Shown piece by piece: positions 1 through 64,000 of a stretch of 64,000 bases of DNA. The DNA lies in NCBI GenBank assembly GCA_000708835.1, contig DF237294.1:1-64000 (forward strand), read 5' to 3'. How positions within the stretch are numbered: position 1 is the stretch's first letter; each line of letters begins with the position of its first letter. Source of the DNA: Klebsormidium nitens (lineage: Eukaryota > Plantae > Klebsormidiophyceae). The translations under genes were made by a program, and so were the position numbers. The notes below the pieces were generated by a model. The model did not search any database, was not told where the DNA came from, and worked only from the letters and a program-made list of their open reading frames with translations.

Positions 1-3000
1 GTGATCCTAAAACCCTAGAATCACCCAGAGATTCGGTCCCTAAATGCCCGTATCTCAACAGTTTTGCTATTGTAGGTCCCCTTAAAAGATCCAATGCCTT
101 CTTTGCGATTTTGCACGCCTCGATCGACCCCAACTGGTGGTCCTCAACGTTTACCCCGATTGATTGAGCTGGGTGCACTACGGAATGTTCAACTCCATCC
201 CATAGATCCTTGGAAGTTGGAGGAAACCTGATCTTCGAAGTCCACAATCTTTAGTTCTCCACATCCAACTTACTGACTTGAAATCTTGTATCCGTCGGCA
301 AATTTGAGAAGTGCGTTCCCTATATTCTCTATCTCAACCCGAAAGGTGGACAAGTTCCTTTTAGGCTTTTCATGCTACTTGATCCCCCTTACGGGCTTTT
401 AAATGTCGCTTCGCTCAAAGAGCAAACCACGACAAAGCAGACCGCCCCCACCGATGCCTTCATTGACAAGAAAGAACCATCGCCCGACCTTGGCACACAT
501 ATGCAATTTTCACCCTCCTGGCGATCTACTATTGAATGCTGCGCCTCCACTCTTTAGGCGATGTGGTGCGCCGTGCTGCGCCGTGGGCCCATGATCTAGT
601 TGAAACACGGCGTTGTTGGGAATGAATGATTGGATGATCAAGTTCACACAATGCAAATCGAGTGTATTGAGATTCGGGCATTTAGTGTGCGCAATCTCTT
701 GGGTGACGTCGACGAGAGTTCGACGATAAGCGGTAGTTAGCGGTTGGCGATTAAATGCGCGCGGGTTACAGCGTTACACCCGAATGACTTATTGAGATAA
801 CCGCCGTAATGAGTAGGTTCGATAACAGCCGTAGATATTCAGATTTGCGCGAGATCTTCGGACTTGCTGATCTGCGGTCAACATAGCCTACTAGGCTATC
901 AGTGTAGACCTAGCCTAGGAGTGCGACTCTACTTGAGTGAGCCTAGCATAGCACACAGACGCATAGCGTTAGCGCCGCTAGACTTCGAACACTCGATATA
1001 TATTGTGTGAACTTGATCATTCGATCATTCATTCCAAACAACGCCATGTTTCAACAGAGTGTTTGGAGGCTGGCGGCACCAAAGCTATCTAGTCCGTGTG
1101 GTATGTTAGATTCACTCAAGTAGAGTCACACTCCCAGTCTAGATTTATACAAAATGCCTACAGTAGTAGGCTCAATTGACCATAGAGAAGTCCGAAAGTT
1201 TTGCGCAAACCTGAATATCTACCGCTACAACCGAACCTTCTCATTTCGGCGGTATTCCAATAAGTCATTCGGGAGTTGTAATCCGCGCGCATTTAATCGC
1301 CAACCGCTAATCACCGTTGATAAATATCGTGATCCAGTGAGAACAGCAACAATGAATGCGATCTTCGAGAACATTCGGCCAATAACCATATTCAGCATTG
1401 CATTACTAACTCCATCAATCACATCAATATAGGGTTATTCATTAGCCAATCCCGTTCCCGTTCCCGTTGAATACATCATTGTACATGGGGCCTTTCGACA
1501 AGAATGCTTTGTTATCACCATCATTGAGTAAACTTGAAGCCGCCACTTCGGAAGCGCAACGGTTCCCATCAAGATGCTTGTAGATGCCTAAATTACCACA
1601 TGGTAGTATTGCGAATATCTCGAGGAGCTTAATGTCTTGCAAAAGACTCAAACGTTCAATAAACGTTGCAACATTACAAAACCTCGATGAAGCCGGATGA
1701 AGGGGTGTGTTGAAAGAAAGCGTCTGAAGCGCCGTTCAAGTGCACAATTACTAGGAATGAGTATCCATCACAAATCAAGAGTCCGAATCAAGTCCAATCA
1801 CGTAGCTAGGTCTACTCTAGCTTATTGGAGTCCTTAATTAGCCTAGGTGGTCCCTTCTTCAAATCGACGGCCTAGCTTCAACTACTCCAACAATTACCAT
1901 CGGACGATCCACACGACTCCCTTTTAATCTGTCCTTAATCTCGATGGTCTCGTATGCGTTCATCTTAATCTGATCTTAATCTGATCTTAATCTACGGGCT
2001 CTTTCCGTTGGTTGTCTTAATCTCGATTGATCTTAATCTTAACCACCTTCAGACGTCAATTCTAGAGCACATTAAGATCAATCTCGCCAAGTCCTTAATC
2101 TCACAAGCATTAAGGCCTTAGTCTCGGCCTCATCCGATCTTAATCTCATCCACATTAAGACCTTAATCTTGGCCTCATTAAGACCAAACCTATGCATCAC
2201 ACAATGAACCCACCACACTACAATGGTATAGGATATTAGGGCGTAATCAAGACAAATACTCCTTAATCTCAACAGAGATTAAAACCAAAAACTCCTTAAT
2301 CTCAACATGGTGAAGGGCCCGGCGCATTATAGTTCTTCGATGGCAAGCGCAAAGCGAGCTAGCTAGAGGTAGAGAGGGACGGTATTATGCCAATCGTGCA
2401 TCAACAACGACGACATCACAAAGTAGTTGTCCGTCAGAAGCCTATGTTGTGACTTGCCAAATTACACAATGGTATATTCACAAGTAGGCTCAAGCTTCTT
2501 TGCTCCTATCAAATACAGCTCCTCATTTCAGCTGCTATGGCTTGCTAGCGTCATTGTATTAGAGGGGGGACATACAACCATGAGCCACTTTCAAGCAAGG
2601 TTTGTTCCGTGATACGGCCCGACTCATTTGTACAAAGGATGGAGTCGAGGGCTGACGTCGGGATGACGTCATTGAATTTCGACCAAAAAAGGGACGACAA
2701 TTCAGTTTAGCTCGGTGTGCATTTTGGCACTGAATGTTCAACTGCGCAACGGGCATGTTCATCGACTGCATGCATGTGAGCGAATATCTTCGAGGCGATA
2801 TTGGGAAAAATGCTATTGAATTAAGATAAAGTCCACGGCTTCCTAGGATTATGAAATAACGTGGGCAGTGCAAAGATGGTTTAATGGGACGGCCTGCGTA
2901 GTTTTAAAACATTCATAAACGTATTCCGCAGAATGCAATGGCGGGATGTTGCACGTATGTATTGTGCCATTTGAAGATTGACCGAGATGATACGGTTCTA

Positions 3001-6000
3001 GTTATAATATTGATTGCAATCGGTGCCTTTTTATAATATTATGCTCAATATGATTCATGGGGTGCCCCCTGGATCCTCTTTTGAATTCGGTTCGTACATA
3101 ACTAAGGGCTCGAGGAGTCGATGCGTGGGAGGGAAAACCCAACGTTCAAGAAAGTCGGGGTTCCGCTTTTGGCTTTTACGGAGGCGTGCTTTTTCCTTCA
3201 ACGAACGTGGCACTGGGCACGCAATAAAAGCTAGAACTTTCCAGCGAAATTTTGAATGAGAGCGTTTTTTTCTGTAATGGGCCTTACAAGACGTCGATTG
3301 CGGAGTCTTTGCCAAGGTCAATGCAATTGTTAATGAGGAAAATGTAATAAGGCAAAAAGCGAATCCTTGAAAGTTTAAATAATTTGCCCGAGTTTCGTTC
3401 CCGCAGCAACCGTAGAGTTTTGAAGGGACCGTTACTTTGCGACGGTGCACATGATGAGCACAAGGCAGCAAGTCCTTGCAATGGAACGACGGTGTTTCGA
3501 GCTACTTGTGCGTAAAGCGCACGGCATCTGAGCTAGGGCGCGACATATGGTTCACGGTGTTTCCGAGGTTCCACCTCGATTCCAGCTTGGTTCTACCTTC
3601 AAATTACCCAATTACCCAACCTCCATAGACCTTTGATGAATTGCATGGTTTTAGCTCGGCCGAATCGTCGAGGTTACATATTTGAATTTGTCGACTTAAC
3701 TGAATTGTGAAGTCTGGCTGTTTGCCGTACGGATTATGTCGTGGCGGTGTAAATCGACGTGCAAACCAAATGCGGCCGCGCATTCCGAACTGAGTGGTGT
3801 GACCGCCCTCTATTGCACCGTCCAATACTCTTCAAAGTTGTCTTTTCAACGATTCATATGAGTCGCGTGGATATCCAAACGGGTGCTGGAGCCTAGAAAG
3901 GCCCCGTTGCAGGCTACCAGACATTGGCCTTGCCAGACTAGAAAAGTAGGTACCTTGAGTGAAAAGACGGGGCCTCGAACATTGAGGACGAAGGACCTAC
4001 TGATTTCTTGCTGTGATGGCGTTTTACACCAATTGGAAGGAGCCACCATAACCATGGCTTCGAATACTGCTTGCGATGGAATCTGGGGAAAAGGTGTGGT
4101 AAACTTAGAAGGTTGCAACTTGTCATATAGGCCTTAGACTACCTCCAGCCAAGCGGGCCCCCCTGCCTCCTCTTGATTTTGCATGTAAAGTAGCATTCTA
4201 CTTGTCTCAAATTTAGGGCCATAAATGCCTCTTCGGGAGGATTTTCCGAGGATTGGGCATTATTTTCGAGGTTTTACTTTGATGGACCATCCGACGGGAA
4301 TCTTCGAGTACCTGAAAACCGACCTCCAAGACCCGTCAGTTAATCGTCGATTTACCGTGTGACAACCTGCGGACAATTGGTCCGACCAAGGAAAACGGAA
4401 GAGCCTAAAATGTAGGCTTAAAATTATGGCGGACCGACGTCCGCAAGTTGCGCACGGTAGCGGTCTCGTGCGAGCATGAGAGTAAGTGTGTTTGGTTATC
4501 TGATTATAGTGGGGCCTTGGCTACGGTGCAAAGGTTTGTGGGAGTCTTTGCTACGTAAGTTGTTGACGGTTTTGGAGGATGAAGACGGACAAATTGAATG
4601 GGTCCATCCGTTTTTACCGCGGAGCCTATCAATTTGTTATTGAAGTTGACGCTGTCAATGGCGGACTTCGTCGGAAAACATTCGTCGGTTTCCCTTCATT
4701 GTCAAACGATGGGCGCAAACTTTTAAGTTCACAATGGTATGTCGACTTTTTGGCAAGTCTACCGGCCCGTTTGGCAGAGTCAGAAGAGATGTGCGAAACA
4801 CTGTACGGGCGGATGGTATGCCGAGGATCATAGAAAAGACTTGGAAACGTGTGTCATGGCCCGGCAACAAGAGTATATATGCTCTCAGTTAGGCCTTGCT
4901 CCAAGGAAGGTTCTGATGGGCAAATTCATGCACGACTTTAGAGAGGACTATGGCCAAATGTTTCTGCACGTTCTTTACGAATGTCAGGAATCATATGTCA
5001 ATGACCTTAAATCTTTTCGCAGTTTTGATCAATCAAGCGTTCTTAAATACTTTGCTATGCCCTAGCCAAATCCGAAGTAGAAGCCCATAGACTTGCTATT
5101 CGAAAGCATGAAGTTAGCAAAGATCTGCCTCGGCAACATATTGAGCGAATCTACCGGAACTTTGTAAGTCTGTAAACAAAAAACTCAGAAACGGATAATT
5201 CACGACTCTTCAGCTGACTCATAACAGAGCAAGCTTTCATTCATCGCTAGGACAGAGAGGATACAAAATTGGAAGCTTTTCTTCATTTGCTGGGCAAACA
5301 TGCAAAGGGAAAGTTAAGTTGCATCTAGCTTTGGAAAAGCGAGCTCGCAGAGGACGTAGATGGATTGTCGACTTAGCCATGATGATCACGGCTTCGAAAC
5401 GACGAATCATATGACAATTCAAAAGATCATATGCGCCATGTTAGGAGGCCTGCTCAAGACCTTACCTTGCGCTCGTAGTGGCAATGAATATCAACATAAA
5501 TTTGCCGCAGCTGCTAAACGACTTGAAATCTTGAAATCACCATATCATTCATGCTTGGATGACAGTATCTCGGTTCCAAATGAATGTCAAGTTCTCTTGA
5601 GGTATATATATCCTAGTTGTGATCATCCACCCGACTCTTCCGCCTCCATCCAGCCTAAGTTCGAGATCCTTGAGCGTTCAGGACAAGAGCCGAGTACCTT
5701 GAGCACTCACCCATCATTTGCCAAGGGCCAGCAGACTTGGCAACGGCAAAACGACCAGAGCAAGGAAAGCACATGAAAAACAATATTGAAAGTAGCATTA
5801 CGAACACAACGAAAGTACATTACCTCTTTGAAATTCACGTTCGTTATGTCCCCGGCCTTTGGCAACGCCATCATCCAATGATTGAGCGTCGTTCGGATAC
5901 GCGTCTTATCGGCTAAGGTGAGGATTGTCACGATAATATTCAATGCCAGACTTCCCGAAATTACGAGGCCGCCATATCTACTTATGAGTTGCCAAGCTGC

Positions 6001-6400
6001 GCAATGTCGAAGAAATGACAGAACGACGGGGTGCATGCTACGAGCATGTCGCCTTTGCTTGAGAAGCCCAAAGAGTAGATGGCTGCAAGAAAGAAAGGAC
6101 ACTTGAGTGCCGAGTCTTTATGTCGCAATATGCAAGGAAGATGCACGTTAGGGCTAACACGGGTGTCCTGCTTGTCAGTCTTGTTGCTTCAGCTTACATG
6201 ACAAACGCTTCAAAGAGTTAAACCCGCTTCAAGGACATGTACTTTCACGATTGAACCAACTCCTTGACACAGACTCTGAAAGTTGGATATCAACTAAGTT
6301 TCATCATCAACGAGGGGTAATTGTAGGAGATCAGCATTATAGAAGGAGAGGGCGCTTGCCATCGTCACTAGATTGTGCTCTTTCGTAGATCGTTAAGCGC
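1..6400. other. Lower-GC region of decayed, unassignable coding-like fragments (possible old mobile-element or viral remnant)
   Basis: Visibly less GC-rich than the genes from ~6580 onward. It has only short broken ORFs on both strands (e.g. 372-557, 4579-4833, 4739-5065, 5707-6102) and no host-style exon/intron structure. No family recognised. Confidence 0.3.
1921..2308. repeat. Dispersed cluster of (C)TTAATCT motifs
   Basis: About 12 copies of TTAATCT on + plus a few inverted copies (ATTAAGA/AGATTAA). Includes tandem TCTTAATCTGA units near 1963-1993 and ACTCCTTAATCTCAACA twice (~2258, ~2291). Confidence 0.8.
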
Positions 6401-6583
6401 TTATAGACTGCCTATTGGGCATGGAAAAACCGATCGACTTCAAGCTCGAGGGCCATTGCGTCGAATGTAGCATCGCACGGTTGTGAGGTAAGCAAGCCGA
6501 GAGAAGCACAACCTTCAGGGACTTTGCAATCCGCAAGCGAGGGCCGACCCCCGCTCCACGTAATTAGTAGCCGAGTCACCTAC

Positions 6584-8792
6584 CTTTGTCCAAGTGCCGC
6601 AGGGTGCCCACCACCTGCAAGGTAGGGGCGCATCTGTCAGCCCCCGGGCGTCAGGACGTAGAGCATGCCAGCATGGCCTGCCCTCCCGCGAGCTGCCATG
6701 GCCGCGCGTGGACCTTCTCAGGTGGATGGCCGGCATGCACCCAGGCCGTGCACGGCGCCGCGGGGGGGTGCTCACCTGGCCAGTGGCCTTGCGGATGAGG
6801 CGCAGCTCGTTGCTGCCGCTGCCCCCCGCCGCAATGAGCCCCTCCGCAGCTCCGCGCCCGAGCTGCGCGGCGTACAGCCGACACGGCTGCACCCCACACC
6901 GCAACATCAGACGGCACAGACACCCGAAGTTGACAAACGTGTCACATATGCAGCCCATATCGAGACTCGCGCGCTTGGCAAGATGGGTCGTGGGGCGCGG
7001 AAGACTTTGGCCCGCCAGCAGAATCAGTTTGGAACTACGAGGGCAAGGCTTATACAACATGAAGGCATTGAAGGGCCAACAGCTCCGGATGCGATCCCCA
7101 CTGACCTCGCTCTGCGGCGACGGCTGAGCCCACTCAAAGGTGGCCAGCAGCTGCGTCGTCATGACGTCCCATAGCTGCGCAGGACGGTGTATGTCAGTGG
7201 GGAAAGAAGCAGGGACTTGAGGGCCCTTGAAAACCTCGCTTGGTCAGTGGGCAAACTCAGTATCGTTGACACCACGACTCAAACGCAGCATCATTGGGGC
7301 CGAGAACATGCCACGAGCTGTCTCCTTTGGCTGCCGTTCCCGCGGCTGCGCGGTGGGGGTCCTGTGCGCGTCACCTGCAGCTGGTCGGTGGGCGCCCATG
7401 CGGCGGTGAGCAGCGTGTTGCCCGCCAGGTCGAGGCCGTCGCCGCAGAGGTGCGGCCCGAACACGCTGCGCACGCTGCGGCCCTCGCGCAGGTCCCACAC
7501 CTGCACCGTGCTGTCCCAGCCGCCGCTGACCAGCAGGTGCGGCTCGCTGGGGTGGAACTTGACCGCAAACACGCGGTTCGAGTGGCCCGCCGTCGTCTTG
7601 CCGTCCCTGCACCCACCACCACCGCCGGGGTCAGCGAAGCAGGCGGGCGGCGCTAGTGGGGGGAGGCGACTCCTCCGCACACGCGAGGCTTGCCGGGTCA
7701 CGACCTGCGGGAGCTCTTGGCTAGGACCCCTGGATTGCTGGATTTTACAGCGGACGTAAGCATCTACAATTATGGCCCGCGCAGCTTTCACTCTGGCCCG
7801 CACCTCAGAGAAAAGGGCAGAGAGACCCGTGACAGGGGCAGGACATCACTGCAAGACGCCCAGGTTGGTCGCGGGCCGACGTGCTCACCCGTGTGCGAGG
7901 GTGTGCAGCAACGTGCGGGTGACCTCGCTGTAGACGCGCACCGCGCAGTCCAGCCCCGCAGACGCAAACAGCTGGCCGTCTGCGCGGTAGGCCACGCTCA
8001 GCACCTGGTTGCCCGCCTCGTGCAGGCTGCTCAAGCACGCGCCCGACGTGGCGTGCCAGTGCCGCAGGTCTCCGTGGGCATCTGCAGGTGCAAGCGAGGC
8101 TTCAGAGGAGGGGCCCTTCACAGTTGTCGAAGCTCGGGTCGACTCTCAAGAAGCCTACTGACTTGCTGAGCGTGCTAAGAATTCACAGGGGCCTAACTTC
8201 AGAAGACCGGGTTTGCTCATCATCGTCTCATTGCGCACTTTCGTTTTATCGAACAGCGGCTGAATAGCTGGCGGTTGGCCCTTGTGCGCGTCTGCCGAGC
8301 ACGCATGGCCCACCTCCTGTGAGGAGCACATTCTTGGTGAGCTCCCCGCCGGAGCTGGGCCGGAAGCAGAGGGCGGTGCACGGCCGCCGCTCGCGCTTGC
8401 CCCCAGGGTCCAGGGTGCACGCCGCGGCCCCGTCAACGGTGCGGAACAGCTGCACGCAGACAAGCACAGGAGCGCAGGGGGGGCACCGTGAGGAAGGGGG
8501 ATGAGCCAAGGGGACCGGAACGCCATGCAAAGAGGTGGCACGCAGGTCAGGGCATACCCATCAGTGAGGGTCAAAAGGAGCTCTGGTGTCCCCATGCAGG
8601 ATCAAGGAATGCGCAAATGGGTCAGCTTTGCTTTCAGAAGGACCACGGTCACAGTGCGGACTCGGTTATTTGCCTGGCTCCACCACGGGTGGACCGCGGC
8701 GGCTCACCTCCACTGTGCCGACGCTGGTGGCCACCGCGAGCAGGGTGCCGTCGGGGGAGAAGCGCACGCAGTAGGCCTCCACCCCCGGGGAC
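6584..8792 (-). CDS. WD40-repeat protein, multi-exon; 5' and 3' ends unresolved
   Basis: Phase-compatible GT-AG exons 8792-8708, 8449-8314, 8081-7889, 7606-7375, 7174-7106, 6886-6776, 6614-6584. They encode WD motifs AYCVRFSPDGTLLAVA, GHSNRVFAVKFHP..LVSGGWDSTVQVWD and DQLQLWD. Confidence 0.88.
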
Positions 8793-10139
8793 CTGGGGCA
8801 CGCGAGACGCAGGGGGTGAGGAGGACACGCTGCACGGCTCCTTTCAGCACGGTGGTCCTGTCTCATGCAGCGAGGGTACTGGGGCGCAGGTGAGCAATTC
8901 GGATTGATCTTCGCAGTGGTCATAAACAGATTGGCACCACAGGGAGCCATGCCGCTAATGCCCTCGCCAGCTGCTGCCGATTATGCATTTTATGGGACAG
9001 AAAGTACTCCATAGGGCTTACATTGCGATTGTTCTGCTCGGCTTCAGTGGCTTTGCAGATGCAATATCGAATTCTGCTCCGAGTCTTGCGGCAGGTTTGG
9101 TTTGCTCTGAACCGTGGGCTGCAAACAGGGAATGTTCAAACCAGGTCTCAGGTTTGCAACACGGTTTTGAACATGGTTTGTGGGAATCCATGGCTGCCTA
9201 GCCGGCTACCACGAACTTTGTTTTGAGTGACACATAGCATTGACCAAGTCTGTCTACATGCACTGCCCTCAGACAGCACTTACGCTTCTGCTAGTGGTAG
9301 AAGTGCAAGAGCCGGACTTCATTCAGGTAGCGCGCCCCACTTGCTTGCAGCTTCAATGGTCCGCTGTCAACGGCAACTCTATTTGGGGGTACCACTTGTA
9401 ACAATGCGCGCAGCCATGACGCCTGGTCCACTTGCACCACCACCCTTTGTCCGACTCCTACTCTCAACAGTTATGCGCGGCCTGCATACCGTGACCAACA
9501 CTGCAGAATACCACTTAGTCTGCGCGCCCTGGCCCTCAGGTCCCAAGATTCATTCAGTGTCGAATCCCTAAGACGCAAGAGTCAGTCGGTGTGCGCGGCA
9601 CTTACGGGGTGCGGTGCTGCCCATCCTGCCCCGCTCTTTGGCCCCCAGGACGGGTCCCGGCGGCCACTCGCCATCGAATGAGATGCTGCCTTCCAGCTCC
9701 TCATCCGGGTCTGCCCTCTGCATGGCCCCTTGAGCTCCTCCCTAGCTGCGTCGACCTCGGTGGTAGCTCTGCCGCCACCCCAAGCACGTTACTCGGCTGC
9801 AAATGTGCCTCGCCAGCTGGACGACAGCCCGCACCCGGTCCTGAGTTCCAATCTCCACCAGCTTCCCTCGCCACCTCGGGCCTAGGCCTCAGTGCCCTCA
9901 CTGTCAGGTCCACCTCAGGCCTTCAGACGTGAACCACAGTACCTGCTTGGCAAAGCCAGGCAGCTGCCACTCAGCTGGCGGGCCGGGGCCGCATGAACCT
10001 CGGAAGCCTGCCAGGGCCACGGGGCCACCTGGTCCAGCAGGCAGCTGGGATGCACACGCCAGAGCCTTGTATCATTGTGCGACAAAAAATGTGTGGGTCT
10101 GACCAACTAACGCTTGATTACCTGCGTAGTCTCCTCAAG

Positions 10140-10960
10140 ACGACATAGCTTTCTGAAAGAACGTCTTCAGTCTCATTCCGAATACTTCACTCGCTCTTTG
10201 TCACTTTGCAGAGTGTGGCAATTCTCCCAACGAGGTATCTGCAACGCTGTAGCTTGTCAAGGGTTTGCAAGCGCACCTGATCCATGGAGAGTTTAGCCAG
10301 GTTGACCAGCTTGTCAAGGGTTAAGCAGCCACGAGTCCGCACCATAAGCACTCTCGTAGATCGCCATCGCTTGTTCCCGGTGCTCGACGGCTTCTTTGAA
10401 CTCTCTTTGGGTCCGTAGGAAGTCCGCCCTGCTATCATGATACTGGCAGTAGATAAGGGTGTCCTCAGGAACCTTGTGAGCCACCAGCAGCTTCTTCCAC
10501 CGCTTGTGAGCATTCCTGGAGCAAATCAGAGAAGACCGTTAAGCGCACGCCAGTCCCCTAGCAGGTTTGGCCTAGCACAAGAATTTCCCTCTGGCGGCTA
10601 TTCCCTAGCTTGAAGGGATAAAGATCGTTTGCGCAACATCCTCATGGAGTTACAGAATATCCAAGGATTGCAAGATCCTAAACATTCTTCTGGCAATTGC
10701 AGACGCGCTTTCCCGCATATTCTTGAGCTACATACAAATGAGCACACATAGAGGCATGGACGCAGGTTTCCAAGAGCGTTTTAGCAGCGTACCTGAGCTT
10801 GGCCGCATCCCCTGTGACTAGGTACAGGTTTGACAGCTGATGCAATGTAAGCGTGCTTATTACAAGGCTTGCGGCCGGAGTGTCCAGAACCTTGAAATAC
10901 ATTTGCTCTGCCTTGTAGCCACTTGGTGGGTACAAATAACCATTTCCGATCGGTAATGGG
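10140..10960 (-). pseudogene. Degenerate TPR-repeat gene (kinesin-light-chain-like repeats)
   Basis: TPR-like peptides KAEQMYFKVL..TLHQLSNLYLVTGD, AIARRMF..HEDVAQT, EAVEHREQAMAIYESAYGADSWLL and TLDKLVNLAKLSMDQ lie in different frames, separated by in-frame stops and frameshifts. Confidence 0.55.
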
Positions 10961-11150
10961 TCAGTTTCATGATAGGACGCATGTGCCCTAGAGTACTAAG
11001 TACTACTAGTGGCATTTGACTCTCGAGTCTCGAATTTTGAGCACTTCGAGAGAAACTGTGCGATCGGAATTCAGGGGTCGTCTCATGCACGCAGCTTGGC
11101 CTTCAGCTTGAGCTCATTGTAGGAGAAGACTCGTCGTCCTGGCAATCGCC

Positions 11151-11414
11151 ATGCCTCGGGCCATCTGGAAGGGCCCTTTCGTGGACGCTTTTTTGCTGAA
11201 ACCGGAGCGGCTGGCGGCAGCGGCACAGCGGCTCAAGATCTGGTCGCGGCGCTCCACGGTGCTGCCCGAGTTTGTGGGCAAGGTGTTCTCCATCCACAAC
11301 GGGCAGAAGTTCATCAACATCAAGGTCGCCGATGACATGGTGGGCCACAAGTTTGGGGAGTTTGCCAAGACCAGGAAAGCGCCAGTCCACAAGAAGAAGG
11401 ACGCTAAGAAGTAG
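11151..11414 (+). CDS. rps19: Ribosomal protein uS19, mitochondrial type, nuclear-encoded and intronless (87 aa)
   Basis: [12 protein letters not shown]...[26 protein letters not shown]...[14 protein letters not shown] is the uS19 signature. The MPRxxWKGxFVD start is typical of mitochondrial/alphaproteobacterial S19. Codon usage is GC3-rich like the host genes. Confidence 0.95.
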
Positions 11415-11503
11415 CACAGAAAACTAGGGTGGGCTGCGCGTCAATTCGCCCAGCGCCAGTAGGATTCGATTGATTTTTGCATTAGTGGCACCTGTCGTTC
11501 GCC

Positions 11504-14500
11504 ATGGACGGCTATGGCAGCCTGCGCGTGGCGGCCAGCCACAACGGCGTGAAAGTGTACAACATCTCGGGGGGCAAGAGCGTGCCGCAGTGGCTCTCGG
11601 AGAAGAAGCGGCGCGCGCTGCAGAAGGATGAGGGCTACCTGCGGCGCATCGAGCTCATCCAGGACCTGTCCTTTGACACGGCCGCCACGCGCGTCAAGGC
11701 CACCCCCGACAACAACTTCCTGGTGGTCTCCGGGGTGTACCCGCCGCAGGTCCGCGTGTACGAGTTCAGCCAGCTGTCCATGAAGTTTGAGCGCCACCTT
11801 GACTCGGAGATTGTGGACTTCCAGGTGCGGGTGCACCACCAAAACGCACCTTGTGCTTTACAGAGTTGCCCGGCTGGTTCCTGTCAGCTTTGCCAAGTTC
11901 CAGGTGGGGCTGGTGCTGTGTCGCGCTCCTTCTTGCTGACTATGACTCTTGACCGCACACTCCACAAATGATGAACGGGACCATCCGCTGGCTTGCTGTC
12001 TTGCAGGTCCTGGGCGATGACTACTCGAAGCTGGCGTTCCTGTGTGCGGATCGCACGCTGCAGTTCCACGCCCGCTTTGGCGCCTACTACAAGACGCGCA
12101 TCCCCAAGTTTGGCCGTGCGCTGACATACGACCGCTGGTCGTGCGACCTGCTGGCGGCGGCGTCGTCCCCCGAGGTGTACCGCCTGAACCTGGAGCAGGG
12201 CCGCTTCCTGGCGCCGCTCACCACGCGCTCCCCGGGGGTCAACGTCGTGGGGCGCAGCCCTGCGCACGGGCTTATTGCGTGCGGGGGCGAGGACGGTGCG
12301 CTGGAGTGCTTTGACCTGCGCTCGCGGCAGGCGGTGGGCAGGATTGACGCGGCAGGGCCTGCGGGGCCGGGGCAGCAGGTGACGGCGCTGCGCTTTGAGG
12401 AGCAGGACGGGCTGGCGCTCGCGGTGGGGACCAGCGGGGGGCAGGTGCGCAGCCAGCCAGCGCAACGGGCTCAGGAGGCCGGCAGCAGGCACACGGCCTT
12501 CTTTGCAGAACAAGTTGCACATCTTCTGTGTCAGCGCAGCCAGGAGCGCCAGCCTCTCATCTTCTTGACAACAACCAGGAAAGTTTCTACCTTGGCGAGG
12601 CTTTCTCAGCATCATATCTATCATCTTCCATAAGTGGTTGTACGTGTCCTGTCTCCCTTGCGTTGCCTTTGCCATGTCAGCTCGGTGCGTGCGGTGGGGC
12701 GCAGGTGCTGGTATACGACGTGCGGTCGTCGCGGCCGGTGCGCGTGAAGGACCACCTGTACGGCTGCCCCATTGTGGACATCAAGTACCACACTGCGCTC
12801 GCCAGCGGGCAGCGCCACATCATCTCCGCAGACACCAAGATTGCCAAAATCTGGGATCCTACAACTGTGAGCCTCGCTTCCGATCTGAAGACTCCTGTTT
12901 AAAATCTGCTCACGACTACCAAGGTCGTATTGCCCTGGTCAGGGCGCGCGGGACAGATAGGCAGTTCCTCATTTGCGGGTCAGCCTTTGTGGGGGCGAGT
13001 CAGGGCTGGGAGGCTGCCCCGGGCTTCCTGCCGTCTGCTGCCCGGTGCAGCCCGTCATCTCGTCATGGTGCCACGCGTGTGCTGACGCTGCTGCTGACGG
13101 CGGTGCGCAGGGCGACAACCTGAGCAGCATCGAGCCTGCCGGGGGCGACATTAATGACGTGTGCGTGCTGCGCGACAGCGGGCTCCTCCTGCTGGCGCTG
13201 GACGCGCCGCGCCTGCAGAACTACTTCATCCCCGCCTTGGGGCCCGCCCCGCGCTGGTGCTCCTTCCTTGACAACCTCACCGTGAGGGTTTCCGCCCCGT
13301 TGCAGTCCGTGTCATCCTCATTGCGCAGTCCCGTGCATATCTGCCCATTGAAAATGAGGTCTCGTTAAAATCTCCGCTAAAAGGCGAACACCGAAAGCTT
13401 GTGCGTGGTATTTCATTCAAAAGGCCACTGCTTGGAGATCGCCAGATCCGAATTCCAAGATTGACGGATATAGCTCTAAACGCTTTGCACTATTTCGGTC
13501 TAGAACACTTGTGTAGTCGGAATGGCAGGGCACGCAGAAAGCTTTACGTGACAGCCTGCTGCCTGCTTCGTTCCAACTTCGACTTGGCTGCCTGGTGTTT
13601 GAAGCATCGAGCGCATTACTTCCCTGGAAAAAGTCCCTTCTTAGAAGGATTCTGTTTGGTCGATCAGCGCCCCCTGCGAACCCCGTGGCCCGTTTTCCGT
13701 CATTTCGAAGGGCGTCCAGCCTCAGGGTGCCTGCTCGGGGGCCTGCGCGCATGCTCTGTGGTGCGCTGCGCTGGCGTATTCAGACTGGCGGTGCTGACGA
13801 GGTGGACGTGTGCGGGGGCTTGCAGGAGGAGCTAGAGGAGGCTGCGGGCGGCGGCGTGTACGAGGACTACAAGTTTGTGACGCGCGCCGAGCTGGCGACG
13901 CTGGGCCTGGCGCACCTGGTGGGGAGCAACCTGCTGCGCGCCTACATGCACGGCTTCTTCATCGACCACCGCCTCTACAACAAGGTCAGCGCACCCCCGA
14001 AGCGCGGCCAAGGCAGGCGAACCCTGATGAACCTAACTGCGTCAAGGCCGTCCGGTATCATACTTTGTTCCCGGAGTTGCGATTGCTGGCATGCTCATCA
14101 CAGGGGCTTGCCAAGGTGACTCGTGGTCTGTGAGGTAGAGCGTTGATGGATAAACCCTCAAGATGTTCGATTACGGGATTTTATCACGAGGTTCGGAGCC
14201 GAGGTGGATGCCAGTCGGGGCTTCAAGCCCGGCGCTGGTCCGGGCTGCGCGCTTGTCCCCTCGAATGCCCCGATCTTCTCTGACCTGTTGCGGGGCTGCT
14301 GTGCAGGCGAAGGACCTGGCGGATCCGTTTGCGTACGACCGCTACCGCGAGGAGCGCGTGCAGGCCAAGATTGACGCGGAGCGTGCCGCCAGGATCACGG
14401 TGAGCTCGCCACGCCGGGAGCAGAAATCGACAAATCTGTTGATTTCTGCGGTGCGGAAGCCGTTGGATGACTGGAGCGCTACAGCCTACCGGGTGGTTTT

Positions 14501-16307
14501 CAATACTTTGCTTGAAGACCAGGATTGCTTGCTCCTGTCAATGTACTCCTCTCCCTAATCTGCCGGCACTGCTGCCGCGGAGTGGTCCTGAGTCGCGGTG
14601 TGCTGCGCTGCGGTGCAGGTGAAGCGGCGGCTGCCCCGCGTGAACCCGGAGATGGCGGCGCGCCTGCTGCTGGACCAGGACGCGGCCACCGCCGCCAGCG
14701 ACGACGACGCGGGCGAGGCCGCGCGGGCGCCCGCCAGGAAGAAGGCCCGGGGCCTGCCCAGCCTGCTGGAGGACGACCGCTTTGCTGCACTCTTCAAGGA
14801 CCAGGTGCGCCGCGCAGCCTCGCACCTCCGGGATGCATATGCTCCGAATCAGTCTCCGCCAAAAAGCAACCCCGCGCCGCCCACCGAGGGGTGCGAGCTG
14901 TGAATTGCTCCCTTGGGGTGAAGGGGGTCTCACCAGACCCTGACCCCTACCACAGCCCTACTTCGATGGCCATTTGTAGCACTTTATCTTTTCTCGCTCA
15001 GAGAACCAGATTACCCGTTCTGCAGAAGTAGGTGACACTTGCAAGAGCCCATGCAAGCCACTTTTGAGGTCAGCGCCCCCGTTTGTCCCTGCCGCTGGTG
15101 CTTCCAGCCGCCGATTTCTCCTTTGCCACAACAACGTGCCCTGACGTGCCTTTCCGCGGCTCACCTTTGCTCTCGTTGGCGTGCGTGGCAGGCGTTCGCG
15201 GTCGACCCTGCGTCGGAGGAGTACCAGGCGCTGCACCCCAACGCGCCGGAGCGGCACGCCAAGGAGCGCGCGCTGCTCGAGGAGCACTTCCAGGACGTCG
15301 ACTCCGACGACGAGCCGCCTCGGGCGCAGCAAAGCGGCAGCGACACCGGCAGCGATGCGGGCAGCGAGCCGGAGGAGGACGTGCGCAGAAGCAAGAGCAA
15401 AAGGGCGGGAGAGGGCAAAGCGGCGTCGCAAGAGGGGCCCAGGTGAGGGAGAAACACAAAGACAGCCGACGTGAGGGGCTGGCAGGATCGCACCGGCTTA
15501 GTAGCCGGCTCAGCGGCCGGCTCCGTCTTATTCTTTGGGCGGGAATGCTGATGTCTGACGACTTCTTCAGTACATCAGAGCCGGGACAAGAAGTGAACAC
15601 CCCCTTTTGTCTTCTCGTCAATGACATAATCGGCTCCACTGCCCTCGAGGGCTGTACCTCTGAGGCGCAAAGGCTATGGCCGTTCGGAGAGAGCACTGCC
15701 AGGCTGCTTGGCAGTTCCTCTGTGGTATTGTTCACCGTATGGGCCGCCCATGGTCGAGTTGGACAGGGACTGCGCCAGGCTCTACCCCGTGCAGGACTTC
15801 TTGCACGCGTTGGGATGCTCCGGGAAAAGAAGAGGGCCCTCCTCGCACCAGCCTCGGCGTGCGCAACTGGTGCGCCATGCCTGGCCTGGCTAGCGGCTCG
15901 CTGACGCTCTGCCTGTGCGCGTGTGCTCCAGGATGTACGAGGTGCGGGACGAGCGGCACGCGGCCGCCTTCCTCCGGGGGCAGTCGTTGGCCGCGGCAGC
16001 CAATGAGACGCTGGGGGAGCGGGTGGCGCGGCAGCAAGCGGACGCAGCGGCAGGGCCGGGCGCGAGAGTGGGGGGCAGCCGCGAGACAACGTTTGTGGCG
16101 CGCACCAAAGACGATGGGGAGCTGCGGGGAAAGGGGCTGGGGCGGGAGGAGGGCGGGGACAGAAACCGACGGCAGGGCCAGCGGGGGGTCAAGGCGCTCA
16201 AGCTTCCAGGGGATCGGGGCAGGGGGCGGGGAAGGGGGCGGGGAGGGGGGCGGGGCGGGGGTCGGGGAGGAGGGGGAAGAGGCGGGGGAAGGAAAGGCAG
16301 GAGATGA
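11504..16307 (+). CDS. NOL10: Nucleolar protein 10 (Enp2 / NOL10), 9 exons
   Basis: Exons 11504-11824, 12007-12444, 12705-12866, 13111-13281, 13826-13984, 14307-14399, 14619-14804, 15192-15442, 15932-16307, all GT-AG and in phase. Motifs include GVKVYNISGGK, IELIQD, GVYPPQVRVYE..LSMKFERH, LGPAPRWCSFLDNLTEELE, YEDYKFVT, YMHGFFID and an RG-rich tail. Confidence 0.96.
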
Positions 16308-17142
16308 TCTGATGATGCACCAGTTGCATTCTTCAAAGTCCGTATGTCACAAGAGACGATGTGCTGATGCAGTAACAGGTCGGTATTGCTCATGGAAAGC
16401 GCGTGGAACGGTGGGGCAGAGACTCGCCGACCAAAATTCGCTCCGAGACATAGCTGTTCGACGCCACTCATCTGGCCAATGGTTAAGGAACGTTTATCCG
16501 GCCAGACGTTCTTGCAATTCCTCATAAATTCCCTTGGTTACTCGTATTGGAGGAGTCATTCACTAAAAACCTTATCAGTCGTGCTGGTGTTTTGTTTAGC
16601 CAATCTGTCGGCCGCGGAGCTGAAAGGCAGCCATGCATTGAAAGCGTACAATTCTTTTCACATTGTAGAAAAATAATTCCGCTGTTTGCCGCGCCGCAAA
16701 GGAAGGTTCACAAATTCCTTCGCATATTCCATGTCAGGACTGAAAGGCTAGACTTAACCGACTAAACGATGAGTGAGTCCAACATGTAGCGACCATGATG
16801 TTCGAGCAGCGACGTGGATCGAAGATTTTGCACATGGTGATAGGCGTCGTCGACTCAACTCTAGGCCTGGCCTCCCATGCTCATCCCTTGGGTGGATTTT
16901 CGACGAGCTCTTGTGTTTCAACCACCACTTATTGGCCGCCTTGGTACCCCCTCAGCCGTTTTGCCAGGAGCCATCGTACACGGTTTGGATTCAACCACGT
17001 GGCAGGAAGATAACTATGATCGATATCCCCGGCCTGCCGCAGAGGCAGCTATATGGCAAGTTCGACAAAAATGCAATGCAACTTTCTCCGGACAAAATTT
17101 GCAATAAGTGAGTACTACCATTTGAGCTGAGCATGACATCAA

Positions 17143-17181
17143 AGGCTTCTATCGGATCATGCACAGGCTTCTATCGGATCA
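17143..17181 (+). repeat. 17-bp direct repeat
   Basis: AGGCTTCTATCGGATCA at 17143-17159 and 17165-17181. Confidence 0.85.
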
Positions 17182-18912
17182 CGAGGTTATTTACCCAATT
17201 ATGTTAAGCAGATTTCATTTTAAAACGTTTTACTGTAGTTGTTTTGCCGTTTTAAAACAGGGGATATTTTCGCGATAAGCTAATTGCTTTCAATCTCGAT
17301 GGATGGTTTGTGCACGAAAATCAAGAAAAGCCTATAAATTCTAAATAAAAACCTAAAACGTCTTTGAGGCACGGGCGAAGCAAGCCAAATGGGGTGTTTT
17401 ACTCCGCACATGACATCTTTCGATGTTTTAAACGGGAGTTGCAACCCCGGGGGAAAATGAGGAACTTCGGAACACTGGCACGCGACAGAAGAGCCTTAGC
17501 TAGTGAGAGACCCGTGAGAGGATCGGACTTGGGGTGAGTCCGAGTCCATTAGTACTGTACAGTGAAGTGACAGTGAAGACGTGGTGAAGATGCCGGAGTC
17601 CGACGTCCGCCATGTCACAGGGGTATCCTAACTGATATGTCCAAATGGACAACGCAGAACTGCTGTATACGCGCTAGGTTGGGAACAAGGCAACTCCTTC
17701 CTAACCGCACACAGCCGGCATAACTTCATTCATGCCTGCCAGGCGCCATCCATGCTGCAAACCGGAGTGCCAAGTTGATTGAGGTATCCCATGCACCCCC
17801 CATGCATTGCTGAAAGATGTGTCAGGGATGTGTCACACAGTCAGACTACGATGAGTTCAGCCGATATCAGAATGCAATGAACCTGCATTGTGCAAAGGTG
17901 ACATATGACCCGGCTTCGAGCTCCAGTCAGTTTCATGCCCATTGCCAATTGCCAATTCGCTTGCATGCGGTGCCTCAATGAAGACATAGGTACCTAGGTA
18001 GGTAGGTACCAAAGGCTGTAGCTACGGTAGATACCTACTCAGTACTGCATGGCCGCGGCCACGGTACCGGTCGGCGGTAACGCAGTGCAGCCCACGGGTT
18101 TCTACGTTACAAATGAGATACCGGTACCTAGTACCAGCCCAGTGGCGCTGATATAGGGGACCTATCACCGTCACCTATGGCCCCGGCTACCGTAGTGGCA
18201 CAAGCTTATCACACCACGCTGTTTTGAACAATTACTTTCTTTCACATCCTTGTTATCAGGACCCATGTTCAAAGTCTCAAACCAAGCCTTAACCAGACAA
18301 TTCTTTGCTCCATAGGTATACCCTATACGGTAGTTTGGCAAAGTTTATACACAAGGCCAAAAATGTTGTATTTCTGGTGCGAAAAGGTCGTGCCACTTAG
18401 TACGGGTGGGTAGGTAGGTTCTGCGGTAGGTACCTTTGAAAAGATGCGGCATCTTGGGATTTGGTCGCTCCCGACAGTGCTCAGAATTTGCCCCCTAGAG
18501 TCTAGAGTCAAGGCTAGACGTCTAGACCTAGCCTGGACTCGCAGTTCGCAGGCTGTGAAATGCGCAACAGGCTGGTCATCATGCACACCTAGGTAGAAAC
18601 CATGGGGCACATTGTCGTGCAGGCGTCAGGATCTCGAAGCGGCTCCAGGTTTTCTGTTCCAGCTGATACTACTGTAGTAGGTAGCTCTGCGCTCTGCATG
18701 GGGCAGACAAGATGCAGAGGCGCTGGTCATTGTGGATGATGATGGATCGTCGGTGGTGGCCAGCTTGAGGGGCTGTGCTGGATGCCAGCTGATCAGTGCC
18801 TGCACAATGACTGAGGGGAGCGGAAGGAAGAGGTGGCCGTATCATGAGCTGCTGCAATGTGTTGATTGAGGTGTGATCTGAGTCCGCATTCTTCTGTGAT
18901 CTGCATCTTGCC

Positions 18913-21900
18913 ATGGTCCTTGGACTGTCGCTGCCAAGCCGGCCTGGGGACCACATGCCTGTCCCGCACGGGGATATGGAAGCAGGCAGCTTGCCTGCCA
19001 CACAGGCAGTGCAACAAGGGGACTGCGCTCTTGCTGGCAAGCACGTCGACGGGTGGGAGCAGCACCGTGGAGCAGCTGCGCCTGAGGCTGAGGAGCTGGC
19101 GGATCTGCCTGCCAACTCTGTGTCAGGTGCGTGCAAGCAGGAGGCTGAGCAACAAGAATGTCAGCTGCTGCGCTCGGGTGCAGCTCAGGAGTGGCAGCCT
19201 GTAGAGCGGGTGGCAACAAGACAATCATAATTTTCAAATGTCGTTGAGCTGCCAAAGTGGCAAGTTGACAAAGACTTTGTGTAGGATGCTGTTCCTCAAA
19301 TTCTCTTGGTGAAGGCTCATGGGTCCTCAACACTGATTCAAGATCAGACAGGCGGGCTGGCCCTTCCTGATGTGGCCTGCAGCCTGGCTGCGATGCACAT
19401 GGGGAGAGCTCGTGCTGCCTTGAAACAATTGCCCCTTTTTTGAGCGAGCGAGCTTCTGACCAGATTATGTTCACTTTCTTGTTCCAGCATGAGGCAGCAC
19501 AGCCCCCGTAACACCTTTCAGCACTGCCTCCTTTGCTTGCAACCATTTCGCCCCGAATTGCTGTGTGAGAGACTTTGCTCTCAGGCGTGGGCCTGGTGTC
19601 AGGTGTCTTATTGCCAGCCAGCAATGCCGACATGCTGACCTCATTTTGTGCAGACTGTCTGCTGAGCAAGGACAGGGACGATGGGTGTGATGTTGTGGAG
19701 CGGGAGCGCGTGTGGCGCAAGCTGAGCTGGGCCATTGTGTTGTGCTGCCTCTTCATGGGGATCGAGGTGGTGGGAGGTAGGGGCCCCCCCTGCCGCCGAC
19801 CACGACCCTTCCCCTCTTGTACCCCTGACCTCATATCGGCGCTTCCCCCTTGGCATTGCCTTTTCCTTTGGTCGGGTCCCTCTAGTTTTTGTCGTGGCCG
19901 CAGCCCTGACCCCAGCTGCGTACCGCGGGTGGAAGGGCGATGTTCTGGTGGCCCTGCCACTGGCTGCCCTTCTCAGCATGGGCCTCTGTACTTCTGTGGC
20001 AAGCCACAAGTCAGAGACTCGTGTGAACACTGGATGTCCACGCCCAAGAGATCAGCCTTTAGACGGTTCTTCGTCCAACGCCTCGTCCAGCTCACATACT
20101 GGAGAAACTGAGACATCGAAATTCAAATGTGCAGCCTCCAAAAGCACAGAGGTGCGATGCTCATTTTCTTTGCGCTTCAAGTCCTGTCCAAGTCATCCAT
20201 ATCAGAACGATGTCAATATGTGATGTTTGTTTGGATCTCTTTTGGCTTCAGTTCCAGCGCCGGCTGTCATATCATCCACGACAGCCCGTTCAAACATTGC
20301 GTCAGTGCGTAGTGTGTGTCAGTGCGTAGTGTGTGTCAGTGCGTCAGTTGTGTCCTCATGGGCATCACTGCACTGGATTGCGCGTGCTCAATGCCCACAT
20401 CCACACATTCCTGACCTTCGAAGCTTGTAGTCTTACGCGCTGCATGAGTTTGCGGACACATCTTGAGAGATGGGTAGCTCTTGCCCCCAGCTTGCTTGGC
20501 AATCCAGGCTACCCCCGAGTTTTGACTGAACTTTGCACTGACGAGATTGGGTGGTCCAACAGATTGGTGCCCCTGAGCCGGGGCCACAAGGCTTCACTAT
20601 GCTGTGTAAAGCATAGTGATCCTGACGCTAATCCTCGTGTGTGCGCGTGCAGGCGTGTTGTCCAACAGCCTGGCCATCTTGACGGATGCAGCACACCTGC
20701 TCTCCGACGTCGCAGGTGAGTGCCTACCCCCCTCCGCTGCCCCAGGAAGCCTGTCCCTGCCTGTCGGGGGGGCAAGCCTGGTGCCCAGGAAAGAGCAGCC
20801 GGCCGCAGCTGGTCTTGACAGGCAGAACGAGTTTGCTGAACAAACTTGCCGCCCAGAAGCAGTGACGCCGGACGTGATGGCCCTCGGCAGTTGGTTGTTG
20901 TTGATTGTAATTGTGCCCGCCCCCTCCTCTGACTGTTGGCCCTGTTCCTGGCGCAGGCTTTGCGCTGTCCCTGTTTGCGCTGTGGGGTGCTAGCTGGCGG
21001 CCCACACGGCGGCACTCATATGGGTACCAGCGCATGGAGATTTTGGGTGCCCTGGCCTCTGTGCTCATGACCTGGGCCATCACTGGCTTCATCATTGTGG
21101 AGGCCATCACCAGGTGAGACCGCCGCGGCAAGCAGAGGGACGGGGGTTGACTGTCCGCCTTGTCCGCCCACGAGATACTCTCATCTTTCAAGGCTTGGTG
21201 TCCACTTATAAAGTCAAGGACTCTGAGATGCCTTGGGAGAAGGTTGGTTAGGATGGACTACAGCTCTGTATTCTCCCTGCCAGCCTCCTCAGAGTTGGCA
21301 GCACCAGGGCCTCAAAGCACCTGGCAGCCTGTCCCAAGTGGTGGGCACTGCGGAGGTGTCCCGACGGACCTGCGTGCTGCCCTGCCATTCCTGCCTGCCC
21401 TCCTGCTCCCGGTTCTGACCCTGGGTTGCCCCCTGCTGTTGTGCGCGCAGGCTGCTGTACAGCGCCGAGGATGTGAACGGGCGCGTCATGTTCTTGACGG
21501 CCACCTTTGGTGTGGCGGTCAATGTGGCCATGGCGGTCCTGCTGTCGGAGCACCACTCGCACGGCCTGCCCGGCCAAGCGTGCAGCCACGGGCACGATCA
21601 CGCCCACGCGCATGCGGTGGACAGCTATGCGGGACCGCCCTCGCCCAACAAGCCTGTGCGTACTGGGTATGCTGTGCTGGAGAACACCGAGGAGCCCACC
21701 TCAGAGAAGGATTCCTTTGTGGAGATGGCGTCGGTGGTGCTGCCCGCTGCCGATGGCATCGCGGGCCAGGACGTGGCCGTGGTCGTGCACCGCCATGACA
21801 ACCATGGGACAGAGCCAGCGGCGGACCATGGTGTACAAAAGGCCCTCACGTCAGCTGGACAAGCGTGCACAGGGCACCACTCCGAGGGCCACCGGCACGA

Positions 21901-23303
21901 GCACCCCCCCAGCGCTGGCCCGCCTAGCTCGAAAGCCGGCCAGGGCGACCTCAGCAGCGCAACAGCGGAGGGTCCTGCGGGCCAGCACTCCCCGCATACG
22001 CATTCTCACCAGCACCAGCAGCACACCGGTTGCGAGGCTGGGCATGGTACAGCGGCGCACCACAGCCACGCCCATCCCCCAGTCCAACCGCACTCTCACC
22101 ACCACCACCCCCATCCGCATTCCCACTTCCATTCATGTGGCCACAAGGAGCCGGCCAAGGGGCACGGCCACAGGGAGGCTCCAGCGTCTGCCGCGACGGA
22201 GGCCCCGGATTGCCACAACTGCAGCGACGCGGATGCGTTCACGCCGCTCTTCAGCCCGCTGCAGCTCCTGTCGGATGCCCCCGCGTACCTGGCAGGCAAG
22301 CTGGACCCGTCCTTCTCGCCAAGCGAGGGCCCTGGGGGGGCCCATGTACATAGTAGCGGGGGGTGTAAGGGGGCCCACGGGCACACCCCTCGGAAGCAGA
22401 ACATCAACCTGCGGGGCGCGTTTGTGCACGTGGTGGGGGACCTGGTGCAGTCGGTGGGGGTCATGGTGGCGGGCGCCATCATCTGGGCCAGGCCCGACTG
22501 GTGAGCCCCCTGCTGCAAATATGCATATTGCAAAAGCCACTACTCTCAAGCTCAAGTCCTTAGAATGAGAGGTCGCCCCAAGCTCGAGTCCTTAATATGA
22601 GAGGTCGCTTTGCGGGCTGCTGCAGGATCTGCCCACCTTCCAACGGTTTTCTCGGTGCAGCTAGCGCTTGTGCTCCATTGCAAGCTCGCTGCCCTGTCTC
22701 CCCCACCCGGAGACAGGGCCGGCCCCAAGCTGCCGCCTGGGCGCCTTTTCCCTGGGCTGCGGCCGTCCTTGCATTTTCGCAGAGGGCCAGCGCGGTGCTC
22801 GGGCTGACCGGCGGTTGTGTGTGGCAGGCGCGCGGTGGACCTGGCGTGTACGTTCCTGTTCAGCACGCTGGTGGTGGGGACGACCGTGAAGATGGTGCGC
22901 GACATTGTGGAGATCCTGATGGAGGCCACACCACACGACGTGGACGCCGACGCACTCGAGGCCGCCCTGCAGAAGCTGGACGGGGTGCGCGGGGTGCACC
23001 GCCTGCACGTCTGGGCGCTCTCAGTTGGGAAGAACGCGCTGACGTGCCACGTGGCAGCGAAGCAGGGCGCGGACACAAGAAAGGTGAGCCGCGCGGACGA
23101 GGAGCGGTCGTAGGGATGTCCTGGCCCGTGCTGCTGAGATTCATCTCGGCTCCTCATCTTGTTTCCGTGAGCTGCTTCGAATTTCTCTGTCAGCTTCTGA
23201 TAAGTAGTTGCCTTGCTCTTTGGTGCAGGTTCTTAGGGAGGCTTCAGAATTGTGCAGCTCTATTTATAAGATCGACCATGTGACCATTCAAATTGAAAGC
23301 TGA
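18913..23303 (+). CDS. Cation diffusion facilitator, Zn-CDF (plant MTP1-4 / ZnT2 type), with a very long His-rich loop
   Basis: Exons 18913-19126 (first exon tentative), 19654-19776, 20653-20715, 20957-21113, 21451-22500, 22828-23083, 23229-23303. Motifs: SNSLAILTDAAHLLSDVAGF, SYGYQRMEILGAL, NINLRGAFVHVVGDLVQSVGV, VHRLHVWAL..GK and HVTIQIE. Confidence 0.93.
20301..20344 (+). repeat. Intronic 17-bp tandem repeat (~2.6 copies)
   Basis: GTCAGTGCGTAGTGTGT units start at 20301, 20318 and 20335. Confidence 0.85.
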
Positions 23304-24223
23304 GTCCGCTCATAGCGGGCGACCTTGCAAAAGCATCGCGGAATCACGGAGACTTTTGAGCTTGCTTCTGAAGGAGAGGGAAAAGATCAGTCGATAGTAT
23401 CATTGCTTGAAACGCAATGGGCGAAGATCCAGGTCGTTGGTTACGAAAAAGTTATTATACCAAGTACGCCCATGTGCAACCATGTGCTAGAGCACCTGTG
23501 GACTCGAAGTTTTAAGCTTGCACGCAATTCATATCAGATATGGTCCTTCGTTGCACACAGTTGTCGAAAACGCCGGCAACGGTGAAGCGCAAATTCTAGT
23601 GAACGCATCCACAGAAGGAACTCATGGAGTGCCCATGGCTCTTGCTGAATATCACCAAATCTACATAGATACATGTCACAATTGCAGACTGACTATGAAT
23701 CACTGATTGGATTGCGATGTAACTCCTGTATAGGTCCTAGCTTGATAACAATCGTCATGACCTATGATGACCACCATTGTTCATATCGATAATGTTGTTA
23801 TAAGCGCGCAATTGTTAAAAATTTGACATTACAGATTCACAATAAATATACCGCACATTGCGTTGACATCGGGGAACACACCATGTGGTGAGAATTATCG
23901 ACCGTCCTATAAGATCGGCTTGTGCATATGCATAAAGCCCTCAGATTCCTATGGCGCCAGATTCACCTAGTAAACCTCAGTATAGCCCGCTGATTCGTAT
24001 AATTGTTATTGTTTGATTAGCGTCGGTTCGGAGCCGTGATCGGCTAAGTCGACGATTGTCCTATTACGCTAGCTCGCTTATCTAAAGCAAGATGCACGAA
24101 TTTACCTACCACATATGTGTCCTGCAAGTAAAGAAAAGCTTTCAAGTCTCTATTTCGTCTGTCCTCGAATAGAAACTGAAAGGTCGTTCGAATGTCACTA
24201 TAACCCGAGCAATCATATACAAA

Positions 24224-24280
24224 ATGACTCTCCGTCTCTATATGACTCTCTATGACTCTATATGACTCTCCGTCTCTATA
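24224..24280 (+). repeat. Short compound tandem repeat
   Basis: ATGACTCTCCGTCTCTATA twice, with two shorter TATGACTCT units between them. Confidence 0.8.
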
Positions 24281-25126
24281 ATAGCCATCGAGCTCAACAG
24301 GAGAATCTAACTGCTATAGGCAGTCGTGGGTTGAGGCGGAATTACTTAAATCAAGAGCTCTCAGTGACTGCTGCAGCGATATGACTTGTTTAGGTATTGC
24401 CACGTCGGTATTGCAATATAGCCTGTGCTACATATACGTACCTAAGCTCGTTTGCATCCTATGCAATGCTTATTGATGGGATGGTCATATTGACCCTGAG
24501 CCATGCACTGAGCCATGGGGCATGCAACCTCCGAAGAGACTGCAGTGGGTACTACGTTGAGTTGGCAGCTTCAACTACGGCCGCCTAGAGTCCCAGAAAT
24601 CTCAGACCAGTGCTATGGCATGCAAAACGTACCCGGGATCTATGGGAACACTGTGATCGAGAATTAGAATTCTTTTTAGAGGCTCGCTACTAGTCTGATA
24701 TTCATCTGATACTAATACCGTAGATGGGAGCTACAAGACTGGCGGAAGGACCAGCGAAGACGAAGAGTCAGCGGCATGAAAAGAACATATATATTTCAGA
24801 TAGCCCGTGAAGCTTTGGTGATCTGATTTAAGTGTCTAGCAACACACAGCAAACACCTAACGAAGATCACTGTCAAGCACCATTAGTACTAGAGTTTAGT
24901 GAGTAGGTACCTACCGTAGCTCCAGCTAGATGAACGAGAAATTACGCCGTGGGCCGGGCACCATATGCTCCCTCTGCATTCGTTTCCTGACTCTGAGAAC
25001 GCATCCGGATTCCGTGGACGGTGGAGTCTGCACTGTGCAGTGGGGCGATCGGAGGCTCATGCAGGGACCAATTCCCGGAGTCGCGGCGCCTCGAGAGTCG
25101 ATGCGCAATCTTCAGCACGGCAGCAC

Positions 25127-25298
25127 NNNNNNNNNNNNNNNNNNNNNNNNNNNNNNNNNNNNNNNNNNNNNNNNNNNNNNNNNNNNNNNNNNNNNNNNNN
25201 NNNNNNNNNNNNNNNNNNNNNNNNNNNNNNNNNNNNNNNNNNNNNNNNNNNNNNNNNNNNNNNNNNNNNNNNNNNNNNNNNNNNNNNNNNNNNNNNNN
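25127..25298. other. Assembly gap (N run)
   Basis: Run of N; it probably hides the 5' end of the transposase gene. Confidence 1.
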
Positions 25299-28200
25299 TT
25301 GAACAAGGAGAGCTTGGCCCCAGCTTGGCTGGCTGTCTTGACAGGTACCAACCGCAAGCTATGGCGTCTGGCCCGGGTCACTGCAATGCCACAGGCTCTA
25401 GGGGAGTCCACTGCTGCCCCGAGCATGCCCACAAACGAGGCTGGAGCTGGACCAGCTGTTGCAAATGCATCTGGTCAATATAATCCAAGAACTGAGGATG
25501 AGGTTTCCGCAAGGAATGTGGTAGAGTGGGCCCATGATCAGGTTGCAACACCGGCTGACTGGAAGGACAAGAAAAACAAACCCCCCTGGATAATCCCTGA
25601 CATAGATCCAAGAGTGGGCCCATCAAAGGATCAAACCCCTGATCCTCGGTATTGGCCAAGCATGAAGAAAGAGTATCCAAACCCAGTACAAGCAAGCAGG
25701 GGGCAAAATGCATTGCAGCCAAACCACTTCCACCTGGCCGGCAAGGTGGTGTACTTTGTCTTCTGGCAGTTCTTCTTTGGAGAGCTAGTGCCTACCATCA
25801 ACTGCCCCAAATGCGGAAAGGTGGACCGGGTGAATCATGACGGCTGGGTTGGAGTGACGGACAAGATTCGGCGCGTTTGCAGCTTGGACGCGCCTGCATT
25901 CCTATACAGCAAGGTCTTCCGCTGCGGGAAGGGCAAGAAGAAGGGGGAGGGTTGTTCAGGTATGTTGCTTGCTTGTGTATCTTGATTTAGCCAGGTTACA
26001 TCCAGTATCCATGCAGAATGCAGAGCTTGCTGTTATTGCCCTCTTTCATAATGCACACACTGGCCTGGCATGCAGATCATTCCCAGTTCAGTGGTCACCA
26101 TCAGTGGTCACCTTCAGGGAGTCTCTGAAGATTTGATGGCAAGAAGTTCAGTGGTTCTCTGAAGATTTGATGGCAAGAAGTGATCTGCATTCACTTATCA
26201 GCTGCTGGATCTCTATGAAAAGCATATTGATGGGTTTGTGTTGAGCAATGAGCCAATACAATCTGAAGCACGTCCAGACGTTGTTGACGTTGTGTTACAC
26301 ATAGGCACTTCAAGATAACCAGCATTTCTGTTGGTGCAGGCAATGATGGGAAGCCGTACCAGTTTCGCTCTCACGATGAGGGGGTGCTGGAGCAGGTGCG
26401 ACGTCAAGCCCCTGCAGTCCTCGAGCAGCTTGGGATTGTGTTCACTCGTGGGGGGGCTATCGAGCGCTGTCTGCTGGACACCATGGTGCGGAATGTGGCA
26501 AGCGGGGCGTCCATTGCTGACCAGCAAAGGATGGTCCGCGAAGCGCACATGCGCACTTTTACGCAGCACAAGAATACATACATCCAGTATGCTGCAGCGC
26601 GCGCTAGGCGGCGTCAAGCGCAGGGTGGTTCGCTCCTGTTTCCAGGAGTTGTTCAGCAGGCTCCTCCTACCCCTGCTGATTTCGGAGAGTACGGCGACAA
26701 GGAAGGGTACAGGGGTTGGATACCTTCCACGTCGTGGATAGCAGGTATGTGCAGGACTTCTTATCTTGCCTCGCTAGCCTGCAAGATGCTACATACTTCG
26801 TTGCTTAGCATGATTCTTGATTAGAATATGCTACTTCATGTTTGGTGGCATGCTAAAGCAAGGCTTGCTGCTGGTTTCACTCTATGTGCACTTCTCAATC
26901 AGCTTCTGCAAGTAGACCTGCAAATCTGAGGGTGTTCTGCAATGCAAAACTGGTCTGAATTTGTAAGCCCAACCTCATACAAGCCTTTCTCTGATGCAGG
27001 TGTCATTCTTGCGGACCTGACTTCGCGGCTTGCGTTTCTTGAACGCCACCTGGCTGCAGTGGATGGGGTTTTCTGGCGGGGGGATCATACCTTCCAAGCG
27101 GCCTCTCGAATCCGCTCAGCAGATGGGCGCAAAGACTATGCGGCCATCTACTCGGTCATGAACGAGTGGTCGCAGATCGTGGGGCAGTGGGCTGTGGGAG
27201 ACACCTCATTCGACGACTATGCTACCGGCCTGCGGGATGTTCTCAAGCGCTACGATGATCGTGGCTTCCAGGTTCGTTCAATAAAAGAGGTTGTGAACAA
27301 TGGCTTGGGTTCTCAAAGATTGCAACAAGTTAAGACTGATACATCTGTGGGCTTCTTTCTGATTACATCCATGAGTAGAAGTGCTTGAAGGTTTTGTCGC
27401 TGTGCAGGTATTAGTGGTCTCTCCAGATGTTGCCAACTTTGTTGCGATTGCCCAGGTGGTCTTACCGGTCTTTCTTAGACACTTCTTTAGATGTTCTTAA
27501 CTCTGATCAAGCGGTGGTTGATCTGTTTGCAGTTGCCCAAGTTCATGTGGGTTGACAACTCTCGGACGGTTGCTGCCCAGTTGTACAACGCCATCCCCAG
27601 TCTCAGCCGGGTTTTGGAAGACGCCACACACGTCATGCGCCGCGTTTTTGAGGCCATTCCGGATGCCCACTCCCTCAAACGTGAGAAGATCTGTGTTGTT
27701 TTTCCAAGGCTTTACTAGCTTCAAGTACTTGGGAGGCTTGGATCTCGACTGTAATTCTGATGTGGCTTCTACTGTAGTCTGGATCCAACGGCTATATTTG
27801 ATGAAGTTGGATGTAGAAGATTGTCTGAAGTATCAATCAACAAATCTAGAGCAGCAGTCAGACCTGTTGTGGCTATTCCTTTACTGGTTTCAAGGCAGAT
27901 AGCAACGCTGTGTGCGCTATTGGATCTGAACTTCGTGTTAGCTTGCACAAAGCTTGTTGAAATCAGCAGGCAATGACGGGCCAAAGACGAGCCAAAGACT
28001 GATCTTGTTTCTTGTTTCATTTGTGCAGCCGACTTTTGCCGGGACTACTCGAGCGCGATGTTCAAGATCCACCAGCCAGATAAGTGGGCTCTGCGCAAGT
28101 TTCTCTTGGATGGAGGTCCGGGAAGGCGAAAGTGGACACAAGCCGAAGTGGCAGCAAAGTCTGGCAGCTACTGGCGGGCGCGCTGCCGGCACACCATCCC

Positions 28201-31200
28201 TCCCCCGCAGGAGCTTGTTGCCGAGGTGGAGGCGGTCATCAAGAAATACGAGGGAGCGATATGCGCCATCAACGGTGACCCTCTCATCACCGACGAAGTC
28301 CAGCGTGTGCATAACCTGCAGCTCCAGCTCATGCGAGAGGGTGCACTGAGTGGTAAGTCTTTAAGTGCTCTGGACACTCTGCCTGACGAAAAGATGCTCT
28401 TGTCCAGACTGTTGTCTTTGGCTCAAAGCTTATAGTCTGTCACGCTATTTGCTTCTTTGACTGATCTGCATTGATACTTGGTAGAATGAACGCAGCTCTA
28501 GGTGTTTGTATATTGAATAGAGTCTCAAGCCAGATGTAGCTTGTCTTGCTTGTGTGCAGCTGCACTTGAATATATGAAGAAGCCTGGATAAGTAATACTT
28601 CTCTTGTCACGTGCAGATCCACTCAATGTGGACGAGATGTACATCCTGGTGAGCGCCCCCGGTTGTATGCCCCGCTACGTCGGTGTGCGAGGCTGCTCCT
28701 CCTTAGAGGGCTACCATCGCCACCTGAACGCGTTGCTTGGGGGGGGCAACTATTCTCCCGAGCTGGCGGGGGCTCTCATCGCCCTCTTCAACTATCGCTG
28801 GAACTACGAGTGCGCCGTCCGCAGCAAGGGGGCAAAAGACTGGGGAATGTACGACCATTGGCTGCTGGAGGCGATGCAGGATACCTGCGCGGCGATGGGG
28901 TGGCCAAACCCTTGCCCCGAGTGGCAGCGCGCTCCATCTACTCAGGAGCGCTTTGGCGTCCATGCAGCTCCACCGCTGGTGGGGACAGTGTTGGGGACAG
29001 GGGCATCTCTGGGGGATGAGCCTGAGGATGAAGCAGGCTCCTTGGATGAGGAGGCCGCTTTTGTTGAAAGTCTCTTGAGCGAGCAAGAACTCAAGAGCAA
29101 GCTGGCTGCAGGTGAGGCACCATTCACTGTCCAGCCGTGCAAGAGTGAAAAGAGCACGCTCAAGTTTCTTCTTTATCGTTTTTGTCATGCTTTACCTCGG
29201 ACTGAAGTTGTTGCTAGTTCAAGGGCTGGTATGGTACCTGGTGAAACATCGAGTATGTTTGAAGCGAAGTGACAATTTAGAAGGGAGGCAGTGGGCTTTG
29301 AACAAGGCGCTCTACTCGTTCTTTGTCCAAAGTGTTTGTGGCAGCAGGCTGCTCTACCAGAAATTGATATCACGTTTCAGAAAGTTCATTAGGAATCTAG
29401 CGACTTGTGTCATCATTCACAGAGCCAAAAGAGTTTGGTGAACTTGCTTCATCATGTATTCTGTTGTACGATCAGCTGCATTTTCTCTTACGACTGAGTT
29501 TTTAATAAGCAACAAACTAGGTTTCAATACTGGACATCATTTGCCTGCAGGCTCGGTTCTCTCTTCGCCCCCTCCCCCCCAGGACGGACAACCTGCGCTC
29601 GTGCGCGATGCGCAGCAGGGGGACCAGTCCGTGCCTCTCCCTCTCCCCCGCCAGGACGGACAGCCTGCGCTCATGCGCGCCGCACAGCCGGGCGGGCTGC
29701 CTGCAGTCGAACGCGCCGCCCCGAATGAAGGGGAGCTGCCTGAAGAATCGCCTCCAGTTGCTGCCGCTGCGACTCAACCGGGGGGCCTGCCCTCTTCCTC
29801 CCCCCCGGGCCAGAGTGGACAAGCAGCAGCCGCGCGTCCCTCGCCGCCGGGGCCTTCCCTCATTCCCCCGGGCCAGAACGGACAGCCCACAGCTGCACGC
29901 CCCTCGCCGCCCGAGCCCTTCTTCGTTCCCCCGGACCAGAACGGACAGCCTCTTGACGGCCGTGGCGCGCTGCAGCAGGGGGGCCAGCCCGCCCCTCCTT
30001 CACCCCCCCCAATAAACGGGCAGCCTCCCAACGTCAGCGCGACGTCGCAGCGGGGGGACCAGTCTGCCCCTCCCTTTGTCCCCCCCCTGAACGGGCGGCC
30101 TCCCGACGTCAGCGCCGCGCCGCAGCCGGGGGTTCAGCCCGCCCCTCCCTTCGCCTCCCCCCAAACGGGCAGCCTCCCAACCACTACGCAGCGCCGCAGC
30201 CGGGGGCACCGCCCGCCCATTCGTTTGCCCCCCCCTCAAACGAGCAGCCTCGGCACGGCGTACGTACCGCGCCACAGGGGGGGGGCCAGCCCGCCCCTTC
30301 TTTTGCCCCCCACCGAAATGAGCAGCCTCTCGGCGAACATGCCGCGTCGCAGCAGGAGGGCCAGCCTTCCGTGCATACTTTCCGCCCAGCTGGCCCACTC
30401 TTTGGAGTTCACCCCGCCTTATTGCAACCGGGAGAAGAGCGGGTTGCAGCTCGAGTGTTCCGCCGAGAGAAGCTTGGTAAGAACTTGTTGCTAAGTGGCT
30501 GCACATAGAAGTTCGGGCTTGGTCATAGTTGAAAGTTCTGTTGCACATGCGATATCTGATGCTTCCAATTTGTAGGCGGCTAAAACACTGGGTTCCCAGC
30601 ACTGGTTCCTGTGGGCGAGCCGAGTCTCGTACCAAAGTTTTCATCTAAATTGTGATCGTGCAAATTGCAGCATCGAAAAGGAAGCGGGTCGATCAAGGAG
30701 AACATCACCTGTCTGCCTCCGCATCAGGTGATAACTCTATGCGATCTGGAATCTTTCAAACCAGGGCGCGAGCTCCCCCTAAGATGTTCGCTCCCTTTTC
30801 GTTTTGTTCTGGTTGCTAACTTCCACTCTGTCATGTGCTCGTTCTATTGTCAATTGCTCAGTTTATTGCAAAGTTGAAGTTGGAATCAGCTTTGACACTC
30901 CTTGCCTGAGTAGACCTTGCTTGTCTTCTGTGTGAACTTCAAAATGACATGCAGCGTTTCAAGTCTCAACTTCCTGGTTGCGTAGTTGCTAAGGTTCATC
31001 TTAGGCTGACATCTAAACCATTCTTTCCAGTCCCGGTGGATCAACGTGCACCTTTTGAGCCCTTTGGTCAAGAGCCGCACCAGGGCTCCTTACAAGGTAA
31101 GTGAGAAGCTCAAGTCCTGTACGAATTCAATTTTTACAAGTTGCTCCATCTGACGTTTTTCAGATTCTTCTTCTGGACTTCGAACACCTTTGTTGGTCAT

Positions 31201-32111
31201 CCTTGGCATCTATAAATCTCAAGTGCGTTGTGAACAGCTTGCAAACGCAGAGGGTTATCCAATTTCTTTGCGCATCCAGCGAATCAAAACCTGTCGAACA
31301 GGGACAGTCGAGATTTTGCGTCGAAAACTGGTTGCTGTAAGAAGCGCTCGCGCGAAGTTATCTAATGTGTTTCCTTTGTCGTGCAGACACGTCAGGAGTC
31401 AGCGGGGGTTCCGGGTGGAATGCGCAACAACGGGCAGAGTCAGTTCAAGAGGTGAAAAGACATGGGCGGCTTCCATTTATCAAAAAGCGTGGCGTGAGAC
31501 GGCCAGCGCTTCGCGAGTTGATCCGCCCGGTCTCAACCCCTGCTGAGATCCGGCTTTTCTCAGAGCTCTATTCTAGGCACTCTACCAAGTCTTCTACAAA
31601 CTGGGTCAACATGTGCCATGAGTGGAATCAAAGGGCAGCTCTGACGGTATCCCAAATCTCCGGGGCGGATAGCGCGATCCATCAAAAGAGCATTCCCCTT
31701 CTGAAGTCGTACGAGAAGGGCTTGGTCAAGGAGTTCATCCGGAAAGACTCACTGAACGCTCTTCTCGCTCACAACTCTGTCTCTTTGCAGCATCCAAACG
31801 CTGCACCGTCGACCACCATGTACCCTTTTCCTACTGGTGGCATCCATTCCTACCCGCTCGCCTTTGCTCACAGAACTTCGTTCGCACCCACCGCGTACTC
31901 ACCGTTTGCAGCGCCGCCCATTGGCGCCAGCTTTGCACACCCTCTCTTCCACCCACCGCTCATCAACACAGCGCCGCAGTTTCACAGTGGCCAGTCACTT
32001 CCTTCTCGACCTGCTAAGAACAATAGAGGCGGCAAGGGTGTCAAGAAGCACTGTAGAAAACAGCCTGGTTGCGGCAAACTTATAGGCGAGTGTAGGTGCC
32101 CAAAAGTATGA
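25299..32111 (+). CDS. DDE transposase (Dada-like, N-terminal DUF6729-like Cys domain), >=8 exons, ~1300+ aa, one apparent 1-nt frameshift
   Basis: Exons (gap)-25959, 26340-26744, 27000-27271, 27533-27680, 28029-28352, 28617-29111, 29551-30476, 31387-32111. Motifs: CPKC..GW..RRV..Y..FRC..C; GDHTF (D 27083); VMNEWSQI; WVDN (D 27554); EDATH (DxxH 27620); LSDPL; RGCSSLEGYHRHL (E 28706); FNYRWN; C-terminal PVSTPAEIRLF..NWVNMCHEWN. Exon 7 is 926 nt, one base short of phase. Confidence 0.85.
29572..30360 (+). repeat. Coding tandem repeats (~21-26 aa Pro/Gln/Gly units) in transposase exon 7
   Basis: About 10 units built on (N/D)GQP, e.g. INGQPPNVSATSQRGDQSAPPFVPP, LNGRPPDVSAAPQPGVQPAPPFASP and PNGQPPNHYAAPQPGAPPAHSFAPP. 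Confidence 0.85.
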
Positions 32112-33154
32112 TTCGTATTATGTACATACAATAAACAATTGTGTTAGCGAGGCCAGGCGTTTATTATTTGTTGCAGGCTATTTGCCGCTACTGTTACTTC
32201 CAATAACAGTAAGTGGTTAAATCGTGCATTAGGTAGAGATTTGTCAGTTCTCATCAAAGAAATGATTAGAAATAAGGATGAGTCGGGGTGTTTATCAGGT
32301 TGGCATTCATGCACTCAGTCACATGAATTTGTACTTATATTGGCATCATGATTTACGTTGATTGTCCACGTTTTGCACATGCGTGCAGCCAGTGGCAGGT
32401 ACGATGAGCAACTGCACGATAGTGCCGTCAGTCTAGAATGTGATTCGCACGTACTGCATAAGAAGTTGGCTCAAATCATGCAAGATTGACCGCGCACGGC
32501 CAATATTAGCGCGCGTGTACGCGCGCTGAACCCTAACAAGCCGCTTCCGGGGGTCCTTCAGGCCCCCCAGGCCCCGGGGCTTCGCCCAGCAGGACCCCGT
32601 GGGGCCGCCTCCGGCGACCCCGACCCCCCATTTTCGCTCAAAAAAACGCCCCGACCTGTACAATATTTTTTCAGCACAGGTATGACCGCATGGGCCGGCC
32701 CCAAGGCTGGATCAGTAGTGAGCACGAGGCCAAATCGACCTGCTGTATGGCCCGGGAAATGCTACCGACCCGAGAGTCCGGACGAACTGTAGTTCTGATT
32801 GAGATCATTGAAACAGCTTCACCGGGGCGCATCGTCAAACCGGGTGCTGCACAGTGCACAGGGTGCAGTGCACTTAGTGCGCACTGCAGTCGCGGGGTCC
32901 ATCCGGTGCCATGTGGCACCACCTGCACCACGTGCACAACCATTAGTCTCGATTCGCCGCAAAATGACAGCTATAATTATGACAGCCAATCATCTCAATT
33001 CAATACTTGCAGCCGGGATGCAGCAAACAGTTTCTTTCCCTTTTGTGAAGAATCTTGTCGACTCTCGTGCCATGATAGGCAGGGTTGAATCCTTGTTGGT
33101 GTAATAATGCGATGTCGTCGATTGCCGTAATGGGGCCGTACCAGACTTCAAGTG

Positions 33155-33173
33155 GAGAGAGAGAGAGAGAGAG
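33155..33173 (+). repeat. (GA)n microsatellite
   Basis: Run of about 9.5 GA units. Confidence 0.9.
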
Positions 33174-33777
33174 CTGATCTCGTGGGTGGCTACCAGGACG
33201 TAGGACTTCGTGTAGGTCTGTATCCTCGGCCGACAGCTGTGGCCCGGGCGTCCCATGAAGGTCCCATGGGACGTGGAGGAGTCTGGACACCGCGTCCAGC
33301 CTCCGAGACTGTTTCTTACTCGGTGTCGAAGGATGACCTCTGCATGAGGTCAGCATTTTGGCGCCTGGCTCAGGCCTTTTGCAACGGTACCGGGTGACGG
33401 CGTCCCCAGCCCGTGCCCAGGCTGTCCTGCGAGTCATCCAGTGTCGTGCTGCCACTGCGAGGATGTCTGTCTGCCGCCACCTAGGTAGCCTCGCGGATCC
33501 GCGAGGACTCACGGTGATATAGGCACATATCATATGTGCGGTAGCTACGAACCTCCCACCTACTAATACTTACGACCAAACGAAATGCTGTGGCTAGGTA
33601 TGCACTCCCTAGATACTTGGCCATGTGCTTCCTTGGCGCCCAGCTTTCAATATAAATTGGCCTCCGGTTCAAAGTATTTAGCTATACTTCCTGCGCTGCA
33701 CTGCGGTGGGCAGTTTGTTCAGTACTGAGACAGCATTCGCCCGGCCTTCTCCGCCTCCACTGTTTGCCGCTGTCGCC

Positions 33778-36700
33778 ATGGCCCCCCGCTGCTCCCGCGC
33801 TGCGCTGCTGGTGCTGCTGGTGGCGGCCGTGCTGGCCCCCGCGGCCGCGGTGCTGGACACGCTGGTGTACCCGAGCGGCTCCTGCTCCGACCCCTCCACC
33901 ACCTACCTGCAGGCCAACAGGTGACTCCGCACCGCCTCGACGGCCCATGTGGTTGGCGTGATGGGCATTGGTCTGCTTGTATTGGAGGGGGCAGCTTGCA
34001 CCTGTCTCCACCTCGAAAGTTGGTTGGCACCATATCCCTTCAGAAAGCTTTAAAGGTCGAATCGCCTCCCCTCAGATATTCTTTGGATGCAATAATAAGG
34101 GCTAGTTTACATTGAAGAGGACACCATCCTGCAAACTGCCCTGATCACACTCGAGCTCAGTGCGTGCCGCACAGCCCTGCATTCCTGTGCCGAAATCCTC
34201 AGCTCTCCCCAGCTCGCAGCTTGCCCTGCTGGCCTCTCTGTTGTTTTCCCTTGACCCTCTGATGCTTCCCGGTGACATGACCAGTTGTGGTGTCTCCCCT
34301 GTGCAGCAAGACTGTGCGCCGCGGTATCCTCAACCCCACCTTCCCCGCAGGTGAGCGCCCCACACACGCCCCTGCCTGCACTTGTCTCTGACAGTGTGCG
34401 GTGGCACTCTGCTTGGTCCTGCCCACTGTTCTAGTGCAGTGAAGCTCCACCGGGCTTGCCCGCACCCCAGATCTGGCAATGCTGCCTGCTCACTCACGCG
34501 TATTGCTGGCGCTGCAGTGGCGCACGTCCAGAGCGGCGACACCATCACAGCGTGAGCCATACCAGCTGAGCCGCTCCGCGGGTTTGCCCGCGGCCATCTG
34601 TACTGCCGCCCCCTGCAACCACTGGTGGCTCTCCTGTACAACAAGCCGGAAAGTGTTGCTAAAGGGGGCCTCAGATTTCTCAACTTCTGGAGATGCTATA
34701 CTAGCCCAGCTGCGATGAAGGGTTTCTTCTGGGTTGCCTTTTCTCTCTAGCTCACGCGTGACGTGTTTGTCTCCACAGGGAGTGCGTGGGTGTGTCAGTG
34801 ACCAGGTCAGTCTCTCTACTGGGTCCGAATGATCAGTACTGGTTCTCGTCCACAGAAGGCTGGGAAAGATCTCAATTTATCACACTATCCTGTCACGATG
34901 CGGTCATTGATCTGAAACATCAACGTACGCTGTTGCTGGACATTCTGGTGTCCCCCTGCCAAAGGACTCTCATTGAGCTTCAGTGTTAGAAGGCAAGCTC
35001 CTTGTGACGTCTCTTGCTGATATCTGGGTCCTCAAATCAATCAAGGTCACAGAATTTGGACTACAAGAGCAAACGTGGAGCCATGAATAGAGACTGGTCC
35101 TTTCCGAGGTTGAGAGGAGACTAAATGCGCAAAATTGATGCCCCATTGTGTGTAGCCTCTTGAGAAGGCCAAGAGGAAAAGGGGGAGGGGGAAGGGGGGC
35201 TGAGGGGGGAAGGGGAAAAATGGGGAAGCGGGACGATGGGAAGGGGAAGGAATGAGACAAACCTCCTTGAGGTGTCTATTTGACTTGGATACTGACCCTT
35301 GTTTCCTGCCTTGGAATATAGTGACTATGCCAAGATGATCAAGGGGGACGTGGCGCTTGAGGTGAGCCCTACCTTCCTCTCCACTGGATCGTTAGCCAAG
35401 TAGGCTCGCTTGACATGCATATGTGAAAGAGTATCTGCCTGTGACGACCGTCGGCATCAATACCTTGGCCACGTGTGCTGGGTGCTTTTGGCCTGTTTAT
35501 CAAATTGTGTCCACAGCTATAGATTTCTTTGTAGAGTTGCACACGCTTGCACTGTGCCATGACGTTGCTGACCTCTCTCCCTGTTACTTGCAGGACATCT
35601 ACTACTGGCCATCTAGTAAGCAACAACTTCTACCCACCGAAATCCAGAGCTGTCCCGTGCACGCGTCCGGCACGGACCACTCTGAGGGGCGCGCACTTTG
35701 CTACTGATGTGCTTGCTCTCGACCAGCATGACGCCCGCACTCCCTGCCGCCTCGGCTTACCCCTCCTTACGGCTCCCTGCAGACGCGACGGCCCTGACCA
35801 AGAACGTGCCCAACTACCCCGGCAACGGCGGCCACATCATCACGGGGTCAGTCCCGCAGGCTCTCAGCCCCCATCTTTGCAGTGCAGCGCCATAAGCCTT
35901 GTCGATGCTTTCTCTCTTCGGCCCGCTCTTACTCTCTGAACGTGCGGTTGTGGCCCTCGGAGACTATGGGTATCCATGTTCCCATGTATAGCATTCGTTG
36001 CCGCCCGGCCGACTCACCCCCCCCGCTTCTTTGACTGTGCAGGCCCACTGCCGTGTGCGGCGCACAGCCCGGGGATGTCCTCAAGGTAAGCATTGGAGAG
36101 CCGTGGGCAACCAACAAGGACGTGTCCGCCAAGCACGTCGCACAGGCGCAGCTGGCCAACCAGTCACAGATGAAAGTTCTCCAATGCCATCTTTCGACCT
36201 GCATCCTGCCACCACTCACATCCAAGTTTGGCGCCAGGGTTTGTCTGACAGACCGCTCCTGCCGTCGCTGCAGATCGAGATCCTAAGCCTGTCCCCCCGC
36301 AAGAACCCGCTCACCGGCAAGGCCTACGGCGTCAACGGCCAGAACGGACCGTGAGTCTCCCCCCTGCGTCCACTCTTCTGCGCAGTGCACTAGTCCGTTG
36401 TGTACGGCCGTCGTCACCTCGTGAGCGCGTCACCAGCGGCCCTGTTGTCCCCCAGTCGTGAACGCGGAAGCGCCTCTGCCTGCTGTCCTCGTTGCCCTGC
36501 CCGTCGTTCTGACGCGGGTGTCACGCGGCGCGCTGCGTGCGTGCAGGTACATCCCGCTCAACACCAAGAACGCGGACGGCACCAACGCCACCACCGCGGG
36601 CAGCTCCATCGTCTACGAGGTCGACTACGACGAGTACGGCGGCTGGTGAGCAAAGCACCGCTGCGCCGCTGCCACACTCGCGCTTGGCCACGTACGGATC

Positions 36701-39700
36701 TGCTTGCCCTAGGCTAAACCGGATCGAAGTTCAGACTTACAGTTCGACATCCTGCTCAATGCCCCCGCGCGTCGTCGGCCACCAAGTATGCAACTTTGTC
36801 TTATTTTGCGTTCACCTCACGTGCAGGGGCTACCCTGTCTACGGCTTCTTCAGCGCTCGTGAGTGCTGCCCCCGCTTCTTTGCCCACAGCGCGTCACTGT
36901 CACCTGTTTCGCTGCCGGCCCCGCCCACGCACCCCGCCTAACCCGGCCCCCTTGTCGGCCAGCTGGGTCCCATCTCTGCTTGTTTCTCTCGATATGCCAC
37001 TTTCGATACTCTCTGCTCGAGCGACTCGGTACCGTTCTGATCCTGACTCGCTCCTGTCTCCCCGTGTGCAGCCATCATCCCCCCCGACAACGGCACTAAC
37101 ACGGCAGGAGGTCCGTCGCCCCTACCCCCCCTCGTGTTCTCCCCGCCGTTGTCTTCGCTGCCTGTCTCGCATCCCGTCCTGCTGCCGGCCTTCGTCCTCG
37201 GATGAGCTTCACTGGCACGACGGCTCCCGGCAGGCTCTGCGTCATGCGCCATTTGCCAGCTGTCACCGGTTGATTTGTCCTTGCCCTGCTCCTTCCGTCG
37301 GCTCCCCGTCTTCCTGCTGATCCGTCTCTGTGCCGCTGCTTGTGGCAGCCATCACGCCGCACAAGGTCAACTACGGCATCAAGACGAGCGCCGACTCGAC
37401 CGGCTTCGACCCGGTGACGTACCCGCCCGGCTTCCAGTCCACGCTCAACAGCAGCACCGACCTGCAGTACATGAACGCCTCCTTCCAGTACCGCATCCCT
37501 CTCAGACCCTTCCTCGGCACCATTGGTGAGCGCGCGCGTCACCGCTTGCACACTGCGGCCACGGCAAGTGTCGTGCCCGGGGTCGGGCCGCAGCTCGGAA
37601 TGAGAACGGCCATAAATCAGAGATTTACACTTAGGTCAGAATTGTCGGAACGAGGCAGCCAAGTTCGAGGTTGCCCGGTCCGCCTCCCTGACCGCTGCGC
37701 GCGTGGCCGTGTGCAGGCGTGACCCCGTCCAACGCGGCCAACTACATCAACGGCGCGCCCAATGGTGAGCTGCCCCACCCCGACGTGCTGCCGTACGGCG
37801 GCTACCCGGTACACGTTGCCCCGCACACAGTCGCGTCTTCAAAGGTCGTCAGATGCAGTTGAGAAAATGCAACCGAGCTGGGGTGTCTTGGCTGCGATCG
37901 ACTCGGTCATCATTCCGGCCTGGCAGGTGTTTTAAGTCACCGCCATTGCTGCTGTGCAGGCACGCTGGGCGCGGCTACCACCGCGCCATCCCGCTTCGGT
38001 GGCAACATGGTGAGAAGCGACGCGACACAAAGCTAGAGCGCGCTGCTTCGAGCCGGCGCATACAAGCACAAACTGGACCACCCGCTTTTGCCCTTTCTGA
38101 AAACCTCGGTCTGAAGGTCTCTGGTGCAAGCTGCTACCGATGTCTGTTGCATCCTGTTGTATCGGGCGTTCCTCTCACGCTGGCTTACTCCGTTGCGTGC
38201 CAGGACAACTGGCGCGTCGGCGCGGGGTCCACGCTGTACGTGCGCGTGGAGGTGCCCGGTGAGGAGACACGCCGCCGCACACACCGCGCTGCCAGCATCA
38301 AATTCAAAGGCACTGCAGATTTTCAGCTGCTGCGTTCCTTTCGAGCCTGCTTTACTATTGTTGAAACAATCTGCAACATGCTGAAGCTTTTCTTCTCTTC
38401 TTCTGCAGGTGCCAACTTCTTCTTCGGTGGTAAGTCCTCAACACGTCCTTCGGTTACGTCGCCCTTGCTTCGAAATTTTCAACGCTCTGCAGACAGTCCG
38501 GTAACATCGTGCGCGCTTCCGCTTCGCCTCGTCCGTGGCCGTTGCGCCAGGTCGACGCTCAGCTGTTGCACTTCTTGCTCTGCATCCGTCCTGCCTCCAG
38601 CGTCGTCGTGTCCTCCCGTAGTCGCTCACGCCTCGCTTGCTTGCCGTGCCCGCAGACTGCCACACGGCGCAGGGCGACTCGGAGATCTCGGGGACGGCCA
38701 TCGAGACGTCGCTGACGGCGGTGTACCGCCTCACCACGCTGCCCGCCGCCACGCTGCCGGCCGCCCTGCAGAACTTGAGGTGCGCCCGCGCGGCACGCCC
38801 GCCCAGTGCCACAGCTTTTGCCAGTTTCTGGTCCTTGATTTCACCCGTTCGCAAGAGTAGGCACTGCACGATCTTCTTTGAGCTGACTTGAGTTAAGGCC
38901 CTATTTTCCGGCACTTTGTTTGGTTCCGTTACTGACGCTGGTGTGTTGATTTTGCAGCTTCCCCATCCTGGAGACCGCCGATGCGATCGACATTCAGGGC
39001 TTTGCGGTGAGCCCAACGCCGGTGACAAACTGGACCCCAGTTGAAAAGATCTCGGCGCAAGTGCTTCTTGGATGTCGTATTCTACTCTTGTTTCGCCAGC
39101 CATTTCTGCGATTTCTGAGGCCCCCTAAGTAACTTACCAGTCCGTCTACCGCGTGCGCCTGCTGCCTCACCCCGCCTCCCCCCTCCTGCTTGCCCCGCAG
39201 TTAAACAACTATCTGGACGAGCTGCCGGTGCCGTCCCAGATCGCGACGGCGGGCGGCCGCAGCGTTGACGCGGCGCTGGCGCACGCGTACCAGAACGTGC
39301 GCGACTTCCTCGTCAAGGGATTCGCCATGCAGGTCAGCGCCGCCCGCCGCCCGCCCAACCCACCACAGCGCGCCGCTGCAGCGCACCTGAGCCGGGCTTT
39401 GTTTCGTGGCCACGGCCCCGTTTTGTGAGAGAAGCGTCGTTGCTGTTGCAAACCTCAGACGAGGTTCCTCTCACGCCCGAGGCTGATGTCGCCGCTGTGC
39501 GTGTGCAGGAGCGCGAGGCGCTGTCACTCATCAGCACCGGGGTGGACTTCGGCGTCACCCAGGTAAGCACGCCGGGGCCAGAGTGGGCCTTGGCAGCGAC
39601 ACCTGGAGGTTTCGAGATGCTTGGGAGCCTTTCCTTCTAGCTCTAATTCTGCTTCAATTGTCAAAGAGCATTTAGGAAAGCATTGTTGATCACTGGGGCC

Positions 39701-40166
39701 TACTCTCGGCTGACGGGGTCGTCGGCGCCGCAGGTGGTGGACAGCAACTTCGGCGTGCACGCCAACCTGCGCAAGTCCATCTTCAGCGCCAAGCCCGCCA
39801 CCACGCCCGCCGGCCTCTTCACCGGGCCCGCCTCCCGCAAGCTCAAGGGACAGGTAAGTGTCCCGCGCCGCGATTGTCCTCCAAATTTGTTCGCAAGAGT
39901 GATAGAACTCAGCTCCGACGCCGCGATTGTGCGTCGTGCTGGCACCCCCGCACTTCCTTTTATTCTTTCCCCCGATCTTGTGCTGTGCTCCTGCCCGAGT
40001 GTTGTGCTCGCTTCGCTGTGATTCTGCCGTGCCTGGCGGGCTGCCGTCCTTGTGGCGGGCCTGGTGTGCCTGACGCGGGGGGCTGACTCTCGTGCAGGGC
40101 GGCGAGGTGGAGGAGGAGGCCATGGACCTGCTCAGCCTCCTGAAGCGGTTCGAGGCCAAAAAGTAG
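33778..40166 (+). CDS. Acetamidase/formamidase-family protein with N-terminal signal peptide, >20 exons including microexons
   Basis: Starts MAPRCSRAALLVLLVAAVLAPAAA. Spliced motifs: VQSGDTI, GGHIITGPTAVCGAQPGDVLKIEIL, RIPLRPFLGTIGV, PSRFGGNMDNWRVGAGSTLY, FFGDCHTAQGDSEISGTAIETS, LISTGVDFGVTQVVDSNFGVHA..KSIF. Stop TAG at 40164-40166. Microexons between 34500 and 35620 are uncertain. Confidence 0.9.
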
Positions 40167-41092
40167 AGCGGACGAAGCCCGGGGAGGGTCCGCCGCGCTG
40201 CCTTGCAAGACGAAGAACTGGGCGTGGTGTAGACAAGAATTTCGGAGGTGCATTTTTTGAAAAACCGTGTTGGTGTACGTAATTCTAAGTAAGGGTTAAG
40301 TTGCTAGTCCTGGGTATGCCGTTGCGTGTTTTCCTGCATGGGGATTTCTGACGAGAATTCTGGATGACGTACTCCTACGGTCACTCCGAAGGTTCGCTCC
40401 GGCATCCATCAATGCAGGCACCCAAGACGTAGGTTTAGATAGTTTGCGTCTCAAGCGTTGCGTCGTGCGTCCAACTTTCTGGCCACCCGATTGTGCAGTC
40501 CCACACACACATTTTAAGAGTTTCGGAGGGCCGAAAGTGACGTCTTTTGTTGAAACGATCATAGATCTTGAAACTTGCTGCAGAAGACCTTGCTAAAACT
40601 CATTTATTGAGGTATGGCCTTTCCCCAATTCCGAAACCTTTACAAACACGCGTTGTGTCAGCCACTCGCGGTCTAAGAAATATGGAGGGCACGGGGCGTA
40701 TGTTTGTGAATGCAAGCGCAATACGTATATACATCCTTGACCCGTGCAGGCATATCCTGTACTTAGTTCACCGGTCAATGAGACATGATTGAAAACACGT
40801 GCAATTCAAGTTGCGCGACCTCAGCATGTGAAGATATACGTCTTCTGCTTTGGATCTTGCATATTGTATCGCAGAAGCTACATGAAGTTCATTTCCGACT
40901 GAAGAGTACGCGATGTGGTGAAATACTGGTGAGGTGTTGATGTAGCTGGGAGCTAGTACTACGGAGTTACTCGATTGATTGCATATAAATGGGAGCCGTT
41001 TCAGCCGCAGCTTTCAAATCATAAGGAATTACACCTCCTGTCTGACCATATGCCGCATCTAGAAAGCGTTTTTATCAACGTAAAACTGGGTT

Positions 41093-41288
41093 TGAACAGT
41101 CTGGCACACCGGGCTGATCAGCTGCAGCACCGGGACTAGCACACCGACAAACGAAAGGGGAATCCTCGCCCCTTCCGCAGCGGATGGCCGGGTTCGAGAA
41201 TCGAACACACGACCTTTCGGTCCAACCCCTTTTAGTGTGCTAGGTTAAGCACGACGCTCAACCAACTGAGCTAGCCCGAGGAGGCACA
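41093..41288 (-). mobile_element. tRNA-derived SINE-like insertion (tRNA-Ile-like head at 41185-41280), not a canonical tRNA
   Basis: The minus strand reads TAGCTCAGTTGGTTGAGCGTCGTGCTT...AAGGTCGTGTGTTCGATTCTCGAACCCGGCCA with intact A and B boxes, a ~25-nt insert after the anticodon position, and poorly pairing acceptor and T stems. It is flanked by the exact direct repeat AACGTAAAACTGGGTT (41077-41092, 41289-41304). Confidence 0.65.
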
Positions 41289-41685
41289 AACGTAAAACTG
41301 GGTTGACTTTGATCCCTAACAGAGCCAGCCTGCTTGGCAGTATATAAATCTTCTGAAAAGTGTCCATGGCCGGAATGACCGACTGCATTTCGATCGCCGA
41401 CAATGTATCAGCTTCGTTTGGTACAATTGGGCCGGGCGGACTGGCTGAGCGCTCCCGCAGTTGCGGTATGGGCACATGATACTGGAGTACTGTCAGATGC
41501 ACACTGTGTCTGTTCAAAGTTGGCCTTGCTCAAGTTTGGCCGTATCGACGACAACGTCCTCGAGGTACCCTTTCGCCGTTTCACCTGTTCAGAATCCGTC
41601 AGCAGACCACTTGAGTCTGGCGCTGCCGTAGTGTCTGTCGTTCCAGCTGAGCCCAGCGCTTCGAGGGGCTTTGCCTCCCCCGGCC

Positions 41686-44600
41686 TCATGGCCATCGATT
41701 GGAGTGCGACACCATCATCTGTATCCGCTTGGTTTCCGCGAACCTGTCCGCCCCCTTCTCCCCTTTCTTGGGCGACCCGCTCGCCGCCGGCTTGCCCTCG
41801 TCGCCGGCCTTTCCCCGCCCACCCGCCCGCCCGAGCACGGCCGCCTTGTGCGGGCTGTTGCTGTCGTACAGCCGGGCATACCCGCCGCCGCCGCTGCCCG
41901 CCCCCGGCGACCCCTCCTCGCCGCCCTCGTCGGCGGCCGCCTTCCGGCCCCGCCCGCCCGCGGCCTTCTCCTGCGACCCCAGCTCCGGCTGCGCCTTGCT
42001 GCTCCGGGGCGAAATGGCCGGCAGCTTCACCGTGCCCGCGCCACCAGTTTGGAGCGAGCCGGGGGGCGCCTTCCGCCCGGGCGGATGAGCAGAGCCTGCA
42101 ACGGCGTCGCAAGTGTCGTAAACACGCAGACTCCAATCGCTCCTCTTGACAATATTCCCCTCCTTTTGGCATGCCTTGCAACGCTCGTTCACACCGGGGA
42201 GCTTACACGACCTCGGTCAATGACTTAGGGCTCACATCCCAGGTTCGACCGCTTTCCCGGCCCTTTCGCAAGTTATCGAGCATTTACAAAGCTAGCAATA
42301 GTCCGCTTGATCCGTGCCTCTCCTGCTGGTCTCTTTGTTTCTCACCTCCCGCCCCGGCCGGTCCTGCGTGCGTCCTGCCCCCCGGTGGCGCTGCCCCGTT
42401 GGGCGCGGGGTTGCTGCTCTGCGGCGGCGGCGCTGTGCGGTAGGCGGCCTGGTCGGTCATGCGCAGGTTGTGGCTGCGCTGCAGGGAGTAGTCGATGGCG
42501 CCGCGCAGCTCCATGTCGATCTCGCGCCCGATGTACAGCTTCTCCACCAGCGCGTCCATCTTCTCCTTGGTCATGTCCAGCTCGCGCTTGCGGTCCAGCA
42601 CCTCGTTCTTCGCCTCGCGGATGGACGTCGCGGCCGCCTCCGCCTGCCCGCGCCACTTCTCCATCTCCACGTGCATCGTGCGCGTGCGGCTCTCCAGCTC
42701 CACGCGCAGCCGCTCGATCTCCGCGCCCATCTTCAGCATCTGCACCGCCGCCACGCCGCGCGTCAGGGAGCCGCCCAGGAGACGGCCACGCGACCACAAA
42801 CTGCGAGGTCTCGCAACGGATCGCAACGGCTATTGTGACCTTCCCCTCTTCAGGATAAGGGTGTCGGTAAACCTGTTGACCAAACATGCTTCGACGAAAA
42901 GAAGACCTGCTACAAAGGTGGCCTGGGAGCAAAGTGGACTTGCGGTTCAGCCGAGTCCTTCTACAGACCAGCGCTGGCTCTGACATCGACTCAGAGCGTG
43001 CAGCCGTGTGGCACGGTGCTTGAGCAATGCCGCAGCGCTGACCACGGCATGGTGCTCCGCTTCGGCCTTAAGGCGAGCGAGCTGCTCCGCGTTCTTGGCG
43101 GCCTCCTCGGCCTTGTTCACGGCGGACGCCAGCCGCTTGTTCTCCGCCGCCAGGCCCGCCAGCTGCTTCTCCGCGTACTCCTTCTCCGCCGCCAGCTCCG
43201 CGCGCTCCGCCTCCAGGGCCGCCACGCTCTCCTGCACGCCACTCACGCGGACCGCGGCCTCCTCGGCGCTGCACGCACGACGATGCGGAACAAAGCTAAG
43301 GACGGATCTATCAATCTACCTCAAGACCATTTGAGTGACCTACCGTTTCCCCATGAACAAGAGTCGTGTTTCCGAAGTTTGGGCTGGGGCTTTCAACCCA
43401 CAGCCAAAGATCTGCTTCATATGTACAGATCGGAACGTGGACACGTATGGCGTTGCGCTACATAAGTAGAAAAGAGCACCCGGCACAACTGGGCCAGCCA
43501 GCTGCCAGTGCACCCCATGCCGGGGTGGGCGAGGCTCACTGTACGAGGCGCTGATTCTTCTGCTCCAGGCGCTCCCACTTGTCCGCATAGTCCTGCATCG
43601 CGCGCCGTGCCTCGTCGAGGCCCTCCTCGGCCATGCGGCGCGCGGCCTGGCTCTCCTTGAAGTGCTTCTCAATGAGTACCATCATGTCCTCCAGCTCGAG
43701 CCGCGTCGCAGCCTCGGTCTCCGCCTGGCAAGCAAGCAGCGGGCGAGATGAGTTGGAAATTGGTGTGGAGGAGAGCTGATTCCGAGTGCGAANNNNNNNN
43801 NNNNNNNNNNNNNNNNNNNNNNNNNNNNNNNNNNNNNNNNNNNNNNNNNNNNNNNNNNNNNNNNNNNNNNNNNNNNNNNNNNNNNNNNNNNNNNNNNNNN
43901 NNNNNNNNNNNNNNNNNNNNNNNNNNNNNNNNNNNNNNNNNNNNNNNNNNNNNNNNNNNNNNNNNNNNNNNNNNNNNNNNNNNNNNNNNNNNNNNNNNNN
44001 NNNNNNNNNNNNNNNNNNNNNNNNNNNNNNNNNNNNNNNNNNNNNNNNNNNNNNNNNNNNNNNNNNNNNNNNNNNNNNNNNNNNNNNNNNNNNNNNNNNN
44101 NNNNNNNNNNNNNNNNNNNNNNNNNNNNNNNNNNNNNNNNNNNNNNNNNNNNNNNNNNNNNNNNNNNNNNNNNNNNNNNNNNNNNNNNNNNNNNNNNNNN
44201 NNNNNNNNNNNNNNNNNNNNNNNNNNNNNNNNNNNNNNNNNNNNNNNNNNNNNNNNNNNNNNNNNNNNNNNNNNNNNNNNNNNNNNNNNNNNNNNNNNNN
44301 NNNNNNNNNNNNNNNNNNNNNNNNNNNNNNNNNNNNAAGATAATTGTCGAGGAGCATCCTCGAACACGCCTGGTACGTCACCGAGTCAATGAAAAAGTGA
44401 AGAACAAGCTGTCGGAAGGACAAAACAGGGACTGCGAAGAACGATGCGAACTATCAGTTGCTGCAATGTGTCCAATTTGTATCTCTCAAAGCTTTTGATA
44501 AGACGAAGACGTTCCAAGAATTAGTAAGCCATGGAGGCTCAATCACAAGATGAGCTCTCGTCATAATGGACAGCGACAACAGACTTTTTCGGCTCTGCTT

Positions 44601-45829
44601 CCGAACTTCGTTGCTTAGTTTCTCACTTTATCCTTGTCGTCATTCAGTCTCACTGTTTGAGCTGGGGTTAACATCTATAGAACCAGTGGTAACTTTAGTC
44701 CTGCTTGTGTGGAGCAGCACAATCAACCTCACTTTGGGCGGACGTCTTTTGCCCAGTGTACTTCCACACTGTTACGCGTTTTTGAAGAGTCGCACTCAAT
44801 CTGCTGATTCTCTTCAGTATTCAAAGACCAAGTTCGTATCAAGATATCAAAGGGTAAAGTCGCTGTTCAATCTTGAACATGATCATTTTGACACGTCTCC
44901 CTCGTCGCCCACTGGCTGAGAGTCTACCTCGGCTACCAGAAACGACAACCAAAAGGAGCCCAACAGCCAGACAACTCAATGCTTGCCACACAAGCCCTCG
45001 TCCAGCCCAGAGATACGTTGGGTTCGCGCACCTGCTCCTGTGCCTCCTGCAGCTGTTTCCTCAGCCCCTCCAGCTGCGCCTCTGCCTCCTCGCGCTTGCG
45101 CCGCTCCTCCTCCAGCAGCTCTTCCACGCTCTTGGGGGCACCCGCCACCTCATCGCCCATTCCTGTGTCGCTTCCGCTCTCTGCCATGCTGCTTGAGGTC
45201 TGCTCTGCCCCCTCCTCCGCTTGTGGTGTTCCTTCCTCCGCTTCCCCCGCCGCTGGCTGCTGGCCTGCTTGGAGGCGCTGCTCCAGGAAGGGCAGGCTGC
45301 CCTCCTCGGGGAGGTGGCTCAGGGCCGCCTCCAGTGGGATGGACCCCGCATCCGCCGCCTCAGCCACCAGGTCCGGCGGCAGCGCCTCCTCATCCACGCC
45401 CTTCTGCTCTCCATCAGAAGATGTGGTTTCGTTGACAGCATTCCTGGATCCATCTGTAGCCCACATGACTCCACCCAAGTTTTCCTTGTCGATGGGAACG
45501 TCTCCCGGTTCTGCAGCCAGCTCCCCCTCTTTGGCCCCCTTCTCGCCCACAATCTCCTCCTCCATGGGTAACCCCGCGTTGGCTGCGTCAGCGGGCATGC
45601 CTTTCTCTTCACCACCCAGCTCAGGCGCTGCTGTGTCCACTGCATCCGTCCCAGGCGTTGTGGCAATGTCAGGTGAGAGAAGGTCAGCCTGTCCTGAGGT
45701 GGCTTCCGCAGCGTCAGGGAGAGCAATCTGATCAGCCCCGACATTCTCTTCACTTGCTTCCACAAGTGCGGGCCCAGGGACCGAAGCTTCACCACTCTCC
45801 AGATCCTGCTCTGCAGAGGGCCCCTCCAT
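41686..45829 (-). CDS. Uncharacterised coiled-coil protein with acidic N-terminus and Gly/Ala-rich C-terminus; spans an assembly gap
   Basis: Long acidic first exon from 45829 (EEERRKREEAEAQLEGLRKQLQEAQEQ then a GT donor). Phase-compatible heptad-rich exons follow near 43730-43540, 43270-43030 and 42740-42345. The last exon probably ends at 41686. Confidence 0.7.
43793..44336. other. Assembly gap (N run)
   Basis: Run of N inside the coiled-coil gene. Confidence 1.
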
Positions 45830-46542
45830 CTTGTCAGCTCGTTAGATTGCTTCGTGCGGCCTCTGGTGATGTTCCTTGTTGCAGCCGAAGTTGCTTTGGA
45901 GAAGTCCAGCTTCTTGGCCAGGCTGCAGTTCTGAGCCTAGGTGCTGCTGACGGGCTCACATTCCTACCTCCTGACGTTGAAAAGAGTATTACAGGTGCTG
46001 TGATGCTGATGCAGCTGTAGGTAGGTATACGGTTTAGCTAGAGAGTGGAAGTGGAAATGAAGCTTTGTACTTGAGCCTCAGAGTCATGGGCTAGCTACTT
46101 CACTTTTCGCAAGTCTACAATGCAAAAGAACCAGCATGTATCCTATTAGGTAGTTTAGGACTATAGCATCATGTGCGACGTCCTAATCGTACGAAGATGT
46201 GGAGCGCGCGCGGAGTTGTGAGGAGCCCCTACAAATCGTCCGATGATAATAACTAACGGCGGAGATGGTCTGATGCGATCCAGTATAAGCAAGGCCTGGC
46301 AGCAAGAGTACTCGGTGCACGCATAGACTCCTGGTATTCGACTTCTGTCCGAGTATTGGCGCTTCCTGATTGTCTGCCATGACACCTCAATTGAGCGCAG
46401 TTGTTTGAAGCGCATGGAGATTCCAATGCTGTGCCTGTTGACTGGAAGGAGACAGCACGCCATGGCCTCTGCGTAAGGAACGTGCGTGGAGCCTGAGCAG
46501 CTCCTTCAAGCTTTTCAAGAATCTGCTTGGCAGCCTAGCACA

Positions 46543-48090
46543 ATGGAAGGCAAGAGAGAAGCTGAGCAAGTGAGCGTCTTTGTATCGAAATACAAGGAAA
46601 AAGCCGCTCTCAACCAGTACTGGTACTCGCCAAAGACAATTGAGGTCATTGTGAAGGTGAGGTCAGTAGCGTCCAAGAACCAGTGCAGTCTTTCGAGAAA
46701 TCACAGATTGAGCTCCGTAACAGCTTGCTTGGAGCTTTGGCAGCGGTACTAGAAAGTGGTATCCCCTTCAATTGCAAAAGTTCGTGTAGGATCTTTCAAG
46801 GTGCTCTCTCGGTCCTCGAGCTGTCAGTGCGCTGCCTGCAACTGATACAACAGGTCTCACTATAGTCCAAACATGATGCGTATGCACTTTTCTCAAACTG
46901 AGAGAGTCGATGGATCCGCAGACGCTGCACCATGCAACCAACCGGTGTTGTGCTTGTTCCTTCGTGGGCGATGAGTGCCTTTTCAATGACCTGTATTTTC
47001 TCCTGACCATTTTGCAGGAGGTAGAGCTGGTGGCCAAGAAGGTGGCTTTCCTATCCACTCCAAGCATCTATTTCTCGCTAAGCGATGCTGCCATCAAGAA
47101 GGAGAGCTATGTCTTTGATGTAAGGGATCCTGTCTGGCTAGAATTCAGGGAGTGGTGTGACTTTGCCATGAGGTGCCATGTACCAGGAAGTATGCTTTCC
47201 TTGAAACTGTATTCAACCTCCAACAGAGCACGTTCGTTGTATTGCTTTCAGGTATAGCTACTGGTGAAGCTATGAGACAAATGACTAGGATGTGAGATCG
47301 GACGATGGTGCCCGTTCCTGCTCCAGAAGGATACAAAAGGGGTATCGTGCAAACGGCCGTACAATCAAACCAATACTGAATTCAAGTTTCGGGTAAAAAG
47401 CAGACTTGCAAATTCAGTTGGAGGCATCCTTCAAAAGCTGGTACAAATTTGTCCTCGAGATCAGTTTTCTCCGGCTTCAGCCTGACATCGTGGTCATCTG
47501 CTCGCTGCAGCTGGATACCCAGTTTGCATGTGGGAGTAATTTCGTGCAGTACGACTTCAACAAACCCACGGATATTCCCACGTCCCTGTGGCACAGCTTC
47601 GATTGCGTTGTCATTGATCCTCCGTTCATCACAGCCGACGTCTGGAAGAAGTATGGGGCAACGGTAACAGCACTGCTCAGACCTCAAGGTATGATCACCC
47701 CACTGATTATATTTGTCCTGACTGTTCGTCAAAACTTGCTACTTCACTGAGGGTTCTTTTTCTTCAAAGGGTTCTTCTGCTGCAAGAAACACTGGATGCA
47801 AGCCAGGATCACGACTGCCGTGTGCATCTACCTACGCTTTCCTGACCTTGAAGAACTGTGTTCGAGCCCCGTACAACAAGCAAATCTGTTCAGGCACGTG
47901 AATGTCGAATTTTGCAGGCAAGATCATTCTGACAAGCACGCACGAGAATGCCGAGCTTCTGCACTCGCTTTTCGCAGTGACGCCCCAGTTGTTCTCCCCC
48001 TCCGTCCCCCACTTGGTTTACCAATACCGTCTGTATTGCAACTATCCCTCTACGTTCTTTTCTGAGCCTAATCCTGAGATTGGGGACTAG
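46543..48090 (+). CDS. EEF1AKMT1: eEF1A lysine methyltransferase 1 (N6AMT2/Efm5 family), 4 exons
   Basis: Exons 46543-46656, 47018-47119, 47511-47688, 47918-48090. Motifs: LNQYWYS..TI, VAFLSTPSIY, FVQYDFNKP, FDCVVIDPPF, GKIILTS and YRLYCNY. Confidence 0.9.
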
Positions 48091-49407
48091 CTCATGAATA
48101 ACCCGTATGTAGAAGTGGAATCTGTCAGCGGATTGTTTCCACATTCATGATCCTGCTTCAGCGTGCAGTGCAGTAGAATCACATGAGAGGGTAGAAAATG
48201 TTTATAGCTGGAAGGTCTAGCTTACGAGCTGAAGGCAGAGCAGTGACATGCCGAAAAATCCAGAATCAACCTAGAGTTAAGCTGATTGATCTGCTCCACG
48301 ATCTTGCAATGTGCTGATCGACCTTGAGTTTTGCTAGGAATCTAGACGGTCACACTTCAAGGATCACAAAGATACATGTGCAGTCTACTCTGCATTTAAT
48401 CATCCAATTTCGACCAGATCCAACATGCTGTGCAATTCGCTGCCAGGAGCGATCACGTGAGGAATGCTACGCATAGGTCGCACAATTATACTAGCTAATC
48501 ATGAACCCTATCGCGATGGTCTCTTTTCACACGCCGTAGCCAGTGCGGCCATAGGCTTCTCATGGCATACAATCGATACAATCGATCCGACATTGTTATT
48601 TCAAGTTTAGATATTGAGATCGATGGCCGGACTGAGATTGGGTCTCATACACAAAGTTGCACGATCAGACAAATGCAGCGTGCTGCGGCAGGCTCGGCTG
48701 CGCACGCATGCCTGTCACTTGCATGCATATGTGTATACCTAAATTTGTGCACTGTACATAGCCGGCTGTGGCTACAAGTCATTACTGCGCGTCCGGACGG
48801 TACCTGGATGAAGGTGCTTAGTTGAGGTCCGACGAGCAAGCGCGCCGTTGCATGAGCCAACATGTACATGATCAATGTAAGTGCCATGAAGCTACTTAAG
48901 AAGATGGCGGCATATGGGTCGATCGTGTTCCTGAGAGCTTGGGAGCGGTGCTCAGAGTCTAGTTTACGACGTGCATCTATCCGGGAGCACCCAATTGGCG
49001 AGATTGATTGGACACAACGTCTACCTTCACGTGTTTGAGAACAAGAACCCGTACAGTTACCGTAGCAAGACTTGTGACCACCTTGTCAGACTGCCCAAAT
49101 AATGCATGAAGCTTTAGCCGTATAGAAGCCTCGTGGTTGTTCAAGGCCAATACTTTCGATTGAGGATACTTCTGCGGACTGGGCTAATTCTTCCGGATCT
49201 CTGAGGCATGATCTCAAGAACCAGTCAACACGTTCACGGTGCCTCAACCGATTCATTCTTAACAACTGCTTTTCCAGTTAATCGAGCTTAATTACCTGCA
49301 AAATCTCGGAAACTCTCCGCAGCGCAGAGGCTGGGTCACCTCCAAAGTTCGACCTCATTGTCATCGTGGCCTCATGAGCCGATTAATGCATGAGCTATTC
49401 GTATTTG

Positions 49408-52004
49408 TCAAAGCCTTTCACCAAATGCACCTAACCAAGAATTTTGGTGCATGCTTGCCCCACTCTCCTCACCCCTGCCGGGCGTCATTGTTGTTTCCAG
49501 CCTCGGCCTGGCCACACTTTGCGGACTGGGCCCGAGCATGAGGAGCTGCTTGCCGTGCACGCGCCACACCGAGTCGGCGAGCGCCCTGCTGGAGCGTACT
49601 ACTCTCCTCTGTAGGAACTCTCCCAAGCTCTCCTCCCGCGCCGGTTCCACCTGGACGATCTGGAGCCCCCGTGCTGTGAACGTCCCGGAGAAGGCCACCG
49701 GAAGCTCGCCTTCTGTGCCCAAGCACGAGGCGTCTTCTCTTGGACCACTAGGATCCGCCCCAGCAAAACACAATTTGGAGCCCGCCCTGCTATTACCCTC
49801 TGCTTCGAAGTCGTGCCCAATCGAATCCCTTTGTTCACGAGCATTCCATCCGGGATAGCAGCCCTGGACGGTTGTCGACACGAGGGGACTGCCAGAGAGG
49901 CCCAGGGCGTGCAGGCGGTGGCGCAGCCGGGCCTCCTTGCTGGCGAGCTCGGAGACGCGCTCCGAAGCACAACGGGCGGCCGTGAGCCACCACTGGTCGC
50001 CCTGCCAGCCAGGATGAGCAGCGTTCTGAAGCAGGACGAGGTTGACTTTAATGACTGCTCGGGGAGTTGCTCTAGGAGAATCATAAGAAGTACAGTGAAC
50101 ACATCTGGACAGCAATCAGTCTCGACTACTTTCAATACTACTCGGAAAGATCATGTACAAAGCCTACATTCGTCTTCCCAGCTTACGATGATGCAGCAGA
50201 GAGAACGACGGTTGGATGTTGTACCAGCAACGAGAAGATGCTGTTGCTCTTGCCCCGCCAACGTCCTTCTTGCAACAGGGTTCCTTCCAATCTGTGCAAC
50301 GACCCATACCCAATACTTACAGATGGCTGAACAGCGTTGGAAACTGGCAAAAACAGTATTGACGACGTAACGCTCTTCTGCGCCAGGGGGAGATTGGTGG
50401 ACGCGCCTCACCTGGTGGGCCCAGAGGTCCGAGACGGAAGCCAAGGATGGATCACATGCGTCCAAAGGGTCAAGGACATCAGTCCGTGAGTCTCTTGAGC
50501 TCACTCGGCGCTTCTTCTTTAGGGCAAGCTGCAACCCAAAACCCGAAATTGTCAGCAACGGTGCCAAACAACTCGATTATTTTTCCGAATCAGAGGATGT
50601 ACGTGTCGCAGTTGGCAAAAGCACAAGCTGACAATATGGATTGGCCCTTGCATAAAGGGCCAGCGGCAAGGAGTGACATCAGAAAGAAGGTTGCTAACTA
50701 ATATCCAATGTTGTGCAGACGAATACAACCTCAGGTTAAAAGCCCAGTGATGCTCTTTCAGACCTCAAAACGGTGACAGATCCAATAGCAAGCGGGCCTC
50801 ACCTGGGTTGTGCCCTGGCTGACCATGTTTGCGTCCAGCTCCCTCAGAGGCTCCCGTTCCCGCTGTGCTGCCCCAAGTGTCTCAGTAAAGAGAGGGAGAG
50901 TGCGCCCATCTGGAGGGACCATTGCAGCGATAGGCGCAGGCGGGAGAGGCTCCGCACTGGAGGCCTGCCACCCTGTGACGGGGATGAAGCGGGCAGGGAA
51001 GTCCACTCGGGGCTGATTGGGAAAAAGAAGGTCGTCTATTGTGGGGAGGCGTGCCCGGTGAATTCTAAGGTCTGGCTCAGAAGTGGGCAGGGGCTCAAGC
51101 GAAGCCCCCTCGGGGGCAGCTGGCTCTAGCCAGGCCTGCAGGCCCAGAGGTGGCGGGGGGTGCTGCTCAAGGGGCGCAGCTGCCTCTAAAGGGTCTGACA
51201 GCCGGCGCAGGGCATGCTGCTGAGTGAGGCTGCGCACCAGCTGGTCAAACTCAGTGGGATACAGCAACTCGTCAAAGCCACCGAAGGGGCTGCCACCGAA
51301 GTCTCCAAATGGAAAGAGAGGCCCAGCTGGCAGGGCGTCAAGGGCCGCATCGTGGAGCGGAGGGCTGGGAGAGAGGTCAGGCTCTTCAGCTGCTGCTTGC
51401 GCTGTGGCCCTGGGTGGTATGCGCGCCCGTTCAATGTCAGAGACAGGTGAAGGACCTCCCAACAGGAGCCCCCCCCGGCCTCCAGAATGTTGTGGGGGCA
51501 GCCGCACTGCAGGTCGCAGCTTGTGTCCTCTATCAGCCAGCTGTTGCGGTCTCTCCATGATCAGAGGCTGTCTGCTAGCCTGGAGAGGATCAGCCATCAG
51601 TCAAGCACTGCCAAGGAGGCACTGCATGATTGCGCCCAAAGAGCTGACGAAGTTTGGAACGATTCCTGCTTCCTAACGATCCACTTTACAGCAACAGAGA
51701 TACTGTCTTTCTACCTGGTGGAAAGAGGGAAGAGTGCAGCCTATGTAGAAGCGACTAAGATCCCAAGTCAGAGGGCCCTGGAGAACGCGACACAGGGCAG
51801 TATTACTGCCCAGCCACTCACCTCAAGGGGCTTGCCCATTTGTGAAGGTGGGCCGTCCAAACCAGCCTCACTGGCAGAACGCTTGAGCCGTTGTGGTGCC
51901 AGGTTCTCTTTGCTCCCAGTCGGTGCTCCCCTGCCAACGGCTTGGGCAGCAGTGAGGGCATGTCTGGCTGCAGCGGCCATCTGAGTGGCTTGCATGTCTA
52001 CGAC
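49408..52004 (-). CDS. Hypothetical multi-exon protein, no recognised domain; 5' end unresolved
   Basis: Phase-0 GT-AG exons approximately 52004-51822, 51778-51716, 51579-50797, 50528-50412, 50377-50321, one uncertain exon near 50290-50190, and a last exon ~50030-49408. Contains a KKKRR basic patch. Confidence 0.5.
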
Positions 52005-53350
52005 CTGCATACATAGCCAAGTTTTTTTGTTTCAGCGTTCCACAACCTTGGCAGTCTCTAAGCTTAACCTCTTGATGAGGATGATCGAGCTTCTGTTATG
52101 CATGCCCGTGATGCTGAGCAGTCTATCACCAAACCTCTGGGCAATGCTGATCCAATATTGGGAATTGCACGGACACGTTGAATGGTCTACTCACTGTACT
52201 CACTCTTACCAGGGCAACTTTCCTCAATCCTGGTGCCCAAAGCGATAAGAAGACCAGCAATCTGCCCGAGATTTGCAGGACCAGATTGCCTTTTGCTATA
52301 CATGTTCCGTTTAAGGAGCATTGCGCTTGAAACCTGCCCCCAGCCGTTTCCTAAGAGGACGCAGATCAGACAGACGTCAATTGTCACCTTAGATCCTGTG
52401 AAGCTCCTCTGAAGCACCGATTGAAGAATGTTTGTGCCCACCTCGGCACGTCTTGATGCAGCCTTCTTCGGATACTTGGCAAGCGGGCGCTGTGCCTCAA
52501 GTATTCTGAGCGTTCTCAAGTTTTCAGAGTGTCCAAACGCTGCAGTGATGGCCAGGAAGCGGACCCGATTGGGGACCTTCCGAGGATTGTTCTTACTGCC
52601 CTTCTTTAACGTCCATCTTTTAAGGTAGATACGACGTGGATACGACTAGCGACAGGAAAACAAGGAGCACTGAGGAAGAATTCTAATTGTGGATCAGTTG
52701 CAAGATACGAAGTGGGGACGAGGGGATCGTCCAAGCGGCGCGAACTTGGCAACACTCCTGAGGCTGCCGCTACATATCGGTAACCTTCCGCTCGGCTCTC
52801 CTGCGCTCAGAAACAAAGTCAGACTGTAGACACCACACTCTACGGTATTCAGACCGTATTCTCATTCCCAACCAAGTCGGGCGACGGGACCTAGCATGCC
52901 ACTGAGATGAATTCAAAATTCTAGCTAGTACTGGCGCCAAAACGGACGGCTTTGCTCAACAAACCGATCACGTGCTTGTATCGTACGCCATGAGTACCTA
53001 GCTCTTGCAATTTAAACCTCGCATCCAGCCAGGAATCAACCCGGATTCGCACGGCCGGCCGCGAGGACCGGGCCGCGGGACGCGCCTCGCGGCTGTAGGC
53101 AGTCTCTATATAGGTTATATAGGTAACCATAACTATAATACCGTGGGTACTCTCGTCGTCCGAGTCTTCACTCCTTGTCTCAACGACAAAACCGGGCGCC
53201 GCTGTGCTAACTACCGTTTACTTTCCGAGAGTTTAAGCAGTCGAAGCCGCGTCCTCAATGCTCATAGGCTCATTGCTCCTCATCGCTTCGTGCTTGGGGC
53301 AGGACGACACCTTTACGAATATCATTACCTACTGCGACGCCGGATCGTCA

Positions 53351-54986
53351 ATGAATGCTGCGGCAGAAAATTGCAGGCGATCGCCACCTAAGAGCAACAA
53401 AATATACTTGCAAAAGGACTACTGGGACAAGCGCTTTCAGGAGGAAGCAGAGTATGATTGGTTCAAAGGGTATGAAGAATTCCAAGAGCTTATGCACCAG
53501 CATGTAAAGCGCGAAGAGAAAATCTTGATTGTGGGCTGTGGAAATTCTGGTATGACAGAAGCAATGTACAGGGACAGATATTGCAACATTGTCAGTACGG
53601 ACATCTCCGAGGTCGTTGTTGAGAGGATGCAGCAAAAAGCCGCCAGCAACGGGTGTGAAGGTGAGAAACAAAATTGTGAGTCCAGCCTGCCTTAGCAAAG
53701 ATGTTGTGAGCCCTTTCTAGGTGGGCACTCAAATATCACACTCCAAGTTTTGTCGCTGCTCGCGGTGCCTACTTTGAGCACCTGGATATGATGGCAAAAG
53801 GCGCTCTGATCAGTGGGTGGTGCACCACCACCTGAAGGGCCCCTCCAAAAAATGAGGATGACAGCCACTTTCCCAAGTGCTAGCTGGCCGATGGCGCTGC
53901 GTGTCTCACCGGCGCTGTTTGGGTGGCAGGCATCAGGTGGCAGGTAGCGGACATGCTAAATCTTCCTTTCACCGACGGCCAGTTCGATGTGGTTATCGAG
54001 AAGGGGGCAATGGACGTTTTGTTCGTTGACAGTGATTCCCATTGGGACCCGTCAGAGCCGGTGGTGGCCCGCGTGCGCGCCATGTTGACGTCCGTGCACC
54101 GAGTCCTGGCCCCACATGGCCTCTTTGTCTCCATCACCTTTGGACAGGTGAGGAACGCGCCCGTGGGTGCTGCTCTGCAGCCGCCCAGCCTTGGTTGGCC
54201 CATGGCGCTGGCAGGTCCTGAAACCACTTCTCTTCCTAAGCAGAACTCGAAAACATGGTCCGTGGAATCAGGCCATAAGCACTTATACATGATGGCTTCC
54301 CTGCATGTTCATTTTTGTTTAAATGAAAGTTCCTCGCAGAAAGCCATCCCTGGATCTCCATCTTTTTTACCTTGCAAAAGACTCTCAGACTTGCTCTGCA
54401 GCCACACTTTCGGAGAAGGCTGTTTGAGAGCCCCGCCTACTCATGGGTGACTGCATACTCGACGTTTGGGGAAACATTTCATTACTTCTTCTACACGTTA
54501 CGGAAGGTGCGGCTCTGCCCTCATAAGCCTTCGCTCCAACATAGAATAGAAGAGAGTGTGCGAGTGGATGCAAGTACTCGGTCGAAGTCTCAAGGTGTTG
54601 CGCCAAGGGCAACACAGTTATGGATCTTGCGACTCGTAAGTCTCATTCTTGAATGACACGCACACGTGCAAGGAGGTGCCCACTTTGCTACATTCTTGCT
54701 GCGGTGTGCTCACTTGCCGGTATTCAGTTGCAAAGGCTTAGGTTTGTGATGCAAGAGGAGTCTGTGTCGTTTGCATTTAGTAGAGCAATCCCCGTCCCTG
54801 TCCTTGCAAATCGGCCCATTGACACTCGACCCACCCCCTTCAATGCAGGGGACCCAGAAAGCAGGAACAACCGAAGGAGATTGTGAACCAAAACAAAGTT
54901 TTGAACCAAAGCTTGACATGATGCATGAGACTATGGACGACCCGGATTCACTTATGCTCATACAAGTCGATGATGAGGGAGATTAA
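53351..54986 (+). CDS. EEF1AKMT4: Class I SAM methyltransferase, EEF1AKMT4 / METTL13-N-like, 4 exons
   Basis: Exons 53351 (or 53258)-53660, 53930-54147, 54402-54506, 54849-54986. Motifs: YWDKRF..EYDWF, ILIVGCGNS, TDISEVVV, FDVVIEKGAMDVLFVD..WDP, SITFGQPHFRR and FHYFFY. Confidence 0.87.
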
Positions 54987-55878
54987 AAAGTCTGAGCCCA
55001 CGCGCTATGCGGGCGCCCACGAGCCGATTTGCGTCAGATTTAAGGTAACCGCTGAAAAGCTTGTGTCAAATCAGAGTTGAGGCACACATACAATGGTCAA
55101 TGGTGAAGCCTGGCATGTAATTAGTCGTGACTCACGTGCTGATATAGTATGGATTTCCCGAAGTAATATTCTACCGGCTGATAATTCAAACCGAGGCCGT
55201 CGAGGCGGATGCCCATGCCAGTGCGTTTGTCGGTTGCATTCGTGCAGATCCGCACTCAGTGCTGTGCGAAGGCAAGGATTTTGAGTCCAACTTATCAGCT
55301 CGTTAATGTATCTGACATACATCATGGAAGGCTGCAACTTAAAGCTTACTTTATAACAATTGTCAATTATGGCCGCTATACTGTCACTAGGCGCGGCCAA
55401 TATAATACTTGCAGCTAAATGGCCCCGCGCGCGACGGGCCTTAAGCCGGCATATATAGCAGTCCAGATGTTTTCGACAGCTGATCATTAGCCCGGTGTGA
55501 GGCTAGCGTGATGGTCGTGACAGGGTCGTGACCGGCCAATTTCAGCTCCTTGTTCTGATTCGAAGCATTTCAAAAAAATCCCGGATAAATGAATTAGCAT
55601 CGCCCTATGGCCCTGGCACAATCGAGGTGGCCTGGACTCATTGGGTCGCTGGCCGGCCGTTCCGGACCTGAGATGACATGCACGTTTCCCGACCTGACCC
55701 GGCGACTGGACACCCTAGCTGCATAGTCCCTACTATGTTTCTCTCAGGCGTGCTTGCTACTTTTACAAAGCGGTTCTAGCATACATCATTTACAGCGCTG
55801 CCATAAACACGCTCGTTTTCGCCCCTGTCTGCAAAGACCCTCATTTAGGAGTCAGTCTCGCCCCGCTGCGACCATTTT

Positions 55879-58800
55879 CTAGGACCCACTACGGGCAGTC
55901 CCCATTGGCGCATCAGCCGGCCTCCCCCGGTTTTTGAGCTTGCTCAGGTCGAGTACCTGGCGGGGGTCGCCGAACTGCGACCGGTTGCCCAGCGTCTGGC
56001 CCAGCTCCTGCAGGTACTGCCCGTACTGCATCTGCTCCGCCTCCCACCGCTTCAGCACGGACGGCACCTCGGAGGGGGCCACCGACGCCATGGCCTCTCC
56101 CAGCCCCAGCGCATTGGCACTGCGACACGGACAGAGGGTCAAGGAAGCTATTTTGGGTCAAGGAAATTACTTTGGACTAAGTCAAAACCTTCAAAAACGC
56201 CTTCAGACTGCTGCACCTTGGGCAAATCTGCCGGTTAGAATGACCGCCCTTGAGATCGGGCCTGGCTATCAGGTCCGAAAGAAACCGTACATGGAAGTCA
56301 ATCGTGTGTGTTCCTTGCATAAGATGGAGGCGCAATAATCTTGTCAAGTAGACTACAGATTGCCCCGCACGCATCTTTGTGTAATGGACACGGCTGCACG
56401 GTGGAGCACGCGCGCACAGGCCATGCTCCAGACGCGACTCACAAAGCTTGGTCCGCCGAGGCTGCAGTGTGGGGCCGCGGAATGAAAGCTGCCTCTCCGA
56501 TAAGTGCAACGCGGCCGTGCGCCATGGCTGGTACCGCGAGATCATTGATGGTCTGCACGAACGGCTGCCGCGTCAGGGCCACCAGCTGCGCAAACTGGGG
56601 TGGCAAATGTGCTCGCGCGCGCTCCTTCTGCTGCTCCCACACCTGGGGCCGCAGCCTGTCGCCGGGGAGCGCGTCCGCGTGGCGCTGCCCGCCCGCATCC
56701 GTCAGCACGGGCGCCAGCTCGGCGTCGGTTGGGTAGTTCCAATACCTGCGCAGCCACGTGGGCGGAAGGCTGGAAACGAGGAAGCCCTTTCCTGGTCAAC
56801 CCACTAAAGGAGGCGAAGCTACGCGGCCTACCTGCACCTTCAAACTGATTGCCCGGCCAGACTGCCTCTGTTGTATACACACGGATTCCTTGCAGTTCAA
56901 TTCCGTTCGATTCAGGATTCTGCATATCATGGGCGAGAAAACCCAGGACTCTCGAATTGACTGGATGGACGGCTTTGAGATCAAAAGAGAAGCAGACGAC
57001 ATAACCGCCTCCCTCGAGCACAGTCCTGGAGTCGGGCAGATGATAGATCGTTCATGGGTCAACAGACCTGGCCAGGCCTGCACAACTTGAGCAGGGCACG
57101 CTCCGCTCACCAGACCCAGTTCATGTCGCGCTCTCCCGGCGCGAGGCTGCCCCCCGGCCCCGGGATAAGGTAGCTCAGGATCTGCGTGCCAGGCCCGTGG
57201 AAGAACGTGAAGCGGCCCATAAGCGTGGCCGCCACGTTGGCAGGCAGCTCCCGCTCGGGCACCACCTGGACACAGCCGCCGCACGCGGAGGTCAGGCCGG
57301 CCGCCACAGCCATGAGGTATAATTCCTAGTCTAAATGGGCGGAGAACGCGGGACCATAAGGGCGGCGAGTTCCAGTGGGCTCGCCAGGGGCATCAAATCC
57401 AGTAATCATTAAATCTGCTTCCTCCGAGATGCCACTTGTCTGGATTTTCGCTCATTGAGCTGCCTTTACAAGCTTGATCATATCTTACAAGATGCGACGT
57501 TCTATTTTTGGAACCGACGGAAGACGTCTTTTGTTGCACGGACCTCGAACATGATCGAAACATGACAACAGCAGACATGTGAGCATTTTTTATTTTCTAT
57601 CGATCCATCGAAAACGGCTTAGAGTGCGTGTCAGCCACAGGGTGTCGACTCTTCTGCAGAATGTTCCTTTGAAGAAAGAAGCGGCACAGATTCACACAGA
57701 AAAGCCAACGGGTGCCAGCTTTCGTAGAAATTCACTTGCTGAAAAGATCGCAGCGCCTTAGGAAAAAAGGGAATTGAAAGAAAGAGCAAGGAGAAAGTCA
57801 CATCAAACTTGAGGGCCGACCATCCCCAGTCACAACCACGACTGTTAAATTCTCTTGGCAAGAATCTACAGCAGAGGTCTCGAGCACTTCACTACCTACC
57901 CAGAGTATCACGAGACAACGTCCACTCTCATCTTTACTGACATGACAGCAATAATGAGCCCAAAGAAATAAGACGGTCCAATCATCCGAAGTGCAAGCTC
58001 ACGGGTCTGAAACCAGAAAGATGGCTGCCCCCTGCTTCGCCGTTTTTAGAAGGAGACCAGCACTGTGTTGACTCCTCCATGAATCGAACTAGATCTCCTG
58101 CCTCCTAGCCAGCGCGTGCGCTCACCCCTCTCCACGCAACATAACCCGCGTAGCGCTTCTCCACGTCTGGCAGCAGCTGGTGGCGCACCACAGAGCGTGG
58201 ACCGTCCGCGGCCACAAACAGGTCAGCCGGCACGCTCGCCCCACCTTCTAATTGCACCTCGACCTGGTTTTTGTCCTCAGAGAATCCGGAGACAGGGCTG
58301 CCGCTGTGGTACCTGGCTGGGAAGGAGGGGGCAACCTTGATGAGGCTGGCAAGGTGGACCAAGCCTTGCGAAAGCAAGAGTCTTCACGGTTGAAATGAGG
58401 CCTCTTTGTAGGGAGAATTTTGGAACTGCTACACTGCTTGGATACTTCCGGAAAATAGTAATTGAGAAGAAGAGTTCGGTCATTCATGTATCACAGCTAA
58501 AACAAGGACCTGAGTAAGGACTCACTTATGGTTTGCAGAGAACAGAGTCATTAGAGGTCCATGACGTGGAAAAGTGAACCATTGGAGGCGCGTACCTGTC
58601 GACGGGAAAGGCGTCCTTGAGTGCCTTGTAGAGCACGGACCAGGAGGTCATGCGTTGCGTGTAGTCCTCCTTGCGCGTGACACCCCCCTCGCGGTCCAGG
58701 TACTGCCGCCGCTCACAGCGCACACTCATGGCGTCCGGGGGCGCCAGGTCCATGACACGGAAGAAGTCGAGCACGTGTCGCTGGAGCACGATGCCTGCAA

Positions 58801-59523
58801 GGAGGCAGAGAAGCAGGAGCAACAGCGTCAGTGGACTGGAAGTGAGACTGGCTCTACTTGAACGTTTGAGTAGGTGGCGGGTTGTACATGGGAGACAGCC
58901 TGGTACCCTGGCAGAGCCCAGCGTGTAAGGAAGTTCACAAACATCCAGAAGGGGCTCCTGGCAAGCTACCCTATTGGAGCAGACAGAGAGAATCTAGAAA
59001 CGAAGGCTGGGCGAGGCCAGGGCATGCGGAGCATCAAAGCGCATGCATTCGTGGTGGCTTGCATGGCTTCGCAACAGCGGTGGTTGGTTTCATAGAACTG
59101 TGATCTAAGATCTCATACGTGCACTACAAATGAATTTGTGCCCCTAAACAGTGACTGGTGGCCTGAAAGCTGGCTGGCCCGCTCGAAAGGCCAATGCAAA
59201 CACAATTTGCTGATTCCTACGTTTTGGCGCCACTTGTCAGCGTTGCTGCCCTACTCAGCCTCAGGACCAGCAATGGTGCCAGCTCGCTGCCGATGCCCTG
59301 GCAATTCCGAAGGCTGCGGCCACTGGGTGATATATACCACTGCATCACTAAACACGCGAGGCCGGTGCAGGAGGCTGACCTGCCCCCCGGTGGCTGCGGT
59401 CCTGCGTGGGAGAGCGCTCATACAGCTGCACGTTGTGGCCCGCGCGCAGCAGCAAGAGAGCCGCCGACAGGCCCGCCAGGCTGCCCCCCCCAACCACCAC
59501 GTCCAGGGAGCTGGCGGCTGCAT
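55879..59523 (-). CDS. FAD-dependent monooxygenase, 2,6-dihydroxypyridine 3-hydroxylase (DHPH)-like, 6 exons
   Basis: Exons 59523-59380, 58794-58596, 58312-58126, 57265-57111, 56745-56443, 56119-55879. Motifs: GGSLAGL..YERS, RGAGIVLQ, TSWSVLYKAL, VAADGPRSVVR, YAGYVAWRGVV, ILSYLIPG, MNWVWYWN and GRVALIGEAAFIPRPHTAAS. Confidence 0.9.
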
Positions 59524-59635
59524 GCCGCGCCATGCAGGGGTTGGAAGGAGCTACTGGTACGGGGCTTGGATAGGTGTGGTGAAGGTGGTCTTCAAGCGCC
59601 ACCTTCCCACTTCGTGGTGCACAGCGCTGGCGAGC

Positions 59636-59680
59636 GCTGGCTGGCTACCTGGCTGGCTACCTGGCTGGCTGGCTGGCTGG
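59636..59680 (+). repeat. Imperfect (GCTG)n microsatellite upstream of the monooxygenase
   Basis: gctggctggctacctggctggctacctggctggctggctggctgg. Confidence 0.85.
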
Positions 59681-60316
59681 TAATTGAAGCTCCAATTTCA
59701 AAGCTCTCAAGTGCACTGCTTTGCCACAATGCTGGCACTGTGGAAGATTCATGCAAAAAGTCAGACAGGCACGGTGCATCAAATTCAATGCCATCATGCA
59801 AGCTCGAATACATGTCCTCTTTTGACACAAGACGAGTGTTGCTGCAGCCTCGACTGCAGAATCGAAGTCCAACACCTGGTCGACTCTCCAGCATCTGAGC
59901 CGCCTTCTCGACAGTTGCCGGAAGCATATGTATGTCTGTGTCAAGCCAGATTTGTTGGAATTTGCAATAATAATCAAATGCCAATGCCAATTGTCAAGCA
60001 ATGGTGGCAATGACTGCATTGTATCGATGACAATGTGGCACTAAAGCGGAAACTCTGTGTGCTTGTCCTTGAAGTTGTCGACGGTGTGGGCAGCCTGCTG
60101 AAGCAGATTGGTCTGACGCGGTAGGAGAAGGTGTGCACTGGCGAGGTGGTAGGTACGATGAAGGCCGCGGGGATCCCGGCCAAGAGCACGTTCTCCTTTC
60201 GCGCTGATGTGGGCAGGCAGCAGGAGATCTCACAAGTGATGAGTCCTTTCACAGCCATTCTAGAGATTCGTATGCTGAAGATCAGTCGTTCCCTGCTTAA
60301 TATAGCAACACCACAC

Positions 60317-63228
60317 ATGTCTCAGGCGCATGCCCTTAGAACAGTTTTCTCCCAAACGATAAGAGCAAGAGCCGCAGTGAGTAACGCGGCAACGCAGAGA
60401 GAGCGGTCCACACACAGATTGAGTGGTACCGATGCCGATGTTGGCTCCACAATCATTGAGGACGCCTCACGACAGCAGTCGAGTAAGCTGGCCCCTCTTA
60501 CGTTCTCCGGGGATTGCGTCCATCTTGCCTAACTTGTGACCCTTTTTATGAGCGGTTGTCGGGAATATCATCGCTCAACTAGATGTGCACCTGTATCACA
60601 ACGATGTTCTACTGTGCTCTCCAAAGTCCGTCAAGAGTTCTCCTCTGGCCTGTCTCAGCTGACACTTTCCCTGCAGCGCCGAGGGTGGTTCTCAAGGGCG
60701 GCAAGTCCCGGCTCTTTAAGGCGGGCGCACCCCATGTGTACGGTGGCGCTGTCGATTCGGTGGTGGGCCGTCCCCCCCCGGCAGCTGGCGATGTGGTGGT
60801 GGTGACAGACGGACAGAAGCGAGCGTTTGGCTGGGGAGTCTACAACCCCGCGTCCATGTTTCGGGTCCGCCTGATGCAGACAGACTTGGACGTAGACAGG
60901 TGGGCTGGCTTCCATTGGCAGAGGATGCCTGGCCGGCGCTGGGGGGAGACTGGGGTGGCAAGCGACAGGAGACCACCCCTTTGCGTTTCGGCTCACCTTC
61001 AGTCCATGTGGTGGCTTGCCCTTCCTGCTGTTCCTGTGATGAGAGCACGTGCCTCGTACAATGAATGTGACTGCGCTCTACTCCGAGCGAGAGCCTCTTT
61101 ACATGACCCCTGCTTCATCCCCCCCATGGTCTGCTCCTTCTTACAGGGAGCCCGGCTGCCTGCTGGACCTGCCGGCCCTCATCCGCGCGCGTGTGCAGCA
61201 GGCGGTGGCCCTGCGCCGCACGCTGGGCCTGCCCTCAGCGCAGACCAGCGTGTATCGCCTGATCAACAGCGAGGGGGACAGGTGCGGCCTCCAAGCAGCC
61301 TCGTGCCACCAAGGGACGACTTGGGGGCAACAGCTGCAGGACGCAATTGCACTGACGCCTTTTTCCTTGTGCTGAGATGAGTCCATCGATTGCTTCAGCG
61401 AATTCGCGAGCTTGTGGTGTCCCCCACCCCTGCGGTGTGCTGACGGGCTGGGCCTGGCTGCAGGGCAGGCTGTCCGGCCTGATTGCGGACGTTCTGGGTG
61501 ACCACGTGGTGGTCCTCTCCTGCGCGGCCTGGGTGGAGCGGCATGCCCCCGTCGTGCGCGCCGCCATCCAGGAGGCCACCGGCCTGCGCAGCATCGTGTG
61601 GCGGCCCTCGCTGGACATCCTGCGCGAGGAAGGCCTGGAACTGCCCGCGGGCGGAACACCTACGCAGGAGCCCAGCACCCCCGCAGATGGAGCCGTTCAG
61701 GTGCGTCTGGCGTGTGGCTCGCTGTGCTGGCTGTTCGCGAGAGCCCCTGTGCGAGTGTGCTTGGATGCATGGCAATCCAAACACCGCATACAGAGCTTGC
61801 CGCGGCGAGGCTTGCGCTGACGACGCAGGCAACCAGGGTTCTGTCCAGATGCCACAATGGGTTCGGTTTGCGGGTGGTGCAGGTGGTGGAGAACGGCGTC
61901 CACTTCCGCGCCGCGCTGCATGGTCAAAAGACTGGCTTCTATGCGGACCAGCGCGACAACCGTGCGTACCTGAGGACGATAGCAGGGGGAAAGACGGTGC
62001 TCGACCTGTGTTCCTACAGCGGGGGGTTTGCAATCAACGCAGCGCTGGGGGGAGCAACGCACGTCACAGGTAACTCTACTGGCAACACGATATGGCCTGA
62101 CATCAAGGCCATTATTAGCTGGATACTGTCTATGCGATTGAACGAAAAGGAAACGGTCTGGACTGGGGTTTGACTCAAACCCAATATGTACGCGTTCAAG
62201 AGAGATGTTCGATCGAGTGTATTGCCGCGAGCGGTGACAGTCAACGTTTATCATTCGTGAATCAATATGTAGAGATCCAGTGGATCGGTCACTCTGCCGA
62301 TCCAGTCTGTCGTTTGCTGCCAATTGGAGGCCCGCTCCTTGTTCTCCTGCCCGCCTGCGCTCCAAGCCCGCCCGTCGAAGCCCGCTTTCCTCCGCTGTGT
62401 GCAGCGGTGGACTCGTCGGCGTCTGCGCTCGTGCTGGCGGAGGCCAACGCTGCATTCAACGGGGTGCTCCCCTCGTCCATCACGCTCGTCAAAGACGACG
62501 TGGCGGCCTTCATGGCGGCCGCGCTGGCGGCGGGGCGGCAGTGGGACCTGGTGGTGCTGGACCCGCCCAAGCTGGCCCCCAGCAAGAAGGTGCTCGACCG
62601 CGCGGCCGCCAAGTACCGCCGCCTCAACGCGCTGGCCATGCAGCTGACGGCGGCGGGGGGCCTGCTCATGACGTGCTCCTGCTCGGGGGCCATGACGCAG
62701 AGCGGCGCCTTCCCCACCGTCCTCCAGGTGACTGCCCCCGCGCGCCACACACGCCGTACGCATGGGCAGTCACATCAGAAGCTGATCACTTTCATCTGAG
62801 CAGCCATGAGAGGAGTTTTCTCAACTGGCGCTGGCAGCGGATCCCAGGAAAGGGCAATGTCTGCCGCAGAGTCGAAGCCCGTTCTTATTGACCCCTGCAA
62901 ATGATGGGGAACTTTCGTGACCGAGTATTGCCAAAACTCACATTGCTTTGAGCTCAGGAGGGAAGCCAGTCTTACATGCACTCCCGATCCGGGATGGCTC
63001 AAACTGTGCTACGCCGCACGGGCGGGCACCCTTTCCCTGTTCCGGAGCTGTTTCGGAGCATACCAATATGCTTGCTTACGATCCGAACCGCTTGTGCAGG
63101 ATGCCAGCACTCTGGCCCGTCGACCAATTCGAATACTGCGGCACTCAGGGGCCGGCCCCGACCATACTCTTATTCCCGGATATCCGGAAGGGGCCTACCT
63201 CACGAACATGCTGCTGCACGTACACTGA
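60317..63228 (+). CDS. PUA-domain SAM-dependent rRNA methyltransferase, RlmI/YccW-like, with probable organellar transit peptide, 7 exons
   Basis: Exons 60317-60482, 60677-60899, 61147-61281, 61469-61700, 61883-62069, 62405-62727, 63100-63228. Motifs: [62 protein letters not shown] and AGPDH..YPEGAYL. The Ala/Arg/Ser/Thr-rich N-terminus suggests a transit peptide. Confidence 0.92.
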
Positions 63229-64000
63229 ACGGTCGGAGGGCATCTCGATGTACTGCGAAATTGACCAGGTCGCGGCTGTTCAAATGCCAGAGAAGGTTGC
63301 GCTAACGCTTGATGAGCCAGTCGGCACGCTAGACTTCGTTGGTACCAATCGTTTACGATGCCATTCGGGTAGACGCCGCAACTTTAGTTTTCCCTTTTTT
63401 GACCATATGGCGGAGCCATTAGGAAGGTGGCTGCTGATCAGATTGGTTGGTTGCATGCCGAAAGGGAACTTAGTACGGAAAGGGAACCCGCTCTTACATT
63501 CTAGCCTGATACATGATTCAGCAACCAAGCAAATTTTTAAGACATTTGCTCGCTTTATATTAGTTGAGAGTCAACGTCAAGAGAACGTACAAGATTAGCT
63601 TATCTAGTAGACTGGGCTTTGCAGTTCGCATCCGGACAGGAACTTTGTGACTTGAAGTTAGTCACTGCCCTTAAAGATGATTAGGCTTTGGTTCAGTTTA
63701 GCCAGCACTCCAAAGAACCTTCATATCTATATTGAGAAGAGTTACATGCACTTGCCAAAAAGTCCGTTGAAGTACAGCCCGCGGACCTAGGCCTGATGCG
63801 GATTCTCTTGTTAGAATTTGCTTCCTCAATTGGTCGCGGTCATCAGTGTGCAATTGTCGAAGTCAAAGTCATCTAGCTGGTGCCCATGTTTAATGCGTAG
63901 TATATACTTCCATGTATATATGATGATTCAGCATGCATGGCACACAAGCTACCTATGGTGGGTCTCGACGGTATCGACCGCGCGACGGTCGGGTCTCAAA

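What the first reader, a model, noticed from the sequence alone, without database searches (positions are those of the whole stretch)
11151..11824. Probable bicistronic locus: intronless mitochondrial-type rps19 only 89 nt upstream of NOL10
Seen: rps19 stops at 11414 and NOL10 starts at 11504 on the same strand. The 89-nt spacer has no ATG, no TGTAA or AATAAA poly(A) signal and no TATA box. The rps19 start (gccATGC) lacks the +4 G present at the NOL10 start (gccATGG), and the rps19 ORF has only two internal ATGs. Known: polycistronic mRNAs with a short upstream ORF, translated by leaky scanning, are described in Chlamydomonas and Chromochloris. Inferred: one mRNA could couple a mitoribosomal protein to a cytosolic 40S biogenesis factor, co-regulating two ribosome systems.
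Basis: partly seen in the sequence, partly recalled or inferred. Interest (0 to 1): 0.72.

Follow-up and report, generated by a model that had tools for sequence, protein, structure and literature searches.

The report
Mitochondrial rps19 riding on NOL10 mRNA
In this green alga (earlier scan notes name it Klebsormidium nitens), a ribosomal protein gene that left the mitochondrial genome now sits in the leader of the mRNA for the nucleolar ribosome-assembly factor NOL10. It is a new, RNA-supported example of a two-protein messenger RNA, and possibly a new way for a relocated organelle gene to get expressed.

Summary
An intronless 87-codon bacterial/mitochondrial-type uS19 ORF (11151-11414) ends 89 nt before the NOL10 start (11504) on the same strand. 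The spacer has no ATG, TGTAA or AATAAA.

In four RNA data sets from four studies, a single spliced contig starts at 11043-11072. It runs unbroken through rps19, the spacer and NOL10 exon 1 into later exons. No other contig lies on 11088-11678, and 10917-11042 has no coverage.

Three related algal contigs keep the same tandem (spacers 97-118 nt, all ATG-free). Both ORFs are under strong purifying selection (dN/dS about 0.03-0.04 at dS about 1.1). Eighty other NOL10 loci from metagenomes have no rps19 beside them.

Published work reports that Klebsormidiales mitochondrial genomes lack rps19. The likeliest reading is therefore a lineage-specific transfer to the nucleus, expressed as the first cistron of the NOL10 mRNA.

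The +4 C is forced by the conserved Pro2, internal ATGs are not depleted, and one has a strong context. The way NOL10 is translated stays open, and no long read shows a single molecule.

Earlier notes of this scan report several other bicistronic loci in this genome.

The parts
11043..11150 (+). 5' leader of the rps19-NOL10 transcript (approximate transcript start)
   Evidence: The RNA contigs of four runs begin at 11072, 11043, 11044 and 11050. Depth arithmetic on tables 2 and 8 shows no RNA on 10917-11071 in X1 and none on 10917-11042 in X4.
11085..11111 (+). 8-codon uORF in the leader (weak context ctcATGc), not conserved in relatives
   Evidence: L001, L010 and L011 have no ATG in the 108-120 nt upstream of rps19.
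11151..11414 (+). Intronless ORF 1: mitochondrial-type ribosomal protein uS19 (87 aa), with no N-terminal extension
   Evidence: PF00203 at 1.3e-26 and TIGR01050 at 115 bits. The nearest relatives are mitochondrion-encoded and alphaproteobacterial S19. Arabidopsis uS19m is the second-best solved structure. dN/dS is 0.03-0.04. GC3 is 0.84, close to NOL10.
11415..11503 (+). 89-nt inter-ORF spacer: ATG-free, no poly(A) motif, no unusual RNA structure
   Evidence: The fold z-score is -0.53. A single RNA contig covers it in each of 4 runs, with no contig ends, joints or loose ends there.
11504..11824 (+). NOL10 (Enp2) exon 1, with the orthologous start codon
   Evidence: PF23098 at 7.8e-19. The N-terminus aligns with other NOL10 proteins. 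A GT..AG joint leads to 12007 in all 4 runs.
12007..12444 (+). NOL10 exon 2
   Evidence: Joints, Pfam, frame check.
12705..12866 (+). NOL10 exon 3
13111..13281 (+). NOL10 exon 4
13826..13984 (+). NOL10 exon 5 (NOL10_2nd domain)
   Evidence: PF23097 at 1.4e-25.
14307..14399 (+). NOL10 exon 6
14619..14804 (+). NOL10 exon 7
15192..15442 (+). NOL10 exon 8 (NUC153)
   Evidence: PF08159.
15932..16307 (+). NOL10 last coding exon with an RGG-rich tail. The stop at 16305-16307 is inferred from the open frame, and RNA contigs stop at 16110-16115
   Evidence: Joint 15438->15928, ORF 15915-16307, frame check.

Best explanation
This is a nuclear bicistronic gene. One capped, spliced mRNA starts near 11043. 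It carries first an intronless ORF for the mitochondrial ribosomal protein uS19m and, 89 nt later, the 9-exon ORF for the nucleolar 40S-assembly factor NOL10/Enp2.

The rps19 ORF is the functional nuclear copy of a gene that the Klebsormidiales lost from their mitochondrial DNA. It has no promoter, poly(A) signal or presequence of its own and uses those of NOL10; that it was inserted into the NOL10 leader is an inference.

Scanning ribosomes that start at the first good AUG make uS19m. NOL10 is made by ribosomes that pass the rps19 AUG (leaky scanning, by analogy with tested chlorophyte bicistrons). Reinitiation after the short ORFs that open at the internal AUGs may also contribute.

Shown: the anatomy, continuous RNA contigs, conservation of the tandem, and selection on both ORFs. 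Inferred: a single molecule, the translation mechanism, import into mitochondria, and the insertion history.
For: - **RNA.** In 4 runs from 4 studies a single contig begins at 11043-11072 and runs through rps19, the spacer and exon 1, with a GT..AG joint to exon 2. In X13 it continues through exon 4 and beyond. No second contig lies on 11088-11678, and no joint, loose end or contig end falls in the spacer. The mean depth of this 5' contig is close to that of the NOL10-only contigs in three runs (280 vs 236-318; 73.5 vs 77.5; 125 vs 130-160).
- **Conservation.** The same tandem occurs in L001 (rps19 99% aa; spacer 97 nt) and in L010/L011 (92% aa; spacers 117/118 nt).
- **Spacers.** They are largely unalignable between the two pairs, yet all are ATG-free. 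Shuffle probabilities are 0.24, 0.32 and 0.165/0.14. Every upstream-AUG ORF ends at least 75 nt before the NOL10 AUG.
- **Selection.** dN/dS is 0.03-0.04 for rps19 and 0.03-0.04 for NOL10 exon 1, at dS about 1.1-1.3.
- **Mitochondrial type.** The closest relatives lie in mitochondrial S10-S19-S3-L16 clusters or are alphaproteobacterial. Arabidopsis uS19m scores 84.7 bits against 63-67 bits for chloroplast uS19c.
- **Literature.** rps19 is missing from Klebsormidium and Entransia mtDNA and is presumed transferred to the nucleus (PMC3814193). Leaky scanning has been tested in chlorophyte bicistrons (PMC11892635). The ORF and spacer sizes fit the known range (PMC7896298).
Against: - Contigs assembled from short reads cannot prove a single molecule. 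Overlapping transcripts would merge, and the tool itself warns of this.
- The rps19 AUG has a purine at -3, so it is not clearly weak.
- The conserved in-frame AUG at 11337 has a strong context. L010/L011 carry 4 internal AUGs against 1.6 expected. Selection for easy leaky scanning is therefore not visible inside ORF 1.
- The organism name rests on earlier AI notes, so the link to the mtDNA paper is only partly tested.
- No protein-level evidence is available for either ORF.
- A second rps19 or NOL10 copy elsewhere in the genome was not excluded.
Confidence: 0.68

Rival explanations
1. There are two separate or overlapping monocistronic mRNAs. The rps19 mRNA would end at a cryptic poly(A) site in the spacer or in early NOL10, and NOL10 would start from its own promoter in the spacer or inside rps19. 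The assembler would have merged them into one contig. A mixed case, with both bicistronic and monocistronic forms, belongs here too.
For: Contigs cannot show the ends of molecules (warning). Gallaher et al. report many loci that are only partly polycistronic (PMC7896298). NOL10 is essential, and translating it behind 3-5 AUGs looks inefficient.
Against: All four studies show one contig and no contig end, loose end or extra contig on 11088-11678. The spacer has no poly(A) motif or TATA. A spacer of 89-118 nt that stays ATG-free in four taxa is not expected for an ordinary intergenic region holding a terminator and a promoter. Contig depths are near-equal.
Confidence: 0.2
2. The mRNA is bicistronic, but NOL10 is translated mainly by termination-reinitiation, not by leaky scanning past the rps19 AUG. 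Reinitiation would follow rps19 itself, or the 25- and 31-codon ORFs that open at 11337 and 11332.
For: The rps19 AUG has a -3 purine. The internal gacATGg is strong and conserved. All upstream ORFs end 75-118 nt before the NOL10 AUG in all four taxa, a spacing that suits reacquisition of initiation factors. Internal AUGs are not depleted.
Against: In tested green-algal bicistrons, strengthening the ORF 1 Kozak context lowered ORF 2 output and weakening it raised it, which argues for leaky scanning (PMC11892635). From general knowledge, reinitiation after an 87-codon ORF is usually poor.
Confidence: 0.25
3. The rps19 ORF is only a regulatory upstream ORF or a decaying organelle-DNA insert, and makes no functional uS19m.
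For: It has no presequence and lies in a 5' leader. The exact protein is not on record in the protein collection.
Against: dN/dS is 0.03-0.04 over saturated synonymous divergence. The match to the S19 equivalog model is full-length and above cut-off. GC3 is nuclear-type at 0.84. The mtDNA of this order lacks rps19. Yeast and Neurospora uS19m are also only 91 residues long.
Confidence: 0.03

Closest known systems
Exclusively polycistronic nuclear mRNAs of chlorophyte green algae (Chlamydomonas, Chromochloris, Auxenochlorella; PMC7896298, PMC11892635)
   Same: A small upstream ORF for a real protein lies a short distance before a larger ORF. There is one apparent transcript start, colinearity is kept in relatives, and the spacer has no IRES-like structure. 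Upstream partners destined for mitochondria are common in those sets (TOM22-like, LYR-motif proteins).
   Different: By the scan's notes the host is a streptophyte alga. This pair (uS19m-NOL10) is absent from the main text of both papers and from the held supplements of the 2025 paper. ORF 1 shows no visible weak-Kozak or AUG-depletion signature. Evidence here is short-read contigs, not Iso-Seq or proteomics.
CDC26-TTM3 bicistronic transcript of land plants and green algae (as summarised in PMC11892635)
   Same: It is a streptophyte-lineage mRNA with a short first cistron whose stop codon lies upstream of many exon junctions. The same interplay with nonsense-mediated decay is therefore expected here (inference).
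   Different: CDC26-TTM3 is ancient and widely conserved. The rps19-NOL10 link was seen only in this alga and three close relatives, and in none of 80 other NOL10 loci.
Mitochondrial rps14 relocated into an intron of nuclear sdh2 in grasses (PMC1543663)
   Same: A mitochondrial ribosomal protein gene moved to the nucleus sits inside a pre-existing nuclear gene and uses its expression signals.
   Different: rps14 is expressed by alternative splicing and borrows the sdh2 targeting sequence. Here no splice joint touches rps19. It keeps its own start and stop, gains no presequence, and would be read as a separate first cistron.
Arabidopsis nuclear uS19m (chain 6xyw_Br, 212 aa)
   Same: It is the closest solved mitochondrial relative (84.7 bits) and also a nuclear copy of a former mitochondrial gene.
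   Different: The Arabidopsis protein has about 130 extra N-terminal residues. This one has none: an in-frame stop lies 13 codons upstream.

Membership tests
uS19, bacterial/organellar type (PF00203; TIGR01050 rpsS_bact) | Full-length match above the curated cut-offs | tested here: met
   PF00203 at 92.7 bits (cut-off 27), profile positions 1-80 of 81. TIGR01050 at 115.3 bits (cut-off 89.35).
Mitochondrial uS19m (nuclear-encoded) | Closest to mitochondrial and alphaproteobacterial S19, not to plastid or cytosolic S19/S15 | tested here: met
   The top hits are mitochondrion-encoded (S10-S19-S3-L16, YMF19 contexts) and alphaproteobacterial. Arabidopsis uS19m scores 84.7 bits, chloroplast uS19c 63-67 bits, and the archaeal/cytosolic models fall below cut-off. 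No named tree was built.
Mitochondrial uS19m (nuclear-encoded) | Gene absent from the organism's own mitochondrial genome | tested here: inconclusive
   PMC3814193 reports rps19 missing from Klebsormidium and Entransia mtDNA. That this window is Klebsormidium rests on earlier scan notes, which I could not check directly.
Mitochondrial uS19m (nuclear-encoded) | Import into mitochondria and presence in the mitoribosome | not testable with these tools
   There is no presequence. The 91-aa yeast and Neurospora uS19m show that a short form is possible.
NOL10 / Enp2 | NOL10 N-terminal beta-propeller, NOL10 second domain and NUC153 | tested here: met
   PF23098 on exons 1-4, PF23097 on exon 5 (1.4e-25), PF08159 on exon 8.
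Exclusively polycistronic nuclear mRNA (sense of PMC7896298) | Both ORFs on one transcript molecule, with one start and one poly(A) tail | tested here: inconclusive
   There is one spliced contig per run in 4 studies, no ends in the spacer and no RNA just upstream. Contigs are not molecules, and the 3' end was not mapped.
Exclusively polycistronic nuclear mRNA (sense of PMC7896298) | Equal transcript abundance of both ORFs | tested here: inconclusive
   The contig that holds rps19 has about the same mean depth as the NOL10-only contigs in three runs. Contig means are a poor measure.
Exclusively polycistronic nuclear mRNA (sense of PMC7896298) | Both ORFs translated into separate proteins | not testable with these tools
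   Proxy evidence only. There is strong purifying selection on both ORFs. Their relative frames differ among taxa (2, 1, 0, 1), which excludes a conserved fusion or readthrough product.
Exclusively polycistronic nuclear mRNA (sense of PMC7896298) | Colinear ORF pair kept in other species | tested here: met
   L001, L010 and L011 keep it. It is absent from 80 more distant NOL10 loci and from one further NOL10 locus whose upstream neighbour is ubiquitin-L40e.
Leaky-scanning bicistron (PMC11892635) | Weak start context at ORF 1 and few or weak AUGs before ORF 2 | tested here: not met
   Position -3 is a purine in all four taxa. Internal AUGs number 2-4 against 1.5-1.6 expected. One has the strong context gacATGg. 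Only the spacer is AUG-free. No genome-wide Kozak model was available.
Transferred organelle gene hitch-hiking in a host gene (rps14-sdh2 type, PMC1543663) | Expression through alternative splicing with a borrowed presequence | tested here: not met
   There are no joints between 11043 and 11821 in any run and no N-terminal extension.

The most novel reading that the evidence does not exclude
A mitochondrial gene became a working nuclear gene by landing in the 5' leader of an essential, strongly expressed housekeeping gene. It has stayed there as the first cistron of a bicistronic mRNA. This route of organelle-to-nucleus gene activation needs no promoter, poly(A) signal, intron or presequence of its own. 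It also ties the supply of a mitoribosomal protein to the transcription of a cytosolic ribosome-assembly factor.
Probability: 0.45. Interest if true: 0.7.

Novelty: new member of a known kind. Interest (0 to 1): 0.52.

Why it matters
Two-protein mRNAs are catalogued in chlorophyte algae, and a few are known in land plants. This locus adds a well-supported case in a streptophyte alga, where earlier notes of this scan report several more.

Its special point is the first cistron. It is a gene known to have left the mitochondrial genome only in this order of algae. How transferred organelle genes first get expressed is a long-standing question, and known answers are promoter capture, exon shuffling and alternative splicing. 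Entry into the leader of an expressed gene as an extra cistron would be a simple further answer. It can be tested with long reads, ribosome profiling, and comparison with Entransia and other Klebsormidiophyceae.

It also flags a functional gene that the protein collection does not hold and that gene finders may well miss.

Tried and rejected
- **IRES or structured spacer.** The fold of 11405-11520 is no better than shuffles (z = -0.53), and the spacer sequence is not conserved.
- **Fusion, readthrough or frameshift product.** The frame of NOL10 relative to rps19 differs among taxa (2, 1, 0, 1), and stops occur in the spacer frames.
- **Alternative splicing that skips rps19.** There are no joints upstream of 11821.
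- **ATG depletion inside rps19 as evidence for leaky scanning.** Not supported.
- **Co-transfer with rps10, as Turmel et al. suggested.** tblastn with two mitochondrial S10 proteins finds nothing in the 64-kb window. rpl2 was not tested, for lack of a query.
- **Wider synteny.** None of the 80 metagenomic NOL10 loci has rps19 within the up to 4 kb of flank held, and some loci hold little upstream sequence. One GC-rich relative has ubiquitin-L40e upstream.
- **Published lists.** The supplements of PMC7896298 are not held. The 7 held supplement files of PMC11892635 contain no S19, NOL10 or ENP2.
- **Klebsormidium literature.** No paper in the library links Klebsormidium to nuclear bicistronic mRNAs. 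None describes a bicistronic route of mitochondrial gene transfer.
- **Bacterial promoter/terminator scan.** Irrelevant here.
- **Joined NOL10 protein.** In one search the in-phase exons were concatenated inside a script only to compute GC3, and were neither printed nor searched.
- **The big representative search.** Not used. At 50% clustering nearly all S19 proteins would collapse together.
Full report
**Observation**

- An 87-codon ORF runs from the ATG at 11151 to the TAG at 11412-11414.
- The next ATG on the strand is at 11504 and opens NOL10.
- The 89-nt spacer has no ATG, TGTAA, AATAAA or TATA.
- The ORF is a full-length bacterial/organellar uS19: PF00203 at 1.3e-26, and TIGR01050 at 115 bits against a cut-off of 89.

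The downstream gene is NOL10/Enp2. The NOL10 beta-propeller lies on exons 1-4, the NOL10 second domain on exon 5 and NUC153 on exon 8. From the RNA joints and a frame check it has 9 coding exons, 8 GT..AG introns and about 718 codons. The stop at 16305-16307 is inferred from the open frame only.

An in-frame stop lies 13 codons upstream of the rps19 ATG, so the protein has no N-terminal extension. The leader holds an 8-codon uORF (11085-11111) that the relatives lack.

**RNA evidence**

The runs found for this stretch were labelled only as guessed RNA. Their contigs carry nine GT..AG or CT..AC joints, so they are RNA. I laid four runs from four studies.

In each run, one contig starts at 11043-11072. 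It runs without a break through the leader, rps19, the spacer and NOL10 exon 1, and is spliced from 11824 to 12007. In run X13 the same 1772-nt contig goes on through exon 4 and beyond.

The binned depths over 11088-11678 equal the depth of that single contig in every run, so no other contig lies there. The bin 10891-11087 is fully explained by the two flanking contigs. In X1 and X4, where this arithmetic can be done, nothing is transcribed between 10917 and the start of the contig.

No joint, loose end or contig end falls in rps19 or the spacer. In three runs the mean depth of the contig that holds rps19 is close to that of the NOL10-only contigs (280 vs 236-318; 73.5 vs 77.5; 125 vs 130-160).

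This fits one transcription unit with a start near 11043. Contigs are not molecules, and the tool says so itself. A single mRNA is therefore well supported but not proven.

**Relatives**

The word search with the rps19 protein found one close cluster.
- Its genomic contig L001 has the same order with a 97-nt spacer (99% aa identity).
- A search with NOL10 exon 1 led to two contigs of one metagenome, L010 and L011. Both have rps19 117-118 nt before NOL10 (92% aa identity).

In the alignment the two ORFs are conserved. The leader and spacer are largely unalignable between the two pairs.

Nei-Gojobori estimates give dN/dS of 0.03-0.04 for rps19 and 0.03-0.04 for NOL10 exon 1, at dS about 1.1-1.3. 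Both ORFs are therefore kept as proteins, and the link has outlasted saturation of silent sites.

All four spacers lack ATG, with shuffle probabilities of 0.24, 0.32, 0.165 and 0.14. Treating them as roughly two to three independent lineages gives a joint chance of a few per cent at most.

The relative reading frame changes (2, 1, 0, 1), which rules out a conserved fusion or readthrough.

The link is narrow. Eighty NOL10 loci fetched from metagenomes have no rps19 within the up to 4 kb of flank held. One further GC-rich NOL10 locus has a ubiquitin-L40e gene upstream.

**What the rps19 gene is**

Apart from that close cluster, its nearest relatives (53-64% identity) fall into two groups. Some are genes in mitochondrial S10-S19-S3-L16 clusters, one of them next to ymf19. 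The others are alphaproteobacterial S19.

Among solved structures, Arabidopsis uS19m is second best at 84.7 bits. Chloroplast uS19c scores 63-67 bits.

GC3 is 0.84, like NOL10 at 0.91, so the codon usage is nuclear.

Earlier notes of this scan name the genome Klebsormidium nitens. I could not verify that directly, so I treat it as a lead. If it holds, the locus matches a published prediction. Turmel et al. found rps8, rps10, rpl2 and rps19 missing from both Klebsormidium and Entransia mtDNA and proposed transfer to the nucleus (PMC3814193). They suggested that rps10, rpl2 and rps19 moved together. I found no rps10 in this 64-kb window.

**Likely history and mechanism**

The simplest reading is that the transferred, intronless rps19 came to lie in the 5' leader of NOL10 and uses its promoter and poly(A) site. 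The grounds for this reading are:
- rps19 has no intron, no presequence and no signals of its own.
- NOL10 loci elsewhere lack it.
- The pair is kept while the upstream neighbour is not.

This is an inference.

For translation, the best-tested model in green algae is leaky scanning (PMC11892635). The sizes here also fit known bicistrons: ORF 1 is 264 nt and the spacer 89 nt, against medians of 444-600 nt and 212-260 nt (PMC7896298).

- The +4 C belongs to the conserved Pro2 codon.
- Position -3 is a purine in all four taxa.
- Internal ATGs are as many as, or more than, synonymous resampling predicts: 2 against 1.46, and 4 against 1.59 in L010/L011.
- The in-frame ATG at 11337 has a strong gacATGg context everywhere.

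What is conserved is the AUG-free spacer. Every upstream ORF also ends 75-118 nt before the NOL10 AUG. That would equally suit reinitiation after the short internal ORFs, so I leave the split between the two mechanisms open.

The spacer has no unusual structure (z = -0.53).

The rps19 stop lies upstream of eight exon junctions. By analogy with CDC26-TTM3, the mRNA should be exposed to nonsense-mediated decay unless NOL10 translation clears the junctions. This too is an inference.

**Comparison and novelty**

The locus works like the polycistronic genes of chlorophytes and like CDC26-TTM3. I file it as a new member of that kind.

It also resembles grass rps14 inside sdh2 (PMC1543663), in that a relocated mitochondrial gene lives inside a host gene. 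It fails that system's defining features, which are alternative splicing and a borrowed presequence.

I found no paper describing this pair, nuclear bicistrons in Klebsormidium, or a bicistronic route of organelle gene transfer. The library is incomplete, and the supplement lists of Gallaher et al. are not held.

Earlier notes of this scan report other bicistronic candidates in the same genome: APC13-RH18, CHORD-like-CobW, CX9C-CGI121, ASDURF-like-CNX7, ISD11-TrmB and microprotein-CFAP20. I did not test those. They suggest the arrangement is common here, which lowers the surprise of one more case.

**Verdict**

The bicistronic reading is well supported, at about 0.7. The translation mechanism and the co-regulation idea are unproven. 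The organelle-transfer angle is the most interesting part and is testable.

Noticed in passing
window 10300-10916 (- strand): The last two exons of a TPR-repeat gene lie here (stop near 10314-10316; CT..AC joint 10514/10792 in all 4 RNA runs). The RNA contigs run on beyond 10916 for about 190-255 or more letters into sequence with no 12-mer match anywhere in the window. 10917-11042 has no RNA. The 5' part of that gene is therefore not in this 64-kb window, which suggests a rearrangement breakpoint, a misassembly or a distant exon about 130 nt from the rps19-NOL10 transcript start. T>C at 10858 occurs in 3 of 4 runs.
   Followed up: partly
window 25127-25298 and 43793-44336: Runs of N (assembly gaps) of 172 and 544 bases.
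   Followed up: no
window 11504-14804: The first seven NOL10 coding exons all have lengths divisible by three, so every one of the first seven introns is in phase 0.
   Followed up: no
window 12419-12730, 13253-13855, 15449-15957: Low-depth contigs (about 3-8% of the spliced depth) cover introns 2, 4 and 8. This is ordinary unspliced precursor or minor intron retention.
   Followed up: no
window 16110-16307: The NOL10 C-terminus is an RGG/GGR-rich tail. RNA contigs end at 16110-16115, and one run has a 31-letter loose end there that does not match the window, so the 3' end of the gene model is not RNA-confirmed.
   Followed up: partly
L010 and L011 (JGI metagenome 3300060284): Two long contigs of one sample encode identical rps19 and NOL10 exon 1 proteins but differ at silent sites (dS 0.03-0.13) and in flanking genes. 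They may be two haplotypes, subgenomes or sister species of a related alga.
   Followed up: no
window 11151-11414: The exact 87-aa rps19 product is not on record in the large protein and gene collection, and no 100% hit appeared in the protein search. The ORF may be unannotated in public gene sets, as upstream cistrons often are.
   Followed up: partly
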